Virus record (IMG/VR): IMGVR_UViG_3300037502_002993 | Location: 1 to 64,000 of that record | DNA: 64,000 nt | Strand: one strand, 5' to 3' | Part shown: positions 1 through 64,000 of the stretch, piece by piece | How the letters are laid out: every line of letters starts with the position of its first letter | Numbering within the stretch: position 1 is the stretch's first letter | The notes under the pieces: generated by a model | What the model was told of the DNA's origin: nothing | Databases searched by the model: none | What the model saw: only the letters and a program-made list of their open reading frames with translations | Position numbers and translations under genes: made by a program

Positions 1-175
1 ATTAGGTGATCTTACCCAGGGGTGGCCGAACCAGCCCCTGGCTCTAAGGTGCGTCGTTAAAAGTCCTGTGAGGTAGGGGCGGTGCGGCGTGCATGACAAG
101 CCTTTTGAACATTGTCGAGGTTCACGTTACTTTCCTTTCAGCAACGGAAGGAAAGACGATTAGGGAAACCTAAAC
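1..175 (+). ncRNA. Probable IscB omegaRNA scaffold (5' part cut by window edge)
   Basis: Non-coding, hairpin-rich stretch directly upstream of iscB, where IscB omegaRNAs are normally encoded. Confidence 0.6.
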
Positions 176-1633
176 ATGTCAAACTACGTATTGGTGTTAG
201 ACACTAATCGACAGCCCTTAGCACCGTGCCATCCGGCACGCGCCAGGGAGTTATTACGCAAGGGGAAAGCGGTCGTCTTCAGACGGTACCCCTTTACGAT
301 CATTCTTAACTATGTTCCTAAGGGGTCGATTCGGAACGAGTTCTCGATTCAGATCGACCCTGGCAGTAAAACCACAGGCATTGCGGTGATCTCCCATGAT
401 AAACGGGGAGATCGCTGTATCCTCGGGATCAATCTGGAACACCGGGGAGAGATAATTAAGAAACGACTTGCGGATAGAACGCTTTATCGTCGATCAAGAC
501 GTTCACGTAAAACAAGATATCGCCAACCGCGTTTCTTAAACCGTACTAAACCCAAAGGGTGGCTCCCACCCTCCGTGATGCACCGAGTACTGACGACTCA
601 GACGTGGATTGACCGCTTCATGCGATGGTGTCCCATCACCAACGCAAAGATCGAGGAGGTCAAATTTGACACGCACTTACTGAAAAGCCCGGAGGTGAAA
701 GGGAGGAGGTACCAGTTCGGTAAGCTCTTCGGCACGGAAATGCGGGAGTATTTGTTGTATCGCTATCAGCATACCTGTCAATATTGTCTTGGTGTCTCAG
801 GGGATAAGATTCTGCAATGGGAGCACAAGGTTCCCCGCTCCAGAGGGGGCTCTAACAGCGAGATGAACGCCACCCTCTCCTGTCGTCGTTGTAACTCTGA
901 GAAAGGAAACCTCACGCCAGAAGAATGGCTGCGCGCCATTGGCAAACCCAGAACCAAACTGGACAAGGTCTGGATAAAAACCCTTCCTAAAATCATCGCG
1001 CAAAAGAAACCCCCGCTGCGCGATGCCGCGGTGATGAATGCGACTCGCTATCGGTTGTTTGATTACCTAGAGTTAGTAGGACTCACCCCCACGTTACATC
1101 CGGGATGGGTGACCAAACGCAATCGCTTGGACCAGGGGTATCGAAAAGACCACTGGATCGATGCGACTTGTGTTGGGAGTGTGGGGAGTCGAGTCTACAT
1201 TCCGAAAGGAATGAGGGTGTTATCAGTCAAAGCCATGGGCCATACTTCACGAGTGATGTGTCGTCCCGATCGCTTTGGGTTTCCAAGAACCCGTCCGAAA
1301 GGACCGTCACGAGCGTTTACATTTAAAACTGGGGACGTCTGTAAAACCAAAATACCCACCGGCAAATATCTTGGAGGATGTATTGGTCGTTTAGTAGTCA
1401 GAAGTTCCGGTAAGTTTAGATTAAACGGAACTCCAGTCCATTATCGCTTCGTTGTTAGAATACAACACCGCGATGGGTATTCTTACCAAAATGGTGGTTT
1501 TTCCCACGCTGTTATTATAACACACACCTGCGACCCACTTCCTAAAAATAGTGGACGTGTTTTAAAGAAAACCCGTAGTGGAGATAGTGACGTGGTCATA
1601 ACTAGGAAGAAGTTCGCAATTAACTCGCCTTAG
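176..1633 (+). CDS. iscB: IscB RNA-guided endonuclease (IS200/IS605 family)
   Basis: N-terminal VLVLD..PLAPCHPARARELL (PLMP/RRXRR-like), RuvC-I IDPGSKTTG, Arg-rich helix RRSRRSRKTRYR, RuvC-II EEVKFD, HNH CQYC..EHKVPRSRGGSN..CRRCN, RuvC-III HWIDA. Confidence 0.93.
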   Translation: MSNYVLVLDTNRQPLAPCHPARARELLRKGKAVVFRRYPFTIILNYVPKGSIRNEFSIQIDPGSKTTGIAVISHDKRGDRCILGINLEHRGEIIKKRLADRTLYRRSRRSRKTRYRQPRFLNRTKPKGWLPPSVMHRVLTTQTWIDRFMRWCPITNAKIEEVKFDTHLLKSPEVKGRRYQFGKLFGTEMREYLLYRYQHTCQYCLGVSGDKILQWEHKVPRSRGGSNSEMNATLSCRRCNSEKGNLTPEEWLRAIGKPRTKLDKVWIKTLPKIIAQKKPPLRDAAVMNATRYRLFDYLELVGLTPTLHPGWVTKRNRLDQGYRKDHWIDATCVGSVGSRVYIPKGMRVLSVKAMGHTSRVMCRPDRFGFPRTRPKGPSRAFTFKTGDVCKTKIPTGKYLGGCIGRLVVRSSGKFRLNGTPVHYRFVVRIQHRDGYSYQNGGFSHAVIITHTCDPLPKNSGRVLKKTRSGDSDVVITRKKFAINSP

Positions 1634-1671
1634 GACCGCGATGGTGACGTCGTGTTGGACGAGAAACGCTT

Positions 1672-1696
1672 GCCCTCCTCCGGGAGGGCTTTTTTG
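1672..1696 (+). terminator. Intrinsic terminator after iscB
   Basis: GCCCTCC-TCCG-GGAGGGC stem-loop followed by a T-run. Confidence 0.7.
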
Positions 1697-1875
1697 CCGT
1701 CTCCTCCAAAACGCCCTATTTGCTCGCCTAAGCCACGAACCTACCTTATCCAACCTAGGTATCATCTGTTATAGTAAACACAGCTTAGAACGCCTTACAG
1801 GGCGATACAGCCCCATTCCTGAACCAAAAAAGAAAGTGACACAGCTGGGGACCCCCGAAGGAGTCCCCTTTCACC

Positions 1876-2460
1876 TCAGCTGTGATCACTTCCCGTGTAG
1901 CACACCGCCCCCAATATATTACCATTGACAACTCGCTCAGTGGCCGTATATTCAACTACATTGCCACTGCGGATGCTAAGCCACTGCATCCCGCCATCAG
2001 GTCCCTCTACTGAAAGGGAGTCCCACTCCCGCAGCTTGATCTCCCCTTTCATTCCTGCGTCCTTCAAATAGTCAAGGGTTACCTGACTCTTATCTGCACT
2101 CAGCGTACAGGCAGTATTCTCCAGCAGGCAGTGTTGGTTCGTGTACAGCATGCGTGGAGTCAGTCTCAACGTCACCTCCCCATAGTTCACGACCAGAATT
2201 CCTTCTTCATCCCGCATACTGATGGCACGATTCCCAACCGTAAAGGGGTATTGGTCTGTCTCACTCTTATAGCAACGAACGCCGTTGAGCATAAGTACGC
2301 GTTCAAAGGTCCCATCAAACTTACGATCTACCCACACTACTGCAGGAACCCCCATTACCGTAAAGCTGTACTCCGCATGGGTCATTGCAGCATCGTCGAC
2401 CAGTGTCCAATAGTTCATGAGTCTTACCTCTTTAGTGATTGATTGAACGGGTGTGTTCAC
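1876..2460 (-). CDS. Hypothetical protein
   Basis: 194-aa ORF with the conserved promoter-like motif just upstream and a hairpin downstream. Confidence 0.65.
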   Translation of the reverse strand: MNTPVQSITKEVRLMNYWTLVDDAAMTHAEYSFTVMGVPAVVWVDRKFDGTFERVLMLNGVRCYKSETDQYPFTVGNRAISMRDEEGILVVNYGEVTLRLTPRMLYTNQHCLLENTACTLSADKSQVTLDYLKDAGMKGEIKLREWDSLSVEGPDGGMQWLSIRSGNVVEYTATERVVNGNILGAVCYTGSDHS

Positions 2461-3046
2461 TAGTAGAATATAGGTGTCATTTCCTTTGCATTTATCTAGA
2501 TGACGGCATAACAGGAGCCCTCGATGGGACTCCTTAGTGGTATCCTCTCAAGCTGGGTCGCGTTTTGCGACGCTCCCATGGCCTTCCCTTCCTTATCCCC
2601 AATTTTGGAAGATGCTCCCTCGCTGCCCTCGGTCCCATTGCTCGTCGTTATACTCCTCACGCCATCTCCTTCCCATTGATCTACTTCGTGATCATGGTAT
2701 CCAACACCTAAGGCTATAGCACTTACAGTGCTACGCTAAATGTTTCATAAACCCCCTCCCCTTGAAGGTCCTCCCCCTTAAGAAGGAAGAGAAGCTCAAT
2801 AGATACCTATTCTCAGTATTTTTTGTTATTAGTATCCTGTAAATAACACTTCCATACCCCCATGATAGCTCTATTGTTCAATATCATTCCACAGGGCGTT
2901 CTAAGAGACGTTAGACGGTGAGTAGTACATAGCCCTACCTCTAAGGGTTAAAACGTCTTAGAGGGCCTTACAGGACGTTCTAGGGGCATTCTTACGGCAA
3001 AAGAGAAAGGATCATATCGGGGACCCGAAGGTCCCCTGACATCTAG

Positions 3047-3694
3047 TTAAAAATCTAGATAGTATATTTCCTTGAGATAAGTTTGGAGTGTACTAACTGG
3101 AGCTGATTCACCGCTATTGAACGTAACGTGTAACATGGCCACACCTACCCTTTCACCGTCTTCAATGGAGGTACAGTGTTTGAGAGGGATATAATCCAAC
3201 GGAATTCCTGTTCTTCTGGGATCGATGAAGAGGACCCCCTCGTCTCGAAGTTTCATCCAACATTCCCCTGTAGTTAATTCACCCTTTCCGACAGGAAAGT
3301 CAGTCCAGATAACACGACCGTCAGCTGTAGTGGAGTAGACGTAACTACTATCATCATTATCGATCCATTTAACAAGGCGTGGGTCGATCCAAACCTCACC
3401 CCCACACTCAACTACAGTGGGGAGAAGACTTAAGGAGGTGTTATCTACGGTAATGGGGAGTGTGTCCCGATCCAACACATCGAAGCGTACAGTGAAGCCT
3501 CCTTTAATCAGGGTTACAGTAACCTCACTTGATGCCGAACTAACGGTATCAGCGATGAGTATCTTCTTAAAGTATAACTTTAAATAACTAAGTCCTTGGG
3601 TCTGGGTGTGTTTGACCGTAAACCAACAACCTCGATGGCTGAAGTGGTACCAGCGTGTAACTGTAGTGTTGTCCATATTTACCTCTTCGTTCAT
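3047..3694 (-). CDS. Hypothetical protein
   Basis: 215-aa ORF followed by a GGGGACC-TTCG-GGTCCCC hairpin. Confidence 0.7.
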   Translation of the reverse strand: MNEEVNMDNTTVTRWYHFSHRGCWFTVKHTQTQGLSYLKLYFKKILIADTVSSASSEVTVTLIKGGFTVRFDVLDRDTLPITVDNTSLSLLPTVVECGGEVWIDPRLVKWIDNDDSSYVYSTTADGRVIWTDFPVGKGELTTGECWMKLRDEGVLFIDPRRTGIPLDYIPLKHCTSIEDGERVGVAMLHVTFNSGESAPVSTLQTYLKEIYYLDF

Positions 3695-3697
3695 TGT

Positions 3698-3985
3698 TTA
3701 AAGATATCGAGCTGCTTTGTTGGTTAGGTCCTCTAGGCGTTGTTCGAGGTCCTCCACCATTGGACGCAGTCCCCCACTGGCATCCTCGTCCAAGATCGTG
3801 ACCATTTGCTCTATCGCATCCAATTTACCCTGGAGTGTTTCCACATCCCTCAGCTTCAATGTTTCCACTATGTCACGTCCAGTGTCGTTGGCAAACAAAT
3901 AAAACACCTTGAACAGGTCACCGTGGATACTAGTTACATTGGAGTTTAGTGCATGCCAACGGTCGACGACTCCCCCAACATCACC
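3698..3985 (-). CDS. Coiled-coil ORF, in-frame continuation of 3986..4615 beyond its TAA
   Basis: Same frame as the upstream gene and open from 3985 to the stop at 3698. Confidence 0.5.
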   Translation of the reverse strand, partial: GDVGGVVDRWHALNSNVTSIHGDLFKVFYLFANDTGRDIVETLKLRDVETLQGKLDAIEQMVTILDEDASGGLRPMVEDLEQRLEDLTNKAARYL

Positions 3986-4615
3986 TTACTCCTCCATTGG
4001 CTGTGAGAGGTGCTCTTCGAGCTCCTCATCTGTTACAGCTTCCAACACCACACGCCACCCATAATTCGCGAGCGTGCCCGAAGAAGCGTCCGTGAGCAGG
4101 CCCTCTGCAGACGAAGACCAACGGTAGACATGACAGTTGGGGTCGTCAGGGTCTGCCCCTTGAACCCAACTTGATCTACCTTCTCCGGAACCCAATCCTA
4201 AGTCATCATCGGTGTAGTTGACGTCCCACTTCCAGTTAAACGGATCGTCCACATGGATCGGATACATAAACCGATCCCATTCATCACTCGTTAGCAGGCG
4301 TATCTTGTAGCGGTGATTGCCAATAAATATAACCCTAGTGCCGTCTACCACACCGCCAGCCACTAGTGCATCATAAGAGACTGAGTGGACTAGAGTACGG
4401 ATAGATACGTATAGCGGCCTGCCATTGTCCTCGAATACTAGCCAACCCTGGTCTTCGTTGTGTGGGACTCCGTCTTCCAATCCAACCAACTCAATCAGCT
4501 CTGGGTAGGGGATCAGATCTTCTCCCGATATCACACCGTAAAAGCCAAGGGTGTTGTAACCATACTCTTTTCCTTCAAAACCTGGAACTGATGGATTAGT
4601 TGCTACCGTCTTCAT
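3986..4615 (-). CDS. Jumbo-phage GFYG..GWRxxL family protein (putative C-type-lectin-like fold; candidate DGR target)
   Basis: GFYG, WLVF, IRLL..EWDR, G.SSWVQG and GWRVVLE motifs; paralog of 4632..5396 and 43265..44089. Confidence 0.75.
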   Translation of the reverse strand: MKTVATNPSVPGFEGKEYGYNTLGFYGVISGEDLIPYPELIELVGLEDGVPHNEDQGWLVFEDNGRPLYVSIRTLVHSVSYDALVAGGVVDGTRVIFIGNHRYKIRLLTSDEWDRFMYPIHVDDPFNWKWDVNYTDDDLGLGSGEGRSSWVQGADPDDPNCHVYRWSSSAEGLLTDASSGTLANYGWRVVLEAVTDEELEEHLSQPMEE

Positions 4616-4631
4616 TTTAAATACCTCACTT

Positions 4632-5396
4632 TTAAGTTTGATTGCTATAGTTTCGAGCTTTCAGTTCTGATTCTACTCGAATCAATGTTTTTCGAAGGGA
4701 TGCAGTGCTGATCTGCGACCAGTTAATGTCATCGACTGCCCTAGAATCCACTGGTGTGTGGTCGAGATCCGCCCCCACGGTAGGCTGTGCTAACCCCACC
4801 GGCTCCAGCACCACACGCCACCCAACATTCGGGTGCGCGTCCGAAGAAAGGATCGCGATCCCGTTCTCTACAGACGAATACCCACGACAGACACGGTAGT
4901 GGGGGTAGTGACAGTTGGGGTAAATGGGGTACACCCCTTGAACCCAACTGGCCTGTCCATCTCCGGAGCCTACTCCTAAGTCATCATCGGTGTAATCACA
5001 CCCCAAATTTTGGCCGGTGGGGTCAGATACATGTAGCGGTGAAATGAGGTGGTCCCACTCCTCATTTTCAGGTATGCGTACCCGATAGTTAACCCCTCCA
5101 ATCTGATGGATGATTCTTGAACCATCCACTAGACCGCGCTCTTCCAACTCCCGAAAACTGACGCCGTAGGCAGTTGTCAACATGGATATGAAAAGTGGCT
5201 TTCCACGCCAGAAGAACTTCAGCCATTCTCCGTTTCTGTTATGTACTTTTTCGGGGTGTATGCCTGCCCATTCAGCGAGGTCTCCGTAACTGATTAGAGT
5301 TTTGGGATCTACCCGACCGAAGAATCCCAAATCACGATCTCCTAACAATAAAAGACGACCACCAGGCACTGTCTTTAGTAATTTGTTCATGTCCAT
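4632..5396 (-). CDS. Paralog of the same family (candidate DGR target)
   Basis: GFFG, WLKF, YRVR..EWD, SWVQG..RG..GWRVVLE motifs. Confidence 0.75.
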   Translation of the reverse strand: MDMNKLLKTVPGGRLLLLGDRDLGFFGRVDPKTLISYGDLAEWAGIHPEKVHNRNGEWLKFFWRGKPLFISMLTTAYGVSFRELEERGLVDGSRIIHQIGGVNYRVRIPENEEWDHLISPLHVSDPTGQNLGCDYTDDDLGVGSGDGQASWVQGVYPIYPNCHYPHYRVCRGYSSVENGIAILSSDAHPNVGWRVVLEPVGLAQPTVGADLDHTPVDSRAVDDINWSQISTASLRKTLIRVESELKARNYSNQT

Positions 5397-5816
5397 ACTA
5401 AACTCCCATTATCTAGTCTTCGGTTGACGATACAACGTCTTGGTTCAGGGTCCTCCCTCCTCGTACTTTGAGGTTCTTTAAGATTTCCCGAACTTCCTCT
5501 CCAGCTTGGATTCTTCCATATGCACCACCTGGGGGCATTACACCCCCAGGCAAATGCACTGTTATGCCATCTCTACCTCTTCCGGGTAATCCAGCACACC
5601 GAGCGCAGCAACATCACTATGGGTGGAGACATAGTCAACCACATAGCCGTCCCCCCACCATGGAGGGATGGATTGGTGTGGATCTCTAATCACATTCTGG
5701 TGCAAAGCACCTGATTTGCTCGTTCACGCGCTGTTTTGGGTTGGCCTTGGCCTTGACCCCCCGCGCAACTTAAGGCGCCCTACGGTCCTTACAGGGGGGA
5801 TTCCTGAGGCATTTGC

Positions 5817-6272
5817 TCACTCATACAAAACTACCTCTTTATTCCAGTGTCCTAGGTAGCGCATGATCATCGGCTTGACATCCATGTCGTAGTTCAGTCC
5901 GCCATTACTGCATCCCAAAGGAATCATCGCCAGTCGTTCGATCTGACTCAAGGGAAAGCAATCCCCTTCACGTACTAGGTACTCCAGTCCCCACTCAATC
6001 CATTCCAACTGACTGGGGTTCCTCCAGTGGCGCTTGGTAGGGAATAGCAATAGCTTCTTGTCCCCATCGGGACTGACCCATAGGTCAGGACGACCTACTT
6101 CATGCAGTCCGTGTTCACACAGCCAGTGATAGTGACGGTACATCTCAGGAAAGCGCTTCTTTGCTTCTAAAGCAATACCCCTCCCCATAACACCGACTGT
6201 GTTGGTGGTGATTACTATTGTATCACAATCGGTTTTAAAGATGTCTCTATCTTGGTAAACTTGAGTGATCAT
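5817..6272 (-). CDS. Macro domain (ADP-ribose processing, DarG/Poa1p-like) protein
   Basis: DIF..IV..TNTVGVMGRGIA, FPTKRHWR, P.LGCSNGGL motifs. Confidence 0.88.
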   Translation of the reverse strand: MITQVYQDRDIFKTDCDTIVITTNTVGVMGRGIALEAKKRFPEMYRHYHWLCEHGLHEVGRPDLWVSPDGDKKLLLFPTKRHWRNPSQLEWIEWGLEYLVREGDCFPLSQIERLAMIPLGCSNGGLNYDMDVKPMIMRYLGHWNKEVVLYE

Positions 6273-6537
6273 GGTGAATCCCTAAGTCGGTACTACAGGA
6301 GTATACCAGTTACGCGATCCCTTTGAAAGGGATCGCTTCTATGTCGTCTCCCCCAGAGTCCAAATTTGGAAGATGCTCTAACCCTAGGGTAAGTAAGGGG
6401 TATCACTCCCATAGAGAGGTAATGTAGCTAAAAGCTCCTATAGGGCTCCCTAAGTTGTTTTATCTACCAACCTGATACATCGTTGGGGTTTCCTAAGAAA
6501 ACTCCTTAGAGAGCAAAATAGAAGGATCTAGGGGGTA

Positions 6538-7443
6538 TTAGTATTCAGTGAGTCGATGTTGTAGTTCTTTGATCTTCTCCTTGTATTGCCCCAGGGCACT
6601 CAGTGCTTCATGACACACCCTCCACTCCTCGTTATGGGGGAGTGCCTCCAAATCCAGTTCCTCCAACCCTAGGAGTTGGTTGATGGTGTTGATCTTGACT
6701 AATGTCTCATCGATCACCTGAACGATGTTAGCTTTACCATCCCACTCCTCGAGAACACTTTGTACCGACTCCTTCCAACCTTCCTGTTCCAGCCCACCTT
6801 CGGACTTGGTCTCCTCACCACTCCAGTCCTCTGGGGGACGTACAGTTAAATGAGCGACCAACCACTCCCGGAAGGATTCCTCCTCGATACCTCCCTTACG
6901 CACGTACCAGTTCAGGAAATCCCTTAAGGAGTGTGCCATCAGGACCCCCAGTGGGTCGACCAGCTGCTGTATACCAGCTTCTGCATCTGGGTGGGGACCG
7001 AACAAACGGCAGACTGAGTATAGAGGAATGTTGTAATCCCCCTTACCAAACTCCTTGAGGCGCTCTAGACCACGTTCCCAATAGCTTGCTATTTCGGGAC
7101 GACTCAGGTCCTCGTCCGGACTGATGGTCAGGAATGTTACCGTACGCCTTCCAGCCACCCCGGTGGCGTAGGCAATGTGGTGTTGTTTAAATTGCCAGTC
7201 CAGAAGGGTGCGGTCCCAGGATGGTGGGTTTTCGGACGGCCAGTTAAAGACGGGTGGTTTGTACCCAAATCTCGAGTTTATACTCGACATTAAACCATAC
7301 GGCAATGACGCCGTTCCGGAGGTGGCCAGGGCAATCACATCTCCCGGACGGTGTTTGCTGACCTGAACTGGCTCGGGGTTTTCGATCTTCAGCTTGCGGG
7401 TGAACAGTCTACGCGTAAGTTCTGCTGTTTTGGGGTGGGGCAT
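6538..7443 (-). CDS. Hypothetical protein
   Basis: 301-aa ORF with GAGG RBS. Confidence 0.7.
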   Translation of the reverse strand: MPHPKTAELTRRLFTRKLKIENPEPVQVSKHRPGDVIALATSGTASLPYGLMSSINSRFGYKPPVFNWPSENPPSWDRTLLDWQFKQHHIAYATGVAGRRTVTFLTISPDEDLSRPEIASYWERGLERLKEFGKGDYNIPLYSVCRLFGPHPDAEAGIQQLVDPLGVLMAHSLRDFLNWYVRKGGIEEESFREWLVAHLTVRPPEDWSGEETKSEGGLEQEGWKESVQSVLEEWDGKANIVQVIDETLVKINTINQLLGLEELDLEALPHNEEWRVCHEALSALGQYKEKIKELQHRLTEY

Positions 7444-7573
7444 GAGAAACCTCAGAGAAAGAATGCAGTATCACCGATGGCATCGCCTGCCCTGAGGCAG
7501 GCCGTGATACTTTCGAAGAAAACGCCATAAGTGCCAGCCCAAAGGCTGGCACTATCACACACGCATTACTGAG

Positions 7574-7966
7574 TCAGAACTCGTCGAGTTCACCCACCCC
7601 TTTGGTCAGGGGGTTGAAGACCATGGCAATTCCGTTACCGTAGCCCACAAAGCCGTCTTTCAGGAGATACTCCAACAGGTGCCCTTTCCCATGGGAGATG
7701 CCAAAGGCGTCGGTAAAGGCCTCAATGAAGTCTTTCGCGCGCGCTTCCCACTCCTCCCCATCATACTGCAGTTGGGGGATTACCTTACACTCAAGGATAC
7801 CGTCTTCCAACCCGAACTGGAGGACACCTTTGGTGACCACGATCCGTTCGAGTTCATCATCCTCTACGATAAAGACCTCAGGGGTGGTCGTAGGGTCTTT
7901 GCTGCAGGCCCGTTGAAAGGCATCCCACACTTTACGCAGGGTCTCATTGGTAACGGGTTTTCCCAT
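7574..7966 (-). CDS. Hypothetical protein (start MGKPVT)
   Basis: AAGGAG RBS before the ATG at about 7966; the longer track ORF overlaps the helicase end. Confidence 0.7.
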   Translation of the reverse strand: MGKPVTNETLRKVWDAFQRACSKDPTTTPEVFIVEDDELERIVVTKGVLQFGLEDGILECKVIPQLQYDGEEWEARAKDFIEAFTDAFGISHGKGHLLEYLLKDGFVGYGNGIAMVFNPLTKGVGELDEF

Positions 7967-7980
7967 GGTAGTGCTCCTTG

Positions 7981-10560
7981 TTAAAGACGTAGGGTTCGGT
8001 GAGACTTGACTTTTCCGTGAAAGTAGGACTTCTTGTTGCGGTGATAGGCCAGGTGGTGAGGGATATCCACACAGACGAAGTAACACATCCGTGGGGTGAC
8101 CTCTGGAAAGTCCTTCAGTGGCCTCAGGCGCCCAAGGATCTGGAGGTTGTCCTTTTTGGAGTTCATGGCATGTAGCAACACCACCTCCTTTAAGTTCCTC
8201 ACATCTACCCCCGTGCCACTGCTCTTCGCTGTACTGACGGTAATGTCTTGCTTTAAGAGTTTGTTATACGGAATGCCCTGGTAGTAGGGTCCGATGGCGA
8301 ACTGCTGCTTGTAGTGAGCCCTGAGGGCCTCTGAGACCTTATCAATGAACGCGACCGTGGCACAGAGGACCAATGCCTTATGCCCCTTCTCAAACTCTCG
8401 AACAAACACCGCATCGAGCACCTTTACAATCTTTCGGATGTAGGCCTCAAACCGTGGCTTGTTCTTGAGCATCTGTGACTCGTAACGCATGTGAGAATAC
8501 ATCCCCCGCATGGGTACGAGAAAGTCCCGTTGATGGATGGGTAGGTCATTATACAGCAGACCAATCACATCTTGATAGACCTTGTGTTCAGGTAGTTGAC
8601 AATGGGTCTCCTCTGGCAGCATGACATTGATCATACCTGTGACGAAATCATTCCCCGTGAACGGCGTAGCTGATAGGTTAATGATTTTACGTACATTGGA
8701 GAATAGATCAATCCGAAAGTAAAGGCCCGGGTCCTCCTGGATCTCGTCATTGATCTGCACACCTATGCCCGCTACCTCATGGAAGGTCGTGGGAAGACAC
8801 CCGTACTCTTCTAAACACGCCTGCTCCCCGTTTTCTTCGAGGTAGTTCAGAAACGCCCGGTAGGTGGCATTACTGATCATAACGCAATCAGCCTTCACCT
8901 TGCCCTCAAGCGCCTGACGGATGAACGCCTTGAGCTTGGGCGATCCATCGATGGTGTAATAACGATGCTCGACCCTTTTCTTTCCAAAGGCGTCATTAAG
9001 GGTCCCTACCCACAGATCAAAGTACTTAGGGGGGATCATAATCGCGAAGCGCATACCGAGTGCAACACATGCTAACATGGTCGTAAGTGAGTTGTGGGTG
9101 ACGATAAAGTCATCAGTCACATAGAGATGATCCGGGTGTGCTATCGTGATACATTGGGTAGGTTCATCCCCAATATACTCAACTGACCGCACTCTAAGTT
9201 TGAGTTCCTCCGAGTACTGGTTGGTCTCTTCTAGACGATCACGTTTACGTGGTAATCGGAAGAGTTTCCGCTGTCGCGGGTGACGGATATTTACCTGGTA
9301 GGCGATGCGCCCGTTACGTTTCTCGCCATTGTGGGTATAAGTAGGGTTGCGTTCACTGATACTGGCAATACCACCGACCGAACGCACTAGGTACTGAACC
9401 TGGGCGGCCAATACTCGGCTGGTACTGCAGAAGGAGACTGTTCCACTGGTTCCTTTACCAGGTTTGTCTACAGTGCCGTCAGTGTCCATCAGGCCCTGGA
9501 GGATCGCATACCGCTGTTCCAGAGAGCCATGTAGGTATTCCTTGGGAATGAACTTCTCCCAACTCCGTCTACCCCACAGTCCGTAGTCTTTTAAGGCTGT
9601 CCGGTATGGGTGCCCTCCATTGGTATATCGGAGCGTGCGGGTTTTATGACCGATGTCATTCCAGTAACTACCTTCAGGCGCCTCAGCTAACACCTCATCG
9701 AAGATGAAATCGTCTAGTTTTGTTATGTTAATAACACCGTTACTAATACCCCCATCACCTAGGATGACTCCTAGTGAGTACGGAGGAATCTTAACATCCG
9801 CAGCCGGACCGTCTTCTGGTTTGCAGAGCGGTATGTACACGCGCGGATTCGGCATCTCACACAACCGCTTGACTTCCAGGGTATCGACTGTTCTCCATCT
9901 ACGGTGCGGAACCGTGTTCACATAAAACACTTTCCAAAGATGTTCAGGACCAGCGTCTGTGTAGCGTCCATCCCAAAAAGTGACTCGATAAAACGGCGTC
10001 ACTCCTTGCGGGTGAACGGCAGTTACTTGTGTGGTGGTGCCGTCCCAAGCAGTGACTTCAGTACCGACCTTCATATCCCCCATGGTGGACCACCCGCCAG
10101 GGATTTTGATCTTAGATGATAATGGCTGTTGCTTACCTCCACCGGTCTGAAGGTAAAGGGCATTGGAGTAACTGTCATTAGACAGGTCACTTACCAGGGG
10201 TATTTGATAATCGCGGGCCTCAATCCCCTTACGGATCTTAAGCTTGAGGGGCTCTGCCTTAGGTACGGCGCGATGGGTGTGGGTGATCACTCGTTCAACG
10301 TAACCGTATTCCTCGATGAAACGTAGGAAGTCAGGTAAGTGGTGTCGATGGAGATAGAGCACCTGACGATCATGGGTGAGGCCAAAGAAACGTTTCTTTA
10401 ATACCATTTCAACGCGACCAAAGCGGTCGGTCTCGGGCTCGACTAGTTTCAGCCCTTTTAGGTACTCACCGATGATCTCCAAGAACTTGGGCTCGTAGCC
10501 CGAAATGCGACACCCGTGGGTGTAGTGCTCAACGTGCAAAGAAAAAGCCATCAGTGTCAT
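7981..10560 (-). CDS. SF2 (UvsW-like) helicase, phiKZ gp75-like, containing an intein
   Basis: RDYQ, Walker A QTGGGK|S split by an intein, DEIQ, SATP, QILGRLR. Confidence 0.9.
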   Translation of the reverse strand: MTLMAFSLHVEHYTHGCRISGYEPKFLEIIGEYLKGLKLVEPETDRFGRVEMVLKKRFFGLTHDRQVLYLHRHHLPDFLRFIEEYGYVERVITHTHRAVPKAEPLKLKIRKGIEARDYQIPLVSDLSNDSYSNALYLQTGGGKQQPLSSKIKIPGGWSTMGDMKVGTEVTAWDGTTTQVTAVHPQGVTPFYRVTFWDGRYTDAGPEHLWKVFYVNTVPHRRWRTVDTLEVKRLCEMPNPRVYIPLCKPEDGPAADVKIPPYSLGVILGDGGISNGVINITKLDDFIFDEVLAEAPEGSYWNDIGHKTRTLRYTNGGHPYRTALKDYGLWGRRSWEKFIPKEYLHGSLEQRYAILQGLMDTDGTVDKPGKGTSGTVSFCSTSRVLAAQVQYLVRSVGGIASISERNPTYTHNGEKRNGRIAYQVNIRHPRQRKLFRLPRKRDRLEETNQYSEELKLRVRSVEYIGDEPTQCITIAHPDHLYVTDDFIVTHNSLTTMLACVALGMRFAIMIPPKYFDLWVGTLNDAFGKKRVEHRYYTIDGSPKLKAFIRQALEGKVKADCVMISNATYRAFLNYLEENGEQACLEEYGCLPTTFHEVAGIGVQINDEIQEDPGLYFRIDLFSNVRKIINLSATPFTGNDFVTGMINVMLPEETHCQLPEHKVYQDVIGLLYNDLPIHQRDFLVPMRGMYSHMRYESQMLKNKPRFEAYIRKIVKVLDAVFVREFEKGHKALVLCATVAFIDKVSEALRAHYKQQFAIGPYYQGIPYNKLLKQDITVSTAKSSGTGVDVRNLKEVVLLHAMNSKKDNLQILGRLRPLKDFPEVTPRMCYFVCVDIPHHLAYHRNKKSYFHGKVKSHRTLRL
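9091..10131 (-). mobile_element. Class 3-type intein with LAGLIDADG endonuclease (347 aa)
   Basis: Starts QQPLSSKI right after Walker A GK and ends VTHN|S; EHLW, TQCITI, and LAGLIDADG motifs LGVILGDGG and LQGLMDTDG. Confidence 0.9.
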
Positions 10561-10594
10561 TGGGGGGAGTTACCTCCCCCCAGTCCCTATGTCA

Positions 10595-12580
10595 TCATGT
10601 AGTTTTCACCCCTCCCATTAACATGACGTCATAGGGGTGGTCGGGTCGATTCTGGTTGAGGAATAGGCGGGGATGAGTCACGGCTGCTTGTTGCTTCTCC
10701 AAGGCCATCAACCCACCCAGACTGCGGTTCTCCATCAGTTCACTATAGCGTGCAAAGCGTCCTTTGATGGCGGGCTTTGGAAAGGTGTAATCTCCATTGT
10801 CCTTATCCCGGGCCGTCATGGCGAATAACAGCATTTCTGAATGGACCAGGTTCACATAGAGCTTCTCATTGATCAGCTGGTTGAAATGGATCAGCGCCTC
10901 TGTATGATTTCGATATTCAGTCAAGAACCGCTTGCCGTTGATGTTGGCCTGACTGCTCTTATCAAGCTTGATGCCCTTATCGTCACTTTTGGATTGGATA
11001 AAGGTACTGATGCGCTTCATCACCTCATGCATGTGAACGTGTTTCATCGGCATGACCAGGAAGGGTTTCTCCGGATCAAAGTCCGACATGTCGATCACAA
11101 TGTTACCACTGTCATCATGGGTCCAGCGTTTCTTCACCAGGTACTGCAGCATGGCATGGGAGAATGACGCCTTCCGATTGTGCAGCGAAACCGTTAGCAT
11201 ATCACGAATGGGTTCGTCGCAGTCTGCAATGCTAAAGAGGATCTGGGTGATCTGACTGGCACTGCGGATGGGATAGAGATTGATCTTTCTCACCATCAGG
11301 ATATCGGCAAGGTTCTTTGCCTCCGTGTGGTGAATGGTCATGATCAGCTTACGTCCCATCCACTTCTTCTTTAAGAAGATGACCTCATCCATTCCCCGAT
11401 ACTGCAGGTACTTACTTTCCACCTGACCCAGTTGGAACTTGTCCACCCCTCCAATGCTGTCTTGGTGCTTGGTCGACAGTACCGCTGAGGTGATCTTATC
11501 TCCGGTGTCTACCGCACTGACCTGACCGATATTGGTGTCTTTAGGGATACTAAAGGCAATCCGTCCGTAACAGGTAGAGCAGACCCCCTGGGGATCGGGA
11601 TGGGTACAGCCCAACACTGAGCGCAGCTGAATGGTCTGTCCGATTAGGTGGGTGTGGTCTTTGGTGATCCAATCCAACACCACACTGCCGTCCTCCTGCT
11701 TGGCGTAGTAATATTTCCCCACCAAGGTTTTGAACATCTCCCTCATCACCGGGAATTGGATGCTGTAGGAGGTACCACAGTCACCATGATGGAGGCGCTG
11801 GATATAGGCGGCCACCATCTGCAATTTCCGGTTGAAGTATTCGGTATCGCGAATCAACTCCTTGTTAAATGCCAAGGCCTTAGACCCACTGCGGGATTCA
11901 ATCAGATTCCCATAAAGCCCCGGTACGCCTTCGAGCAGTCCTCGGGTAATGGGCACACGGAAGATATCTGAGTTCACATCAGTTCGATCCCCTAAAGGAC
12001 CAAAGCACTGCAGGGCCTGCCCCATCTTGATGGTCCCGCTGCGCAGGGATTCTGCAATCGGGTTTCCAATCAAGTCATCTGAGGTCAGCAGGGTCTTTTT
12101 GATAACCTCATAGGTCTTGGCAATGCTTGCGGTGTTGGGCTGTACTGCCGCATTGGCCTTCTTGATGTCGGGGTGCTCCATAACCTGAAGGGCATCAATC
12201 AGCGACATGGTCGTGACGTAGCGCCCGAGGTTGGTGATGATGGCATTGTACAGGCGGTTATTGGTTTTAAATACCTGATGGGCCAGTGTCTCCGTATCGG
12301 CGGGCTCCCCCAACTGTTGGTGGATGTGCCAGGCGACTCGGTTCATCCGATCCAGAATGCTCCCTCCACTCAACCGCCCTTTCCCTAGGTGGAAGTCTTT
12401 AAGCAGAGACACCTCGGGATAGAAGGTGAGGGGGTACCAGAAGTACACGGAGATGATGGTGGCGCGGGTGTGGGTTTCGATCTCTCCGTCGTCAAAGACG
12501 ACAACATGACGCTCCTCGGGAAGGGCCCAAAGGGCCGCTTCCTCCATTGCCAGTAGGTCTCTTGCGGAGTACCGATTCAT
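10595..12580 (-). CDS. nvRNAP beta'-like C-terminal subunit (phiKZ gp74-like)
   Basis: Bridge-helix-like SRSGSKAL..TEYFNRKLQ, DCGT, Zn site RSVLGC..GVCSTCYG, LSTKH. Confidence 0.88.
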   Translation of the reverse strand: MNRYSARDLLAMEEAALWALPEERHVVVFDDGEIETHTRATIISVYFWYPLTFYPEVSLLKDFHLGKGRLSGGSILDRMNRVAWHIHQQLGEPADTETLAHQVFKTNNRLYNAIITNLGRYVTTMSLIDALQVMEHPDIKKANAAVQPNTASIAKTYEVIKKTLLTSDDLIGNPIAESLRSGTIKMGQALQCFGPLGDRTDVNSDIFRVPITRGLLEGVPGLYGNLIESRSGSKALAFNKELIRDTEYFNRKLQMVAAYIQRLHHGDCGTSYSIQFPVMREMFKTLVGKYYYAKQEDGSVVLDWITKDHTHLIGQTIQLRSVLGCTHPDPQGVCSTCYGRIAFSIPKDTNIGQVSAVDTGDKITSAVLSTKHQDSIGGVDKFQLGQVESKYLQYRGMDEVIFLKKKWMGRKLIMTIHHTEAKNLADILMVRKINLYPIRSASQITQILFSIADCDEPIRDMLTVSLHNRKASFSHAMLQYLVKKRWTHDDSGNIVIDMSDFDPEKPFLVMPMKHVHMHEVMKRISTFIQSKSDDKGIKLDKSSQANINGKRFLTEYRNHTEALIHFNQLINEKLYVNLVHSEMLLFAMTARDKDNGDYTFPKPAIKGRFARYSELMENRSLGGLMALEKQQAAVTHPRLFLNQNRPDHPYDVMLMGGVKTT

Positions 12581-13506
12581 TAGGGCGAATCCTGTTCTGG
12601 TTGGTAGTGAAACTTAATGCCGCGGCAGTTAAAGAAGTGCTGTGTGATCGCCACGGGCCGACTCCCGCCATAGGGGAACCGCTCCCGGTCAACAACGCGA
12701 TCAATGTTGGTGGGTTTTGGTGCCTCCAGGATATTCTGGGTGACATGCCGATGCACATCAGGGCTATTGCTCTGGTCAAGAAACTCCATGGTCACCTCTG
12801 GGGTGACATAGGCGTTATACGAGCGGGTTTCTGATTCCCCGAGGCCTCTCACGGACTGCTGCCGCCCTGGTGAGGTCGACCGATCATACTGGTTCAGTTT
12901 GGCGGGAATGCCAAAGTGTTGGAGCTTTACTGAGGCCACCCCACTCCAGTCCTCCGCGGTCTTCTCCAGCAGTAAGAACTGCATATTGCCAATCAACACC
13001 GGGTGTTCAGTGGTGACCATCTCCCCTCGCATGTCCCGATAGGTCACAGGACCGTAATGGGGCTTGAAGGGAGAGTTCTCTAATGCCAGTGCGGTCTGCA
13101 GGTAGTTATTGGGACTGTCTGACGGGATGTGTAGGAAGATCCCATCGCGCAGGATACATCTTACGTGTTCTGCGGGGTTGGGGTGTGCTTTGATGATGGG
13201 AACCATCAAGGGCGCTATGATACTGTAGAACTCAAGCAGGGTGTCGAATGTTCGGGTCACCCACCCACTGTCCTGCAGGGCGTTATTGAGTTCAACGTCG
13301 GTGGGTTTCATGTGAGAAGCAATCCCCACCTCGTTTCTCAGGCGTTGAGTGAGGTCATAGGCCGCTGCGTTAAAGTATTGGTCATAGAACCTTCCCATGT
13401 TGGTTCGGTTAAACGTCGATACGCCGTAGATCGCAACATCGGCTACCTTCCCCGTGCCATCCTTGGGCATGGCTTCATCGGGGTAAATACGACAGATGAC
13501 TCCTTT
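12580..13506 (-). CDS. nvRNAP beta-like C-terminal subunit, exon 2 (phiKZ gp73-like)
   Basis: KGVICRIYPDEAMP..DV, RTNMG, RGLGESE beta-subunit motifs; begins right after the intron-terminal G. Confidence 0.88.
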   Translation of the reverse strand, partial: KGVICRIYPDEAMPKDGTGKVADVAIYGVSTFNRTNMGRFYDQYFNAAAYDLTQRLRNEVGIASHMKPTDVELNNALQDSGWVTRTFDTLLEFYSIIAPLMVPIIKAHPNPAEHVRCILRDGIFLHIPSDSPNNYLQTALALENSPFKPHYGPVTYRDMRGEMVTTEHPVLIGNMQFLLLEKTAEDWSGVASVKLQHFGIPAKLNQYDRSTSPGRQQSVRGLGESETRSYNAYVTPEVTMEFLDQSNSPDVHRHVTQNILEAPKPTNIDRVVDRERFPYGGSRPVAITQHFFNCRGIKFHYQPEQDSP

Positions 13507-13916
13507 CGAGATCTTCAAGTGGGGTCGTTACGCCCACCCCGCGGTGTGTCTCCCTCACGGGAGTCATCCGCTGCTCCAGGCTTTCCCTGGATGCCGAGAC
13601 TATCTCTTGATCCTCTCCCAGATGGAGTAGGACCCTCCCCATTTCCCCGACCGATAACTTGCCGGGTACAGGCTGGTAAGACCTTAGTCGTTGAGCACAT
13701 CCCATATCCATCCGCAGGGAATGGACTTAGGGACTTCGCTGCGGATTACCCATTTCACTCCAGGGACTGGAGATCATCCTTACGCTTTTTACCGCACCCA
13801 AGTAGTTAGCTTGGACCCCGTGGGGTGTCTGACGACACCGGTCACTCTTTCGAGCACGAGTTGGTACGTAAGGCTTTAGTGGCTTCCCGCGATTAGAGGA
13901 GGTTCACTCAGGACTC

Positions 13917-14736
13917 TCATCCTGAGCGGGCCGTAGGTACGTAATAATGCAATCGGTATCCTTCCACAACGCGACATCTAGCGATTGCTTTGATGACGTC
14001 GTTTTTACTTCCAAGGGTATTGGAAAAGTGTTCAGCTGCTTTAGTGATATTGGTGAAGAACAACTCACCGCCTTCATTGTCAACAGCAATCACACCACGG
14101 GCACGGTTTTTGGGGTTATCTCTAAAGATGGCCAAATCCCGCTCGTTGAACTCCGGCCAGGGAGTGTCATCGCCCTCTTGACGAAACAGGTAGCCGTAGT
14201 AAGGCCTGTCCCATTTTTTCTTGATCTGATTAAGAAGTCCTCCAGGATACTCTAACCTTAAGTCTTCATTGACACTCCCCTTCTTTTAAGAAGGGGATTC
14301 TTGCTTCATTGAACTGACTTACCTTCGGTAAGGAAGGCAGTGGTCACTTTCTCCACAAGCGTTTAGTGAGTCCGTATGCCCTACGGCCTCTGCTAAAGTC
14401 ACACTCAATGGGCCAGCGATAGCGATACCCAATGTTTGATGGGTGGAGGTTATCCCAATTCCCATCGATGTGAAACGGTTCGACCTTCCACCAATGGTGA
14501 TAGCCTAGCCTTAACTTCCCAAACGCCGCCAGTACCAACAGAGCGACGGGGATTTCACTTATCACCCCTCCAGTGTTAACGCTAACTACCCACCCTAGCA
14601 TCTCATCAAAGCTAGGGGTTATTTCCACCCCGTTATGGAAAACCTGGCCGCTTTCCATAACCCTGACTTCCCCGGTAGTCAATGCCGGATCAATCAGTCC
14701 AAACCCTTGTTCGTTAGAAAGGTACTTTTCAAACAT
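13917..14736 (-). pseudogene. Intron-encoded HNH-type homing endonuclease, disrupted by a TnpB right-end insert
   Basis: N-terminal part 14409..14736 has HIDGNWDNLHPSNI; C-terminal part 13917..14267 is open for 116 codons with GYLF..PWP and a NUMOD1-like FTNITKAAEHF. Confidence 0.75.
14269..14408 (-). mobile_element. Stand-alone IS200/IS605 right end / TnpB omegaRNA, copy 1
   Basis: Near-identical to 50072..50212; ends GGGGAGTGTCAA on the minus strand; no tnpB and no left end. Confidence 0.88.
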
Positions 14737-14801
14737 TTCAACCTCCTAAACTCCTGCAATAGGAGGAAGAATATCGTTATGCATTAGTTACGGGTCGCTC
14801 C

Positions 14802-15992
14802 ACCATGCAAAAAATCCGTGAGCTTATAGCCCCCATCGACCATCATTGGCCAATCATAGGTGATCTCCACGCGCCACTCATCCAGGGTATCGAGCTTATG
14901 CATACGCGTAAGCTTGCGTTCATGGAGCGGTGTGGGGAGATAGATCAGGGCCTCTACGATCAGCTGTTGAAACTCAGGGGTGATACGCGGTGAGCCGCGA
15001 CGATCCCTCTTGAGCTGTTCATAGACCTTAAGGATGCGGCGATAGTACTCGCACTGGGCTTCGTAATACTTACGGGCTTGGCGATCCATTCCCGTGGGTG
15101 TTGGACTTGGGTTAACGCGCTCGTCATGGTAGACCTTCACATCCACAATGCGCGCGCCGGCCCGCGCCCACAGCACGCGATCAAAATCGTGCTGAATCTC
15201 ACGCAGTGCCCTTGGCGTCATATCGGCAATCCCAAGAACGGGATCGCGATCTCGGGTCGCCATGACAACCCCATCAGGGCCGATGATATCGCCGATATCG
15301 GGAAACGCCTTGTAGGTGTTAGCATCACCATGGACATTGAGCGGAAATGACTTCTTACCGAAGCTTCCGACAATGGTCTGATAGCGGTGAGCGGTGAGTT
15401 TCTTCAGAAACCCCTCGCGGACCAGAAACCCATCCTCGATGGTACTGGGCAGTGAGAAGAAACAGACCTGGGCTTCGGTACCAATACCGTAGCTCCCATC
15501 ATCCATCTTGGCAATGCTGTCAGCCAGTGACTCCCCTTTCTCGAAGTTGGCACCAGGGGCAAGTCGCTCCAAAGCACGGGAGTTGGGCCTTAGCGGGTAA
15601 CCAAACTCCGTGTGTAATGCCTCGTATTTCTTAAGGCGCAAGATCCCGACGGTTTTATAAGGGTCATCGAAATCCTCATAAACGATCAGGGTTTCGGGGT
15701 TTTCACGAATGCTATCCTCCCCTACCCCTGGCGTATAGCGACGGATCACATCCCTTACCGTGGCGTTACAAGGAAAGGTTGCACCAAAGGTCTCTCTGCC
15801 GTACTTGATCTCCTGACCAGTTTGGATTTTTCTTGGCTCCACACCTTCCACCACCAGGGCTTGCCCTAGCTGGGTCGCGCCCATGGCCTTACGCGCAGCG
15901 GTGTTATTGCGAAAGAAGGGGTCGAGTGCTCCCGTACCCAGTAGTGTGGCTTTGAGTTCACGGGCTTCTTCAGTGGGATTAGGGTTGATCAT
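14802..15992 (-). CDS. nvRNAP beta-like subunit, exon 1 (phiKZ gp71-like)
   Basis: R..M..QLGQA, TIEDG and terminal GYKLTDFLHG motifs. Confidence 0.88.
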
Positions 15993-16041
15993 TACCTACC
16001 TCTTCTCTTCTATGAGTTACCAGTCCATAGCCTACATGCGG

Positions 16042-16056
16042 ATAATGTAGGTGTCA
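16042..16056 (-). promoter_or_regulatory. Conserved phage promoter-like motif (also 2465-2479, 21250-21264, 31811-31825, 32455-32469, 41398-41412)
   Basis: Minus-strand TGACACCTACATTAT-like motif recurs just upstream of minus-strand operon starts and resembles the phiKZ early TATTAC-type element. Confidence 0.65.
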
Positions 16057-16072
16057 CAAGAGAACGAATCAC

Positions 16073-16438
16073 ATGGCCTTTACCATCGAATCACTCTCTA
16101 AGGAAACACAAGGGCAGCTACGAGACCGTCCCGATTACCGCTGGATGATCGAACAGCACCTTCCTCTACTGCGGCAATCACCCAATGTTCGGGCTGAAGT
16201 CATTCCCTCTGTCGTGGTCTTGCAGTTTCAAGGGAACTTCTATGCCCTGCTGCTATCACTCGGGATAGAGCGACGTCATCACTGGCTCTACTTACGGATG
16301 AATCGAATGACCCACCCCATGCAGTTTGGTGAGTCACTAGGGGATCAGGTGTCAGGGGGTGATTACCCACTCCTCCACCCGCCCATGGAAGACATCGAGC
16401 GATTAAGGAAGCGCTTCAGTACCGTAAAGGGACGTTAG
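16073..16438 (+). CDS. Conserved jumbo-phage protein (phiKZ gp70 position)
   Basis: 121-aa counter-oriented ORF next to the gp71-like gene; synteny. Confidence 0.7.
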   Translation: MAFTIESLSKETQGQLRDRPDYRWMIEQHLPLLRQSPNVRAEVIPSVVVLQFQGNFYALLLSLGIERRHHWLYLRMNRMTHPMQFGESLGDQVSGGDYPLLHPPMEDIERLRKRFSTVKGR

Positions 16439-16491
16439 GGCAAAGAAAAAGCCCTCCCCATTGGGGAGGGCCACTATGCCGCCAGCGTCAG

Positions 16492-17838
16492 TTAAACGGC
16501 CGTATAGGGGTTACCTGACGGCCCTGAGGGTTGGTAGTATGACTGTTGTTGCGGTTGTTGGTATTGCGGTTGTTGGGGGTGTCCTCCTTGGAGGTAAGCT
16601 GGGCCCTGCTGCATTGGCTGTTGCGGCTGGGGCGAAGGCCACCCTGGGGGCTGCTGTTGGTACTGGGGTTGACCATACCCCATGGGAGGTTGGGCATACT
16701 GCGACTGTTGATACCCCATCTGCTGTTGCGGATACCCCATCTGTGGTTGTTGGGGGGCCTGCGCTTGATGACGCTGGCGCAGCTCTTCCATGGTCAAACC
16801 ACGACGCGGTTCTTCCTTAGGTGCCTTTGCAGCTTGACGTGAAGTTGGGGCTGGGGTCTGCTGATTGGGGGTTTGACGAGAAGCTTCCCAGGGTGGCTCA
16901 CGATCCACGATAGAAAGGGCAGCCTTCTCCGCTTCCCGATCGTACTCCCCCTCGATCTCCTCTTGCCCTTTAGCCAGATTGCCCTCATTACCTTCCAGTA
17001 TCGGGATGGCTCGATGGAAGTCATCGATCTTTTTCAGGTGTTTCATGAACTTCAGATCGAAAGGCTCCAGGTCCAGATTGACCTGATCCCCAAACAGCGC
17101 GATCAGCTCATTGAACCGAGCGGCCAGATTACCAAACCCCTGAAGGAACGCCTCAAGGAAAGGGGCCGTTTGGTTATTGCTCCCACCACTGTAGGTTTCG
17201 ATCTTATCCCCCTCGGGGAAAAGGTAGTCGAGGAGTCCCAGAATCGCCTTGCGATGCTTCTTACGCATGGTGACCCCATAGGGCGTTTCATCCGACTCAT
17301 CCCTCAACGTCTCGATGAAGGGGAAGCGTACCACACACAGCCGGTTGTAGGCAACATCCCCCAACTCGCCATTGGGCTTAAGATACACTGTGATCAGGGC
17401 ATTCTTCTTCAGTGCCGCGGTGATGAGTTCGTTAAGTACCTTGGGGGTTTTGCTGTCCGCTGTGGTGGTCTGCTTGAGGAACTCACTGCACTCCGGTGAG
17501 AGGTCCTTGTGCAGTGACGGGGTGGCGGCAATGGACATCAGCGTCTCTGATACCCGCAGTGTGTACTGCGCCAACCGTGCCTTTGCGATCTGCTGCATCT
17601 TGGTCAGGACGTGAGAGGGCCCCTTACGGGCCAGGTTCTCACCGATGGGGTGAAAGGCGATCAACTCTTCAGTGATGCCATCGTCCAAGCGCTTTTTGGT
17701 GGGAAGTACCAGGCGACGCCCATCAATGGAAATGGGCTTGGCAATCCCCCCAGGTTCGCAGAAAGAGATATACCCTTCACGATCGGCTGAGCAGGAGAGG
17801 CCCTTGAGGACCTCCCGGTAAAAGGTTAAAATATCCAT
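16492..17838 (-). CDS. picA: Probable nuclear-shell import factor PicA/Imp1 (phiKZ gp69-like)
   Basis: Position directly downstream of the gp68-like gene; RLVLPT and FHPIGEN motifs; Q/P/Y/G-rich tail. Assignment rests mainly on synteny. Confidence 0.6.
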   Translation of the reverse strand: MDILTFYREVLKGLSCSADREGYISFCEPGGIAKPISIDGRRLVLPTKKRLDDGITEELIAFHPIGENLARKGPSHVLTKMQQIAKARLAQYTLRVSETLMSIAATPSLHKDLSPECSEFLKQTTTADSKTPKVLNELITAALKKNALITVYLKPNGELGDVAYNRLCVVRFPFIETLRDESDETPYGVTMRKKHRKAILGLLDYLFPEGDKIETYSGGSNNQTAPFLEAFLQGFGNLAARFNELIALFGDQVNLDLEPFDLKFMKHLKKIDDFHRAIPILEGNEGNLAKGQEEIEGEYDREAEKAALSIVDREPPWEASRQTPNQQTPAPTSRQAAKAPKEEPRRGLTMEELRQRHQAQAPQQPQMGYPQQQMGYQQSQYAQPPMGYGQPQYQQQPPGWPSPQPQQPMQQGPAYLQGGHPQQPQYQQPQQQSYYQPSGPSGNPYTAV

Positions 17839-17848
17839 GGGGTGTTCC

Positions 17849-19489
17849 TTAGATCAGACCCGTGTAACGGTCAGCGTTGGAGGAAGTGGGAGACGCATTG
17901 TTATCTGGCGTTTGCGAGGAGGTGGTGAGGACGGCGTTATCGAACGCAGGGATATTGGGATTGTAAGCTACCCCAGAGATCGTGGGTTCAGGAATGACCT
18001 CATCGAGCAGATAGAGGAGATCGGTTGAGATCTTATCGGCCCGTTCGCGATCATTGGTCACCACCGGGGTGAACAGGGAATCCACAAAGGTGGGCGCTAC
18101 CCACCGGATGGGTCCCTCTGCCCCAAGTCGCAGCATGATCACCGTGTCCCCGGAGATATCACACCCCACTGAGAGTTCAAAGGAGATCTGGTTGTTACGG
18201 GTGATCACATTGAGTAGATCCACCCCAAGTCTCCGTTCGAACTCCGCCAGGTGGGGAGCCAGGTAGAGGTTATCCTCAATGGCCCGTACACTGTTGTTGT
18301 CCGCAAACGACATCCGGTAGTTACCCGGTCCATGACCATTAGTCACGTTAATCGCCACATAGCGCAGCAGGTTGTCCATCATAATAGCAGGCAGTATCTG
18401 AGCGATAGAGCTCGCCGCTACCGTGATTTCATTACTGCCCCGCCAGTGCTCGCTGTCCTCTGCTTGGTTGACGCGACGAATAGATTGCCCGGTGTCCATT
18501 CCCGGTGGTGGGGTCACCTGCTCACTGCTGACTTCCGGGAAGATACTGGAGAGTTCCGCCAGAGTGACAAAACCCTTCTCCATGTACCCTGCCTGGGTCT
18601 TGAGGAGCTGGAAGAAGCTGACCTTGTGGATATGGTCATTGGCAATACGACTCCCGGCTTCCCGGTAGAGCGATGCCTTATCATACCCAAAGTTCCCCTC
18701 CATGACGTTTTCTTTATGTGCGTGCTGGTACCCCAACAGGGTTTTGTGCAGGTACCGACTCGGGGAGGCATCGTGTCGGCGAGAATATTGGTACATGGTA
18801 CCGTCTGACACTGTTGAGCGCTGGTCAAGAATCTCCACCGGACCATTCCCGAAGTTACCAAACTGGCGCAGCTTCTCTACCGCCTGTTGACTGTGCCCGT
18901 GATAGAAGATATCATCCGGACGGATCAAGAAGTTGGTGTTATGACCAAAGGCGGTGGTAACGCCTGGGGCATTGGCCATGTCCACGGGAGAGACAATCTG
19001 GTTAGAGCCGATGGGTCGGACGTTCCAATACCCCCCTTGCGGTGAGGTCTCGTAGGTACATGAAAGGGTGGTCTCACTGTTGAAGTAGATACGCATGTTG
19101 GGATCAGGGCGCCCGGTATGGCTCAGATCGGCCGCATCGGAGTACCCAAAGAAGATCCGCTTGATCTGCTGGTGGGGCTCCGCCGGGTTATACTCAAGGA
19201 CTTTCATCATGAAGCGAAAACGCCGCGTGCGCCAGCCGTTTACCACATGAGCCTCACCCTGGGTGGTGAACTGGGGACGCAGGATATCCCCAGCCACTCC
19301 TTCTACCGCAGAGATCCCAACATTGAGGCCCCCTTGGGTCGCTTCAGTGAGGGCGTCTCTGAGACCGCGTGCGACATTGGTTTCAAACGGACGGATCATC
19401 TGTTCGGTATAGGTACCGGATTGTACCAATAAGAACAGTTGAACGCTGACTTTCTTATCGGCATTGAACCCTTCGGTATGACTGAACAT
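17849..19489 (-). CDS. nvRNAP promoter-specificity subunit (phiKZ gp68-like)
   Basis: 546 aa; synteny; GTY..Q..RPF and NGW..RRFRF motifs. Confidence 0.7.
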   Translation of the reverse strand: MFSHTEGFNADKKVSVQLFLLVQSGTYTEQMIRPFETNVARGLRDALTEATQGGLNVGISAVEGVAGDILRPQFTTQGEAHVVNGWRTRRFRFMMKVLEYNPAEPHQQIKRIFFGYSDAADLSHTGRPDPNMRIYFNSETTLSCTYETSPQGGYWNVRPIGSNQIVSPVDMANAPGVTTAFGHNTNFLIRPDDIFYHGHSQQAVEKLRQFGNFGNGPVEILDQRSTVSDGTMYQYSRRHDASPSRYLHKTLLGYQHAHKENVMEGNFGYDKASLYREAGSRIANDHIHKVSFFQLLKTQAGYMEKGFVTLAELSSIFPEVSSEQVTPPPGMDTGQSIRRVNQAEDSEHWRGSNEITVAASSIAQILPAIMMDNLLRYVAINVTNGHGPGNYRMSFADNNSVRAIEDNLYLAPHLAEFERRLGVDLLNVITRNNQISFELSVGCDISGDTVIMLRLGAEGPIRWVAPTFVDSLFTPVVTNDRERADKISTDLLYLLDEVIPEPTISGVAYNPNIPAFDNAVLTTSSQTPDNNASPTSSNADRYTGLI

Positions 19490-19536
19490 GGAGGTGTGCT
19501 CCTTACATTAGGCCTAATGTGTGTTGCCGTTCAAAC

Positions 19537-21204
19537 TCACTGATTGATCTCAGCCAGCTTGATGATCATTTCTGAGATATTGTTTTTGATATCGAGAGGG
19601 ACCGTAAGGAGACGTCTCCCCTCCGGTTGATTGGCTTCCCGATAGAGCGCCTGAGGTCCCAGATACTCCCAGGTGCCACTGAAGATCAGTTTGGTCAACT
19701 CCTGTGCCCCAATCACCGCGACGTTACCCTGCTTGGGGTCGGGGTTGCGGCCTGATACAGGATATTGGTGGGGGAAGTAGGTTACCATCTCATCCTGCCT
19801 ATCCCGGTTATACCTCACTAGCGGCTGGGTCCCTTCAGTAAGACCCATGACGATACCGCCTTGTTCCATGTCTACCCGCTTCACCAGCATCAGACACGCC
19901 AGGTCGAAAAACCCCCAATGCCACAGCAGCGCTTGGGTGGTTGTGAGTAAACGCAATGTAGCGGGTTTATGGATGTAGCGAAAAGCCCGCGCGGGAAAGG
20001 CCTTGGCCATCACCCACTGAGCCAGTAGGATCTGGTGTTCATTGACCCGCACCTCATCAGCACGCCCCATTGTTTTAATGCACTGCTCTAACAGCTTCAG
20101 GTTGATCGTGGGGTCGATGTGTGTGGCCATCCCCACCATGTCCTTACTGTAGACCTCATGTAAGACAATGTCGCCCTCAGCGGCCTTCTGCTTGATCTTG
20201 TACTCTTCAAGTACCCCCGTGTTATCGGAGTCCTCCTCACTGATATTGCTGTCTTCGCTTTTCTTGGCTTCTATTCGATCCGCCCCCATGTCCTGGGGGG
20301 TGAGTTTGGTCTTGACGTAGTTATGCACATTGGCGATGATGTTCGCCCCTACCCGATGATCCGTCAGGGGGATGATTGTCAGTCTCCTCAGAAACACCAT
20401 AGCAAGCAGCCGGATGGCCACTTCACTTGAAGGCACCCCTTTCCAGAGGAACATCTTCATGGCGTCAGCATTACCGGCCTTTCCCAGCCCCTTTCCATTA
20501 GGGTTGGCTACCCGGATCTCGATATAGCGTTCGAGTTTATCCTTAGCGCCCGGTTCGAAATACCCATCGGCTTTTACCTGTTGGTGATTCGGCCAAGTGA
20601 GCAGTTCCGTATTGGCAATCAAGGAGTAGGCTTCTAATTCCTTATAGAGATCATCCCCAAGGCCCAACCCCCCTTGATTCAAGAACTCCCCCCAGATGGG
20701 AATTAGCGGCCTCAGGGCCAGAGACAGCGTCGCCAGATTAATGTAGTCGTTTTTCAGGTAGGTTTGATCGGGGTCGGGATAACGCCCTTTCGACTGATCG
20801 ATGTGGTCCAGGGTATCGGCCGGAATGAACAGGTTGGTTTTGGTCAGTAAGAAAGCCTTCAGGTCATCCATACGGAAGCATTCTGTAATGCGTCGGATGT
20901 TCTCCTGAATCAAAAATGTGTTGGTGGCGACACTCTCACTCCCCGGGTCCTTCATGTCGTTCGGGTCTACCAGGATTTCATGAATCGTCCTGTAATAGTC
21001 CCACACGACATCGTGTGTTTTCGGAGAGAGGCCTTTAAGGAAGGCGTTGAAGTCGCCAAAGACCCCATCAACATTGGCCAGTTTGACTTTACTGAATAGC
21101 GGGGTAGCGAAACGTAATACGTCTTTTTTGTGGTGTAGGGAAACTTCCTGGAATCCCTCGCCTCGCCGTTCGGAAATTTGAAACTCCACAGTGGCGCTCC
21201 TCAA
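19537..21204 (-). CDS. Conserved core protein (phiKZ gp67 position)
   Basis: 555-aa ORF upstream of the gp68-like gene; TYLKNDY and PIWGEF motifs. Confidence 0.65.
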   Translation of the reverse strand: MRSATVEFQISERRGEGFQEVSLHHKKDVLRFATPLFSKVKLANVDGVFGDFNAFLKGLSPKTHDVVWDYYRTIHEILVDPNDMKDPGSESVATNTFLIQENIRRITECFRMDDLKAFLLTKTNLFIPADTLDHIDQSKGRYPDPDQTYLKNDYINLATLSLALRPLIPIWGEFLNQGGLGLGDDLYKELEAYSLIANTELLTWPNHQQVKADGYFEPGAKDKLERYIEIRVANPNGKGLGKAGNADAMKMFLWKGVPSSEVAIRLLAMVFLRRLTIIPLTDHRVGANIIANVHNYVKTKLTPQDMGADRIEAKKSEDSNISEEDSDNTGVLEEYKIKQKAAEGDIVLHEVYSKDMVGMATHIDPTINLKLLEQCIKTMGRADEVRVNEHQILLAQWVMAKAFPARAFRYIHKPATLRLLTTTQALLWHWGFFDLACLMLVKRVDMEQGGIVMGLTEGTQPLVRYNRDRQDEMVTYFPHQYPVSGRNPDPKQGNVAVIGAQELTKLIFSGTWEYLGPQALYREANQPEGRRLLTVPLDIKNNISEMIIKLAEINQ

Positions 21205-21461
21205 CGTGGATCGTCAATAACAGATACTGTCCGAGTGAACAGCACCTTCATGATGTAGATCTCTAACTCCTTTGGTTAAACCCCTTCTAAAACGCTCTAT
21301 TTTACGCTGTAAGCGTTTTTATGCCGTAAGTAGTAGTTGGGTTAGGGGTGGGTTCTTTTAAGCCTTAGAAGAGCAAATAGAGCCCATTCCTAACATTTTA
21401 CTGTGCTCAGTGCCTCGCGGCAAAATGGACCTCCGAAGAGGTCCACTTGGATAACTGATAC

Positions 21462-22187
21462 TTACCAGTCCTCAATGCCGTCATCGCCGAATTCCGCATC
21501 GAAGCTCTTGGCTTTGGATTGCCCACCACCACCGTTGTTGTTCTGCTGGTAGCCACCGCCACCGCCTTGATTGCGGTTCTGCTGCTGACCGCCCCCCTGG
21601 TTGAACGTGCCGGGCATCTTGGCCACGTTCTTGGCATCGGGGTTGAACTCACTGATCAACAGGTGACTGACCAGGGTTTCCCACTGGTGTGCAAAGCCGT
21701 AGGCGTATTGACGGGAAAGGTCGGCCTCACTCATCGGCTCACCGTTGACACTGATGGCGTGGAATTGACTCGGACCAAAGAAGAACTGAATCTTCGGACG
21801 GTTGTTGGCCAGTACCGCGATAAAGAGTTTGCCGCTCTCCCGCTCTACATCGAACCGCAGGGTGGCTAGCTTGATTTTCTTATCGAGCTTCTTACCGGCA
21901 ACAAAGTCGTCGATAAAGTCAATCTCAATCTTCCCCTCACGTTTCCCTTCGGCCAGCTCACGCAGCATCTTCATGGCCACCGTAAAGGTTGAGAGATCGA
22001 CATTAAAGTCAATACGGCCGTTATTGCGATCGTCCGGTACGTTGGTCTTGACCACAATCCGGGGAACATTGTTGAAGACCTTCACCTGGAGATTGGGGCG
22101 CTTCTGGGCACCGGCGACTGGGACACCGTAGACCCAGTTAGACATGACGTTGGTGATGTTGGGTTTAAACGCGGGACGATCAGACAT
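21462..22187 (-). CDS. chmC: Probable ChmC-like nucleic-acid-binding protein
   Basis: About 240 aa with a G/Q/N-rich disordered tail and acidic end; synteny; RBS favours the start MSDRPAF or the nearby MNM. Confidence 0.55.
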   Translation of the reverse strand: MSDRPAFKPNITNVMSNWVYGVPVAGAQKRPNLQVKVFNNVPRIVVKTNVPDDRNNGRIDFNVDLSTFTVAMKMLRELAEGKREGKIEIDFIDDFVAGKKLDKKIKLATLRFDVERESGKLFIAVLANNRPKIQFFFGPSQFHAISVNGEPMSEADLSRQYAYGFAHQWETLVSHLLISEFNPDAKNVAKMPGTFNQGGGQQQNRNQGGGGGYQQNNNGGGGQSKAKSFDAEFGDDGIEDW

Positions 22188-22283
22188 GTTCATTTCCTTA
22201 TTAACGTAAGAATCAAGCGCCACTCTGCCTATACGGTAGTGACCCTCGGTAGTGCACTGAGAATGGATGCGATTGATCTCAAG

Positions 22284-23105
22284 TTAGCTGAGCGTCTTTA
22301 CCCAGGCCTTGAGATCAGGACTTGCATGATGGAGGAGATCGTGTCGAACCTTCTCATCCGTCGTAAGGCTATGCCACTTGGCGGTCATGCCAATGGTTCT
22401 TACCTCACGTCGTAACTTGGCGTCAATCCCCGCCAACAGGGTCCCCTCCCCAAGTAGTTGGATTAGGGTGCGGGTCAACGGGAAATGGTCTTCTGACTTC
22501 ACGCCATGCAGCTTGCTGCCCCACTCGTTGCGCTCTTTGATCTTCCCGGTGTGGGATTCCAAAAGCATAAGGGTGGAGAAGCGGAATACCCAGAGCAGAT
22601 GATGGGCATGGTGGGTGAGCATCAACACTCGACGAGGAACGACCTCGGGGACGCCTTTAATCGTGGTTAAAGGAAGCTCCCGTCTGGCAAACACCTCCAG
22701 AAGAAGTCGGTAGAGGTAATCCTGACAGTAGTGTTGGTGCTGCTGGCGCTCAGTGCGGGGCTCTTTCAGTGGCGCATGGGGAAAGAGCCATTTCACCTCA
22801 TCAAGTGTTTGGTGATAGATCACAAGTTCAAGTGGGGCTTCCAGGCCATTGAGTATCTCCTGTAGATGGTAGAGCTCATCCATGAGGTGATCTCCCCCCT
22901 CATGAAGATCCACGTGAGAGAGGTCCTCCGTTGAGTAGGCACTGAGGTAGTTCCTGACAAGTGTCGGTAGGTTTACCCACAACTGTTCAAAGGCTTTGGG
23001 CTGGATGGTATTCGTGTGTTCAGGGTGTGTCCCCACCAACCCCTCAATGGCTAGAGAGGTCCCAATGGATAAGGGGTAGTTCCCAAACTCGCGCTGCACC
23101 TCCAT
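22284..23105 (-). CDS. Conserved core hypothetical protein
   Basis: G.YPLSIGTSLA, NL.TLVRN and LLESHTG motifs. Confidence 0.75.
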   Translation of the reverse strand: MEVQREFGNYPLSIGTSLAIEGLVGTHPEHTNTIQPKAFEQLWVNLPTLVRNYLSAYSTEDLSHVDLHEGGDHLMDELYHLQEILNGLEAPLELVIYHQTLDEVKWLFPHAPLKEPRTERQQHQHYCQDYLYRLLLEVFARRELPLTTIKGVPEVVPRRVLMLTHHAHHLLWVFRFSTLMLLESHTGKIKERNEWGSKLHGVKSEDHFPLTRTLIQLLGEGTLLAGIDAKLRREVRTIGMTAKWHSLTTDEKVRHDLLHHASPDLKAWVKTLS

Positions 23106-23111
23106 GGGGCG

Positions 23112-24293
23112 TTACTCCAGTATGTCCTCCATCAAGGCGAGACAACGCTGTTGTTGGAGGGGGTCGGTGGTGTGTTTGGTGATCTCATCTCGGAGCAGGC
23201 CGGGGAGTGTCTTGGGATCAATGGGGATGAACTCCTCAATGTCCATATGGAGTAACTCATCCATCTCTTTAGCGGTCTGCTGCTTGGAGGTCTTAATATC
23301 AGGCTTTGCCCACTCAAACTGCGGGTGGCGCTTTTTGAGCTCCTCTACATCCTTCGCAATGGGATCGTCACTGCGACACCGTATCTTCACACTGCTGCCA
23401 TTAGGTAGAGTGGCTAGGTGTTTGGAAATGACACTGGCTGCCTGTTGGCTATCCAGATCCACGCAGTCGATGGTGTCGTAGCGTTTGGCGTCTTTGTTTT
23501 CAACAAAGGTGACCGTCCAATCGTTCTCACTGCGTAAACTGACATCATAGAAGCCTTTAGGGTGTTCTTGACCATGGGTATCACGATCAAAACTACCGGC
23601 CGCTAAGATGCGCTCTTTCTGTGTGGGTTCATGCACATGCCCAATCAGGATCAGATACCGCACTAACTCCAGATAAGTATCAGAGTCGTGAGTTGGCTCT
23701 GGGACAATGCTGGGCAGTTGATACTCAAAGGCCCCATGCATGATGGCGAAGTCCAGTTGGTCCAGGCCTTCCTTGGCCATCAACTGTTTCACCTCAATCA
23801 GGGTGTCTTGTGTATGCGGGCGCCATTTATCTGGTACATAGAGCACATTGATATTGAACCGCTCAATGTGCTCAATCGACAGCGTGGTGGCGTAATGCAG
23901 ATCCACGGGGATCTTGGCATTGGTGGCCTGTTCCGTGAAGAAGCGTGACTGCTCCCGATCGTGAGAGGGTGTCCCTTCTACCACGCGGACGATCACATCA
24001 AACCGCGCACAGCGCCACAATAGCTCCGTGATAAACCGATTGATCTCATGCACCTGAGGATCACCATTATTCAGCAAACGGTCGAATACATCTCCGGTGA
24101 TGAACAGGGCATCTACTTGAGATAGGCGGTGATCGTTGTTCAGGTACTGGTTAAGGTTCTTGATGATCCAACTGGTCGGGGTTCTCGGATGTCCTAGGTG
24201 GATATCGCCAATACTCAAAAACCGAAAAACGCCTTTGTGTTTGGTGGCTGTTAAGTTGATTCCGCCGTATTCTGACTCAGTCGTCAAACTCAT
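23112..24293 (-). CDS. sbcD: SbcD/Mre11-like metallophosphoesterase nuclease
   Basis: GDIHLG, ITGDVFD, GTPSHD, MHG, GHVH, AGS motifs. Confidence 0.85.
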   Translation of the reverse strand: MSLTTESEYGGINLTATKHKGVFRFLSIGDIHLGHPRTPTSWIIKNLNQYLNNDHRLSQVDALFITGDVFDRLLNNGDPQVHEINRFITELLWRCARFDVIVRVVEGTPSHDREQSRFFTEQATNAKIPVDLHYATTLSIEHIERFNINVLYVPDKWRPHTQDTLIEVKQLMAKEGLDQLDFAIMHGAFEYQLPSIVPEPTHDSDTYLELVRYLILIGHVHEPTQKERILAAGSFDRDTHGQEHPKGFYDVSLRSENDWTVTFVENKDAKRYDTIDCVDLDSQQAASVISKHLATLPNGSSVKIRCRSDDPIAKDVEELKKRHPQFEWAKPDIKTSKQQTAKEMDELLHMDIEEFIPIDPKTLPGLLRDEITKHTTDPLQQQRCLALMEDILE

Positions 24294-24900
24294 CAGTGAA
24301 GGTACTCCCAGTTTGGCCTGACTGACCCGGTACCGGTGACGTGGTAGATCCCTGGGCCAGGACCAACTTCCCTTGGTGGATGGTCAAGGGTTCACCGTTA
24401 GGGGTGACCATGGTACGACCATAACGCTCAAGGATCGCCATAATAGGAGCGATCACGGCGTTAATGTAATCGGGGTTATCCGATACGGAGTGCAGGAAAT
24501 TCGCCACCTTCTTATAGAGATTGGGGTTACCGATCTCAATGTCCCGACTCAGGCTGCGGAAGAAGTTTTCCGCAGTAAACCCACCGCGACCAGTCGCGAT
24601 TGTGGGGTTCATGGTGAGGGTCAGTGCTGGGACTTCAAACAGCACGATGTTGTTGTCTTGATTGTCGACCACCTGAAGGGGATGGATGAACTCCCCTACA
24701 TAAGGCAGGTAGCGCGCAAGGGCGTCCGGTCCAAACGGACAGGTGAGGATGTCAAGCACCTCACGCTGAAACTGGTACTCAGAGATCCTCGGGAGATACT
24801 CTTGGGTTTTCTGAAGGATGGTCTCCAGGGAGTTGCCCAGGAGCAGATCCATATGGGTTTTGATGGCGTCATTGCCACGGGCGTTCTGATCATCCGTCAT
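24277..24900 (-). CDS. Conserved hypothetical protein
   Basis: 207-aa ORF coupled to its neighbours. Confidence 0.7.
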   Translation of the reverse strand: MTDDQNARGNDAIKTHMDLLLGNSLETILQKTQEYLPRISEYQFQREVLDILTCPFGPDALARYLPYVGEFIHPLQVVDNQDNNIVLFEVPALTLTMNPTIATGRGGFTAENFFRSLSRDIEIGNPNLYKKVANFLHSVSDNPDYINAVIAPIMAILERYGRTMVTPNGEPLTIHQGKLVLAQGSTTSPVPGQSGQTGSTFTDEFDD

Positions 24901-25357
24901 GACGATTACTCACCTTGTGAAGATTAACAGGGAGAATGGGGACTTCGTTGAGATGGGGGAGGAGGTCACTCAGATTCAACACCCGGTACTGTTCCAGTGC
25001 GATCTGCTGCATGTTCCCCTCGACCATCTGTAGGAGTTTGGGCTCTCCGTGACTGTCGAGCGTGAGCAGGCAGGTACTGTCATCAGCCTCGACGCCCGTA
25101 CCTACGCCCGCAGGCACCAACTGAATCGTAGGGAGGGTCTCCTTACGCGGTGGGGGGTTGAGGAGTTCTGCTTGCTGTCCGTACATCCGTGCCCACACCA
25201 GCATGAACTCTCCCATGCGTTGATCAACTCGACGGTTGATCTCTTGGTGCAAGTTAGTCTCCATGTCCATCAGGCGCTTCTCTATCTCCAGCAGGCGGGT
25301 TTCCTCTTCAGTATAGATGAGTTGTTCGTCAGGGGCGTTCTGCTCATTCTGGTCCAT
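24890..25357 (-). CDS. Hypothetical protein
   Basis: 155-aa ORF with GGAG RBS and N-terminal coiled coil. Confidence 0.65.
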   Translation of the reverse strand: MDQNEQNAPDEQLIYTEEETRLLEIEKRLMDMETNLHQEINRRVDQRMGEFMLVWARMYGQQAELLNPPPRKETLPTIQLVPAGVGTGVEADDSTCLLTLDSHGEPKLLQMVEGNMQQIALEQYRVLNLSDLLPHLNEVPILPVNLHKVSNRHDG

Positions 25358-25405
25358 GGGGGCTCCGTTAGGTGGGTTGGTTCGTATTATGACGACAATC
25401 AGTAA

Positions 25406-25810
25406 TCAGCCGTTATTCAAGTTAATCACCTCAGCCAATACCCCGTCCACAAAACGAATTCGGCGTCCCAGCGAATGGGACTGGCCGTCTTCACGGACGG
25501 TGCAGTTCAGTCGAATGGTCATCTGCCCGGGCTTTTGTGGATCAGTGTCCTCTACCGTAACGCGCACCACAGCGTTGTTATTGAAGTTACGCATCAACAA
25601 CCGCTCAAGGCTTTCGGTCACCTCACTCTGTAGGAGCGTGCGATCATGCCCATACTCCTTGATCAAGTGGGCGAGACTTGCAATCTGCCCGTAATAGAGT
25701 TCAGATTGAGAATATTCACTGGTGATGAACCAGGCGATCACTCGATCCCCTTTCTCTTCGATACTAGAGACCCACCCTTTGGTGGAGAGTGTGGGAATGG
25801 CAGTCGGCAT
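25406..25810 (-). CDS. Conserved protein, possibly gp25-like fold
   Basis: AGGAGG RBS before MPTAIPTLS; IPTLS.KGW and S.YSQS motifs. Confidence 0.7.
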   Translation of the reverse strand: MPTAIPTLSTKGWVSSIEEKGDRVIAWFITSEYSQSELYYGQIASLAHLIKEYGHDRTLLQSEVTESLERLLMRNFNNNAVVRVTVEDTDPQKPGQMTIRLNCTVREDGQSHSLGRRIRFVDGVLAEVINLNNG

Positions 25811-25869
25811 AATAACCTCCTTAAACGAAGAAAAAATAAAGGGCAACACGAGGTTGCCCAGAGGATCAC

Positions 25870-26070
25870 CTACTCAGGTGGATCTGACAAGCCTGCCAAA
25901 ACCGCCGCCTGTTGCCGCGAGACCCCTTCTTCTAGGTGGTCCTTAAAGGTTAGGTAATCGTTAAGGTACCCGAGATCGAGGTGTTCCTGGCACAACTCCC
26001 CACCCTCCACACGAGGTTCCCAACAACCCGGAATGCCACACTTCGTAGCGTAAGTAACCTTAGTCGCCAT
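25870..26070 (-). CDS. Small Cys-rich hypothetical protein
   Basis: CGIPGC..LCQEH; GGAGG RBS. Confidence 0.6.
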   Translation of the reverse strand: MATKVTYATKCGIPGCWEPRVEGGELCQEHLDLGYLNDYLTFKDHLEEGVSRQQAAVLAGLSDPPE

Positions 26071-26169
26071 ACAGTCCCTCCAGCAGCTTCTGCGCTCGTG
26101 CTTTAGTGTACTTCACATCAGTGGAAAAGATAAACATAGAGTCCCCACCCGAAGGTGGGGACTGGTGTG

Positions 26170-26781
26170 TTACAGCATGTTGCCGTACAGACTGGTGGGG
26201 TCTTCGCCCCCCTCTTCGAGGATATGTCGTACACGGGCCCAACTGTCCAGGACATCGAGCTTCTCGAAGCTGGTGAGTTCCCGTTCTCCCTCAGGGAGGT
26301 AGTCCTGGTAACGCTTCAGGATGTAGTCATCTCCTTCCAGCCGCCCAACGCCATCCATAACACGACGCCAGTCATACTGGGCTTCGCCCACAGCGTTCCC
26401 TTGGAGGTTTTTATAGCTATCGGAATAACCGTCCACCTCTTGATGGAGATATTTGCGCCTCAGGGTTTCCTCCGCCATCACCCATCGCTGCATGGTTAGA
26501 GATGCGGTTTGGAATTGGGCCATGTCATAAAGGGCTTGGATCTGATTAGACACCCAGAGACTGTCCAACTTGCTCTTGGCGTTTCTCAGCATCTGCATGG
26601 CTTGGGATTCTGAGATGGTCTGGTGAATCTGTTTGGCTTGCGAAAAGAACTGCTGCGCGCGTTCACCAAGGGCACTATAGAACCCATCACCACGCTGCGC
26701 AATCCAGTCCTTTGTCTGTTCATCCACCATTCCACCCCCAAGCGCATCGATGAGATCGTTGCCGTAATTGAGGGCCTGCAT
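26170..26781 (-). CDS. Conserved core protein downstream of the beta' gene
   Basis: AAGGAG RBS; MQRWVMA..DGYSDSY..DPTS motifs. Confidence 0.75.
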   Translation of the reverse strand: MQALNYGNDLIDALGGGMVDEQTKDWIAQRGDGFYSALGERAQQFFSQAKQIHQTISESQAMQMLRNAKSKLDSLWVSNQIQALYDMAQFQTASLTMQRWVMAEETLRRKYLHQEVDGYSDSYKNLQGNAVGEAQYDWRRVMDGVGRLEGDDYILKRYQDYLPEGERELTSFEKLDVLDSWARVRHILEEGGEDPTSLYGNML

Positions 26782-26806
26782 TAATGGAACACTCCTTTAC
26801 GTTGGG

Positions 26807-26992
26807 TTACCCACGACCATTGAGGTAGTCAGCGTGTATCCAGTTGGCCGCCATGTCCACCACAGGACCTTGAAGGGCTAACTTACCTGTAATCTCGTGG
26901 GGCTTACTGACATCCCAACACCACAGGTGAGGGGCCAGCCTTGAGGTCTTCTCAGTTGCCCAGTTATCCAGATTCAGGATTAAAATCAGTGC
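26807..26992 (-). CDS. nvRNAP beta' N-subunit, exon 4 (phiKZ gp56.1-like)
   Basis: ALILILNLD..RLAPHLW..PHEITGKLALQGPVV follows DFDGD after splicing. Confidence 0.88.
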   Translation of the reverse strand, partial: ALILILNLDNWATEKTSRLAPHLWCWDVSKPHEITGKLALQGPVVDMAANWIHADYLNGRG

Positions 26993-27436
26993 CAAATGTC
27001 TTCAGTGTGGTTCGTTAGGCCACACCCGCCACCTCCCCGCCTCACGGCGGTAAGGCGCTGCTCTGGGCGTTACCCAGACTGTTGAGATCATCTCTTATTC
27101 CACTTCCTGTGGAATCCTCCCGTTTTGACCCCACTTGGGGCCTACGCTACTCATCACTGTGATCCATTCCTTGGCAGTGCTTTCGCTGACCGTTGAGCCC
27201 ACTCCTTATCAATTAAGACTTAGGAGCTTCGCTGCGTGATTGGACAATCTCCACCGTTATTACCGACTGGCGTGTTTGTAACGCCAGGAGCGGCTAGTAG
27301 CCGCCCGTACCCAGTTAATTAGACTGGCCGCTAGTTTGTTTCCAGAACTAGTTTGGTAGATGGAGCTCTAAGCCCGTCCCCGCAATTAGAGAGGTTGTTT
27401 AGCTGTATGTTACCATACAGGGTGACATCACTGTTT
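26993..27436 (-). ncRNA. Group I intron 3 of the beta' gene (444 nt, no ORF)
   Basis: Exon GGUGAU pairs with internal guide GUCACC with a U-G at the splice site; AATTGCGGGGA and AATCACGCAGC core elements; ends GAAGACATTTG. Confidence 0.88.
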
Positions 27437-27448
27437 ATCACCATCAAA
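27437..27448 (-). CDS. 12-nt micro-exon 3 encoding FDGD
   Basis: TTT GAT GGT GAT lies between an intron-terminal G and the next 5' splice site. Confidence 0.88.
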
Positions 27449-27929
27449 CAAATATCTTCGACTGGAGTCGTTAATTCCAGCCCGTCTTCCCTGGGACTAC
27501 TGCACCAGGAGACAGCTTCAGGATTTCCCTGAATGATTGAGACCATATCTTCCACTGTGTCTAAACACAGCAGCCTCCCGTTTCGATTTAAAGGACTTAC
27601 GTCTAGTGCCATTCCACACTAGCGGCCTACCCAAACACTTGGCTCTACTCTACTCACTTTAATCTCCGTAGAGACCAGCGCACTTTACAGCGCTGTCACT
27701 CCGCTTGCTTTGAGCAAGCCGCAGCTTTCGATGGTCGTTGAACACATGCCGTAGTTCCTAGTGTAGAAACCTTAGGCACTTCGTTGCGCTGATTCTGCCT
27801 GTTCAACACGTTTTTACCAAGCCACCCACTTCCATTACTGGGGGTGGTATTGTAGTGGGTTTCCCCCTACAAGTGGTAGTGTTGACATACAGCAAGTTCC
27901 CGCAGTTAGAGAGGTAAGGACCTTGATCG
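27449..27929 (-). ncRNA. Group I intron 2 of the beta' gene (481 nt)
   Basis: Exon GGAU pairs with GUCC; AACTGCGGGAA and AAGATATGGTC core elements; ends GAAGATATTTG. Confidence 0.88.
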
Positions 27930-27935
27930 ATCCGC
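27930..27935 (-). CDS. 6-nt micro-exon 2 encoding AD
   Basis: GCG GAT directly after the intron end GAAGGCACCG. Confidence 0.85.
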
Positions 27936-28402
27936 CGGTGCCTTCAGTAGGGGGCGTTACTCCCTACCCGCTACCCTTCTGTCTCTCGACAGTAAGGCGC
28001 TGCTCCAGGTTTTCCCTGGATGCCGAGACTATATCTTCACCCGCCAGCTTTAGACTGGGTAGGGTGTCTTCCGTTTCCCCGCCCGATCACTTGGCAGGTA
28101 CAGGGGCCCGAATCCCTTAGTCGTTGGGCACATCCCATATCCCTGTAAAAGGAACTTAGGGACTTCGCTGCGTGATTCCCCATTTTGCCTTATCTAGCGC
28201 ATCCTCGTCTCTTTTACTGTACCGCTGTGGTTAGCAGCGCCCCTGTGGGGTGTCTGACGACACCGGTCACTCTTTCGAGCACAGGTTAGTGTACGAGGCT
28301 TTAGTGGGTTCCCGTCAATTAGGAAGAACACCGCCCAGAACTTTCATCCTGGGGGAACATTAGGAAAGTTTCTCCAATCGAGGTATTTTAACTTTCCTGT
28401 CT
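27936..28402 (-). ncRNA. Group I intron 1 of the beta' gene (467 nt)
   Basis: AATTGACGGGAA, AATCACGCAGC, GACTAAG and AAGATATAGTC core elements; starts after CCC AAT; its P1 pairing is not obvious by eye. Confidence 0.85.
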
Positions 28403-29650
28403 ATTGGGGGCTTTCAAAACTAGCGCAGAAAGTCCAATGGTGTTATCAGCCACATTGGACTTAAACTTGGTAATGAAGAATTGCTGGGTACTCCCTCGTT
28501 GAAGTGTTGGATTCCTGGAGAAGATACAACTGATGCCTTTTCCTGGTGCCTCATCTACCAGTTCTTTCAGTAATGCCTCCATCATGGGGTTGAATGAGGA
28601 CACACTGCGGTAGACAAAGTCCATGGCTTGTGTGCTGGTCATGCCACGCTTAAGCAGCTTATTGACCAGGTGGTACTTAAACAACTGAATACCCAACCCC
28701 CACGGCAGGTGCAGTTCATCGTAGTCATGGGGGTCGGTAATACTGGTGATAACAGCTCGTGCTGTGTAATGCAGGCGAGAACCGAAGACATGCTTACGCA
28801 GAACCCCACTCTTTGAGGCCATGCGGTCCTTCATGAAACTGTGGTAGTACTGACACAGTGACTTGATGGACGAAGAGACCCGATTCTCCACATCCGCCTG
28901 CCGGAGTGGGACCACGCTACTACTGGCACTGGCCATAGTCAATACCGCGTCTTTAGCTGCGTTCAGTGGGTTGTCCACATAGCGGCCCGAGTTGGTACTC
29001 TCCATGACGAAACATACCCGATTGGGCACCATCAGGTATTTCGGAAAGAACAGATGTCGGTAGGTATCGATCCACGTCATAAACTCATGGCGTTCTTTGA
29101 CGTTGTTGCCGAACATTTTCTCGCTAGCAAAGAACTCAATGTGTTTATCAAAGTCCTCCACAAAGGCTTTAAACCCCCGTCTCGGGTTATACGCCAGAAA
29201 CCGATCCAGTCGTTTTCTGGTTTCCTTCCCCATGGGTTTTTCCATATCAAACCGATATTTGGTATTGATCAGATACTCAAGGAAATCCACATGGCCTGTC
29301 TTGAGTTTGGGCTCAAGGATCAGGTACATCTCCGGGTGCATAAGAGCCGGTACCCCTTCCGGGGCCTGTAGCCAGAGCACACTCTTAATGGCTTGGGTGG
29401 TGGTGGATTCCACTGGGGTTTTACACACACTACACACAATGCCGATCTCATCCACACGGGTGTGCTTCTGACAATGGCACGTAGCTCCGAACTCGATGGT
29501 ATCGGTGTGATCGTAATGGGTGATGAGGTGCTTGTCCAATAACTCCTTTTGTTCCGGAATGGAGATGTCAAACTTGTTGGCGATGAGGGGATCAAACGTT
29601 AGACGCGCAAACTCCTCATCATAGTTGACCATTGTAGCAACAATGCCCAT
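28403..29650 (-). CDS. nvRNAP beta' N-terminal subunit, exon 1 (phiKZ gp55-like)
   Basis: Zn-finger CHC..CSVC, KSGVLRKHVFGSR, ARAVITS, RNPTL; ends LKAPN just before ADFDGD. Confidence 0.92.
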
Positions 29651-29756
29651 GTTATCCTCCTACAGGCACAAGCGGCAAAGAGGCCCTCCCGAAGGAGGAC
29701 CACTTGAAAAGAAAAGGGGTCCCCGAAGGGACCCCATCCAGTGCTACTACCGGTGA

Positions 29757-31736
29757 TCAGTAGTAACGACCGGAACCCGCCACGTTGCCCTGATAGACAT
29801 GCCCGCGGTTCTGGTTCACCGTGGAACCGCCCTGGTGAATGTGTGCCTGACCGTCCACCGCGAACTGACTCATGAACTGGTTGCCGGCGAAGCGCTGGTT
29901 GCCACCCAGGACCTGAGAGATGTTCTCCAGCTCGACCTGCAAACCAGCACCAGCAGTGGCATCGTCCAGTGCCTTGATGAAACCAGGCGTCAGCGCCAGA
30001 CGCGCAGCACGACCAGTCACCTCCACACGAGAGCCCGCGTACTGACGGGTCAGCTTCTCCAGGCGATCCAGGCGCATGGCAGCCGGCATGGTGCCGAAGC
30101 CGCCCGGGTTGTTGCCGCAGAAGATCGCGTACCACTCATCGAACGCCACCTGGTCGCCCTTGGTGATGTTGAGCATCGCCAGCACGTCCAGTTCACGCAG
30201 ATCGCGGATCTGACCCTGATCATCCACCCAGCGACCCAGCAGGATCTCCTGGTTGGTGTGACGTACCAGTGGATCGCCCTCAGCAATGGCCTGGGAGAAA
30301 CGACCACTGGTCAGGTTATCAGCCGCGGCAATCAGACGCTTGCGTGCCTGGTTCTGGTACTTGCCAGGGGTGGCAGCGTCCAGCAGGAAGGTTTCGAAGG
30401 CGGAGTTCTCACTCATCGGCTGTACGTCGATGAGAAACGCCGGCATCGCTTCCATGGCATGACGAACGAACTCCAGGAAGTTCTGATCGGAGTAGTTCTT
30501 GGCCTTCAGGTCCACGTACTGGAACTCGGAGAAGGGCATCTTGTAGCCCAGTGCACCGATATCCTTCCAGTCCACCCCTTTCACACCCAGGCGCGGCTTG
30601 AGGGCTTCCAGCCAGGCGTAGTTGTAGGTCAGGCGGAATGCGTTGGACAGACCCAGCATGTAGAACTCACCCGTCTGGGACTGGATGTGCGGGGCCGGGC
30701 AGTTATTGGTGATGACCACAGTGGGCATGAAGGGTTGGGTCACCTGCTGCTGATTGGGAGAACCCCAACCGCCCTGCGGCTGACCACCGATGACACGACC
30801 GCCAGTGAACTCCACCCCAACGAAGCAGGACAGTTCATTGAGGGCGGTGTTCTCCTCGTAGAACTCATCCTCGTCCTTGGTATCCCCTTCGACCTGAGCG
30901 CCCATCCGCACAATCACGTCAGAGCGGATCGGATTGCCGACAATGTCGAACTTCGGCTCAGCAGTGAAGTCGAAAGAGGCTACGAAGCGGGTGTTGCTCG
31001 CTGCCTGACCGTTTTCGTTGATCGGCTTGAGGTCTTCGATACGGAAGGGCACTTCCCCAGCGAAGATCTGGATGCCATCGTCCACCCGGTTGACGGAATC
31101 GATCAGCAGGCGCTTGACCTCCACGGACTCCAGCTTGAAGTCGAAGTGACGTGGCACCAGAATGGGACCTGCGTCGATCGCGGTGACGTCACGACCTTCC
31201 GGCTGAATGCCCAGTTGGTTGAAGACGGTGTTGACCACCTTGGCCCAGTACTTCTCAGTGTAGACGTCCTGGCTGAAGGTTGTGACCTCGATCTGGGTCT
31301 GACCCACCCACTCCTTGCGCTTGCGCAGGGGGCGATCGGAATCCAGCATCACAACGCGGATGGCCACGGCGGTCTTCTGAGCGACCTGAGCGACCTTCAC
31401 CACCAGGATGGAACTACGACCCACACGGTGGGTTTCGGAGTCGAAGCGGATCAGGTGGAAGTCGTCGGGCATGCGCTGCATTTCGACTTCGGTTTTGTAG
31501 GCATCACGGATGGCGGTGAAGGCCTGGGAGGTGCGCTCTTCGCCACCGTCCATCTGACCGGAACGACGGAACACGGTGTTGATGTCACGGGGGTCGTTCA
31601 GGCCCCGTGCGGCGGGTTTGGGCGCTGCAGCACCCACATTACCGCCATAGCCAGTCGGACCACGACCCGTCGGCTGCGGTTGTGCCTTGGGCTGCTCGGG
31701 CTGGTTCTGGTTGCTTTCGTTATCGCGGATACCCAT
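29757..31736 (-). CDS. chmA: Chimallin, major nuclear shell protein (phiKZ gp54-like)
   Basis: 659 aa from MGIRDNE; directly upstream of the gp55-like gene; strong codon bias; disordered N-terminus; GNPIRSD, DIGALG, RDLRELD motifs. Confidence 0.85.
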   Translation of the reverse strand: MGIRDNESNQNQPEQPKAQPQPTGRGPTGYGGNVGAAAPKPAARGLNDPRDINTVFRRSGQMDGGEERTSQAFTAIRDAYKTEVEMQRMPDDFHLIRFDSETHRVGRSSILVVKVAQVAQKTAVAIRVVMLDSDRPLRKRKEWVGQTQIEVTTFSQDVYTEKYWAKVVNTVFNQLGIQPEGRDVTAIDAGPILVPRHFDFKLESVEVKRLLIDSVNRVDDGIQIFAGEVPFRIEDLKPINENGQAASNTRFVASFDFTAEPKFDIVGNPIRSDVIVRMGAQVEGDTKDEDEFYEENTALNELSCFVGVEFTGGRVIGGQPQGGWGSPNQQQVTQPFMPTVVITNNCPAPHIQSQTGEFYMLGLSNAFRLTYNYAWLEALKPRLGVKGVDWKDIGALGYKMPFSEFQYVDLKAKNYSDQNFLEFVRHAMEAMPAFLIDVQPMSENSAFETFLLDAATPGKYQNQARKRLIAAADNLTSGRFSQAIAEGDPLVRHTNQEILLGRWVDDQGQIRDLRELDVLAMLNITKGDQVAFDEWYAIFCGNNPGGFGTMPAAMRLDRLEKLTRQYAGSRVEVTGRAARLALTPGFIKALDDATAGAGLQVELENISQVLGGNQRFAGNQFMSQFAVDGQAHIHQGGSTVNQNRGHVYQGNVAGSGRYY

Positions 31737-31957
31737 GAGGGCTTTCTCCTTGCGTTTTATTGCAGTCGACTGCAATGCTGTCCAGTTAACTGGACGGCTC
31801 TTGCCTGTGAATGATGTGGGTTTCAAATCTGTTCGGATAAACCCACACCAGAATCCTTGCGTTACGACATACCGCTTAATGGCCTAGAAGGCCCGTGAGA
31901 CTGTCAGGTGACAATCCCCTATAAGATAACATTCCCAGTATTTTTCTACATGGGCAT

Positions 31958-32410
31958 TTAGAAGGGTCCTGCCTGAGTGACGATCTCGATCTTCAACACG
32001 GTGAACCCATCTCGCTCGACGTCATGGAACTCTTCGGCTAGGTGGTTAAGGGTCTCGATGAGTTTCTTATGGAGGTTAAACTCCTCCTCTTCTCCATCAA
32101 GCAATGTAGCGTGGGTATGGTGGACCTTCTTGACGTGGCCGGTTTCGTTCTCACACAGGGTAATCTCCACCAGCGGATAACGAAGGCCCGGGAGGTCCCA
32201 CTCCTCAATAGGGCGATCCTGACCTCCCATGGCATCCACCAGGGCGGTATGAGGAACCCCCTCGGAGGGGTAGTGGCCTTTACTCTTCTCCTTCTTCAAC
32301 ACCCCTTGCAAGGTGGAGATGGCCTGTTCCAGGTTCTGGATGATCGCTGCGTCCGGCGCTTCGTGAACACGGGGGGTATCGGTAGCGTCGGTGTTAGTGG
32401 TGTCAGACAT
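31958..32410 (-). CDS. Hypothetical protein
   Basis: GAGGAG RBS and promoter motif upstream. Confidence 0.7.
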   Translation of the reverse strand: MSDTTNTDATDTPRVHEAPDAAIIQNLEQAISTLQGVLKKEKSKGHYPSEGVPHTALVDAMGGQDRPIEEWDLPGLRYPLVEITLCENETGHVKKVHHTHATLLDGEEEEFNLHKKLIETLNHLAEEFHDVERDGFTVLKIEIVTQAGPF

Positions 32411-32516
32411 GATGGTGCTCCTCTCAGTGGAAGGGTGGGGTACTGCTCACCTTCATGATGTAGATGTGAAATTCACTGGATCTTATAGTCAACCTGTTTC
32501 CCGCGGAGTCCCTGTC

Positions 32517-33626
32517 ATGTATGAGCTCTTCCGTCGTCCAGCTACTCGTTTCAGAGGTCGCTTGCATTTCCCGGAGACGGCGTTTCTCCGTCGTCAATAT
32601 GACGCTCAGATCGACCAGGTGAAGCTCCACTATCGGCGTTACCCAAAACGAGTGGACAGCGATAACCTCTTTGGGAAGATGCTCACACACATTCCACTGC
32701 GTTGGGATCTGGATGATCGCAACTATGTACGCTATGTCGAGGACATGCATAGTGGGGTGAGTCGTGCCCATGGGTTAACCTCCCCCATTCATCGAGGTCG
32801 GGTGCATGAGCAGGGAGTGACCCTTGGGAAGAACAGTGACGAAATCCTCCTGGTGAGTGATGATGAGTTCCCTTTGCCGGAAGGGGAAGGGTGGCGTGAC
32901 CTCACCCCTATTACCTACCTTTACCATACCCGGGTGGATTTGGGGTTTCCTATCCTAAACAACCACGACCAGGTCCGGGGGTATGGGGTAACTGTTGTCA
33001 ATGTTCCGATGTTAGCGTTACAGTACCGTTGCTGGATAAAGGAGCAGCAGCAGCGCTTTGCCGATATAGCGGACAGTCAGGTAAATAGTGTCTTCCGCTT
33101 TATTGGAAGCTACCCACTGCCCAACGCCATCGTCTCCTATTTTGACATTGCGGTGTTCAATCGCCTGACCAAGCGCTTTAAAGGCATGGGCTTGCCCAAA
33201 CTCCCCGTACCTCATCCGTTTTATCTCACGGACTACAGCGCGAGAGTAGACAGCTACTGCGATAAGATCCTTGAAAGTAATCGTCAACGCAGTGGGGATC
33301 TGGAGCAAGTGGTCTATACAACACCCATGGTCCTCAAAGAGTCACTGTGGGAGGTGATGTACTTACCGAGTGACCCCGTCACCCGTCACAATGAATGGGC
33401 CCTCAACATTGCCAGGTTGCCCTATATTCGCTATTTGATTGAAGCCACCGTCACAAGCAGTGGGGGCGACAAGCGCTTTACCAATGAACTCTATACCAGT
33501 CTGATCGATGCTCGCTATGACAGAATCTTTCAGGGGGTGGGGTCGCATCGAGTCGTACAACAATACCGTCAGTCCATCCAGGAGCTGATCGAGATGCTGG
33601 AGGCCCTTGGCCATGGGTGGCGTTAA
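32517..33626 (+). CDS. Conserved core protein (phiKZ gp52 position)
   Basis: GGAG RBS before MYELFRRP; counter-oriented gene between chimallin and the DNA polymerase. Confidence 0.75.
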   Translation: MYELFRRPATRFRGRLHFPETAFLRRQYDAQIDQVKLHYRRYPKRVDSDNLFGKMLTHIPLRWDLDDRNYVRYVEDMHSGVSRAHGLTSPIHRGRVHEQGVTLGKNSDEILLVSDDEFPLPEGEGWRDLTPITYLYHTRVDLGFPILNNHDQVRGYGVTVVNVPMLALQYRCWIKEQQQRFADIADSQVNSVFRFIGSYPLPNAIVSYFDIAVFNRLTKRFKGMGLPKLPVPHPFYLTDYSARVDSYCDKILESNRQRSGDLEQVVYTTPMVLKESLWEVMYLPSDPVTRHNEWALNIARLPYIRYLIEATVTSSGGDKRFTNELYTSLIDARYDRIFQGVGSHRVVQQYRQSIQELIEMLEALGHGWR

Positions 33627-33656
33627 CCAACAGCAATACACATAAGGAGACTTCCT

Positions 33657-33755
33657 ATGTCACACCACTACGACCTGGAAACCCAACACCATCTCATTCA
33701 ACAGGCTGTTATAGTAAAACGGCTTGAGGTGGCACTCATAGCCCACCTGGGCTAG
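33657..33755 (+). CDS. Small 32-aa ORF
   Basis: TAAGGAG RBS, ATG to TAG, followed by a hairpin. Confidence 0.4.
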   Translation: MSHHYDLETQHHLIQQAVIVKRLEVALIAHLG

Positions 33756-33811
33756 GGGAATCCATAAAGCGCCTCCCCACCGGGGAGGCGTCTATGCCGT
33801 GACACATGGTA

Positions 33812-34019
33812 CTAGGGCTTGCGATTCAGGTTTAGAACCGCCTGCGTGGCGAAGCGCTCCAAGATATCGCCGTGGCACGCCTGGGGTGCACAGAAACACA
33901 CCAGGTCCTTTCCATCGAGTTCGGCCAGTTCCTCCAAAGAAACCTCCCCTGCACGAATTCGGCGAATGAGGTCGAGGCGGTAGGCCTCCACTACCACTTC
34001 TCGTGTACCGTCCTTTCCG
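33812..34019 (-). pseudogene. DUF4326-like gene, C-terminal remnant (N-terminus MAVLNKHKQ at 35172..35198)
   Basis: GTREVVVEAYR..ELDGKDLVCFCAPQACHGDIL; split by the tnpB element. Confidence 0.8.
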
Positions 34020-35173
34020 TTGACACTCCCCCTCCTAAAGTAGGGGGATTCTTGCTTCATTGAACTGACTTACCTTCGGTGAGGAAGGCAGAGGCCCTGT
34101 TCTCCACAAGCGTTTAGTGAGTCCGTATGTCCTACGGCCTCTGCTGACTCATAGCTCAAGCTACATCTAAGCGGTGTTCTTGGATAAACACCGCCGTCAG
34201 TGTTTGTCTTAAGTGACTCGCTGGTGGGAGTTGTTCCAATGCCATGTTCCGCAGGTTGATGGCGGCATTGTGATCTCGATCATGCTGTGTTCCGCAACTA
34301 GGGCACTCCCACCAGCGTTCGTTCAGTTTAAGTTTGTTGGACCCTTCTAGTCGATGGTCACACGCACTGCACGTCTGTGTACTCGGAAAGAATCTCTCTG
34401 CAATGACGACCTTGCAGTGCTGCGACTCATCGGCCTTGTAGACCAACATGGACAGGAACTGACGCCATCCACAATCAGCAATGTGTTTGGCTAGACGTCG
34501 GTTCCTGACCATGCCTTCAATGTTGAGGTTCTCAATAGCAATGGTCATGCATTGGTCTACAAGACCTCTGGAGAGCTTGTGCTGAAAGTCCATCCGACAC
34601 CGCTTGGTTTTTGCGTATATCTTGGCGACTTTCAGCCGTTGTTTTCTGTAGTTGGCACTACCCCTCACCATTCTTGCTAACTTCCGTTGTGCTCGTGCCA
34701 ACCTGACCGCATGTTTCTGTTGGTATTTGGGATTGTCATACTCCTTCCCTTCTGAGTCTACCGCAAAGGTCTTAATCCCTAAGTCCAATCCCAAATGAGA
34801 CTCCCCATTCGTGAGTCTTGGTTCACATTCACAAATGAAACAGGCGTAATATTCCCCACTAGACTCACGAATAATACTGACAGAACTGGGTGGGGTGGGG
34901 AGCACCCCACCCCACTTTTCGTTCTTGTAACTCCATTTAGTTTTGATAGGGGAATGCATTGCCTTAGCAATGCAGAATTCCCCACTCTCCAAATCTAAGG
35001 AGAATGCAGCGTTCGTCAGTCGGATGGACTGACGACTTTGTTTCTTTTTAAACTTGGGAAATCCAATCTTCCCTTTTCCTTTAAAGAAAGATTGGAAAGT
35101 TGTCCCGAGGTCCCTAAGAGACTGCTGCAAGATGACTGAGGAGACCTCATAGAGAAACCCATGCTCTTTCTTT
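34020..35173 (-). mobile_element. 5'-truncated tnpB element, copy 2 (right end/omegaRNA at 34020..34155)
   Basis: Colinear with 50072..51232; homology stops at 35173; no left end. Confidence 0.88.
34156..35173 (-). pseudogene. tnpB: TnpB lacking about 68 N-terminal residues
   Basis: RuvC GLDLG, IENL, DRDHNAA and the Zn finger are retained; in-frame TAA just upstream and no native start. Confidence 0.85.
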
Positions 35174-35210
35174 GTTTGTGTTTATTCAGTACGGCCATTA
35201 AAGGACATCC

Positions 35211-37343
35211 TCAATAGTAGTCACTCACCAAGCGAGAAATCTTCTTGTCCTGAAAGAAGAAACCGAATGACTCAAGCATCAGGTAGAAGGCTCCCATGGT
35301 GTTAAAGATGATCTTACGGGCATCAATGCCTGCGACAATCTCCTTAGGGATGCCGTGAGTTTCTGCGACACTCTCGGGAACGAGGATGGTGGTCAAGCCC
35401 TTCTTACCTGTATCAGCGAGATAGGTTTTAAGACGGTGTGCTAAGTGATCATTTCCCATCCTCTCACACCACTCATCAAGCTCTTTTCTTCCATCGGCCC
35501 TTACCGAGACCTTCACGACACTGTAAGGGGGTGGCAAGGTATCGCCAAGAGACTGTGCGAACACATCTCGCCACAGGAGGTACTGCTGGTAGGCTGGGGC
35601 ATTCTCACCTCCCTTATACGAATCCGCAGGCTTCACCTGACCGGTGGTCATGTAAAGATACCCGCCTCGTTCAATGTCCTGATAAATCTCCCGTTCGATA
35701 TCGCCAACATCCTTTAGGAGGTCCCGCATGCAGATGAGTTTCTCTGCCTTAAATGTCGCAATGATCTTTTCCATTAGTGCTCTGGCTTTATCATTTACAT
35801 GCTTGGGCACCTTAGAGTCCCTTAGCCCAACTCCCTTCACTTCGAGTTGGGCTTCGGGGAACATCACCCCTTCCTTGGCATCGCGAGACGCATAGTAGTG
35901 CTTTGATCGCGTAGTCAGTGAGATCACGGAGAAGTAATATTCATTTTTCATCGCAAGCAGACGTAGCTTGGCTTTCGCAACCCCCATGTTGGCTGATTGA
36001 ATTGCCAGGATGTGGGCCACCATGTGAGAGACCAGATAGATGATCACAAACACGATACGTTTGGCATCTGCACTGTGCGATACTCGCCCAAAGGCTTGCT
36101 CAACCCAATACTGGCAGGTAAACATAGTGGAGTCGGTATCGGAGATCAGGGCGGCTCGACGATAGGCTGAAGGGAACGCATGGATGCTGGAGGGGACGGT
36201 ATTAGTCAGCCACAATGTCTCGATGAGTAGACGATAGCGCTCCATTAACCGAATGGTTTTCACTCCAGTGGCTTTTACCCGAGCCCACAGGTGCATGTCA
36301 CCATCACGTTCCAGACGTTCGACATCTCGTGACTGTAGGGCATCGAAATTCAAGAAGTTAGCAAGGATCTTGGTATCGTCGTCTAACTGACTGTACTCAC
36401 TGTCCTCTACCTGGTCAAACTTTTCATCCCCCGGCATGGAAAGTTCGTTGAGAAACGCCATCACAAACTCTGGGTTGTGTTTATGTAGGTGGTACAGATC
36501 TGCTACATACACCACTGCGGTTCTTTCCATGTCAGTGAAGCCCGACACCAGGGTTTCAATCAGTGCCAGATTCTTCGGACTGATCCAGTATTTATCGGTG
36601 CTCCACCGGATGCAAGCCATCACCTCAGCGACGGATGGGATATGTAAGTTAAAGATCTCAACACACTGCTTGAGCTTCTCCAGGTCGGTACTGGTGACCA
36701 CCGCAAGGAGATTGGTCTTGGTGATCTCAGGGGAGTAGTAGTGACGACTGCCCATCAGAAACTTTTCATTTGCTGCATTGGCGTAGCTGGTCGCTGTGCG
36801 GGTGTTGCTGGTCAATGAGGAGTGAGTGCTCTTAAGACGGAGCATAGTGGCGGCACTGACAGTAGCGCCACTGTAGGAGTTATTGTTTTCTTTGTAGACC
36901 GCCTGAATGGCATTCTTCACCTTGGCGAGCTCAAAGTCACCTCTCGCGTTAGCTTGGTTCATCTCCTTCTTGACCTTTTTACGGTTTCTCACGCCCTCTT
37001 CCAAGAACTGCGCGTGTTTGGCCTGACGTACCGTCTCCGGGACATAGACTGCCATGGAGGGGGAAAGCAACAGGTCCTGTTTCTTAACTCGCTCTAGGAA
37101 TTTGGTGAAGGGAACCGATACCGCTTTCTTATCCCAATGTTTGTCCTTGGTCAATACCAACGATTGGGGGTCAACTAACTTTCCACGCTTGAAATCCAGG
37201 TACTCATGAATAAAGGCCTCCGCTTGAGACGGGTCGCATTGGGTATGTGCCGTCAGGTAGCGTGCTGCTTGTACTCTTGCACTATCGAGCAGATCCAAAT
37301 CACGCTGGTAGCTATCAACACTTGGAATAAACGGATTTTGCAT
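35211..37343 (-). CDS. Family B-related DNA polymerase subunit (phiKZ gp50-like)
   Basis: K.NNNSYSG, ISDTDSTMF, KHYY, EVKGV motifs. Confidence 0.88.
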   Translation of the reverse strand: MQNPFIPSVDSYQRDLDLLDSARVQAARYLTAHTQCDPSQAEAFIHEYLDFKRGKLVDPQSLVLTKDKHWDKKAVSVPFTKFLERVKKQDLLLSPSMAVYVPETVRQAKHAQFLEEGVRNRKKVKKEMNQANARGDFELAKVKNAIQAVYKENNNSYSGATVSAATMLRLKSTHSSLTSNTRTATSYANAANEKFLMGSRHYYSPEITKTNLLAVVTSTDLEKLKQCVEIFNLHIPSVAEVMACIRWSTDKYWISPKNLALIETLVSGFTDMERTAVVYVADLYHLHKHNPEFVMAFLNELSMPGDEKFDQVEDSEYSQLDDDTKILANFLNFDALQSRDVERLERDGDMHLWARVKATGVKTIRLMERYRLLIETLWLTNTVPSSIHAFPSAYRRAALISDTDSTMFTCQYWVEQAFGRVSHSADAKRIVFVIIYLVSHMVAHILAIQSANMGVAKAKLRLLAMKNEYYFSVISLTTRSKHYYASRDAKEGVMFPEAQLEVKGVGLRDSKVPKHVNDKARALMEKIIATFKAEKLICMRDLLKDVGDIEREIYQDIERGGYLYMTTGQVKPADSYKGGENAPAYQQYLLWRDVFAQSLGDTLPPPYSVVKVSVRADGRKELDEWCERMGNDHLAHRLKTYLADTGKKGLTTILVPESVAETHGIPKEIVAGIDARKIIFNTMGAFYLMLESFGFFFQDKKISRLVSDYY

Positions 37344-37577
37344 GGTGTCTCAACTCCTTAAGTCTATTCCATTTGACGGCCCAGTAGAGCACCATTTTTG
37401 ACGCTTAGGGCATAAGCACCCAACCTCCCTGGCTGGGTAAAAAAAGAAGACGGCGGAAAACCCCCCACCCGTAGGTGGGGGAAATGGATCGTTCAGAACT
37501 AGGAATTGCCATGCAGGGCTCCGCATTCCCCACACCGCTAAGGACTACGCAAGGAGACGCTGTCCATATCATAGTCA

Positions 37578-38003
37578 TTATCCAAACGAATGGTTCTCAA
37601 CCTGCACATTACTGGGACTCTCTCCATTGGCGGAGAGGACTTGAAGGATGCGCTGTACGTCTGACTGTGTCTTATTGTCGAAGGTGAGAACGACTCGACC
37701 GCCCTGAAACAGTTGAATGGTCTCAGGACGAATCCATGGAATACCAATGATGTCACTGGCACCATTGGGGTGTCTGATGCGAATGTAATCGTAACTCTGT
37801 GCGCTGTCTGCTACACTCCCATGGGGGAGGGTGGGGTAGACTTTGGCGTGGAGGGCTTCGATGTCCAGGCCTGATGCCTGTGCAAGGCTTGGGGTGAGAA
37901 TGCCCTCCAGATAAACATCTCTGAAGTAGTTTCCGATGATTGAGGTCGGATAGACTTCAAACGAGAAACGCTGTCCAGGGCGGACGTCATATGCGCTAGG
38001 CAT
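37578..38003 (-). CDS. Conserved core protein (phiKZ gp49 position)
   Basis: SFEVYP..IG and IIGIPWI motifs; synteny. Confidence 0.75.
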   Translation of the reverse strand: MPSAYDVRPGQRFSFEVYPTSIIGNYFRDVYLEGILTPSLAQASGLDIEALHAKVYPTLPHGSVADSAQSYDYIRIRHPNGASDIIGIPWIRPETIQLFQGGRVVLTFDNKTQSDVQRILQVLSANGESPSNVQVENHSFG

Positions 38004-38016
38004 GTCAAGATCTCCG

Positions 38017-38334
38017 TTATCTTAACACAAACAGCACCGCACCGGTCTCATCGAGTGGCACGACAGCCATGAGTGTGTTGGTCTCCATCCTAGAGAACAC
38101 CCATTCTGTCAAAAACTCACAGACGTCAGAGACCCGTGCATCCAGTGCTATTTGTGACTGATCGAAACACTCCGGGATGAAGTAGGCCTCCATCTCGTCT
38201 CTTAATTCGACCAGAATCTGGTGAAGTCCTATCCGCGAGATAGGGGCGTCGGGATAGGCAGATTGAATCAGTGTGTTCACAAGATCAGCGACCTCATCGA
38301 ACACGCCGATAATAGCAGTGTAGTGTGTAGGCAC
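38017..38334 (-). CDS. Hypothetical protein
   Basis: 105-aa ORF in operon. Confidence 0.6.
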   Translation of the reverse strand: MPTHYTAIIGVFDEVADLVNTLIQSAYPDAPISRIGLHQILVELRDEMEAYFIPECFDQSQIALDARVSDVCEFLTEWVFSRMETNTLMAVVPLDETGAVLFVLR

Positions 38335-38583
38335 GGAAAATCCCTTACGTCCGTTATACCGCTCCGACCCGTTACGGTGGAGATTGTGGTTTTCTTGGGT
38401 GGTATATCATGTCACTTCCTGGGGGTGTTATTGGAATAGTGTCATAGGGTTTCCTCCTCTCAATACCGCGGGGGGTCTTCTCCTTCTTCTTTCACTGGGC
38501 ACATGGTCCCTCCATTTCCCCATTCACGACGACTGGTCAGATGGGGGTCTCAGTGAACACAGCGGTGTTGTGCCGCTGCCTCA

Positions 38584-39039
38584 TCATTCTGCATTTAAAC
38601 GATCAGCTAACTGCTCAACAAATTCACCCTCCTCCACATCCTCTTTGAAGACAAAGTGGATAATAGGGGTGGTAAGGAGCATGAAATCCCAATACCCACA
38701 CACCTCTACTTCACGCCCGCTGGCCAGATGATGCCAGCACTGCGGAACCAACTTGGAGAAAGAGTAATGATAAAACTCAAGCAGTTGATCTGTCGCCTGC
38801 TTAAACACTGGGGGGGTGATGTAGTGGTGGAGGTGATAGTGGGCGATCAGGGTTTCAATATCAACAGCAGTCAAGGGGAGTTTATTGACCACACTGTGAT
38901 GGACCACTTCAGTAAATGCGTCCCACAGCTGAGACCCATCGCCGTGATCGTCGATCAGGCGCTGAAGCGGTTCACCAAAAGCAAAGTGGACATGCGCTAA
39001 ATCGAAGATCATTATGCGATCAGTCATGAGGTGACTCAC
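38584..39039 (-). CDS. Hypothetical protein
   Basis: 151-aa ORF coupled to the upstream stop. Confidence 0.65.
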   Translation of the reverse strand: MSHLMTDRIMIFDLAHVHFAFGEPLQRLIDDHGDGSQLWDAFTEVVHHSVVNKLPLTAVDIETLIAHYHLHHYITPPVFKQATDQLLEFYHYSFSKLVPQCWHHLASGREVEVCGYWDFMLLTTPIIHFVFKEDVEEGEFVEQLADRLNAE

Positions 39040-39548
39040 TATTGCAGTGGACCGCGCACGGGGGCAGGTAGGAAGCGGGGGGTGTTATGAAACCCCATAC
39101 CGATGGCCTCACCCACTGGACTAAATTCCATCACCACCACAGCAAAGGTGGGATCTCCCGTGAATTCAAAGCGCACCTCCTCTAGTTCCATTAATTGGAG
39201 CATGTGGTTTTCCACTGGAACTTTCAGGTACGGTAAGAGGTTATCTGCCGCTTCTGCAAAGGTGCGTTGAAGGTAGGCGTAAAGATCACTCTTTCGGGAG
39301 GGGTCAAGGGTGTCGGGATCAATGAGGTAGGTACGCATGAGGTAATCTATGTCATTCGCACCCATCGTACCCGACAGGTGATGGTAGAGGTAGTAAGAAA
39401 AGGCTTCATACACCTGGAGTACCAGCTGCTGCGACCACTGATAGAGCTCATTGGTAAGGGGAACATTAACCGATGCACGAACCGCCATGGCGGCTCTCTC
39501 CACCTGGGGTTCAAATAACCAACGTTGAAGCAGTACAGCAGAATACAT
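39039..39548 (-). CDS. Hypothetical protein (start MYSAV)
   Basis: AAGGA RBS; this start avoids overlap with 39559..39990. Confidence 0.65.
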   Translation of the reverse strand: MYSAVLLQRWLFEPQVERAAMAVRASVNVPLTNELYQWSQQLVLQVYEAFSYYLYHHLSGTMGANDIDYLMRTYLIDPDTLDPSRKSDLYAYLQRTFAEAADNLLPYLKVPVENHMLQLMELEEVRFEFTGDPTFAVVVMEFSPVGEAIGMGFHNTPRFLPAPVRGPLQ

Positions 39549-39558
39549 AACTCTGTCC

Positions 39559-39990
39559 TTACTTGGTCTGGGCGTGGAGGAGAAAGGCGTGGCGGTCCTC
39601 AAGGAGTCCTGCCTGGACGACCCGCGATGGGCGAAAGTCTGGATTGACCTGACCAATAGCGGCGAGAAACGCTGACCCGTAAGATTGAAACAGAAAGTGA
39701 ACCACCCGTTGAAATAGTTCATAGTACTGCCCGTCAATACCACTGGGAAGAGACCCCTCCTGTACCAACTCCAGATAGTGCTGGTAAATGATGGAGTTCA
39801 ACACATCGGGTTCAAAGAGAATTCTATCACCACGCGTGTCCAGGAAGGTTTCGTAAACCAGTGCTGCTGCCAGATGAATCAATCGTGCATTCCCATTGAG
39901 TCCTGTTTGGTGGACAAACTCCTTTAGGGGGTGGGGATTGAACAGCAGAACATCATTACGTGGTGGGGTAGGAGCGTAGCTATAGCCCAT
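39559..39990 (-). CDS. Hypothetical protein
   Basis: GGAGG RBS; coupled ORF. Confidence 0.65.
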   Translation of the reverse strand: MGYSYAPTPPRNDVLLFNPHPLKEFVHQTGLNGNARLIHLAAALVYETFLDTRGDRILFEPDVLNSIIYQHYLELVQEGSLPSGIDGQYYELFQRVVHFLFQSYGSAFLAAIGQVNPDFRPSRVVQAGLLEDRHAFLLHAQTK

Positions 39991-40420
39991 AACTCACCTC
40001 CACAGCGACATAGCTTTCGGTGTGGTTGAGGTAGCGGATTTCAAAGGCACACGGAAGCCCCATGCGAATGGCAGTGGCTAGTTGGATCATGTCCTCCTCC
40101 CAATCGTGCATAGTGGGTAGCTCCTCCGGTTTTCCCAACCAGCCGTGGTCTGCAAACACATAATGGCAGACGTCATACAAGGGGTCTCGTTGAAAGACAT
40201 CGGGTTGGGCTTTCAGGTCCCGAGGGAGCATGTCGGCTAATGCGCAGGCCGTGTGCCACATGGTGCGTTCTGAAATGGCGAGCATAGCCCCCCTCTCCTT
40301 AAGGAGAGGGGAGGTCACCATCATCACCGCGGGGTCAAGCAATACAATGGCTGGGGGACGGTTAAAGTCCGGCCAGGCGGCGCTCTCGCTCCGGGACGTA
40401 GTCGCCGTTTTCGATCGCAT
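39980..40420 (-). CDS. Hypothetical protein
   Basis: 146-aa ORF in operon. Confidence 0.6.
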   Translation of the reverse strand: MRSKTATTSRSESAAWPDFNRPPAIVLLDPAVMMVTSPLLKERGAMLAISERTMWHTACALADMLPRDLKAQPDVFQRDPLYDVCHYVFADHGWLGKPEELPTMHDWEEDMIQLATAIRMGLPCAFEIRYLNHTESYVAVEVSYGL

Positions 40421-41348
40421 TAAGAATGTCCTGCAAATAAGAATCGGTGATGGGCTTCTGTTCTATTTCCACTGTCAGTATCCCACTGCGGGACAGGACG
40501 GCGGTGTAGGTGTGCTTTTTCTCCAAGGCGAGTTCCAGTTGCTGTACCATCAGCTTGACCACGGGTACGATCACATCAGCAATGGAGCGCTCCAACTTCC
40601 ACCGTTTGCTCGGGGGGAGGGTCTGTTCAAGGACTGCCTCTAAGATCTCCTGACGGCTCTGTGGGGCTCTGTGATCAAACCGCAGGGTCGGGAAGGACTC
40701 CTCTAATACCTTGGCCACCATCAGTCGGAAGGGTAGCTTCTCACCAAGTTCTCCTAGCAGGCCACTGATACGATCCCGCAGCATATTGAAAAGTCCACTG
40801 AAGTCAAAGGTAAGATCAGCGTCCTCTTCATTACCTGTCAGGCGCTCGTACTCCATGATGCGGTAGTCGCGCCCTTTAGCAATTGCATAGAACCCCCCAG
40901 TGGTCACTAAAGTGCACTTCTTCCACCGATCGGCTGGAGGAATGGCCAATTGCAACTGGCGGTAGCATTCCGCATCCATGTCCAGGTAGGTGTCACTCTC
41001 GACTAGGTTATCAAGTCCCTCTGTGGTGATCTTGGCAATGTCTGAGGCTGAGGGTGCCCCGTCCATATGGCGGGACAGGAAGGATGCCACTAGACCTGAG
41101 ACGTCTGCTAGATACTCTTGAAATGCTGATTCCCCCTCGCAATAGGCCACGTGGCGCGAGATGGCGTATTTCAGATAGTGCTCCAGAAGTTGATGAGTGA
41201 ACTCCTTAAGGTGGCTAGACCGACCCTCAAGGATCATCACGTTAGCTTTCCCGGTAAGAAAGCCACTGAACTCATTAACAATGGCCGCGAGCCATTGGTT
41301 TCGGTAATCGCGCTCATCGAGGATAATGAGACTTTGTGTATCGGACAC
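40362..41348 (-). CDS. Hypothetical protein
   Basis: 328-aa ORF with promoter motif upstream. Confidence 0.7.
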   Translation of the reverse strand: MSDTQSLIILDERDYRNQWLAAIVNEFSGFLTGKANVMILEGRSSHLKEFTHQLLEHYLKYAISRHVAYCEGESAFQEYLADVSGLVASFLSRHMDGAPSASDIAKITTEGLDNLVESDTYLDMDAECYRQLQLAIPPADRWKKCTLVTTGGFYAIAKGRDYRIMEYERLTGNEEDADLTFDFSGLFNMLRDRISGLLGELGEKLPFRLMVAKVLEESFPTLRFDHRAPQSRQEILEAVLEQTLPPSKRWKLERSIADVIVPVVKLMVQQLELALEKKHTYTAVLSRSGILTVEIEQKPITDSYLQDILNAIENGDYVPERERRLAGL

Positions 41349-41596
41349 GTTGTTCTTCCCTTAGCCGTAAGTTCAGCTGTCTACACCTATCTTGGAGATG
41401 ATGTAGGCGTGAAAAAAACTCAACTGGAGCGCCCATCTGTGTGTCCAGAGGGGTCATCTGTCGTTAACCCTGCGAAAACGCTCTGTAAGGCTCTACAGGC
41501 CGCGTTCTATATAATCCGCTACCCAAGTATTCCTCTAACCAGAAAACGGCACCTAGGTACCTTATCGTGCCTTCTCGCCCTATATAGGAGCTGTCC

Positions 41597-42394
41597 ATGA
41601 ACCCCATTAGCGTTGCCCTGGAAGAAATCGGCTTTCGTATTCCCCAGCAGCTGCTTCAACAAACCTTTATTACCCAAGACTTGAGAAACTGTTTGGAGAT
41701 GGTCTCATTGGAGACCCGCATCAAAGAAGCGGTGATCGATACCCGTGTGATGCGTGACATTAACCTGTTGGGAGGGACTGAAGCTTTCATTCCGTTATCC
41801 CCTCCGGTAAATGCCCACCAGACCGATCCATACACCATCGTCTACCAGATCCCGGCAGAGGTCGTGCAGAACCGTAATATCGTACAGGTTTACTCAGTCC
41901 ACTTTGCGATGATCGGCTATCAGAACGCTGGCATGGCCATGAGCTACACCGAGACCCCACTGGCCAGTGCCACTCGGTCAGTGCTGGACAGTGCCATGCA
42001 GACTCCCCCAGCAGCGACGAGCTATTTGAATCTGATCGCCCCCAATACAGTAATGGCCCGGTTTGTCTATGCCCCCTACCCCCAGGCATTCATGCGAGTG
42101 CGTCTGGGGAGTGATGCGTCCTTAAGTCATATCCGCCCCCAGATGTACCCCACCTTCTCTGACCTATGCGTGCTTGCCGTGAAAGCGTACATTTATAACA
42201 AGATGGTCATTGTGGTGGATGAAGGGCAACTGCATGGGGGTCAAATGCTTGGGACGTTCCGGGAGATCATGATGAACTACGCTGACTCCGATGAGCTGTA
42301 TCGGGAGACACTAAAGAAATGGCGCAAGCAGAGTGTCCTGAATGATCCAGAGGCTAACCGTCGTCATATTCGCACGATTGTGGGTCGTCCTTAA
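41597..42394 (+). CDS. Conserved core protein
   Basis: AGGAG RBS; MNPI..IP.QLL and LAVKAYIYN motifs. Confidence 0.8.
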   Translation: MNPISVALEEIGFRIPQQLLQQTFITQDLRNCLEMVSLETRIKEAVIDTRVMRDINLLGGTEAFIPLSPPVNAHQTDPYTIVYQIPAEVVQNRNIVQVYSVHFAMIGYQNAGMAMSYTETPLASATRSVLDSAMQTPPAATSYLNLIAPNTVMARFVYAPYPQAFMRVRLGSDASLSHIRPQMYPTFSDLCVLAVKAYIYNKMVIVVDEGQLHGGQMLGTFREIMMNYADSDELYRETLKKWRKQSVLNDPEANRRHIRTIVGRP

Positions 42395-42412
42395 CTGTTA
42401 GGAGTCCGGACT

Positions 42413-43249
42413 ATGCTCTATTCGCTGTTTCAAGACCAACAGGATTCCTTGTTTGGTGGGATGGCTGATGGGGGGTTTATTCACCCCATGTTCCACTCCT
42501 TGACGTTTCGGTTCGGTATTGCGGGGAATGTGGTTACCCCTCTGGTAGAACTGAATTTCTTCGGGCCCTACCGGATCTGGTTGATACCCAATGTAGAAGT
42601 GACAGGGACTACACCGAGGCTTGATTTTATTGGTCACCACTCAAGGCGTTACACTGGGAAGGCACTACACCAACTCGCCTTCTCTGAGTCTGGGGAGGTG
42701 TCACTCCTCACTGAACGTTGGGAGGTCATTAACCTCACCGTAGGGACCTGGCAGGACAGTGCGCGCAAATGGCGCGTAGCGGAATCTGTGGAAGGTCTGT
42801 GGCGGAACATGGCCAACCGTATTGCGGGGAGTGAGTTTGTTTCACGTGAAGTGCTGTCCATTGATGATGCCCTGGCGGAGTTCGACATCGACCACACATT
42901 GACTAACCTTGATACCGACCACCTGATTGTGACGGGTATCCAATGGGTCGGTGGGGTGTCTGCTCACCTTCAGTTAGGGTTCAACGAGACTTACGTATTG
43001 AAGGTCTTTGGGGGTGGGGATACCCCGATGTTCTCAACTGATCCCACCGCACTGGTTGGCGAGGTATTACGCCGACTCCGGTTTGAAGAGAACGGTGAGG
43101 TCGTGGTAGACACGTACCGAGGTTCGCTGACGGTTGAACGCTTTGATGGAGGGAGTGGTGAACCTCTGTATCTGGTGGATGAGGGCACCTTGGGTTTCTG
43201 GATTGGGATACGTCCTCGGGTGACTGGGGTTCGATTCACTGAACTGTAA
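42413..43249 (+). CDS. Hypothetical protein
   Basis: AGGAG RBS, 278 aa. Confidence 0.7.
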   Translation: MLYSLFQDQQDSLFGGMADGGFIHPMFHSLTFRFGIAGNVVTPLVELNFFGPYRIWLIPNVEVTGTTPRLDFIGHHSRRYTGKALHQLAFSESGEVSLLTERWEVINLTVGTWQDSARKWRVAESVEGLWRNMANRIAGSEFVSREVLSIDDALAEFDIDHTLTNLDTDHLIVTGIQWVGGVSAHLQLGFNETYVLKVFGGGDTPMFSTDPTALVGEVLRRLRFEENGEVVVDTYRGSLTVERFDGGSGEPLYLVDEGTLGFWIGIRPRVTGVRFTEL

Positions 43250-43264
43250 AATGAAGGAGTTAAC

Positions 43265-44089
43265 ATGAAAAGCAAGCTACAAATCGGCAGTACTGCGGAT
43301 AACAATCAACTCAACCTGCCTTCTGGGATGTTGACTATTGACCGGGAGCGTAACGCGCTCCGACTGTTCGATGGAGAAACCCAAGGCGGCTTTGAGGTCC
43401 TGGGAACACGGGCCTATGAGCCCTCACCTCCTGGACCCACTGAGTTAATTGCGGGTGATTTAACCACTGGTTTTTATGGCGAGGTGGGGCCTGAGGAGTT
43501 CATCACCTACGGTGCCCTGAGTACCTTGGTTGGGTTGAGTGCGGGGACCCTCCAGCATGATGCTGAATCCCTCTGGCTGAAGTTCTCCCTCGATGGGTCC
43601 CCGCTGTACGTCATGAAGAAGCCTGCACGACACACGGTGTCGTGGGATCAGCTGCACGCAGCGGGCCTGGTCTTTGGGACCAACACTGTGGAGATTGATG
43701 GACTCACCTACCAGGTCCGCCTGCTCCGTGGCGCTGCCTCCGACCCCACCACCGATGCCACGGGTTGGGACCTCCCCACCAGCCACGGGTCGGAGTGGAA
43801 CCGGTTGTTGTACCCCATCCACTCCGGTGTGCACACCGACACCAGTAACCCCAGTGTGCACACCGACCCCACTGCCGCGCCTTTCGGCGCCTGGGCGCAG
43901 TACAGTGACAGTGATTTGGTATTACGTGGTACCGACAATGGTCGCGCCAACTGGTGTCAAGAAACCACCGCCACCAGCACCCAGCGCGTGTCTCGTGGTT
44001 CTGGTGTTACGTCCTTGTCTCGCTCCACCTCTTCGGGTACGGCTTCGCTTTTCGGTTGGCGTGCCGCTCTAGTCTTCGTTGGCGACTAG
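43265..44089 (+). CDS. Putative virion/tail protein of the GFYGEV..GWR family; candidate DGR target
   Basis: N-terminal LRLFDGETQGG module; GFYGEV, WLKF, SEWNRLLY, WCQE..RG..GWRAAL; adenine-depleted 3' end. Confidence 0.8.
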   Translation: MKSKLQIGSTADNNQLNLPSGMLTIDRERNALRLFDGETQGGFEVLGTRAYEPSPPGPTELIAGDLTTGFYGEVGPEEFITYGALSTLVGLSAGTLQHDAESLWLKFSLDGSPLYVMKKPARHTVSWDQLHAAGLVFGTNTVEIDGLTYQVRLLRGAASDPTTDATGWDLPTSHGSEWNRLLYPIHSGVHTDTSNPSVHTDPTAAPFGAWAQYSDSDLVLRGTDNGRANWCQETTATSTQRVSRGSGVTSLSRSTSSGTASLFGWRAALVFVGD

Positions 44090-44246
44090 CGCGAGCGACT
44101 GGCCTTTCAGGCCGAATAAGCTACAGGTGTAAGTACGTTGGGACCCTTAGTACAGTAACGCCTGGACATGGGTCCCAACCGTGGTTAAGAAATAAAGCGC
44201 AACGTAACCCCCCTCCCGCAGTGGGAGGGGGGTTTATGTCGTTTAC

Positions 44247-44954
44247 CTAAGACATTACGTCTTCCACATCCCACAGTAAATGTTGAAGAAATCCGGCACC
44301 GGCCTCTTCGGTTCTATTCCACCAACGGAAGATCCAACTAACATACGCTTCACTGGATTCCTCGTTTGGGTGGGATTCCAGGGTACCGATCTCAAATACC
44401 ATGCCGTGCGGGAGCCATGCGTCGACTAACAACTCCCAGGTCTCACTATTACCTTCCTCAACTACCACGCACAGGTATCCCGGTTCGTCGTCAACGTCTT
44501 GGTGGATATGTCCACTACATGACCAGACCGTGGCGATTCCGGGAAGTTGGTTCAGTGCCTGCACTAACTCACGAATGGGCTCATCCAGACAGCTAATGTC
44601 AAGTGCCAGGGCATGGGTCTTAAAGAAAGCAAAACGTTCCGTCGGTAAGTATTGACACTCCCCTTCTTTTAAGAAGGGGATTCTTGCTTCATTGAACTGA
44701 CTTACCTTCGGTAAGGAAGGCAGTGGTCACTTTCTCCACAAGCGTTTAGTGAGTCCGTATGCCCTACGGCCTCTGCAGCCAAATGACCTCACCAGGAGGT
44801 CACGCTGTTTCGCATTCGGATAGATCCGAAAGCGAAACGCTTTCGTAACCATGATGACCTCCTGGGAAAGTGGATTGGTGTGTATGTTAGTATTTAGTGG
44901 TCTTATATCCCCGCCATAAATGACGGGGTTTTACGACCACAACTGATAAGGCAT
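44247..44954 (-). pseudogene. 137-aa gene with D.PI..N..T..SCSGH motif (Tyw3-like N-terminus), interrupted after codon 3
   Basis: Removing 44652..44945 gives ATG CCT TAT|TAC TTA CCG (MPYYLPTERF..LDEPIRELVQALNQLPGIATVWSCSGH). Confidence 0.8.
44652..44945 (-). mobile_element. 294-bp internally deleted (MITE-like) tnpB element, copy 3
   Basis: Left end and first about 25 tnpB codons joined to the right end/omegaRNA; inserted 3' of TTAT. Confidence 0.92.
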
Positions 44955-45028
44955 AGTAGAATTCCTAGGGCATAGGCGCCCTCCCGAAGGAGGGCAGTGT
45001 GTTGGGTGTTAGGGAATGTAAGGAGAGA

Positions 45029-45529
45029 TCATGACACCTCCCCCAGTTTAGAGGGGCATAAATAGCTATCCCAACACGGTACACTTTCACGCATTTCCAG
45101 TCTGGCTTTCTTTCTCAGCCACATCTCGGGCTCGGGTGAATCAAGGATCACGTTTTCACGGGGGATGTTCTCCGTTTCACGAAACACAAAGGTCTCTAAC
45201 AATACCTCGGGCTTTACCTTCTGCAGTGGGTAGAGGTAATCGCTATCATAGAAGAACCACATTGCGTAAGACTTCTGTAATAAGCGTCCCACAACCGACT
45301 TAGGGATAGGGAAGTAGGCAGGTTTGATTGGGAGACCATTGCACTCGGCAACCACTTCGACTCGATGATAGAGGTGGTGGTCGAACTGTGTGGTAGTAAC
45401 AAAGAGAAACCCTCCGCGTTTAGCATTAAGCTGAACCACGTGTTTGAGTGTTAGGGTAAAGGGACTCAGGACGAGTCCCAGTTCCTCACTCAGCGCTTGA
45501 CCCACCCGATGGGTTTTCTTCTTGCCCAT
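45029..45529 (-). CDS. Hypothetical protein
   Basis: 166-aa ORF. Confidence 0.65.
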   Translation of the reverse strand: MGKKKTHRVGQALSEELGLVLSPFTLTLKHVVQLNAKRGGFLFVTTTQFDHHLYHRVEVVAECNGLPIKPAYFPIPKSVVGRLLQKSYAMWFFYDSDYLYPLQKVKPEVLLETFVFRETENIPRENVILDSPEPEMWLRKKARLEMRESVPCWDSYLCPSKLGEVS

Positions 45530-45703
45530 CGGGATTCCCCAGGTTATTTAATTTTCACGCGCTCTTCTGCACTCAGGTGCTGGCCTTGCTTTTTAAGCGT
45601 AGCCACCTTGTTAGCACGCCTCTTAAAATGCTTGTTATTCTTCATCATCCGTTCTTCGATCTTCGGAGGGAGTTTATCCATGGTAGTTACTCCGTAGGTA
45701 GGT

Positions 45704-48058
<2,355 letters not shown>

Positions 48059-48068
48059 TTAGTGGGCG

Positions 48069-48392
48069 TTATTTCGGTAGGTAGTCGTCGACATTAAGGT
48101 GTTCGTGCTGACAGAACGCCTCAAAGGACGTAACCTCCACTGGGAAGGTCGGTGGAATGCTACTGCCGGCTAGACGCACCAGCTCAATCTTAGCTACCTC
48201 TTCGGCTTCATCGATCACGTGGTACCAAACCCCATCAGAGAAGGCACCTGGAACAACACCGTGCTTGCGCTTTAACTCAACGATAGCGCTAATGGTCAAA
48301 TCGTGCTCTTCAGTGCCAATCGGCGGAAGGGGAAGACGATAAACCGCTTCATGCGCATACACGCGAATGCGTTTGATCAGCAGTGCACTCAT
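48069..48392 (-). CDS. Hypothetical protein (start MSALL)
   Basis: ORF in operon. Confidence 0.55.
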   Translation of the reverse strand: MSALLIKRIRVYAHEAVYRLPLPPIGTEEHDLTISAIVELKRKHGVVPGAFSDGVWYHVIDEAEEVAKIELVRLAGSSIPPTFPVEVTSFEAFCQHEHLNVDDYLPK

Positions 48393-48409
48393 AGTCAGAC
48401 TCAACTCTA

Positions 48410-48700
48410 CTAATGGATGGCAGTTCGCCTTGCATGACTGACAATTTGGCTGACTCTCGACTCCCCTATACCGAAGGCCCTTCCAATAACGGCATAAGAG
48501 AATCCCTGCTGGGCATACACCGTGATGGCGTGGTCTCTGAGTTCCGTCAACTGGCAACTGAGTCGCCTTAGCTCCTCAATATCCTCTAACGTCATCATCT
48601 CTCCCGACTCAATGCGGGCCTGCGCTAAATCTAACTGCTGCTTGGCCTCTTGGAGATACTGCAGGGCATTCTTGTTGTGGTTCTGAATGGTGGGGGTCAT
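48410..48700 (-). CDS. Small HTH protein (sigma region-4-like)
   Basis: GFSYAVIGRAFGIGESRVSQIV. Confidence 0.7.
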   Translation of the reverse strand: MTPTIQNHNKNALQYLQEAKQQLDLAQARIESGEMMTLEDIEELRRLSCQLTELRDHAITVYAQQGFSYAVIGRAFGIGESRVSQIVSHARRTAIH

Positions 48701-48732
48701 GGTCGTGCTCTCTGTGGTTAGGTGAAGTGATA

Positions 48733-49152
48733 TTAATGGATAAAAGGTGAATCAGAATTTTCGATCGACATCACCGCCATCGGAACGCGGGGGTCAAGTT
48801 CCATGATGCTGGCAATGATATCTGTGTGTTCTTTCAGCTGTTCACTCACTGTGCTTTTACCAACTCCACGAAGTTTGGTGTTGATTCCGCTGACCTCTTT
48901 GAGTCTAGCGATCAACTCATCCAAGGTAAATTTCACCTCAAGTATTCCAGGAACTAGTTCATTGAGAAACAGATAGCCAACACTGAGGTCATGGCAATAG
49001 CACAGTATCTCAAAACCAAACTCGGGTGAGAGACCGAGTGTAGTGACAAGACCTCCCGTCTCGTCGCTTGGCTCAATCCCAAGCAGAACCACCCTCCCCT
49101 TACTTATTTCAACGCTAAGCTCTTGGTAGAACTCGTCACTGTGATCTTCCAT
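48733..49152 (-). CDS. Hypothetical protein
   Basis: 139-aa ORF. Confidence 0.6.
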   Translation of the reverse strand: MEDHSDEFYQELSVEISKGRVVLLGIEPSDETGGLVTTLGLSPEFGFEILCYCHDLSVGYLFLNELVPGILEVKFTLDELIARLKEVSGINTKLRGVGKSTVSEQLKEHTDIIASIMELDPRVPMAVMSIENSDSPFIH

Positions 49153-49170
49153 TATGGACCTTCCTTGGTA

Positions 49171-49419
49171 TCATGAGAGGGGGTGGGAAAGTGCCCGATT
49201 GAGAAGCGCTGTGTCCTCCTCTAGGCTTTTACATTGCAGAGAAACTGACTCTCCATAGCAGATTAACTCACCGTCAACATGCTTGACAAACCCCGCTGAG
49301 ATTACTCCCACTTCATCTTTCCCCAGCGATTGGGTAAAGTCACGATGTTGCACTCGTTTATCAAACGTGACCATGACGTCACGAGCCATCCCTATCTTCT
49401 TATATCGTACATATTTCAT
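49171..49419 (-). CDS. Small phage protein
   Basis: MKYV..F....QH..ISAGFV..CYGESVSL; GGAG RBS. Confidence 0.7.
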   Translation of the reverse strand: MKYVRYKKIGMARDVMVTFDKRVQHRDFTQSLGKDEVGVISAGFVKHVDGELICYGESVSLQCKSLEEDTALLNRALSHPLS

Positions 49420-49434
49420 TGTTGTATTCTCTCC

Positions 49435-50034
49435 TTAATTGCCAAGTGTGCGCAGTTGGTGGGCAATTCGCTCATCCAGTGACAATTCTTCATCAGGGTA
49501 GCGGTTCTCCTCGGCATCGAACTCGTAGAGCTCAACTTTTTCATTTAAGTACCCCTCGATGCCCTGAAGGTCCTCTGCCGTGAGGTGTAGCGTTTTGGCG
49601 TGTTTCTTCACCAAAGGCAAAAGGTCCGGGTATTGCTTGCTCCAAGGGGCTAGAATATACCCTCGGGCGTAAAGGTGTTTGAGGTTGGCATTGCCTTCCG
49701 CGTACTCCTGCGCTACTTTCAGTACCGGATCAAGCGGTTCGTAGTAACTCTTTAAGGGGTCATTGGTTTTAGCAAACCCCCAACTACGATATCGCTTACC
49801 GAAGGGGTCTTCGAAATAGGAAATCGTCACGCACTGCCAAAAGCAGGGATGGTGGGAAAGTTGGAAGGTAGCCGCATCGATCATTTCACGCCGTACGGCC
49901 AAACGGTGATGCACGCCGAGGGGTCCTGCTTCTCCCGCGATGTTGTAGCGGACGAAATAGATTCCTTCCGCCTGTCGTCTAAGGCGCTTAAAATCGGTAC
50001 CGGTGAGTTTACGCTTTTTGATTTTCTTTGCCAC
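49435..50034 (-). CDS. Hypothetical protein (start GTG, MAKKIKK)
   Basis: AAGGA RBS; the longer track start lies inside the IS right end. Confidence 0.65.
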   Translation of the reverse strand: MAKKIKKRKLTGTDFKRLRRQAEGIYFVRYNIAGEAGPLGVHHRLAVRREMIDAATFQLSHHPCFWQCVTISYFEDPFGKRYRSWGFAKTNDPLKSYYEPLDPVLKVAQEYAEGNANLKHLYARGYILAPWSKQYPDLLPLVKKHAKTLHLTAEDLQGIEGYLNEKVELYEFDAEENRYPDEELSLDERIAHQLRTLGN

Positions 50035-50071
50035 GCTTTTTTCCTTTTTCATCACATTCACTACAGTGCGG

Positions 50072-51528
50072 TTGACACTCCCCTTCTTAAAAGAAGGGGA
50101 TTCTTGCTTCACAGAACTGACTTACCTTCGGTAAGGAAGGCAGAGGCCACTTTCTCCACAAGCGTTTAGTGAGTCCGTATGCCCTACGGCCTCTGCTAAA
50201 GTCACTACTCAAGCTACATCTAAGCGGTGTTCCTGTAAGAACACCGCAGTCAGTGTGTTCCTCAAATGGCTCGCTGGTGGGAGTAGCTCCAATCCCATCT
50301 TCTTAAGATTGATAGCGGCATTGTGATCACGATCATGTTGAGCGCTACAACTGGGACACTCCCACCAACGCTCGCTGAGCTTGAGTTTGTTCTTACCATG
50401 TAGTCGATGGCCACACGCACTGCAAGTCTGTGTACTCGGGAAGAATCTCTCTGCGATAATCACCTTGCAGTGCTGCGACTCATCGGCCTTGTAGATCAGT
50501 TGGGACAGGAACTGCCGCCATCCACAATCACTGATGTGTTTAGCGAGTCTCCTGTTCCTGACCATGCCTTCAATATTCAAGTTCTCAATAGCTATTGTGG
50601 AGCATTGGTCTACAAGGTTACGAGAGAGCTTATGCTGAAAGTCTAACCGACACCGCTTGGTTTTTGCGTATATTTTAGCGACTTTCAGCTGTTGCTTTCT
50701 GTAGTTACTGGAACCTTGCTTTTTCCTAGCAAGAGAGCGTTGCGCCCTCGCCAGTCTCCTGGCGTATTGCCCTTGGTATTTGGGATTGGCATATTCCCTT
50801 CCTTCTGAGTCCACGGCAAAGGTCTTAATCCCCAAATCCAATCCCAAATGGGCGTCTCCATTCGTGAGCCGGGGTTCACACTCGCAAATGAAACACGCGT
50901 AGTACTCTCCATTGGACTCACGAATGATACTGACAGAACTGGGTGGGGTGGGGAGGACCCCACCCCACTTCTCATGCTTCTGTTTGTAACTCCATTTAGT
51001 TTTGATAGGGGAATGCATGGCTTTAGCCATGCGGAATTCTCCACTCTCCAAATCTAAGGAGAATGCAGAGTTCGTCAGCCGGATGGACTGACGACTGAGT
51101 CGTTTTTTAAACTTGGGAAATCCAACTTTCCCTTTCCCTTTGAAAAAGGATTGGAAAGCAGTCCCGAGGTCCCTAAGGGACTGTTGTAAGATGACTGAGG
51201 AGACCTCATAGAGAAACCCATGCTCTTTCTTTAACTCGGGGAGTCTCACCACGAGTGCATTCGCACTCAGTTTGGGTTTCTCTAGTGTTGGGTTTGTCTG
51301 GTAAGCCTCATACTCCTCCCGTACCCTGTTGAGTACTTGATTCCAGACAAACCGTTTACAGCCAAATGACCTCGCCAGGAGGTCACGTTGTATGGCATTC
51401 GGATAGAGCCGAAAGCGAAACGCTTTCGTAACCATGATGACCTCCTGGGAAAGTGGATTGGTGTATATGTTAGTATTTAGTGGTCTTATATCCCCGCCAT
51501 AAATGACGGGGTTTTACGACCACAACTG
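50072..51528 (-). mobile_element. Complete tnpB-only IS200/IS605 (IS1341-group) element, copy 4
   Basis: Minus strand: TTAT|CAGTTGTGG left end with CCCCGTC-ATTTAT-GGCGGGG hairpin, tnpB, omegaRNA, right-end hairpin and TCAA; no target duplication. Confidence 0.93.
50209..51435 (-). CDS. tnpB: TnpB RNA-guided endonuclease
   Basis: KAFRFRLYPN, FGC.RFVWN, GFPKFKK, RuvC D (GLDLG), E (IENL) and D (DRD.NAA), CSAC..CPSC. Confidence 0.95.
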   Translation of the reverse strand: MVTKAFRFRLYPNAIQRDLLARSFGCKRFVWNQVLNRVREEYEAYQTNPTLEKPKLSANALVVRLPELKKEHGFLYEVSSVILQQSLRDLGTAFQSFFKGKGKVGFPKFKKRLSRQSIRLTNSAFSLDLESGEFRMAKAMHSPIKTKWSYKQKHEKWGGVLPTPPSSVSIIRESNGEYYACFICECEPRLTNGDAHLGLDLGIKTFAVDSEGREYANPKYQGQYARRLARAQRSLARKKQGSSNYRKQQLKVAKIYAKTKRCRLDFQHKLSRNLVDQCSTIAIENLNIEGMVRNRRLAKHISDCGWRQFLSQLIYKADESQHCKVIIAERFFPSTQTCSACGHRLHGKNKLKLSERWWECPSCSAQHDRDHNAAINLKKMGLELLPPASHLRNTLTAVFLQEHRLDVA

Positions 51529-52164
51529 ATAACGACGATCTGACGAATGAAAACTGACATAGAAGCCAGCAAGGGGTTTAACTGCTCTACAACGAGAGCA
51601 GCGCTTGAGTTGGTGGTCAGGAACGTCGTTGAGTCCCTCCTCAAGTACCAGTCTTAAGGTCTGGCGTTTGCGAAACTCCAACACCGTCTCATCCACCACC
51701 CCATCGCGAGCTTGGCTTCGTTCTCTAACAGAGCGACTGACACAGGCTTTACAACGTGAACCACGCCCTGTCTTCTTGCGTCGGTCAATACTGAAATCTG
51801 TTATCGGTTTTTCTTCGCTGCATAACCGGCACTTCCTCTCGCCCTCCATCTGCGGTGGAAAGGTAGTCCTGGCCGCATCCTTACAAACGCGGCATGTTAG
51901 GTTGAGGCCGTACTTGTTGCGACCGACCAGATCAAAATCCGTCACCAGACGAACCTGATCGCACTTCCTACAGGCAAACAGCAAGGCATCATCAGGGAAT
52001 GTCGCCGTTACTCGCAGACGCAACTCCTGTTGAAGTTCCAGTAGACGATAGCGTTTACTTGGCACCACCTCTCGCCCGTCGGCGTATCGCATAGCCAGGT
52101 CCTTTATGCCATAGTGGGGTGCCGTTAGGCACCCCTTTAACAGGAGGGGGTTAACCCCCATCAA
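51514..52164 (-). CDS. Triple Zn-finger (CxxC) repeat protein, C-terminus cut by the IS
   Basis: CRKC/CRVC, CRLC/CKAC, CSRC; IS removal restores DRRY|PHCSECDEK..KA* (50009..50071); start uncertain. Confidence 0.75.
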   Translation of the reverse strand: MMGVNPLLLKGCLTAPHYGIKDLAMRYADGREVVPSKRYRLLELQQELRLRVTATFPDDALLFACRKCDQVRLVTDFDLVGRNKYGLNLTCRVCKDAARTTFPPQMEGERKCRLCSEEKPITDFSIDRRKKTGRGSRCKACVSRSVRERSQARDGVVDETVLEFRKRQTLRLVLEEGLNDVPDHQLKRCSRCRAVKPLAGFYVSFHSSDRRYQLWS

Positions 52165-52936
52165 CTTCTGTGGTTTCAGGCGGTTCGTTTTCCAAATTGA
52201 TCAACTTACCGAACAGTACGGCAGAAGCAGATATCACGTCATCCATAAAGGCATACACGTTCTGGATAAGGTAGAACGGCTTACCCACTGCCTTTACATG
52301 GATGTCCTGTCCGCAATAACGCCCCTTGTGAAGCTGCTCGATTAACCCAGCCACGTGGGCGACATACCCCGCATAATGGTACCCGCCAGTATGAATGGTA
52401 GTATCCTCAAGTTCTATCATACCAGGCTCAACGAAGAAGTCATGTTCCTTATGTTTGATCGACCGGAAGTGTTCTCCATCCCAGAGGAGTTGGTTTTTGC
52501 CGAGGTAGTCTGCACTGATAAGAATCAGTCCGTCGGCAATAAACATGTGCGGCTCATTACCTCCGAAGTGGGTTAGCTCCCGCATCCAGAAGGTCCATTC
52601 CTCTTCCGGTATCGCCTCGATGACGGCTGCAAGTTCTATCCCGTTAGTGATGGTGATCACCCTCACCACAGTGACCTCAGCACCCCCACCCGAAAAGAAA
52701 TCACTCATGTGGTAGGCGATTTCCGGGTTCTCCAACAACGCCCCAACTAAAGGGTGGGTCTCAGGAACTTCGAAGATGTCACAGATGAGCTCTTTGGCTG
52801 GGTTCAGAGAGACTGTCTCTTCCCACGGACGCGAGTAGCGATAGACGATGTGCGCGAGAGCTATTGGGTCCTTTTTATACATGTCCGGGTTAAGGCGAAA
52901 CAGTGGAGTATTGGCCAGTTTTGTTAAATCGATCAT
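52151..52936 (-). CDS. Hypothetical protein
   Basis: GAGG RBS, 261 aa. Confidence 0.7.
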   Translation of the reverse strand: MIDLTKLANTPLFRLNPDMYKKDPIALAHIVYRYSRPWEETVSLNPAKELICDIFEVPETHPLVGALLENPEIAYHMSDFFSGGGAEVTVVRVITITNGIELAAVIEAIPEEEWTFWMRELTHFGGNEPHMFIADGLILISADYLGKNQLLWDGEHFRSIKHKEHDFFVEPGMIELEDTTIHTGGYHYAGYVAHVAGLIEQLHKGRYCGQDIHVKAVGKPFYLIQNVYAFMDDVISASAVLFGKLINLENEPPETTEVDGG

Positions 52937-53070
52937 TTTAATTACCTCGGTTCTTCGGTTTCATAGCAGTTTCCCGTCAGTCTTAGGCCAGGTTCAAGGT
53001 TCAATGTTTTTCCCAGAGAACCGATTTCGTGGTGTATGCAGTATACACCATAGCAGCTTAATGAATGTTA

Positions 53071-53310
53071 CTAGCCTCTTCCTGAAAAATGAACACCGTT
53101 GGCAATAACAAAACCTTCGGGATCGACATAAATCCTTCCGTTTTTACAAGGTTCGCCATTTACCGTTATGGTTCTTGGTCCGCGAACCTGAATGTCCATC
53201 TCCTCTAGCCACGCGCTAATGGCATTAGCCACTTCGTCACCTGATAGTTCAATTTTCACACCTGGCCCAAACATGGTTATTCCGTCACCATATTCAATAT
53301 TCATTACCAT
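53071..53310 (-). CDS. Small hypothetical protein
   Basis: AAGGAG RBS; GPGV.IELSGDEVA..RIYVDP motifs. Confidence 0.7.
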   Translation of the reverse strand: MVMNIEYGDGITMFGPGVKIELSGDEVANAISAWLEEMDIQVRGPRTITVNGEPCKNGRIYVDPEGFVIANGVHFSGRG

Positions 53311-53409
53311 ACTCCTTGTTATTAACCATAGGCCCCTCCCATGAGCGGGAGGGGCCTTGTACTGATTTATACCGCTACATCACCGAAATCAATCAGTCCA
53401 TGTGGGTGG

Positions 53410-55083
53410 TTAAACTGCCGCCTGTGGAAATTTAATCGCAGGGAGTGGTTCATAATTGACGAGTTCGAAATCGTCAATTATGAATTCATTGAGTTCTTTA
53501 CGATTTCTATTTATTACTACCTGAGGTTTGTCCTCTCCACACTCCGCGTTTCTCCCAAGTTGTTCAACAATCCCCTCAATTTGGTTTTTATAAATATGTA
53601 CGTCGCCCCCTGTCCAAATAAATTCCCCCACTTCCATATTCACAACTTGAGCAACCATCATTAACAGTAGTGAGTAGGAAGCTATGTTGTAGGGAACACC
53701 CAGACAAAAATCCGCAGACCTCTGAAAAAGCTGACAGGATAGTCTATAACGATCGCCACCGGGGATGGGTTTCGCGTAAAACTGAAACATAACGTGACAC
53801 GGAGGGAGTGCTTGGAGTCCTTGAGCGGGATTTAAGTTAGGTTGAATTGTTTCATTGGACAAAACTTCAGGATTCCAACCACTGACAATGTGTCTTCTTG
53901 AGTTAGGTCTTTCTCTGAGCCCTTTTATGAGGTCTGATATCTGATCTGAGAAGAGTCTCCGCCTGACTAATTTACCCTCAGGAGGGCTGTAGTGTTCAAT
54001 TTTATATCCATCGAACTTCCTACTCTCATAGATACCATTTCTGAAATTACGGTAGGTTTCTACGTTGACACCAAGAAATCGCGTAAAATCAGTTATTGTT
54101 TCAAAGAGATATTTATTACCGGAAGTATCTTCCACTTCAACAGGAACACCATCCCTATTTAGTCCGATGTTGTACGATCTAGGTAGAAATATAGTAGTCG
54201 ATATATCGTAGCAATTACTCCCAAAATAATCTTTGTCAAGGGAGTAAAGATGTGGAGTTTGGCACCACTCTTCGTAAAAGGGAATACAGGAAATGTCTTC
54301 CAGGAAATTTTCGAAACACAACCACCGTGGCGACACATAAGTGCCCTCTAACCCATAATACTTATACGAAGGGTGGGTGGCCTGATGACACCTCACTACC
54401 ATGTTTCTCCAAAGTGAATAAGCCTGCTCGTTAAAAGGGCGCTTGGGATTTCCTATACATGCTACATCTGCGACAGATGGAACATGTGTGTCTTTGACGT
54501 GAATATTGTTTCTTATATTTGGTCTGGTGACTTCAGCGTAATTTCCCGTGTTTACAAATCTTACTAAATAAATAGTATTACGACCCCCAAGAGTCCCTAA
54601 CTCTTTTATAATCTCGTACGGGTCACCGTAATTTTCCTGGAACCTTTCCAGATCACCCGCATATTCGCTATCAATATGCTCGGGACGACTTGCTATAGGT
54701 AGCTCAACTGGTCCCGGTGCAGGGCCGGTTCGTACATCCACTAATTCAGCAAACGGTGATTGTACAGGCCAGCGTCTCCACATGGCCGAATATATCGGGC
54801 CTAAGTTACCTTCATCGTCAGCCCAAGCGTTCCAAATGTTCACTCCTCTACTCTTAAGGTAGAAATTATTAGTATCACCCCTCAGGAACCACAGGAGTTC
54901 GTGTATGATCGAACGCAGGTTGATATTTTTTGTTAGTAGTAAAGGAAAATGTTCGCTTACATTGAAACGCATCTGCTTACCGATCAGTGATAGAGTTCCT
55001 ACCCCAGTCCGGTCATCAGTGTCTATGCCGTCGTTGAGAATATCCCTGGCAATATTTAAATACTGCTTATCTACACTATTCAT
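53410..55083 (-). CDS. thyA: Thymidylate synthase with a ~270-aa in-frame endonuclease-like insertion
   Basis: DRTGVGT, ELLWFLRG, LGPIY, SRRHIV, ALPPCH, QRSAD, PYNIASY, DVHIY. Confidence 0.93.
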   Translation of the reverse strand: MNSVDKQYLNIARDILNDGIDTDDRTGVGTLSLIGKQMRFNVSEHFPLLLTKNINLRSIIHELLWFLRGDTNNFYLKSRGVNIWNAWADDEGNLGPIYSAMWRRWPVQSPFAELVDVRTGPAPGPVELPIASRPEHIDSEYAGDLERFQENYGDPYEIIKELGTLGGRNTIYLVRFVNTGNYAEVTRPNIRNNIHVKDTHVPSVADVACIGNPKRPFNEQAYSLWRNMVVRCHQATHPSYKYYGLEGTYVSPRWLCFENFLEDISCIPFYEEWCQTPHLYSLDKDYFGSNCYDISTTIFLPRSYNIGLNRDGVPVEVEDTSGNKYLFETITDFTRFLGVNVETYRNFRNGIYESRKFDGYKIEHYSPPEGKLVRRRLFSDQISDLIKGLRERPNSRRHIVSGWNPEVLSNETIQPNLNPAQGLQALPPCHVMFQFYAKPIPGGDRYRLSCQLFQRSADFCLGVPYNIASYSLLLMMVAQVVNMEVGEFIWTGGDVHIYKNQIEGIVEQLGRNAECGEDKPQVVINRNRKELNEFIIDDFELVNYEPLPAIKFPQAAV

Positions 55084-55128
55084 TCCCACTCCTATTAACA
55101 TAGTCAATAAACAATTGTTTGTTGTTTA

Positions 55129-55419
55129 TTATTTATCTGTTTTGGCTTCTTCCACTATAGTGAAAGGCATCTTGGGAAGACCGTGTTTCAGCGTGTGTGA
55201 AAACATTGACTTGTGAGAGATGTCCTCTCCTTTATAGGTGGGATTCAGATTTTCGACGTCACCCCCAGAAAGCTCTATGCGCTTTCGCCAGGTCAGGGGT
55301 GACGTGCAGGGCGCCTGTAGTCCCTCGGTATTTTCATCGGTAATGCCGCACTTAACGCACTTGTGATCATAGAGAGATGAACTCATTGACATCCTGAGAA
55401 CGTGGCTATCGTGGTACAT
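55129..55419 (-). CDS. Hypothetical protein with CxxC
   Basis: AAGGA RBS. Confidence 0.55.
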   Translation of the reverse strand: MYHDSHVLRMSMSSSLYDHKCVKCGITDENTEGLQAPCTSPLTWRKRIELSGGDVENLNPTYKGEDISHKSMFSHTLKHGLPKMPFTIVEEAKTDK

Positions 55420-55599
55420 GGTGTATTTCCTTTTTGATGTTAAAATAGAAGGGTCGTTATACTGCTACTTCTTTCTGCTGTACTGGATCGAGAATGAAGC
55501 GGTACTGCATGGCGGCGTCATAGACGCTCCCCTGCAAATGTTGAGGCCAGTCTTCGCGGTTTAGACCAGAGTATTTTGAGGGGGGATAACTACCTTTCT

Positions 55600-56286
55600 T
55601 CAGTCAGTGAGGTTATCTAGTCCACCGGACCATTTCTCTACGTTCTTCTTGATGGTTTTGAGTAAGTCAAAGTCGAACATGATGTCAACTTGTTCAACAT
55701 CATTCACCATGACGAACGTAATCTTACCACCGTCTGTTACAGTCCCTGAAAGACGGTAACCATTTTCTGTCATTGCGATTAACGCATTTGCAGTGATCAA
55801 TATTGGTGTGTGGTTATTGGTAGTGGGAAGCTCTTGCTCTTTTGCAAACGCAATGAAGGTATCAATTACCTCAGCCTCACTTGACCCCACAAAGGGGATG
55901 GATTGTTCTGTAATGGGTTTTGAGTGAAAAGTGCTCAACTTCCAGTTATCGAGGTTGTTATCCCAGGTCTCTTTGGTGGGGGACAGGGTATTAAACAAGG
56001 TAATGATGATCTCAGCATCCGGCGGTTCGCCTATACCGGCAAACGTTAGCTTGGTCCAGTCATAGCGCCCTGGGATTTTATCAGTTTCACTATGTTGTTC
56101 TCCGACTTCTTTCACCACGGCAATCTCGTCCCGAATGCCTTTTGCAAGGTGAAGAAGCGATGGGCGATTCATCTCGCCCGAGGTATGGATCTCTTCAATG
56201 TTATCAGCGAACTCACTGAGGTAAGTAATAGTTTCCTTTACGTTGCGATTGGTCTGTAGTAATGCAAACGACGTCACGTTTGACAT
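55600..56286 (-). CDS. Hypothetical protein (start MSNVTS)
   Basis: GAGG RBS. Confidence 0.65.
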   Translation of the reverse strand: MSNVTSFALLQTNRNVKETITYLSEFADNIEEIHTSGEMNRPSLLHLAKGIRDEIAVVKEVGEQHSETDKIPGRYDWTKLTFAGIGEPPDAEIIITLFNTLSPTKETWDNNLDNWKLSTFHSKPITEQSIPFVGSSEAEVIDTFIAFAKEQELPTTNNHTPILITANALIAMTENGYRLSGTVTDGGKITFVMVNDVEQVDIMFDFDLLKTIKKNVEKWSGGLDNLTD

Positions 56287-56347
56287 GATGTACCTCAATG
56301 AACTAGGGCATAAAAGGTAATGGTGATTAAAGCGCCTATAAGGCCCA

Positions 56348-56581
56348 CTAGGAGCTTTGCGAACCAAGGGGGTATCCTGCCCACTGAAGCTGATAACGCT
56401 GCTTAGAGAGCCTCCCAGCCCGATATCCAGCAGCATAGGCAGGGCGGTACCAGACAAGGTACCCTGGCACCCTCCCCCTCAGGGGTTTTGGGGGTTTGGT
56501 GTAGTGAAACGGCCGTCCTAGACGACCATCGGCCATACCCTGTTGGTATGGTGTATTAAACCGCTGTTTTGCCTTACTCAT
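56348..56581 (-). CDS. Small basic hypothetical protein
   Basis: YQQGMADGR..YAAGYRAG; coupled to the upstream stop. Confidence 0.55.
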   Translation of the reverse strand: MSKAKQRFNTPYQQGMADGRLGRPFHYTKPPKPLRGRVPGYLVWYRPAYAAGYRAGRLSKQRYQLQWAGYPLGSQSS

Positions 56582-56987
56582 GCAGTGCCCTCTTTTTCAA
56601 TCGGGCGATAATGGCATTCATACTGAGATGGGGGTTCTGCCGCTTGAGGTTCATGAGGTGGTCATAGTTCACCCCGTAGTGTCGAGACATTGCCCGATAG
56701 TGATGGGTGTAGCTTGGTGTGTCGCGTAAGACCGCATCACGGTAGGATGTTTTCATGGTCTCAACACGATACTTCAGCGTTGCTCTGGAACGCCCGAATA
56801 GTTTTTCTAACTTCTCATAAGACATGCGACTTAAGCTATTTTCAGAATAGGCATCGCTAGGGTGGGGCTGCCACCCTATCTCAGTGCCGGGAAAACGAAT
56901 ATCGTCATCAGTCAACCCAGGCATGGGGCGTGTGGATTCCCCGTGAAAATTGATCACACGCATCTCATGTAGGCGAATCTGCATCAC
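56574..56987 (-). CDS. Hypothetical protein, possible HTH
   Basis: SYEKLEKLFGRSRATLKYR. Confidence 0.6.
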   Translation of the reverse strand: MMQIRLHEMRVINFHGESTRPMPGLTDDDIRFPGTEIGWQPHPSDAYSENSLSRMSYEKLEKLFGRSRATLKYRVETMKTSYRDAVLRDTPSYTHHYRAMSRHYGVNYDHLMNLKRQNPHLSMNAIIARLKKRALHE

Positions 56988-57092
56988 TCATTCCTTACTG
57001 TTTGCTCTACGAAAACATAGATGCCAACACACCAGTCAACATTGTACCTCTCCCTAGATGAATGGTGGAAACACGGTAAACCTCTAGACTAT

Positions 57093-57482
57093 TCAGAACT
57101 TGTTAATTTCGTTGGCCTTGTTTTCGAGCTTTTTAATGTAGAAATCAGAGCGAAAGACCAGCTCGTCATCCTCTTCCAGTCCCAGTCTATCGATGATTTT
57201 TTCTCGAAACCCCACCATTGCCTGGTGGAGGGTTTTTGTAAGTCCTAACTGGCGGCCTTCATAATAACCAATCACTATCTCCAAGAGTAGTTCATCTACT
57301 ATTTCTGATTGGAGATGTTCTTCAGTGAAGTCAGGCCACTCCAACACCTCTGGCAGTAGTGTGGGATGCTCTTCTGAGAAGGCCTTAATGAAAGCAGCTA
57401 CCGCTGGTGATTGGATGTTCGCCAGCGCTTTCCTGTAGCGCCTTCCTCTTGGTGGAAATTTTACCACGTTGTTATTAGACAT
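57093..57482 (-). CDS. Hypothetical protein (start MSNNNVVKFP)
   Basis: AAGGA RBS. Confidence 0.6.
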   Translation of the reverse strand: MSNNNVVKFPPRGRRYRKALANIQSPAVAAFIKAFSEEHPTLLPEVLEWPDFTEEHLQSEIVDELLLEIVIGYYEGRQLGLTKTLHQAMVGFREKIIDRLGLEEDDELVFRSDFYIKKLENKANEINKF

Positions 57483-57717
57483 CGCTCTCTTCCTTAGTGC
57501 GTTTATTAATACCAAGACCCAGATGCGGTGTGAGCTCACACGCCTCTCGACGAGAGAGGTCTTTATTGAGCACCCTCCAACGAATCGTGTCATGACTAAT
57601 GCCGGTGAGTTTCCCAAGCGCTCGCCATGACATCGCTTCTAACTCCTCATCGGTGTAGGGGTCAGTTGGGTTAATACGGGTATTGCAGTTACGACGTTCT
57701 CTAGCGGTGATAAGCAT
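57475..57717 (-). CDS. Small HTH protein
   Basis: SWRALGKLTGISHDTIRWR, similar to the motif in 56574..56987. Confidence 0.55.
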   Translation of the reverse strand: MLITARERRNCNTRINPTDPYTDEELEAMSWRALGKLTGISHDTIRWRVLNKDLSRREACELTPHLGLGINKRTKEESDV

Positions 57718-57732
57718 TATTACTTATGCCTA

Positions 57733-58350
57733 TTATTCATCGAGTGGTTTGAGGGCATCCATGATGCCAAGAATGCGATCGGTGTAGATAGAAACGTCCG
57801 ATTCGAAGTCATTCGTCTCCAGGTGAAACTTTCTCACCGCCCCGTTGAGTGGATCGCCAGACACTGACGTGTATTGAAGTGAAGCCAGCTGCTGATACAG
57901 GTCAAGAGCAACGCTCGGAACAGCGACAGGCAACTCAGACTCTGCGGACAGAAAGCTATTAAAGAAGTCCAGCAGTGGGGGGAGTTGCTCAGTCGAAAGC
58001 GCCACCACGTTACTTTCGGGTTTTGCCAGTGAGGTGAACTCAAGTATTGTAATGGGGGCGGTGTGATCGTCTTTTGATAGGTTTGTGAAATCCACCCAGA
58101 GCCTGCCGGCCTCCGTATCTTGGTTGATACGAAAGCTCAACACGTAGATAGAGGGGAGTTGTGAGATTGTCGACACCAGGCAGCGCACTACCTGGTCATC
58201 GAACTCAGACATCCCCTTTGGGTTTTGATCATCAATGTACACACCTGCGTCAATATCACGCAGGATGTCTTTGTAGACCTCACGAAAGGCGTCGGCCTTA
58301 TTGTCAATCATTGCTGAAGTAAACCGTGCTTGATGGTTAATGCTCATCAT
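57733..58350 (-). CDS. Hypothetical protein
   Basis: 205-aa coupled ORF. Confidence 0.65.
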   Translation of the reverse strand: MMSINHQARFTSAMIDNKADAFREVYKDILRDIDAGVYIDDQNPKGMSEFDDQVVRCLVSTISQLPSIYVLSFRINQDTEAGRLWVDFTNLSKDDHTAPITILEFTSLAKPESNVVALSTEQLPPLLDFFNSFLSAESELPVAVPSVALDLYQQLASLQYTSVSGDPLNGAVRKFHLETNDFESDVSIYTDRILGIMDALKPLDE

Positions 58351-58662
58351 TCATCCCTTTTTGTTAATGGTGAACACCTGACCGGAAGGGTCGTAAAGGC
58401 GGTAAATGGTAGCTTGCACCAGGGCATCGGGATCGAAATCCATATCAGTTCCTGACTCCGTTGCGCTCTTCACCCCCTCCATCACGGCTTCTCGGATGAG
58501 GGTCTTGAGCATCGGACTCTCCCTCAGGATTAACGGAAGGACTTGGGGGTGTTCGCGAGTCGTGGAGTAAATCCAGTGGCCCTTAGGAAGGGCCATCGAT
58601 ACCACCGCACAACCTGATCCGTCGGGTAACTCAACACCGAAATTCCGTTCGTCCATGGTCAT
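58351..58662 (-). CDS. Small phage protein
   Basis: LPDGSG...SMALPKGHWIY..DMDFDPDALVQ; AAGGAG RBS. Confidence 0.7.
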   Translation of the reverse strand: MTMDERNFGVELPDGSGCAVVSMALPKGHWIYSTTREHPQVLPLILRESPMLKTLIREAVMEGVKSATESGTDMDFDPDALVQATIYRLYDPSGQVFTINKKG

Positions 58663-58722
58663 CTCCTTAGCGTACAAAAGCGTGCAAAAAGCCCTCCCCG
58701 TTTGGGGAGGGCGGTTATGTCG

Positions 58723-59667
58723 TTAGAACACCATCCCGTCATCCATCATCTCGTCGTCTCGATCGACGATAGACTTCCGCTGGCTGTAGCTTGTGTGAAT
58801 GCGAGAGAGCTCTTTCTGTCGCTCTTGAAGGTGTGTGAAGATCCGCTCGACGTCAGCATGGTTGATAACGAAGTGCAACTGATCCCCGGAAGGGATCTGG
58901 TCAGTGAATCCAACAGTGTTGTAGTGGGGATTACCGAAGGCTGCTTCCTTATCCGGATCGTCATACAGGCTCGCCACTGAGATCGGCTCCAGCACAGCCC
59001 CTGCCTCTTTGCGGTTGAGGTGAACGGTCAAGGAGGAGAGTTGATGCCCTACTGAAACTGCTTGGTTGTAGTAGACCCAGTTAGTGACGTCCTGCGCGTC
59101 GAGCTCTGCATTGGTTTGAGAGCCGAGTTGGGCCAGTGCCTCGATGTTAAAGATGACGTTCTCATCCACGTGGGAACGAGACCCTTTGTAGTTCTCATGG
59201 TAGCAGAGCACAGCAGGACGCATGGCTTTAGCGCTCATAGCCTCAAGGGTCTTGAGCGTACCGATGGTGTTATCCGTACGGCGCTCCGTGTCGTCGGCTC
59301 CCACAGCGACGCCCACCACCGGAATGCCCTCCTCCATCAGTGCTGACATGATAGCAGGCGCGGCTACACTACCCGTGCCACCACTGGCGCTGAAGAGCAC
59401 GATGTTGAATTCAGCCGGGGTAAAGTGCTCAAGGAACCGTGGGATCTCTCGTGCAATCACTCGGTAGTTGTGCTGGCGCACACTGCCTGATCCTTTTACT
59501 CCTTCGATATAGACCCGTTTCTCAGGGTCGATGTTATCGGCGATGTTGGCTTTGCTGGAGTCCAGGTATACCACATCCACGTAGGGACTCTGAATCCGCT
59601 GACCCAGGTTGATTCCCAAGCCGCCGCAGCAGTAGATATTTACGCGCTTATTTACCGTACTGTCCAT
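58723..59667 (-). CDS. phuZ: PhuZ tubulin-like spindle protein
   Basis: CGGLGINLG, DSSKAN, GSG, tubulin signature SASGGTGS, ELD.QD, acidic tail DDGMVF. Confidence 0.93.
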   Translation of the reverse strand: MDSTVNKRVNIYCCGGLGINLGQRIQSPYVDVVYLDSSKANIADNIDPEKRVYIEGVKGSGSVRQHNYRVIAREIPRFLEHFTPAEFNIVLFSASGGTGSVAAPAIMSALMEEGIPVVGVAVGADDTERRTDNTIGTLKTLEAMSAKAMRPAVLCYHENYKGSRSHVDENVIFNIEALAQLGSQTNAELDAQDVTNWVYYNQAVSVGHQLSSLTVHLNRKEAGAVLEPISVASLYDDPDKEAAFGNPHYNTVGFTDQIPSGDQLHFVINHADVERIFTHLQERQKELSRIHTSYSQRKSIVDRDDEMMDDGMVF

Positions 59668-60418
59668 ATTTCACATACCTCTCTAATCGGTTAAATTTAA
59701 TCAGTCGGTCTATAGTGCTAATGTGAACATTTAAGCCTTCCGCAGCTTCTAACCTTGACTCGTAAGTAACGCCATTTATCGTTACGGGCCTTTTTGGTCT
59801 CCCCATACGAGACGCGACAGAAGGGTCTTTCCATAACCGTCTAGAATTGAGACGATGTTTTTCTATTGTCTCTGTCGAACACTTACGGCCAAGTTGCTTA
59901 CGTCTGTACTCAGGATCCTGCCATTTTTTAATTACTGCCTGACGATGTATTTCCTTCTTCTTTGGGTCGGAAAACTGTTCCGCATGCTGCTGACGTATGA
60001 GTGTCTTGGTCTCTTCTTTATGCTTGCGCCCGTTGAATGCAGCATAAACATCAACTGCAATATTAATCAACCCAGGGTTATTTTTACACTCCTCGATTAA
60101 CAGTTGTTCTAATCGTAGGGCATCTTCTGTAGTCTCCATCACCGTATAGGTGACCAGAAAATCGTTCGCATTACTAAAGAGTACTTGAAATCTAGGATTT
60201 TTATGCTCTTTTAATCTCAATGCTCTTAAATGTTGGCGAACTCTTACATAAATGTCCTGGCTACTGCCTATATAAAAACCACCAGTGGGAGTGTGTTCTA
60301 TGACATATGTACCAGTAACCGAATCTAATCTGCGGCTGGTGGAGAATGTTGTTCTATGGTACAGCCTGGGTGGGTCACACCCACCACAAGCGTATACGCG
60401 AACAGTTACTTCAGACAT
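59648..60418 (-). CDS. GIY-YIG homing endonuclease fused to the original PhuZ N-terminal peptide
   Basis: GTY..FYIGSS..R, LEQ..IN, NUMOD3-like GRKHKEETK, NUMOD1-like VTINGVTYESRLEAA; begins MSEVTVRVYACGG. Confidence 0.88.
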   Translation of the reverse strand: MSEVTVRVYACGGCDPPRLYHRTTFSTSRRLDSVTGTYVIEHTPTGGFYIGSSQDIYVRVRQHLRALRLKEHKNPRFQVLFSNANDFLVTYTVMETTEDALRLEQLLIEECKNNPGLINIAVDVYAAFNGRKHKEETKTLIRQQHAEQFSDPKKKEIHRQAVIKKWQDPEYRRKQLGRKCSTETIEKHRLNSRRLWKDPSVASRMGRPKRPVTINGVTYESRLEAAEGLNVHISTIDRLIKFNRLERYVKYGQYGK

Positions 60419-61163
60419 GCTCATTTCCTTCTCGTTTTTGGTAAGGGTAATGGGAGGCAATCAGAAAGAGTGCTTCCCCGTCGATGAACACTTCAAAGAA
60501 CCGGTAGTCACCGGGTAGTTGGATGATCATATCCCACAGACCCGTTTCTCTTAATTCGTACTGCAGTCCACCATGCTCATCGAACGCTTCTTGGAAATGC
60601 TCCAAGATGATGCTGTCCAGATGAGCGGCTACAGCATTGTAGGCATGAGGGTGGATCATATCGATCCACCACCGCCACCAGAACTCCTCAAGTTCCTTAC
60701 GGGCAAGGAATTCATAGCGCGTAGAGACGGCCTTAGCGTTATCCCGGTACAACTCTCGATACAGCGGGTCAATAAGCTCATCCACCACATCACGATAGGG
60801 CCTGAGATCGTACACCCACACAGACGTACGGTCTTTGCGTACCCCTTTGTGATTTTCATTGAGTGAAAAGAGTAGGAGGTGGGGCTTGCCCTCCACCCAA
60901 CGCATCTCCACCCAAGAGAGCCCGTCCTCATCAACGGCACCAAAGATGGTGATCAAGTGTCTAGCTAACTCAACAGCTTCAAACAGGGCGTCAAGTTGAT
61001 CCTCCCACTTAGAGTCCCACTCCACGGTGTCGTTAACTAGGATGATGCCCGCATCGGCACAGGCAGCACTGACATACCGCTCGATACCGCATTTCAGGTC
61101 GTGGTGCTCTTCTTCCGGTGTGGAACGGAACAACTCATCGAACCTTAACGTGGTTTCCAACAT
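60411..61163 (-). CDS. Hypothetical protein
   Basis: GAGG RBS, 250 aa. Confidence 0.7.
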   Translation of the reverse strand: MLETTLRFDELFRSTPEEEHHDLKCGIERYVSAACADAGIILVNDTVEWDSKWEDQLDALFEAVELARHLITIFGAVDEDGLSWVEMRWVEGKPHLLLFSLNENHKGVRKDRTSVWVYDLRPYRDVVDELIDPLYRELYRDNAKAVSTRYEFLARKELEEFWWRWWIDMIHPHAYNAVAAHLDSIILEHFQEAFDEHGGLQYELRETGLWDMIIQLPGDYRFFEVFIDGEALFLIASHYPYQKREGNEHV

Positions 61164-61173
61164 AGCGGTGTCC

Positions 61174-61581
61174 TCAGAAGGGGGTCAGTTCTTCTATCAC
61201 CAGATAGTGAGCGGTAGTGATGTACAGCCTGCTCTGCCCCTCTACCACAATCAACGGAAACTCTTCATGGGCAAGAGCCATCTCAATCTTCAACCACTCT
61301 GGCAGCGGAGTGAGTTCCGACAACACCCGCATCACCGGGGGGTATTCAGCTAATGCATAGTGGTTAATATTTCCCTCCCGGACCAAATCCCCTTGACTGC
61401 AGTCCATCTGCACTAACGTCCGCAGGGTGATTAGGTGCTGAAGGGTCGCTTTGATCTTGCCAGGAAGTAGTTCCTGACTCGGCTTATTGTGTTCCATGGG
61501 CTTGGGAAGTGACCGGTGGCCAGTGCGGAGAGAGGGAAGGGTGAACTCACTGGTAGTAGGCTCAAGTATGGTGGTGGTCAT
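61174..61581 (-). CDS. Hypothetical protein (start MTTTIL)
   Basis: AAGGA RBS. Confidence 0.6.
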   Translation of the reverse strand: MTTTILEPTTSEFTLPSLRTGHRSLPKPMEHNKPSQELLPGKIKATLQHLITLRTLVQMDCSQGDLVREGNINHYALAEYPPVMRVLSELTPLPEWLKIEMALAHEEFPLIVVEGQSRLYITTAHYLVIEELTPF

Positions 61582-61743
61582 TTGTTGGTTCCTTCGGACG
61601 GTTTCATGATGGGGTGGTGCATTGATATATTGAAGGTGTGAAACTTTCTCTATTCGTCCCATGCGGCAAAAAGGGGTCCCCCGGAGGAGACCCCCATTAT
61701 GCGGCAATCCCTGTCTGTTTAATGGCTGTGTGGCGTGTTTCTC

Positions 61744-62967
61744 TTAGCCGTAGTGATTTTTGGTGAGTGACCTTAGGATCAGGTAGAGTAGAGCTGCGGT
61801 TCTCACTGACGCCACCACCGCGTTATTACGGGTTTTGACACTATCGCGCACCAACATCTCCATCTGCTTTCTCAACTTTAGCACCGTGGGATCAACACTC
61901 CTTGAGGCCGTCAGTAGGTTCTTCAGACTGGCCAGGATTCCTGCAATGTCATTGGTGTCATCAAGGAGACGTCGGTTTCTCACCAGGTAGTCAAAGCAGT
62001 AGAGTTGGGTCTCCTTCACCATCTCTTCCAGGTAACGATACTTCCCACCCCTACCGTAGTTGGCTGAGAGGACCGTAAGGGTCTCTTTTAGCAACTGCGG
62101 CGGCATGGTGTGCATGGCACTGGCAATCACATCCACTAGCTCCTGCCGGATTAAGCTGCGTTCATTGCGACACACCTGATCCATGTAGCGGATATAGGAA
62201 CTAAAACCCCCACGCCGATCGCGCAGGACGGTATCCCCATCCATGTTGATGGTGGTGGCACTCACGCTCTTGTGACGTGTTCCGGCTTCCTTCAGTTTGA
62301 TGTACTCATCGTAAAGGGTCTTCACCAACTCACGAATACGCCCCTGGGTGTCAGTGACCGTACGAATGATCATCGGCTCGTCTTCAAATTCCTGTAAAAC
62401 CCCCTGATAGATCCGGTTGACTAACAGGTCCTCGCTGCGGGCTTCTAACAGCGCCTTCCAGCTGCCGTAACGTTTCAGGTCAAAGCGTCGGTTCAGACTG
62501 GCATAGAGCGCCTGGGCAATCTCTGGGTCTGCCAGATAGCGAAACCGTGGCACCAAAAGACTGGTCAGGAAACGGTAATGTAGTACCATGAAGCAGTGCT
62601 TCTGTGCCTCTTTCCTCAGCTGACTGGACAGCCCCTTCTCTTGATTCAATCGATAGACCACATAGACGGGGGTATAATTGAACACATCCCCGCTGACTTT
62701 AAAGTCGTGGTTGATGGCACTGGCGTTCTCAAAGTCCTTCTCAAGCAATGTCTCGTCGACATCAAGTACCATGTCGTACCAATAGTCACGATCACTGTCC
62801 AGAAAACGTACTGGATGGACACCTAATAATGCCCCACCAAAGAAGGCCGCGTGGTCATCATTGCGGGTCATGAAACGATTGGAGTATTGGATGATGCGCT
62901 GACACATCATTCGATCAAACTTGACTTCAGAAAACTGCCGGTCAAAGATCTCTTTTAACGTAGCCAT
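61744..62967 (-). CDS. Conserved jumbo-phage core protein
   Basis: FFGG.LLGVHPVRF, FDLKRYGSW, DTQGRIR, SVRTA.LLYL motifs. Confidence 0.8.
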   Translation of the reverse strand: MATLKEIFDRQFSEVKFDRMMCQRIIQYSNRFMTRNDDHAAFFGGALLGVHPVRFLDSDRDYWYDMVLDVDETLLEKDFENASAINHDFKVSGDVFNYTPVYVVYRLNQEKGLSSQLRKEAQKHCFMVLHYRFLTSLLVPRFRYLADPEIAQALYASLNRRFDLKRYGSWKALLEARSEDLLVNRIYQGVLQEFEDEPMIIRTVTDTQGRIRELVKTLYDEYIKLKEAGTRHKSVSATTINMDGDTVLRDRRGGFSSYIRYMDQVCRNERSLIRQELVDVIASAMHTMPPQLLKETLTVLSANYGRGGKYRYLEEMVKETQLYCFDYLVRNRRLLDDTNDIAGILASLKNLLTASRSVDPTVLKLRKQMEMLVRDSVKTRNNAVVASVRTAALLYLILRSLTKNHYG

Positions 62968-63547
62968 AAGAAGGGGGTATCCATATCACCAGGTAAGGGG
63001 GATCGTCAAACGATCAGGCATCATCGTATCTCATCTGTCTACACCACATCTTAAAATTTGACCGCGCGCCGGGCCGCGGCGTCACTCCCAGCCCTTGGCA
63101 AGGTGCGTTAGCACAATGGGTTGTTGGGGTTAGACAAATAAACCATTGGAGTCCTCTCATCGGGTTAATCCCATTTATGAGAGGACTCTATGGGAAGGAA
63201 TGAGAACAGGACGTTGACCTTATAGAAACGGATGAGCTTGTCTCATCCTTCCTTAGCTTTTATCTTTTGATGTAGAAAAATACTGAAAATATTTATAATT
63301 TGGATAAAAGCCGACTGAGCGAAAGCGAAGGAGAGCCCTGTTTCGGGGGGCCTGGAGGGCCCCCTTTTATTCTTTTATAAATAAACCCCCCTCTTATGAT
63401 GGAAACATAGCAGTATTTTACCAATGGAGAGGAAACGGTAATAGAGGCCCCCATCAAGGGGCCCATTATGCCGTATGAATCGAAGGGGGTAGCCAAAAAA
63501 AGAAAGGGTGTAAGGGGAGTCCCCACCAAAGGGACTCCAATGTGAAT

Positions 63548-64000
63548 TCAGGAAGAGCGTTTAATCTTTGCAATAACGTCAGTGATCTGGGCTACCGTAT
63601 GTTGGAACTCCAAAGGAAGATGTGAAGGCATCTGGTGATGTTGGTGGACCTCGTCCAGTGTGTGGAAGTGACCACGGTTGTCGACCCAGCGATAGGGGGT
63701 CAGGTCGCGTTGTTGTTGGTCCGTGAGTGTGGTTCCTGCCGAGGTGACCACAGGAAGGAGGTCAACTAACGCAGATGCGTCCTCAGGCCCCACCATCGTG
63801 AACTGAAATTCATCATCACTGTCGGTGTAAAACAGAGGGCCCAGCGATACGTCTTGACGATGGAAGTTGTAGAGGTGAATCAGACCAGCATCCAATGCTG
63901 ACCACTCCTCAGCTTGGAGGTGATGACGTGTGACTAGTTGTCCTTCTCCACCCAAGACCCCTACAGTGAGCCTCGGGCATTGCAACTGAAAGGAGAACTC
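63548..64000 (-). CDS. Hypothetical protein, 5' end outside window
   Basis: Frame stays open to the window edge. Confidence 0.5.
   Translation of the reverse strand, partial: EFSFQLQCPRLTVGVLGGEGQLVTRHHLQAEEWSALDAGLIHLYNFHRQDVSLGPLFYTDSDDEFQFTMVGPEDASALVDLLPVVTSAGTTLTDQQQRDLTPYRWVDNRGHFHTLDEVHQHHQMPSHLPLEFQHTVAQITDVIAKIKRSS

What the first reader, a model, noticed from the sequence alone, without database searches (positions are those of the whole stretch)
43975..44185. Third paralog ends in an adenine-depleted VR-like region followed by hairpins
Seen: 43984-44070 has only 3 A in 87 nt and shares the TCT TCG NNY ACG NNY NCG NNT NNY GGN TGG CGT skeleton. Its third positions differ from the other two paralogs. 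About 12 nt after the stop is GGCCT-TTC-AGGCC (GAA loop on the opposite strand), then a perfect 10-bp inverted repeat GTTGGGACCC/GGGTCCCAAC. Known: DGR targets have a 3'-terminal variable region with a short downstream hairpin. Inference: this is the best candidate for an active target, probably using a second template, on a virion-type protein.
Basis: partly seen in the sequence, partly recalled or inferred. Interest (0 to 1): 0.72.

Follow-up and report, generated by a model that had tools for sequence, protein, structure and literature searches.

The report
Frozen DGR variable repeat, jumbo phage
The adenine-poor stretch is a genuine variable repeat written by a diversity-generating retroelement (DGR) into the tip of an Mtd-like receptor-binding protein of a phiKZ-like jumbo phage, but this genome has lost the reverse transcriptase and most of the template, so the repeat now looks frozen.

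Summary

It is the variable repeat (VR, 43984-44072) at the 3' end of gene 43265..44089. The gene encodes an Mtd-like protein: an Mtd_N domain plus a C-type-lectin fold.

Four closer paralogs lie outside the window, near 115, 137, 151 and 172 kb. All five, plus two orthologs from another metagenome, share an identical backbone. They differ almost only at codon positions 1-2 of 12 codons.

An avd-like gene sits next to the 115-kb copy. Against it, the window VR differs at 14 of 17 adenine sites and 5 of 59 other sites.

In this genome the template stops after 25 nt and no reverse transcriptase was found. The VR contig is invariant, at the depth of its flanks, in the source metagenome.

Verdict: a real DGR target, probably no longer being rewritten. 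It is a new member of a known kind. Five dispersed targets in a phiKZ-like jumbo phage are unusual.

The parts
43265..44089 (+). DGR target gene (274 aa): Mtd-like protein with an Mtd_N domain, a C-type-lectin-fold body and the VR at its C-terminus
   Evidence: ORF. AlphaFold model mean pLDDT 95.5. Best PDB matches are Mtd (Z 8.0), TvpA 2y3c (Z 7.6) and then FGE-type folds. The family profile hits the Mtd N-terminus at E 7e-5. Homologs are annotated as virion structural proteins in phiKZ-like phages.
43984..44072 (+). Variable repeat (VR), 89 nt. It corresponds to the 92-nt template repeat of the relative, minus one codon after 43998.
   Evidence: Alignment to L022:384-475. 14 of 17 template-A sites differ against 5 of 59 non-A sites, Fisher p 9e-9. 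Variable residues are S243, S246, S250, S252, S254, T255, G258, T259, A260, L262 and F263.
44060..44072 (+). 3' end of the VR that matches the template's 3' end (IMH-like), 12 of 13 identical
   Evidence: The orthologs L013 and L014 keep it. In the four other close paralogs it is displaced downstream by inserted units of about 60 nt.
44069..44089 (+). Small stem-loop CTAGTC / GACTAG (6 bp, 9-nt loop) that ends on the stop codon
   Evidence: Read from the sequence and present in the predicted fold.
44101..44113 (+). Hairpin GGCCT-TTC-AGGCC, 29 nt after the VR end
   Evidence: An identical copy lies downstream of the 115-kb paralog and in ortholog L013.
44137..44179 (+). Conserved stem-loop: 10-bp stem and 23-nt loop carrying GTAACGCCTGGAC (44155-44167)
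   Evidence: The loop motif occurs only three times in the genome, each time downstream of a VR gene (44k, 115k, 151k). The 151-kb version has a different 7-bp stem but the same loop length and motif position.
44206..44234 (+). Intrinsic-terminator-like hairpin followed by a T-rich tail
   Evidence: Similar CCCCTCCC...GGGAGGGG hairpins follow the 137-kb and 151-kb copies.
3986..4615 (-). Distant family member with the same C-terminal skeleton; it does not match the template repeat recovered here
   Evidence: Family profile hits. 6 of 27 non-A sites differ from the template.
4632..5396 (-). Distant family member with the same C-terminal skeleton; it does not match the template repeat recovered here
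   Evidence: Family profile hits. 19 of 71 non-A sites differ from the template.

Best explanation
Window 43984-44072 is the variable repeat of a diversity-generating retroelement (DGR) target.

Shown:
- The gene encodes an Mtd-like protein with an Mtd_N domain and a C-type-lectin fold. It belongs to a phiKZ-like jumbo phage.
- It is one of five close paralogs, near 44, 115, 137, 151 and 172 kb. Their last 90 nt or so share one backbone and differ at the first two positions of the same 12 codons.
- The template (TR) for that backbone sits after an avd-like gene beside the 115-kb copy. It is intact in a relative. In this genome only its first 25 nt remain, and no reverse transcriptase was found.

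Inferred mechanism: an error-prone reverse transcriptase, working with Avd, copied the TR RNA and replaced template adenines with random bases. The cDNA then replaced each VR (mutagenic retrohoming). That explains the A-poverty. Every A of the template is a mutable site, and in this copy 14 of 17 were replaced by non-A bases. The last template used in this lineage differed from the relative's at about four non-A sites.

Inferred present state: the 3' part of the TR and the reverse transcriptase have been deleted, so the five VRs are frozen products of past diversification.

The downstream stem-loops probably serve target recognition, termination or both. That was not tested.
For: Paralogs and backbone:
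- Four more copies were found at 81-88% identity.
- In the codon alignment the flanks are near-identical, third positions included, and variation is confined to codon positions 1-2.
- Across 7 VRs there are 25 variable columns, 21 of them at positions 1-2. Of 53 invariant columns only 1 is A (P 1.3e-5). Letters at the variable sites are near-uniform, with A at 28%.

Template:
- An avd-like gene lies at genome 114687..115034(-): PF22296 bAvd at 1.5e-5 and phrog_3206 'Avd protein of DGR' at 1.2e-8.
- Its 95%-identical homolog sits on ENA contig L022 and is followed by a 92-nt A-rich template.
- Pooled over the 7 VRs, A sites change far more than non-A sites, Fisher p 6e-40.

Ortholog:
- L013 is 95.3% identical over 897 nt. 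It has 14 of its 42 differences inside the 64-nt VR core, all at the variable codons' first two positions or the one-codon indel, and none in 44054-44180.

Loss of the machinery:
- PF00078, phrog_1423 and Brt (tblastn and phmmer) found no reverse transcriptase.
- The genome ends overlap by an exact, unique 120 nt.
- The alignment to L022 stops inside the template at genome 114624.
- The same junction appears in contig L024, from another metagenome record.
- The VR contig 43961-44129 has depth 87.3 against flanks at 85.8 and 84.6, with no differences. Run X2 carries the same sequence over 44006-44180.
Against: - The reverse transcriptase of the relative was not seen, because contig L022 ends 126 nt after the template. 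A complete working element is therefore inferred, not shown.
- The avd hits fall below Pfam's curated cut-offs.
- All five VRs here differ from both the relative's template and the local remnant at shared non-A sites, so the last template used was not recovered.
- Logan contigs drop rare variants, so low-level VR heterogeneity in X1 cannot be excluded.
- avd is intact and under purifying selection (29 synonymous against 5 nonsynonymous codon differences), so the element may have been lost only recently or may still act in trans.
- The hairpins do not match the canonical DGR hairpin.
Confidence: 0.85

Rival explanations
1. The VR is still an active target. It is rewritten in trans by a TR-RT supplied by a co-infecting relative phage, or by a variant genome in the same population that kept the cassette.
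For: - avd is intact and under purifying selection.
- This copy keeps a template-like 3' end, 12 of 13 identical.
- The downstream 127 nt with its stem-loops is identical in the ortholog despite 3.4% background divergence, P 0.012.
- Run X3 holds a relative about 95% identical, at depth 28-30. A contig there runs into the template's downstream spacer, and several VR variants sit at depth only 5-9.
- DGR components work in trans from a plasmid (PMC5758913).
Against: - No RT and no full TR were found in the closed genome.
- The VR contig matches its flanks in depth with no differences at about 86x, and a second sample carries the same sequence over the part of the VR its contig covers.
- None of the loose ends listed for X1 resembles the template spacer (43 further loose-end rows across the four runs were not shown).
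Confidence: 0.1
2. There is no retroelement history. The pattern comes from ordinary diversifying selection and gene conversion among paralogous receptor-binding genes, and the A-poverty reflects amino-acid and codon usage.
For: - The paralogs do exchange sequence or get mis-joined: L024 is a mosaic of the 151-kb, 44-kb and 115-kb copies.
- More distant family members in other phages have variable C-termini with no template within 10 kb.
Against: - Third codon positions and the intervening codons are invariant while positions 1-2 are randomised.
- The changes map onto the adenines of an independently found template that sits next to an avd homolog.
- The remnant of that template is the best non-VR match in the genome and lies exactly where a TR is expected.
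Confidence: 0.03
3. The missing RT and truncated template are an assembly artefact: the repeat caused the assembler to skip about 1.5 kb.
For: - The TR is a sixth copy of a repeated sequence.
- A mosaic contig (L024) exists, which may be an assembly chimera.
- CheckV estimates 74% completeness.
Against: - Only about 14-25 nt are shared at the junction, much shorter than assembly k-mers.
- The same junction is found at 100% identity over 572 nt in a contig from another metagenome record.
- The assembly closes on a unique 120-nt overlap.
Confidence: 0.07

Closest known systems
Bordetella phage BPP-1 DGR (mtd VR1 - avd - TR - brt)
   Same: - The target protein has an Mtd_N domain and a C-type-lectin fold, with the VR at the extreme C-terminus.
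- The gene order is target, then avd, then TR.
- The template is built of AAY codons with adenine-specific changes.
- The VR 3' end matches the TR 3' end.
- Stem-loops follow the stop codon.
   Different: - There are five dispersed targets instead of one, up to about 70 kb from the TR site.
- The host phage is a 220-kb phiKZ-like jumbo phage, not a 42-kb temperate podophage.
- No RT was found and the TR is cut to 25 nt in this genome.
- The hairpins are not the 8-bp GC stem with a GAAA loop.
- Overall sequence identity to Mtd is low; only the N-terminal 50 residues are detectable by profile.
Treponema denticola DGR with TvpA and multiple remote targets
   Same: One template serves several C-type-lectin-fold targets scattered over the replicon. 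TvpA is the second-best structural match (Z 7.6).
   Different: That element is cellular and sits on a chromosome. Its targets are lipoproteins, not phage virion proteins, and it is intact.
Paralogous 'virion structural protein' families of phiKZ-like phages (PhiPA3 gp080, 201phi2-1, SCTP-2)
   Same: They are homologous over residues of about 56-240 at 31-44% identity, and each genome carries several paralogs.
   Different: No DGR signature or template was seen within 10 kb of the two more distant homologs examined (L006, L007). Their C-terminal DNA is not A-poor.

Membership tests
Diversity-generating retroelement (DGR) | A DGR-clade reverse transcriptase encoded on the same replicon | tested here: not met
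   PF00078 found nothing at E<=10. phrog_1423 found nothing. Brt by tblastn and phmmer gave only noise. The genome closes on a unique 120-nt overlap.
Diversity-generating retroelement (DGR) | A TR/VR pair in the same genome whose mismatches fall at template adenines | tested here: not met
   Only the first 25 nt of the template survive, at genome 114648-114624(-). The best other match to a predicted full template is 38 of 78.
Diversity-generating retroelement (DGR) | Adenine-specific TR-to-VR differences, tested against the relative's template L022:384-475 | tested here: met
   Window VR: 14 of 17 A sites differ against 5 of 59 non-A sites. All 7 VRs: 8-14 of 19 against 2-6 of 60, pooled Fisher p 6e-40.
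Diversity-generating retroelement (DGR) | Accessory gene avd next to the TR | tested here: met
   Genome 114687..115034(-): phrog_3206 at 1.2e-8, PF22296 at 1.5e-5, PF05635 at 2e-4. The Pfam scores are below the curated cut-offs. The gene lies directly between a VR gene and the template remnant.
Diversity-generating retroelement (DGR) | VR at the 3' end of a gene encoding a C-type-lectin or Ig-fold variable protein | tested here: met
   Model pLDDT is 95.5. The top PDB matches are Mtd, TvpA and FGE-type folds.
Diversity-generating retroelement (DGR) | Hairpin or cruciform 4-34 bp after the VR with a 7-10 bp GC-rich stem and a 4-nt GRNA loop (PMC3240598) | tested here: not met
   The nearest candidate, GGCCT-TTC-AGGCC, is 29 nt after the VR but has a 5-bp stem and a 3-nt loop. 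The 10-bp stem has a 23-nt loop and starts 65 nt after the VR.
Diversity-generating retroelement (DGR) | Ongoing diversification: VR heterogeneity within a population | tested here: not met
   In X1 the VR contig has depth 87.3 against flanks at about 85, with no differences. X2 carries the same sequence over 44006-44180. These are contigs, not reads, so rare variants would be missed.
Mtd-like receptor-binding proteins (Mtd_N + C-type-lectin fold) | N-terminal Mtd_N domain (PF18454) | tested here: met
   The family profile A3 hits Mtd residues 6-54 at E 7e-5. Many homologs carry a precomputed PF18454 hit. The single sequence alone gives no Pfam hit.
Mtd-like receptor-binding proteins (Mtd_N + C-type-lectin fold) | Intertwined trimer at the tail-fibre tip that binds a host surface receptor | not tested
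   No multimer prediction was run and no virion or binding data are available. 'Virion structural protein' is the annotation of distant homologs only.

The most novel reading that the evidence does not exclude
A lineage of uncultured phiKZ-like jumbo phages runs a single DGR on at least five dispersed Mtd-like receptor-binding paralogs, spread over 128 kb and up to about 70 kb from the template. It would use a non-canonical target element: a 7-10 bp stem with a 23-nt loop carrying GTAACGCCYGGAC. In genomes such as this one, which have lost the TR-RT but kept avd and the target signals, the VRs could still be rewritten in trans when a cassette-bearing relative co-infects.
Probability: 0.15. Interest if true: 0.7.

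Novelty: new member of a known kind. Interest (0 to 1): 0.5.

Why it matters
DGRs on phage receptor-binding proteins are well known. Three things here are less so.

- A comparative survey of 224 jumbo phages reported no FGS (C-type-lectin-fold) domains, the kind phage reverse transcriptases diversify (PMC7824862). Phage DGR targets are reported to lie almost always within 50 kb of the RT (PMC5758913). This case puts a multi-target DGR and a C-type-lectin-fold family into a phiKZ-like jumbo phage.
- It gives a natural pair for comparison: one phage with the template intact and one with it deleted. That pair can be used to ask how fast host range freezes once the element is lost.
- It points to a conserved stem-loop that may be an unrecognised target signal.

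Tried and rejected
- I first compared the gene with its two upstream neighbours (41597..42394 and 42413..43249). They are unrelated; one is DUF7484.
- An ungapped scan and blastn-short for a predicted full template in the genome found only the five VRs and a 14-nt remnant.
- Pattern scans and protein-based locus searches of viral contigs found nothing.
- The genome-contig scan gave six chance hits in Streptomyces and assorted MAGs, so there is no host-encoded template there.
- The metagenome-contig scan gave four chance hits and the two real orthologs L013 and L014.
- The genome search could not open the records behind L006 and L007. No template lies within 10 kb of those distant homologs.
- Rfam gave only a sub-threshold istR hit across the terminator, 22 bits against a cut-off of 45.
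- I tested whether the 60-nt tail units are copies of the template's downstream spacer. The similarity is weak (shuffle p 0.03-0.1), so this stays undecided.
- The two T-poor windows at about 83.3 kb and 188.6 kb look like terminator regions, not VRs.
- A literature search found no paper on DGRs in phiKZ-like phages.

Full report
**1. The observation**

Window 43984-44070 contains 3 A, 27 C, 26 G and 31 T. On this strand, no other 87-nt window in the 220,598-bp genome has so few A (mean 20.3, sd 4.2). A binomial gives P about 3e-7 for a single window.

None of 100 shuffles produced a match.

The stop codon is at 44087-44089. GGCCT-TTC-AGGCC lies at 44101-44113. The perfect 10-bp inverted repeat lies at 44137-44146 and 44170-44179. 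As single-stranded DNA, 44054-44240 folds with z = -5.2 against shuffles. A terminator-like hairpin follows at 44206-44234.

**2. The gene and its family**

The region is the 3' end of ORF 43265..44089 (274 aa).

- Its two upstream neighbours are unrelated.
- tblastn against phage genomes finds paralogous 'virion structural proteins' of phiKZ-like jumbo phages such as PhiPA3 gp080, 201phi2-1 and SCTP-2, at 31-44% identity.
- Many of the 113 metagenomic homologs carry a weak Mtd_N (PF18454) hit. They sit beside phiKZ_IP and PhiKZ_gp91 genes.
- A profile of 65 family members hits only Mtd of Bordetella phage BPP-1 in the PDB, over its N-terminal 50 residues (E 7e-5).
- The AlphaFold model has mean pLDDT 95.5. 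It matches Mtd best (Z 8.0), then TvpA (Z 7.6), then PvdO, the Lcl C-terminal domain and the formylglycine-generating enzymes. This is the C-type-lectin fold of DGR variable proteins. The Z values are moderate, but the top of the list is consistent and agrees with the sequence hit.

The genome itself is a distant, uncultured phiKZ-like phage. It has several phiKZ_IP paralogs. Its helicase is about 37% identical to those of Xanthomonas, Serratia and Erwinia jumbo phages.

**3.

The window is the first 64 kb of the genome. blastn of the VR region finds four more copies at 81-88% identity: 115278..116207(-), 136443..137276(+), 151452..152288(-) and 171740..172561(+).

A family profile finds nine members in all. 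They include the two at about 4 kb in the window, one at about 68 kb and one at about 116.3 kb.

In a codon alignment of the five close copies, the roughly 180 nt before the VR are almost identical, third positions included. Inside the last 22 codons or so, 12 codons vary at positions 1-2 only, and the codons between them are invariant.

**4. Orthologs from another metagenome**

A pattern scan of JGI metagenome contigs returned two real hits from one sample.

- L013 is the ortholog of the window copy, 95.3% identical over 897 nt.
- Of its 42 differences, 14 fall in the 64-nt VR core. All of these are at positions 1-2 of the variable codons or in a one-codon indel after 43998.
- None falls in 44054-44180 (enrichment p 2.5e-7).
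- L014 is the ortholog of the 151-kb copy.

Over the seven VRs there are 25 variable columns, 21 at positions 1-2. Of 53 invariant columns only one is A (P 1.3e-5). The letters at variable sites are close to uniform: T 43, A 41, C 36, G 25.

**5. The template**

The genome has no full template. A search for Avd found an avd-like gene at 114687..115034(-), directly downstream of the 115-kb paralog. The hits are phrog_3206 'Avd protein of DGR' at 1.2e-8 and PF22296 bAvd at 1.5e-5, the latter below Pfam's cut-off.

Its only homolog in the protein collection is 95% identical and lies on a 601-bp ENA contig, L022. In L022 the gene is followed by a 92-nt A-rich template (L022:384-475). This template is the VR backbone with AAY or ACN at the variable codons.

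Measured against this template:

| VR set | Template-A sites changed | Non-A sites changed | Fisher p |
|---|---|---|---|
| Window copy | 14 of 17 | 5 of 59 | 9e-9 |
| All seven VRs (range per VR) | 8-14 of 19 | 2-6 of 60 | 6e-40 (pooled) |

Four of the five non-A differences in the window copy are shared by most or all of this genome's copies. The last template used in this lineage therefore differed slightly from the relative's.

The template's 3' end (CGTGCCGCTCTGG) matches window 44060-44072 at 12 of 13 positions.

**6. State of the element in this genome**

- The alignment of L022 to the genome is 87% identical over 408 nt. It stops inside the template at 114624, so only 25 nt of the template remain.
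- That remnant contains the best non-VR match in the genome to the predicted template.
- The genes that follow are DUF4376, DUF1353 and a muramidase, not an RT.
- Three independent RT searches were negative.
- The genome closes on an exact, unique 120-nt overlap.
- The truncated junction is reproduced at 100% identity over 572 nt in contig L024, from another metagenome record.
- avd is intact. It differs from the relative's gene by 29 synonymous and 5 nonsynonymous codon changes, so the loss may be recent.

Laying Logan contigs of four runs on 42300-45300 gave the following.

- In X1, a 169-nt contig covers 43961-44129 with no differences, at depth 87.3. The unique flanks are at 85.8 and 84.6.
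- X2 carries the same sequence over 44006-44180, which covers the 3' three-quarters of the VR.
- X3 (sludge) holds a relative about 95% identical, at depth 28-30.
- In X3, one contig leaves the VR at 44070 and runs into the same spacer that follows the template in L022. Several VR variants there have depth of only 5-9.

This suggests that X3's phage has the template and a heterogeneous VR population. Contigs cannot prove it.

**7. The hairpins**

Canonical phage DGR hairpins have 7-10 bp GC-rich stems and 4-nt GRNA loops, 4-34 bp after the VR (PMC3240598). None of the three structures here fits that description.

The large stem-loop nonetheless looks functional.

- Its loop motif GTAACGCCYGGAC occurs only three times in the genome, each time downstream of a VR gene.
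- The 151-kb version has a different 7-bp stem but the same 23-nt loop, with the motif at the same loop positions.
- The whole 127 nt after GGTTGG is identical in ortholog L013 (P 0.012).

Whether it acts in retrohoming, in termination or in something else is untested.

**8. Comparison with the known and verdict**

The system works like the BPP-1 mtd DGR and shares its protein architecture and gene order. As an element in this genome, it fails the two core membership tests, because it has no RT and no full TR. It is best described as a decayed DGR with five orphan VRs.

This copy alone among the five keeps the template-like 3' end next to the VR. The other four have one to three tail units of about 60 nt inserted there. 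The claim is probably wrong about activity.

Five targets spread over 128 kb in a phage are unusual set against published surveys (PMC5758913). So is a C-type-lectin-fold family in a jumbo phage (PMC7824862). I found no paper describing a DGR in phiKZ-like phages.

Classification: new member of a known kind. Interest 0.5.

Noticed in passing
G000 115.1-115.3 kb, 137.2-137.5 kb, 151.2-151.5 kb and 172.5-172.7 kb (loci L003, L005, L002, L004): Four of the five VR paralogs carry one to three tandem units of about 60 nt, inserted between GGTTGG and the original template-like 3' end. Each unit re-encodes a C-terminal tail (W-R-A-V-L-V-P...stop), and the 172-kb copy also holds an inverted piece. Orthologs L014 and L023 of the 151-kb copy lack the insert. 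The origin is unknown. Aberrant retrohoming and recombination are both possible.
   Followed up: partly
window 44652-44785, also 14269-14402, 34020-34153 and 50072-50205, plus genome copies near 81.2, 92.6, 95.8 and 190.2 kb: A dispersed repeat family of about 134 nt. In relative contig L013 the sequence runs to 44776 and then continues at 50072. So window 44777-50071, which holds an NAD-dependent DNA ligase at 45704..48037(-) and small ORFs, is absent or elsewhere in the relative.
   Followed up: partly
L024 (JGI 3300035670, Ga0310129_0132062, 1434 nt): A mosaic contig: the 5' part of the 151-kb paralog, then the VR and 3' end of the window copy, then the sequence downstream of the 115-kb copy with avd and the truncated template. 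It is either an assembly chimera across repeats or a real recombinant between paralogs.
   Followed up: partly
run X3 (sludge metagenome, 2024) laid on window 43885-44194: A relative about 95% identical, at depth 28-30, shows several VR variants at depth 5-9 and a contig that runs into the template's downstream spacer. This may be an active DGR population. One joint goes back from 44194 to 43999.
   Followed up: no
window 13510-13587, 26997-27074 and 27939-28016: A three-copy family of 78-nt GC-rich repeats that look hairpin-forming. It has no evident link to the finding.
   Followed up: no
window 41597-42394: The gene two ORFs upstream of the target gene is a full-length DUF7484 protein (E 4e-85). 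It sits in a small plus-strand island of three genes, between replication genes on the minus strand: a divergent family B DNA polymerase at 35211..37343 and the ligase.
   Followed up: no
genome positions 83265-83351 and 188595-188690: The two most T-poor 87-nt windows of the plus strand. On the minus strand they read as A-poor stretches around terminator-like hairpins, not as VRs.
   Followed up: partly

Follow-up and report, generated by a model that had tools for sequence, protein, structure and literature searches.

Can a phage enzyme carry a homing-endonuclease-like module inside its own reading frame without splicing it out? This question was raised by a thyA gene in a 64,000-nucleotide stretch of DNA (here called the window, positions 1 to 64,000 of the IMG/VR record IMGVR_UViG_3300037502_002993). 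The record is 220.6 kb long, has terminal repeats and was sampled from subsurface and freshwater metagenomes. It encodes a PhuZ tubulin, split RNA polymerase beta subunits, a family-B-like DNA polymerase and an NAD-dependent ligase, and is therefore a phiKZ-like (nucleus-forming type) jumbo phage. A preliminary description, made from the sequence alone, had noticed about 270 residues between the WRRWP and DQI motifs of thymidylate synthase, where a short loop is normal. It had proposed a ThyA-nuclease fusion in which the element is tolerated in a surface loop rather than spliced.

The thyA gene and its insert

First, the limits of the gene were determined. The open reading frame at 53410..55107 on the minus strand reads 565 aa from a TTG. 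However, a relative that is about 95% identical within the gene (locus L081) has a stop codon just upstream of the shared ATG, and a Shine-Dalgarno sequence precedes this ATG by 5 nt. The real gene therefore encodes 557 aa. The Pfam profile PF00303 matched with an E-value of 2.2e-92 in two pieces, with profile positions 1-104 at 54760-55068 and 105-265 at 53419-53961, and no profile columns are lost. Exactly 273 residues lie in between. We conclude that the observation of the preliminary description is real: its coordinates are correct, and the sequence motifs that had led it to propose a phage HNH-like homing endonuclease pattern and a C-terminal HTH-like part are all present. Its remark that the gene is more AT-rich than the core genes also holds, but this applies to the whole gene and not only to the insert. 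The GC content of thyA is 42.5% against a window mean of 51.4% (sd 2.9), and only 1 of 312 windows of the same size is lower. GC3 is 0.37-0.47, compared with 0.59-0.67 in the polymerase, ligase, RNAP and PhuZ genes.

Features of the thyA locus in window coordinates (amino acid numbers refer to the 557-aa protein)
Position	Strand	Feature	Basis
53410..55083	minus	thyA with insert, 557 aa; the only thymidylate synthase gene in the 220.6 kb genome	ORF and translation; start fixed by L081 and the Shine-Dalgarno sequence; PF00303 E 2e-92; no second ThyA and no ThyX in the genome
55089..55093	minus	Shine-Dalgarno AGGAG, 5 nt upstream of the ATG at 55083	Read from the sequence
54766..55083	minus	ThyA N-terminal part (aa 1-106), ending in WRRWP	Pfam profile positions 1-104; DRTG, ELLWF and WRRW motifs
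53947..54765	minus	In-frame insert (aa 107-379, 273 aa)	Boundaries from two alignments; PHROG 2081 E 3e-31; dN/dS 0.11; AlphaFold2 pLDDT 89
54661..54765	minus	N-side junction strand and proline-rich linker (aa 107-141), absent from free-standing relatives	DSSP strand 112-116 in the full-length model; two alignments
54499..54660	minus	Predicted small SH3/Tudor-like beta-barrel (aa 142-195)	
54148..54456	minus	Conserved central domain (aa 210-312) with invariant W225, M228, R231, C232, G244, G247, W254 and F260; ends in a predicted beta-beta-alpha unit	
54157..54246	minus	Predicted beta-beta-alpha element with L-D283-K284-D285 ... T296 ... N (aa 280-309); candidate active site; canonical HNH histidine absent	DSSP E280-283, E298-301, H302-309; hhalign register against HNH_3
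53980..54147	minus	Predicted C-terminal HTH DNA-binding module (aa 313-368)	
53947..53979	minus	C-side junction strand (aa 369-379); may be native ThyA sequence, because insert-free phage A4 has a similar stretch	DSSP strand 371-375; junction comparison
53410..53946	minus	ThyA C-terminal part (aa 380-557 plus stop) with the catalytic Cys (PPCH) and the SRR, QRSxD, PYN and GDxHxY motifs	Pfam profile positions 105-265; motifs read in the translation; ThyA core TM 0.94 to E. coli TS

To see whether the host enzyme is intact, the catalytic Cys and the substrate-binding motifs (DRTG, ELLWF, WxxW, SRR, PCH, QRSxD, P(F/Y)N and GDxHxY) were read in the translation. All were present, and they are invariant in the alignment of relatives. 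An AlphaFold2 model of the full protein had a pLDDT of 87 and a pTM of 0.83. Its ThyA core superposed on E. coli TS in a Foldseek comparison with a TM of 0.94 (by target), an rmsd of 3.3 and an E-value of 1e-25. The insert would lie in the "small domain" region of TS, where Lactobacillus casei TS carries about 50 extra residues, and would therefore occupy a naturally variable surface site. When the gene was compared with L081, dN/dS was 0.03 for the ThyA parts and 0.11 for the insert (50 synonymous and 23 non-synonymous changes), indicating that the insert is under purifying selection as protein in the thyA frame.

Predicted domains and relatives of the insert

Modelled alone, the insert was predicted to consist of a junction strand with a proline-rich linker, a small beta-barrel, a conserved central domain ending in a strand-strand-helix unit, and an I-HmuI/NUMOD-like HTH, i.e. 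a modular DNA-binding domain of the kind associated with nucleases. The insert belongs to a phage family annotated as HNH or homing endonucleases. It matched PHROG 2081 "HNH endonuclease" and 100 viral models in BFVD at E<=0.001, several of them named homing endonuclease, I-HmuI-like or AP2. In contrast, no match was found in Pfam or NCBIfam, and profiles of 19 and of 47 sequences gave no hit to PDB sequences at E<=10. A Foldseek search of the PDB with the insert model returned nothing at E<=0.001, and its I-HmuI row had an rmsd of 16 and is not usable as a global match. A megablast of the gene against the phage collection found nothing, and a word search with the insert alone gave only 5 hits.

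Free-standing relatives of 150-390 aa are common in phages. They consist of the same barrel and central domain followed by AP2, NUMOD3, I-HmuI_NUMOD-like or other HTH modules, and they sit where homing endonuclease genes sit. They were found next to RNR genes (Sophrita, SPG24, P1048) and between terL and the portal gene (KIL4, 178 aa). In Klebsiella phage ZX22, a 172-aa relative lies between two terL fragments directly after an Rfam group I intron. Some lie beside thyA itself (loci L017 and L026-L028).

Whether the central domain is a nuclease is the weak point. No invariant histidine was found in the insert in alignments of 14, 19 or 47 sequences, and the motif is L-D-K/R-x-D where HNH_3 has (N/D)-H-I-D, so that the canonical general base at the end of strand 1 is absent. 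None of the 47 family members hit any Pfam HNH family at E<=0.1, and only the PHROG names say "HNH endonuclease". The similarity of the central domain to solved HNH folds was below usual significance. To our knowledge, no member of the family has been shown to cut DNA, and nuclease function is only putative.

Splicing and mobility

We then asked whether the insert might be removed as an intein or an intron. A Hint domain, the detection of which would have spoken against the preliminary description, was not found by Pfam at E<=1 on the whole protein or on the insert, nor did the model show one. At the junctions of 25 fusions the first insert residue was V, I, H, T, K, S, E or G, the last residue was S, I, V, F, T or R, and the following residue was always D or N, with no terminal His-Asn. 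A search of Rfam at E<=1 over 52500-56000 gave only a chance sRNA hit, whereas the same tool found a group I intron (RF00028, 66.6 bits) in the control locus L011. At the gathering threshold, Rfam detected no intron in the loci L017, L041 or L006. Within the insert there was no internal Shine-Dalgarno sequence with a start codon and no ORF longer than 60 aa in another frame.

The same insert occurs in frame in at least 30 other ThyA genes of very different phages, and is thus not a chance feature. These are 13 further metagenomic proteins (31-93% identical in the insert), 6 GenBank phages (Bacillus phages 015DV002 and Kioshi, Escherichia phages UE-S1 and ph0011, Klebsiella phages KP13-7 and phiKp_21) and at least 11 IMG/VR loci. 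The structure libraries add an ESM Atlas cluster of 54 viral ThyA proteins of about 552 aa and a BFVD ThyA of 564 aa. In every ThyA-embedded copy, a single open frame of 476-653 aa runs through both junctions, whereas an intron ORF would end in its own stop codon and would not need to stay in phase with the downstream exon. In-frame remnants were also seen. Krischvirus Td (Phi1/RB49 type, 406 aa) keeps 129 residues of the central domain at the same site, and the insert-free Asteriusvirus ThyA of phage A4 has 36 odd residues there, perhaps also a remnant. Such in-frame shrinkage is expected for an element that cannot excise.

To investigate mobility, the Asteriusvirus-like jumbo phages of E. 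coli, Klebsiella and Salmonella were compared. Of these, 34 records have the insert-free allele and 4 carry an insert. The alleles of UE-S1 and ph0011 are 83-92% identical to the empty allele at both gene ends, but identity falls to 43-60% for about 40-60 codons upstream and about 100 codons downstream of the insert, with different tract ends in the two phages. The two inserts are only about 50% identical to each other, and in the replaced tracts the genes resemble Krischvirus Td. This is what co-conversion during two independent invasions would leave, although the mosaic flanks could also come from ordinary recombination between divergent thyA alleles. On a ThyA tree calculated from full-length proteins with the insert columns masked, the carriers were scattered among non-carriers with at least 6 state changes, and the AU test rejected a single clade (p = 0.0028). 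However, the sample of non-carriers is biased towards relatives of the window gene. A second in-frame site about 15-20 codons upstream is used in the loci L035 and L040.

The window gene itself appears to have been transferred recently. It matches L081 at about 95% within the gene (90% over the 1,750-nt blastn match), and the match extends only from about 30 nt before the start to about 45 nt after the stop, whereas the neighbouring ligases of the two phages are 50% identical. Just upstream, L081 retains a 106-aa N-terminal remnant of a different thyA, cut about 10 codons before the insertion site. With the GC anomaly, this indicates that the whole thyA gene with its insert was recently transferred into this jumbo phage lineage. 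Ongoing homing in this lineage is not demonstrated by these data, since the nearest insert-free ThyA found is at most 59% identical and DNA contigs from three other metagenomes showed only insert-bearing alleles. A single 206-nt joint in the ThyA C-terminal part had only 23 letters on its shorter side and probably comes from another organism.

Interpretation and comparison with known elements

Taken together, we think it likely that the insert is a mobile element of the homing-endonuclease kind that has settled in frame in a permissive surface loop of ThyA. In this view, it is transcribed and translated from the thyA promoter and ribosome-binding site as one 557-aa polypeptide and is removed neither at the RNA nor at the protein level, and the ThyA fold closes around it so that the phage keeps dTMP synthesis. 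The module would come from a family of small free-standing and intron-associated phage proteins and would have spread among unrelated phages by recombination into the same short stretch of thyA, dragging flanking sequence with it or replacing the whole gene. Our analysis shows the architecture, the recurrence in frame, the purifying selection, the sporadic distribution, the mosaic flanks and the recent horizontal transfer. In contrast, the absence of splicing is inferred from comparative data alone, as no RNA run holding this sequence was found, and it is likewise an inference that TS activity is retained and that the embedded domain itself cleaves or nicks insert-free thyA alleles to drive its spread. 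The interpretation of the preliminary description is therefore supported in part: the in-frame position in a surface loop and the lack of detectable intein or group I intron features hold, whereas the lack of splicing is not shown and the assignment as a nuclease remains weak.

It remains possible, although we consider it unlikely, that the module derives from a homing endonuclease but no longer cuts DNA. Its nucleic-acid-binding domains might give ThyA a new property, for example tethering to DNA, to the replication or dNTP-synthesis machinery or to an mRNA, and its spread would then reflect ordinary gene exchange. The strong purifying selection, the missing catalytic His, the Lys or Arg next to the conserved Asp, and the fact that every sampled close relative of the window gene carries the insert, with no empty allele seen in four metagenomes, fit this view. 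However, the same LD(K/R)xD...N motif is kept in the free-standing and intron-associated relatives at classic homing sites, and whatever they do, the insert can probably do too. The sporadic distribution, the replaced flanks in Asteriusvirus, the two insertion sites and the decaying remnants in Td and perhaps in A4 fit a selfish cycle of invasion and decay better than a beneficial domain.

An unrecognised self-splicing element, either an intein without Hint motifs or an intron whose RNA core escapes Rfam, is very unlikely. It is true that mobile elements in essential phage genes normally splice, that thyA is a classic intron host and that the same gene is interrupted again at the "QRS" site in L017 and in the metagenomic sequences P0006, P0013 and P0014. 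However, all 819 nt encode a conserved and confidently folded predicted protein, which leaves no room for a ribozyme core, more than 30 diverged copies keep the frame open into the downstream part, no nucleophiles stand at either junction, and the shrunken Td remnant is still in frame. Equally improbable is that the insertion has inactivated thyA and left a decaying relic. The insert does lie a few residues after the folate-binding Trp residues, but the low dN/dS of the ThyA parts, the intact motifs and predicted core, the lack of a second TS gene and the conservation of the architecture across distant phages speak against it.

A more far-reaching reading, which we regard as tentative, is that homing endonucleases have a third way of living inside essential genes besides introns and inteins, in which the element works while embedded in the host enzyme and uses its expression signals. 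The family would then be an uncharacterised, histidine-less branch of the beta-beta-alpha nucleases that targets a short conserved stretch of thyA in phages from Bacillus myoviruses to E. coli and nucleus-forming jumbo phages. That the obligate ThyA dimer might pair two nicking domains into a double-strand cutter is pure speculation. Mobile endonuclease genes are thought to survive in essential genes only because introns or inteins remove them, and a widespread element that is simply tolerated as an extra domain would change that picture. It would explain some "long" enzymes in phage genomes, as these ThyA genes are currently annotated just as thymidylate synthase or hypothetical protein. It would also show one route by which enzymes acquire new domains, since full, shrunken and vestigial inserts are all seen at this site, and would point to a new nuclease-like family that recognises a conserved thyA sequence. 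Cultured E. coli phages with the insert (UE-S1, ph0011) and without it (A4, PBECO4, 121Q) make the idea directly testable.

Full-text literature searches found no description of this ThyA architecture, whereas homing elements as such are known. The nearest published case is the ShiLan domain in an actinobacteriophage DNA methylase (Arsenault, Gosselin and Gogarten 2025, PMC11855218). It is also a sporadically distributed insertion that keeps the host frame open, has no detectable intein or intron features, is predicted to stay in the protein as a protruding structure and is associated with an HNH endonuclease. In ShiLan, however, the endonuclease is read in another frame from an internal GTG and the in-frame product is only a hairpin-like loop, whereas here the endonuclease-like module is itself in the host frame and the host is an enzyme that the phage has in a single copy. 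With inteins that bear HNH or LAGLIDADG endonuclease domains, the insert shares the in-frame insertion of an endonuclease-type element at a conserved site of a nucleotide-metabolism enzyme, but it has no Hint splicing domain, no N-terminal Cys/Ser and no C-terminal His-Asn followed by Cys/Ser/Thr. From the intron-encoded and free-standing modular HNH homing endonucleases of the I-HmuI type (Pfam HNH_3 plus NUMOD modules) it differs by the lack of a conserved His and of any match to a Pfam HNH model, and its N-terminal barrel and the long helical part of the central domain are not I-HmuI-like.

The group I introns of phage thymidylate synthase genes (T4 td with I-TevI; Bacillus phage beta22; phage Bobb, PMC4528723) share the host gene, the logic of a mobile element in a conserved stretch of thyA and the co-conversion of flanking exon sequence. 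These introns lie at the "QRS" active-site region, have a ribozyme core and a separately terminated ORF, and are spliced. The element described here lies about 80 codons upstream, has no detectable ribozyme and is inferred to be read through. In L017, both kinds of interruption coexist in one gene: the in-frame insert is accompanied by a second interruption at the classic "QRS" intron site, and this one does have stop codons and separate HNH_3 and GIY-YIG-like ORFs.

Interruptions and apparent relics of thyA in other phages

In the viral contig L081, whose thyA::insert gene is a close relative of that in the window, a 106-aa amino-terminal fragment of a different ThyA was found directly upstream of the intact fusion gene. 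The fragment is 47-54% identical to the fusion genes and is truncated about 10 codons before the insertion site. It looks like the relic of a resident thyA that was displaced by the incoming gene.

In L017, a viral contig of 324 kb, thyA is surrounded and interrupted several times. A free-standing member of the same family ends 1 nt before thyA, and the in-frame insert is present in the gene. The gene is then broken at the 'QRS' site by about 1.8 kb, holding an HNH_3-type ORF and a GIY-YIG/NUMOD-like ORF before the last exon. When this interruption was searched with Rfam, no intron core was detected. The three metagenomic ThyA::insert proteins P0006, P0013 and P0014 end a few residues after 'YQR', at the same place where L017 is interrupted, which suggests further intron-like interruptions at the classic td site in insert-bearing genes.

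In the loci L035 and L040, a related module without the beta-barrel is inserted in frame at a different thyA site, between 'IWD.W' and 'G(D/E)LGP.YG', upstream of the WRxW motif. Krischvirus Td, as seen in Escherichia phage Phi1 and also in RB49-type phages (search hits H49-H64), is 406 aa long and is annotated simply as Td. It holds a 129-aa in-frame remnant of the central domain at the same site as the full insert, but lacks the barrel and the HTH.

Coordinates of the additional features in the window and in other loci
Sequence	Position	Strand	Feature
Window	7981-10560	-	859-aa ORF
Window	29757-31826	-	689-aa ORF
Window	29799-31814	+	671-aa ORF
Window	50209-51435	-	408-aa TnpB/OrfB-type transposase
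L081	3586-3906		Fragment of a different ThyA
L017	1855-6278		thyA with its surrounding and interrupting elements
L035	2605-4014		thyA with the module at the different site
L040	2680-4140		thyA with the module at the different site
L008, Escherichia phage Phi1	998-2215		td
L011, Klebsiella phage vB_KpnP_ZX22	691-3323		terL region
L011	1200-1445		Group I intron (RF00028)
L011	1477-1995		172-aa relative of the insert
L006, Lactococcus phage P1048	3258-4657		Class Ib RNR beta subunit, in two pieces

Relatives of the insert beside other split genes

In Klebsiella phage vB_KpnP_ZX22, terL is annotated as two CDSs. Between them lie a group I intron, recognised by Rfam with 66.6 bits, and the relative of the insert, which looks like an intron-borne member of the family. 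In Lactococcus phage P1048, the two annotated pieces of the class Ib RNR beta subunit are separated by about 530 nt and follow right after the free-standing relative of the insert. Here, Rfam found no intron at gathering threshold.

Other open reading frames in the window

The transposase (PHROG 506, E 5.5e-115) lies about 2 kb downstream of thyA in this jumbo phage, in the stretch that has no DNA-level counterpart in the related contig L081. The 859-aa ORF has moderate PHROG hits to terminase large subunit, primase and helicase families at once and is probably a P-loop/helicase fusion. The ORFs of 689 and 671 aa are open on opposite strands over the same 2 kb, and at most one of them is likely to be a gene.

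What the first reader, a model, noticed from the sequence alone, without database searches (positions are those of the whole stretch)
59600..60425. GIY-YIG endonuclease captured the phuZ start and supplies a replacement N-terminus
Seen: the GIY-YIG ORF begins MSEVTVRVYACGG, a tubulin first strand plus GG loop, with a good RBS. A GGTGGG-TGTGA-CCCACC hairpin marks the junction. The endonuclease 3' end overlaps a new RBS and start encoding MDSTVNKRVNIYCCGG, which runs into LGINLG of PhuZ. No intron core or intein motifs are present. Inference: a splicing-free homing element inserted at the conserved GTP-binding loop, uses the phuZ translation signals, and repairs the gene with a diverged N-terminal duplicate that would also be immune to cleavage. 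Tubulin is an unusual homing target.
Basis: partly seen in the sequence, partly recalled or inferred. Interest (0 to 1): 0.76.

Follow-up and report, generated by a model that had tools for sequence, protein, structure and literature searches.

The report
Endonuclease gene hijacks phage tubulin start
A selfish DNA-cutting enzyme gene sits inside the first codons of a giant phage's tubulin gene (phuZ), is translated from the tubulin gene's own start, and brings a spare tubulin start so the gene still works; the same trick recurs in seven other uncultured phages.

Summary
All genes lie on the minus strand.

- **Endonuclease ORF:** A 256-aa I-TevI-like GIY-YIG ORF (59648-60418) begins with MSEVTVRVYACGG. 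In the whole 220-kb genome this is the best match to a profile of other PhuZ N-termini.
- **Position:** It sits where phuZ starts in endonuclease-free relatives (L010 and L002, which begin MSASVRLYAMGG and overlap the upstream gene's stop).
- **No own start:** The next in-frame start codon is codon 67, past the catalytic motifs.
- **Restored phuZ:** The endonuclease 3' end carries an RBS and a second, diverged phuZ start (MDSTVNKRVNIYCCGG). This gives an intact 314-aa PhuZ.
- **No splicing:** No intron or intein is present.
- **New here:** Eight of eight loci with related endonucleases (33-63% identity) show the same layout, broken at the same C-G-G codons. Three are in-frame fusions and five have a short leader ORF.
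- **Empty and occupied sites:** Natural pairs exist (L006/L023, L062/L030).
- **Recent transfer:** The endonuclease is near-identical in samples whose flanks differ by 5-11%.

Cleavage and immunity remain untested. The closest precedent is the fungal mitochondrial endonuclease ORF that carries a replacement C-terminus; this is its 5' mirror image in a phage.

The parts
60411..61163 (-). Upstream gene (250 aa, no known family). Its stop TGA overlaps the captured phuZ start codon region (ATGTCTGA).
   Evidence: The homologue in L002 (34% aa identity, E 4e-27) overlaps the phuZ ATG in the same way (ATGA) in the endonuclease-free relatives L002 and L010.
60426..60431 (-). Shine-Dalgarno GAAGGA, 7 nt upstream of the captured ATG. 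This is the resident phuZ translation signal, now serving the endonuclease.
   Evidence: Sequence.
60380..60418 (-). Captured resident phuZ 5' fragment: 13 codons, MSEVTVRVYACGG (tubulin strand S1 plus the start of the T1 GTP loop). It is fused in frame to the endonuclease.
   Evidence: It is the best genome-wide match to a PhuZ N-terminus profile. It is 65% identical in DNA to the L010 phuZ start, against 54% for the downstream copy. Variants in other samples differ here (60383, 60389) while at least 685 nt of endonuclease gene show 0-1 differences. Residues 1-14 have pLDDT below 50 in the AF2 model.
60359..60397 (-). A 17-bp imperfect RNA/DNA stem-loop spanning the fragment/endonuclease junction.
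   Evidence: dG -23.5 kcal/mol, z -4.1. Natural variants keep -19.5 to -22.2 kcal/mol. Five of the seven junctions in other loci show nothing comparable; L024 has only an 8-bp inverted repeat.
59648..60379 (-). Endonuclease proper (aa 14-256) with stop codon. It contains no in-frame start codon before codon 67. GC is 42% against 51-55% in the flanks.
   Evidence: PHROG 314 'homing endonuclease', E 6e-18.
60080..60313 (-). GIY-YIG catalytic domain (aa 36-113) with the conserved Tyr, Tyr, Arg, His, His, Glu and Asn positions.
   Evidence: Pfam. Invariant columns of alignment A2. I-TevI 1mk0/1ln0 by sequence and by fold.
59672..59791 (-). C-terminal putative DNA-binding module: a small beta hairpin plus helix-turn-helix, aa ~210-249.
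   Evidence: AF2 secondary structure. The relatives P0031 and P0033 hit Pfam I-TevI_DNA-bd weakly or in the precomputed table. The window protein itself does not reach significance.
59678..59683 (-). New Shine-Dalgarno GAGAGG for phuZ, inside the endonuclease 3' end and 10 nt upstream of the phuZ ATG.
   Evidence: Sequence.
59620..59667 (-). Replacement phuZ 5' end carried with the endonuclease: 16 codons, MDSTVNKRVNIYCCGG. It overlaps the endonuclease stop by 20 nt.
   Evidence: In sample X2 the near-identical tract (1 difference in 59470-59900) covers this piece and the first ~65 phuZ codons.
58723..59667 (-). Intact phuZ (314 aa), the phage tubulin.
   Evidence: Pfam TubZ_C_2 and Tubulin. 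It aligns full length to 20 PhuZ homologues and to 203 phage records at >=80% coverage.
59376..59377 (-). Unoccupied second homing site in phuZ, between the GGC and ACG codons of the tubulin signature SGG|TGS. It holds a ~1.63-kb group I intron with an HNH ORF in relatives.
   Evidence: L002 has the intron (Rfam hits; exon junction checked against intron-less L010). The X7 contig has 1642 extra letters here and X5 has a loose end here.

Best explanation
This is a free-standing, I-TevI-like GIY-YIG homing endonuclease gene with no intron and no intein. It belongs to a clade that lives at one codon-precise site in the phage tubulin gene phuZ, directly after the Cys-Gly-Gly codons of the T1 GTP-binding loop.

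**Shown**
- The resident first 13 codons of phuZ, with their RBS and their overlap with the upstream gene's stop, now initiate translation of the endonuclease. The endonuclease has no usable start of its own.
- The element's 3' end carries a new RBS plus a second, diverged copy of the phuZ 5' end. A complete phuZ therefore follows the endonuclease.

**Inferred**
- During co-infection the enzyme cuts endonuclease-free phuZ alleles at or near the C-G-G codons.
- Repair from the occupied genome copies the endonuclease together with its replacement phuZ start and a variable tract of downstream phuZ.
- The recipient keeps its own first codons as the leader.
- The junction stem-loop may damp endonuclease translation. 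This is speculative.
For: 1. **Position.** In the endonuclease-free relatives L010 and L002, and in L006, the phuZ ATG overlaps the upstream gene's stop exactly where the endonuclease ORF starts here.
2. **Fragment identity.** The endonuclease N-terminus is the best genome-wide hit to a PhuZ N-terminus profile, E 0.0023.
3. **No own start.** The next in-frame ATG/GTG/TTG is codon 67, after the GIY and YIG motifs.
4. **Recurrence.** Eight of eight loci whose endonucleases are 33-63% identical have fragment, endonuclease and complete phuZ, with the break within 2 nt of the C-G-G codons. These are the window, L022, L023, L024, L025, L028, L029 and L030. Seven of them form a supported clade (95/95) in the endonuclease tree; L023 was too short to include.
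5. **Empty and occupied pairs.**
   - L023 is 96-99.9% identical to endonuclease-free L006 up to the C-G-G codons and then runs into the endonuclease.
   - L030 against L062: the fragment is 83% identical to the L062 phuZ start, and the downstream copy is 52% identical.
6. **Recent horizontal movement.**
   - In X5 the endonuclease has 0 differences in 454 nt, while phuZ 59404-59613 has 24 differences in 210 nt.
   - In X2 there is 1 difference in 59470-59900, while the flanks differ by 5-7%.
   - The listed differences begin exactly at 60383, the junction.
   - Between L028 and L029 the endonuclease core is 90-97% identical and the flanks are 68-84% identical.
   - GC is 42% against 51-55% in the flanks.
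7. **No splicing element**.
8. **Catalytic residues and fold** of I-TevI are present. The leader is predicted to be disordered.
Against: - No cleavage, homing or expression data exist. The phages are uncultured metagenomic assemblies.
- No endonuclease-free genome of the same species was found. The nearest empty site is in a relative whose PhuZ is 71% identical.
- The duplicated pieces are only 36-54 nt long, so statements about which copy is native rest on few positions.
- The table of differences lists only the best-supported 40 of 280. The sharpness of the X2 boundary is therefore best supported by the X5 records (0 differences) rather than proven base by base.
- In L028 the two copies are almost identical next to the junction. 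That fits neither a simple picture of an old foreign replacement nor the idea of immunity through divergence.
- One clade member (L031) sits at another locus.
Confidence: 0.85

Rival explanations
1. The phuZ-like leader belongs to the mobile cassette, not to the resident gene. On this view the element is leader plus endonuclease inserted just upstream of an untouched native phuZ, so nothing was 'repaired'.
For: Formally the two descriptions give the same DNA layout. In L028 the leader and the downstream copy are nearly identical at the protein level. That could mean the leader was copied from, or travels beside, the local gene.
Against: - Leaders match endonuclease-free relatives better than the downstream copies do: window 65% against 54%, and L030 83% against 52%.
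- The L023 leader is base-for-base the L006 phuZ start.
- In X2 and X5 the leader carries differences (60383, 60389) at flank-like density, while the endonuclease is identical or nearly so.
- In X2 the near-identical tract extends downstream through the second copy.
Confidence: 0.08
2. A local tandem duplication of the phuZ 5' end arose in this lineage. An unrelated endonuclease gene then landed between the copies, and the copies diverged in place.
For: Two copies of the same 13-16 codons flank the endonuclease.
Against: - The copies are only 57% identical, although the endonuclease between them is near-identical across samples and therefore recently moved.
- The same break point recurs in eight loci with endonucleases as distant as 33% identity. 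That points to one site-specific family rather than repeated accidents.
Confidence: 0.03
3. The interval is removed at the RNA or protein level by a cryptic intron, an intein or translational bypassing, so that MSEVTVRVYACGG is joined to the rest of PhuZ.
For: The genome is rich in group I introns (7 hits). Relatives do have an intron elsewhere in phuZ.
Against: - There is no Rfam hit at E<=1 in 58151-61924, although the same model finds the other introns.
- The endonuclease ORF ends in TAA and is out of frame with phuZ.
- There is no Hint or intein domain.
- A complete second start with its own RBS makes splicing unnecessary.
- In 5 of 8 loci the fragment ends in a stop codon shortly after the junction.
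Confidence: 0.02
4. The resemblance of the endonuclease N-terminus to PhuZ is a chance match of a short peptide.
For: Only 13 residues are involved.
Against: - The peptide ranks first among 364,265 six-frame residues of the genome.
- It sits at the syntenic phuZ start.
- The same feature recurs in seven other loci.
Confidence: 0.01

Closest known systems
Fungal mitochondrial mobile endonuclease ORFs (mORFs) that carry a foreign gene end: Allomyces macrogynus atp6; Glomus atp6, atp9, cox2 and nad3 (PMC3630166)
   Same: An endonuclease ORF (GIY-YIG or LAGLIDADG) is inserted into a coding gene without an intron. It is in phase with the host gene and travels with a diverged duplicate of the displaced gene end. 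The native end persists beside it and matches the endonuclease-free relative.
   Different: Those elements act at the 3' end: foreign C-terminus, then ORF, then native C-terminal remnant, in mitochondria. Here the layout is the 5' mirror image in a phage. The native N-terminal remnant provides the start for the endonuclease, and the foreign N-terminus with a new RBS follows it. Capture of the translation start, as a fusion or as a leader ORF, has no counterpart there.
Free-standing GIY-YIG (Seg) and HNH (Mob) homing endonucleases of T4-like phages; intronless homing, e.g. SegF (Belle et al. 2002, PMC155333, as cited in PMC12908238), SegB (PMC2330249); review PMC2988022
   Same: An I-TevI-like modular GIY-YIG enzyme without an intron. 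It shows presence/absence polymorphism between related phages, co-conversion of flanking markers and low GC.
   Different: The T4 genes sit between genes with their own starts. No duplicated host gene end and no use of the host gene's initiation region has been described for them (my knowledge, plus the reviews searched).
mobE insertion that splits nrdA of Aeromonas phage Aeh1 (PMC3045599)
   Same: A homing endonuclease gene inserted into a conserved coding sequence of a phage gene without a splicing element.
   Different: There the host gene stays split and its two products reassemble. Here the gene is made whole again by an imported 5' end.
I-TevI (PDB 1mk0, 1ln0)
   Same: The catalytic domain matches in sequence and fold, and the conserved residues are present.
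   Different: I-TevI is encoded inside a self-splicing group I intron of td. This enzyme is not.
Intron-encoded HNH endonuclease of PhiPA3 used against PhiKZ (Birkholz et al. 2024, cited in PMC12908238)
   Same: A homing endonuclease in tubulin-encoding jumbo phages, with a possible role in competition between co-infecting phages.
   Different: That case involves a different enzyme family, a different target gene (a virion RNA polymerase subunit) and an intron.

Membership tests
GIY-YIG homing endonuclease (I-TevI-like) | GIY-YIG catalytic domain with the conserved Tyr, Tyr, Arg, His, Glu and Asn positions | tested here: met
   Pfam PF01541 at E 1.6e-9, above its cut-off. Invariant Y38, Y49, R59, H63, H72 and N74, and near-invariant E104 and N119, in alignment A2. 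I-TevI 1mk0 by profile at E 6e-8. Foldseek 1ln0 with TM 0.74.
GIY-YIG homing endonuclease (I-TevI-like) | Separate C-terminal DNA-binding module joined by a linker | tested here: inconclusive
   The AF2 model shows a helical linker and a C-terminal beta hairpin plus helix-turn-helix. PF20987 I-TevI_DNA-bd appears only weakly in the relative P0031 (E 0.011) and in the precomputed table for P0033. It does not appear in the window protein.
GIY-YIG homing endonuclease (I-TevI-like) | Presence/absence polymorphism at one site between related genomes | tested here: met
   L023 (occupied) against L006 (empty), 96-99.9% identical upstream. L030 against L062. Window against L010 and L002.
GIY-YIG homing endonuclease (I-TevI-like) | Element more conserved than its flanks, indicating recent lateral spread | tested here: met
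   X5 has 0 differences in 454 nt of the endonuclease against 24 in 210 nt of phuZ. X2 has 1 difference in 431 nt against 5-7% in the flanks. L028 against L029: 90-97% in the core, 68-84% in the flanks.
GIY-YIG homing endonuclease (I-TevI-like) | Site-specific cleavage of the unoccupied allele and resistance of the occupied allele | not testable with these tools
   This needs enzyme assays on empty-site DNA.
Group I intron-encoded endonuclease | Ribozyme core (P3-P9) flanking the ORF | tested here: not met
   No Rfam hit at E<=1 in 58151-61924. RF00028 finds 7 introns elsewhere in the same genome and the phuZ intron of L002.
Intein | One continuous reading frame with the host protein, and Hint splicing blocks | tested here: not met
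   The endonuclease ORF ends in TAA, 20 nt inside phuZ and in another frame. No Hint or intein family appears in Pfam at E<=1.
Gene-end-replacing mobile endonuclease ORFs (fungal mitochondrial mORFs) | The endonuclease ORF is joined in phase to the host gene, with a diverged duplicate of the displaced end carried alongside. The native remnant matches endonuclease-free relatives. | tested here: met
   In-frame fusion in the window, L022 and L023. The two copies are 56-57% identical to each other. The remnant is closer to the empty-site relative than the replacement is.
Gene-end-replacing mobile endonuclease ORFs (fungal mitochondrial mORFs) | Acts at the 3' end (C-terminus) of a mitochondrial gene | tested here: not met
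   Here the element acts at the 5' end of a phage gene. The resemblance is in mechanism, and this is not a member of that group.
PhuZ / TubZ phage tubulin (the host gene) | Tubulin GTPase domain with the T1 loop (GGxGxN) and the T4 signature (GGTGS), the TubZ C-terminal domain and an acidic C-terminal tail | tested here: met
   Pfam TubZ_C_2 at 2e-28 and Tubulin. Conserved G15, G16, N20, G96, G97, G99 and S100, and a tail ending DDGMVF, in alignment A1.

The most novel reading that the evidence does not exclude
A distinct and long-lived 'start-capture' homing strategy. On this reading, a clade of GIY-YIG endonucleases has given up its own translation initiation. It lives on the initiation region of phage tubulin, either as a fusion or as a coupled leader ORF, and pays for insertion in the coding sequence by delivering a spare 5' gene end.

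As a consequence it would shuffle PhuZ N-termini between jumbo-phage lineages. It may also act as a weapon between co-infecting phages. On this view the deletion allele in L064 is a scar or an escape from attack, and the junction stem-loop is a throttle on endonuclease synthesis.
Probability: 0.35. Interest if true: 0.8.

Novelty: new variant of a known kind. Interest (0 to 1): 0.68.

Why it matters
- **A third route into coding sequence.** Homing endonucleases are thought to enter conserved coding sequence only with the help of a self-splicing intron or an intein. Otherwise they stay between genes. This clade shows a third route in phages. It inserts in the coding sequence, keeps the host gene's start for itself, and brings a replacement gene end.
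- **A parallel with fungal mitochondria.** This is the 5' counterpart of the gene-end replacement known from fungal mitochondria. It suggests the solution evolved independently in very different genomes.
- **Phage tubulin as a homing target.** In this phage group both GTP-contacting loops of PhuZ are hit. The T1 loop is hit by this endonuclease and the T4 signature by a group I intron with an HNH gene. I found no report of either in the paper library.
- **A testable system.** Natural empty and occupied alleles are in hand, so the target, the cleavage site and the role of the captured leader can be tested directly. If the enzyme is active, it is a candidate factor in competition and gene exchange among tubulin-encoding jumbo phages.

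Tried and rejected
**Searches for a same-species endonuclease-free allele or more occupied relatives (all empty)**
- megablast against 50,697 phage records
- PhuZ-based locus search in IMG/VR and in JGI metagenomes
- exact endonuclease 26-35-mers in IMG/VR and JGI metagenomes
- a degenerate pattern for a contiguous YACGGxGINLGQRIQ
- word-indexed protein searches with the endonuclease and with the upstream protein, which returned only the window's own proteins

**Cultured phages.** The closest endonucleases are at most 33% identical. The two checked in context, RP12 and FLC4-11C, are not next to phuZ.

**Hairpin as a general junction mark or foldback scar.** I rejected this. Five of the seven other junctions show nothing and L024 shows only an 8-bp inverted repeat. 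The right arm encodes the PPRLY motif shared with L023, so it is endonuclease coding sequence.

**Failed alignments.** Alignments A1 and A2 were too diverse for locus searches. A3 and A4 were used instead.

**X7 variant.** The variant lacking 59766-60247 could not be resolved, because the only read-laying run was used and the contigs end 25-49 nt into the unknown sequence.

**Not attempted.** I did not use complex prediction, because predicted protein-DNA specificity would not be decisive.
Full report
**What is there**

All relevant genes are on the minus strand.

- An upstream gene of unknown function (60411-61163) ends in a TGA that overlaps an ATG at 60418, in the sequence ATGTCTGA.
- That ATG is preceded at 7 nt by GAAGGA.
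- It opens a 256-codon ORF (59648-60418) that begins MSEVTVRVYACGG followed by CDPPRLYH.
- Residues 36-113 are a GIY-YIG catalytic domain (Pfam E 1.6e-9).
- A profile of the family matches the I-TevI catalytic domain (1mk0, 1ln0). An AlphaFold model matches 1ln0 with TM 0.74.
- The conserved Tyr, Tyr, Arg, His, His, Glu and Asn positions are present.
- The ORF's TAA (59648-59650) lies 20 nt inside the next gene.
- That next gene starts at 59667 behind GAGAGG (10-nt spacing). It encodes a complete 314-aa PhuZ, MDSTVNKRVNIYCCGG then LGINLGQRI (Pfam TubZ_C_2 at 2e-28 plus Tubulin; full-length alignment to 20 homologues).
- The window is part of a 220,598-bp IMG/VR virus record with terminal repeats. 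This is its only GIY-YIG gene.

**Is the tubulin-like start of the endonuclease more than chance?**

I built a profile from only the first 11-19 residues (up to the Gly-Gly) of 20 other PhuZ proteins. I scanned it over all six frames of the whole genome, 364,265 residues. The top hit is the endonuclease N-terminus (15.7 bits, E 0.0023). The second hit is the real phuZ start (10.7 bits). No other in-frame start codon occurs before codon 67, which lies beyond the GIY and YIG motifs. A functional enzyme can therefore only be made from this ATG.

**No splicing element**

Rfam at E<=1 finds nothing between 58151 and 61924. The same group I model finds seven introns elsewhere in this genome and an intron in a relative's phuZ. 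The endonuclease frame ends in a stop and differs from the phuZ frame, and no intein domain is detected.

**Endonuclease-free relatives**

The closest relatives are Logan contigs L002 and L010, whose PhuZ is 71% identical to the window's.

- They have the same gene order.
- The homologue of the upstream gene (34% identity, E 4e-27) overlaps the phuZ ATG (ATGA).
- phuZ starts MSASVRLYAMGG then AALNLGQRV, with no endonuclease.
- The captured fragment is 65% identical in DNA to that start. This is about the level of the phuZ body (68%). The downstream copy is only 54% identical.

**The same architecture elsewhere**

An exhaustive profile search with the endonuclease found P0031 (42% identity), which begins MTIRTRLYCCGG. 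It also found P0062 (63% identity over 78 residues), which begins MKKVKVYACGG. The contexts, together with three IMG/VR loci found with an endonuclease alignment, are as follows.

| Locus | Fragment before the endonuclease | Relation of fragment to the endonuclease ORF | Complete phuZ that follows |
|---|---|---|---|
| window | MSEVTVRVYACGG | in-frame fusion | MDSTVNKRVNIYCCGG... |
| L022 (Tara) | MTIRTRLYCCGG | in-frame fusion | MSVITRLYACGG..., TAATG overlap with the endonuclease stop |
| L023 (Tara) | MKKVKVYACGG | in-frame fusion | contig ends before phuZ |
| L024 | ...GRISVYACG | separate short ORF overlapping the endonuclease ATG | present |
| L025 | MNKTLNTVRLYAAGGG | separate short ORF overlapping the endonuclease ATG | present |
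| L028 | ...TIRIFACG | stop codon, then ATG 3 nt later | present |
| L029 | ...VRIYSCG | stop codon, then ATG 3 nt later | present |
| L030 | MEVGKVRLYGCGG | out-of-frame overlap | present |

- In all eight loci the fragment ends within 2 nt of the Cys-Gly-Gly codons.
- In all seven complete loci a full phuZ follows directly.
- In an endonuclease tree the seven scorable members fall in one supported clade (95/95). One other sequence in that clade (L031) sits at a different locus.
- The more distant endonucleases whose context was checked are not next to phuZ. These are RP12, FLC4-11C and 30 IMG/VR loci, at 31% identity or less.
- About 15 distinct phuZ loci are unoccupied.

**Which copy is resident and which came with the element?**

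Four lines of evidence agree that the fragment is resident.

1. L023 is 96-99.9% identical to endonuclease-free L006 through the upstream genes and the first 13 phuZ codons, and then continues into the endonuclease.
2. The L030 fragment is 83% identical to the phuZ start of its endonuclease-free relative L062 and has the same length (MEVGKV...). The downstream copy is 52% identical and longer.
3. The window figures given above (65% against 54%) point the same way.
4. Logan contigs of four other samples were laid on the window.
   - In freshwater sample X5 the endonuclease has 0 differences in 454 nt, but phuZ 59404-59613 has 24 in 210.
   - In X2 there is 1 difference in 59470-59900. This stretch covers the endonuclease 3' part, the replacement start and about 65 phuZ codons. 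There are 8 differences in the next 444 nt and 54 in the 1015 nt after that.
   - Upstream, the listed differences start exactly at 60383, the Gly codon at the junction, and continue at 5-7% density.

This pattern is a sharp edge at the junction and a graded edge inside phuZ. It is what double-strand-break repair predicts if the break is at or near the C-G-G codons and the recipient keeps its own left end.

Two further observations fit a mobile element.

- Between L028 and L029 the endonuclease core is 90-97% identical against 68-84% in the flanks.
- The endonuclease GC content is 42% against 51-55% in the flanks.

**How it most likely works**

*Shown:* the layout; the dependence of the endonuclease on the captured start; an intact phuZ with new signals; site-specific recurrence; and lateral spread.

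*Inferred:* the enzyme cuts unoccupied phuZ in co-infections. Repair then copies the endonuclease plus the replacement 5' end, with variable co-conversion of phuZ.

The captured peptide itself is probably irrelevant to the enzyme. It is predicted to be disordered (pLDDT below 50 for residues 1-14). In five loci it is not fused at all. What is conserved is an open, RBS-equipped phuZ start feeding ribosomes into the endonuclease gene.

**The hairpin**

Its dG is -23.5 kcal/mol with z -4.1.
- Its left arm is the fragment. Its right arm encodes the family motif PPRLY.
- Natural variants change two stem positions but keep -19.5 to -22.2 kcal/mol.
- Five of the seven junctions in other loci have nothing comparable. 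L024 has an 8-bp inverted repeat.
- I regard the stem-loop as lineage-specific. It may attenuate translation, but it is not a signature of the element.

**Not supported or untested**

- Immunity of the occupied allele through divergence of the duplicate is untested. The near-identical copies in L028 argue that divergence is not needed.
- No same-species empty allele was found despite several searches.

**Comparison with what is known**

The closest precedent is the fungal mitochondrial mobile endonuclease ORF. It inserts in phase at the 3' end of atp6, atp9, cox2 or nad3 and carries a foreign C-terminus, leaving the native one as a remnant (PMC3630166). The present case is the 5' mirror image, in a phage, and adds capture of the translation start.

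It shares the enzyme type and intronless homing with the T4 Seg endonucleases (PMC2988022, PMC2330249). It shares insertion in a coding sequence without splicing with mobE in Aeh1 nrdA (PMC3045599). It differs from both in restoring the gene with an imported end.

Full-text searches found no report of an endonuclease or an intron in phuZ.

I therefore rate it a new variant of a known kind.

Noticed in passing
L002:2859-4489 (also L003; window site between 59377 and 59376): phuZ is hit by a second mobile element. A ~1.63-kb group I intron carrying a 430-aa HNH/NUMOD4 ORF interrupts the tubulin signature GGG|TGS in L002. The exon junction was checked against intron-less L010. Contigs of the window's own species in samples X7 (1642 extra letters) and X5 (loose end) have an insertion at the same site. 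The window allele is empty.
   Followed up: partly
window 53410-55083 (-), insert about 53929-54768: The thymidylate synthase gene is 557 aa long. It carries an in-frame insert of about 280 aa that matches PHROG 2081 'HNH endonuclease' (E 3e-31). The insert has no stop codons, and there is no group I intron hit there. Relatives have genes of 258 aa (L002) or 405 aa (L010). This may be a second endonuclease insertion without splicing in the same phage.
   Followed up: partly
window 13574-13948 (-), 27063-28379 (-); genome 165870-168108, 212895-213348: There are seven Rfam group I intron hits in the 220-kb genome, four of them above the gathering score. Three are adjacent hits within 1.3 kb of the window.
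   Followed up: no
L064:2475-2520: In a 231-kb IMG/VR phage, phuZ reads MTVKTRLYA and then jumps out of frame to ...VDTSQSN. About 21 codons that include the C-G-G T1 loop, which is exactly the homing site, are deleted. A new ATG is formed at the joint. This could be a scar of imprecise endonuclease loss or of attack. A 335-aa protein with two GIY-YIG-like regions lies one gene downstream (4058-5065).
   Followed up: partly
window 59766-60247 (sample X7): In the sludge sample X7 the contigs match both ends of the endonuclease gene but diverge inside it. The middle 480 nt are absent or replaced, and one loose end contains a terminator-like palindrome. This may be a decaying or remodelled copy.
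   Followed up: no
L023:1444-1716: The fused endonuclease ORF of this Tara contig stops early (TGA at 1714, after 90 codons), 17 nt before the contig end. It is either a decaying copy or an assembly error.
   Followed up: no
L028:2589-3252 vs L029: The catalytic and linker part of the endonuclease is 90-97% identical between two phages. Its C-terminal DNA-binding part is only 39-63% identical. This suggests modular exchange inside the endonuclease gene.
   Followed up: no
L031:2273-2908: A member of the phuZ-linked endonuclease clade sits between a 323-aa gene and a 487-aa ATPase-like gene, with no phuZ nearby. This is a likely change of target site.
   Followed up: no
L002:7829-7944: A group I intron hit begins right after the 258-aa thymidylate synthase ORF, at the end of the contig. 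It is reminiscent of the T4 td intron.
   Followed up: no
window 59620-59667 vs L008 (P0005): The replacement start (..RVNIYCCGG) resembles the native start of a different, endonuclease-free PhuZ lineage (MKAVNIYSCGG; 47% overall identity). This is a hint about the type of donor, but the match is too short to be conclusive.
   Followed up: no
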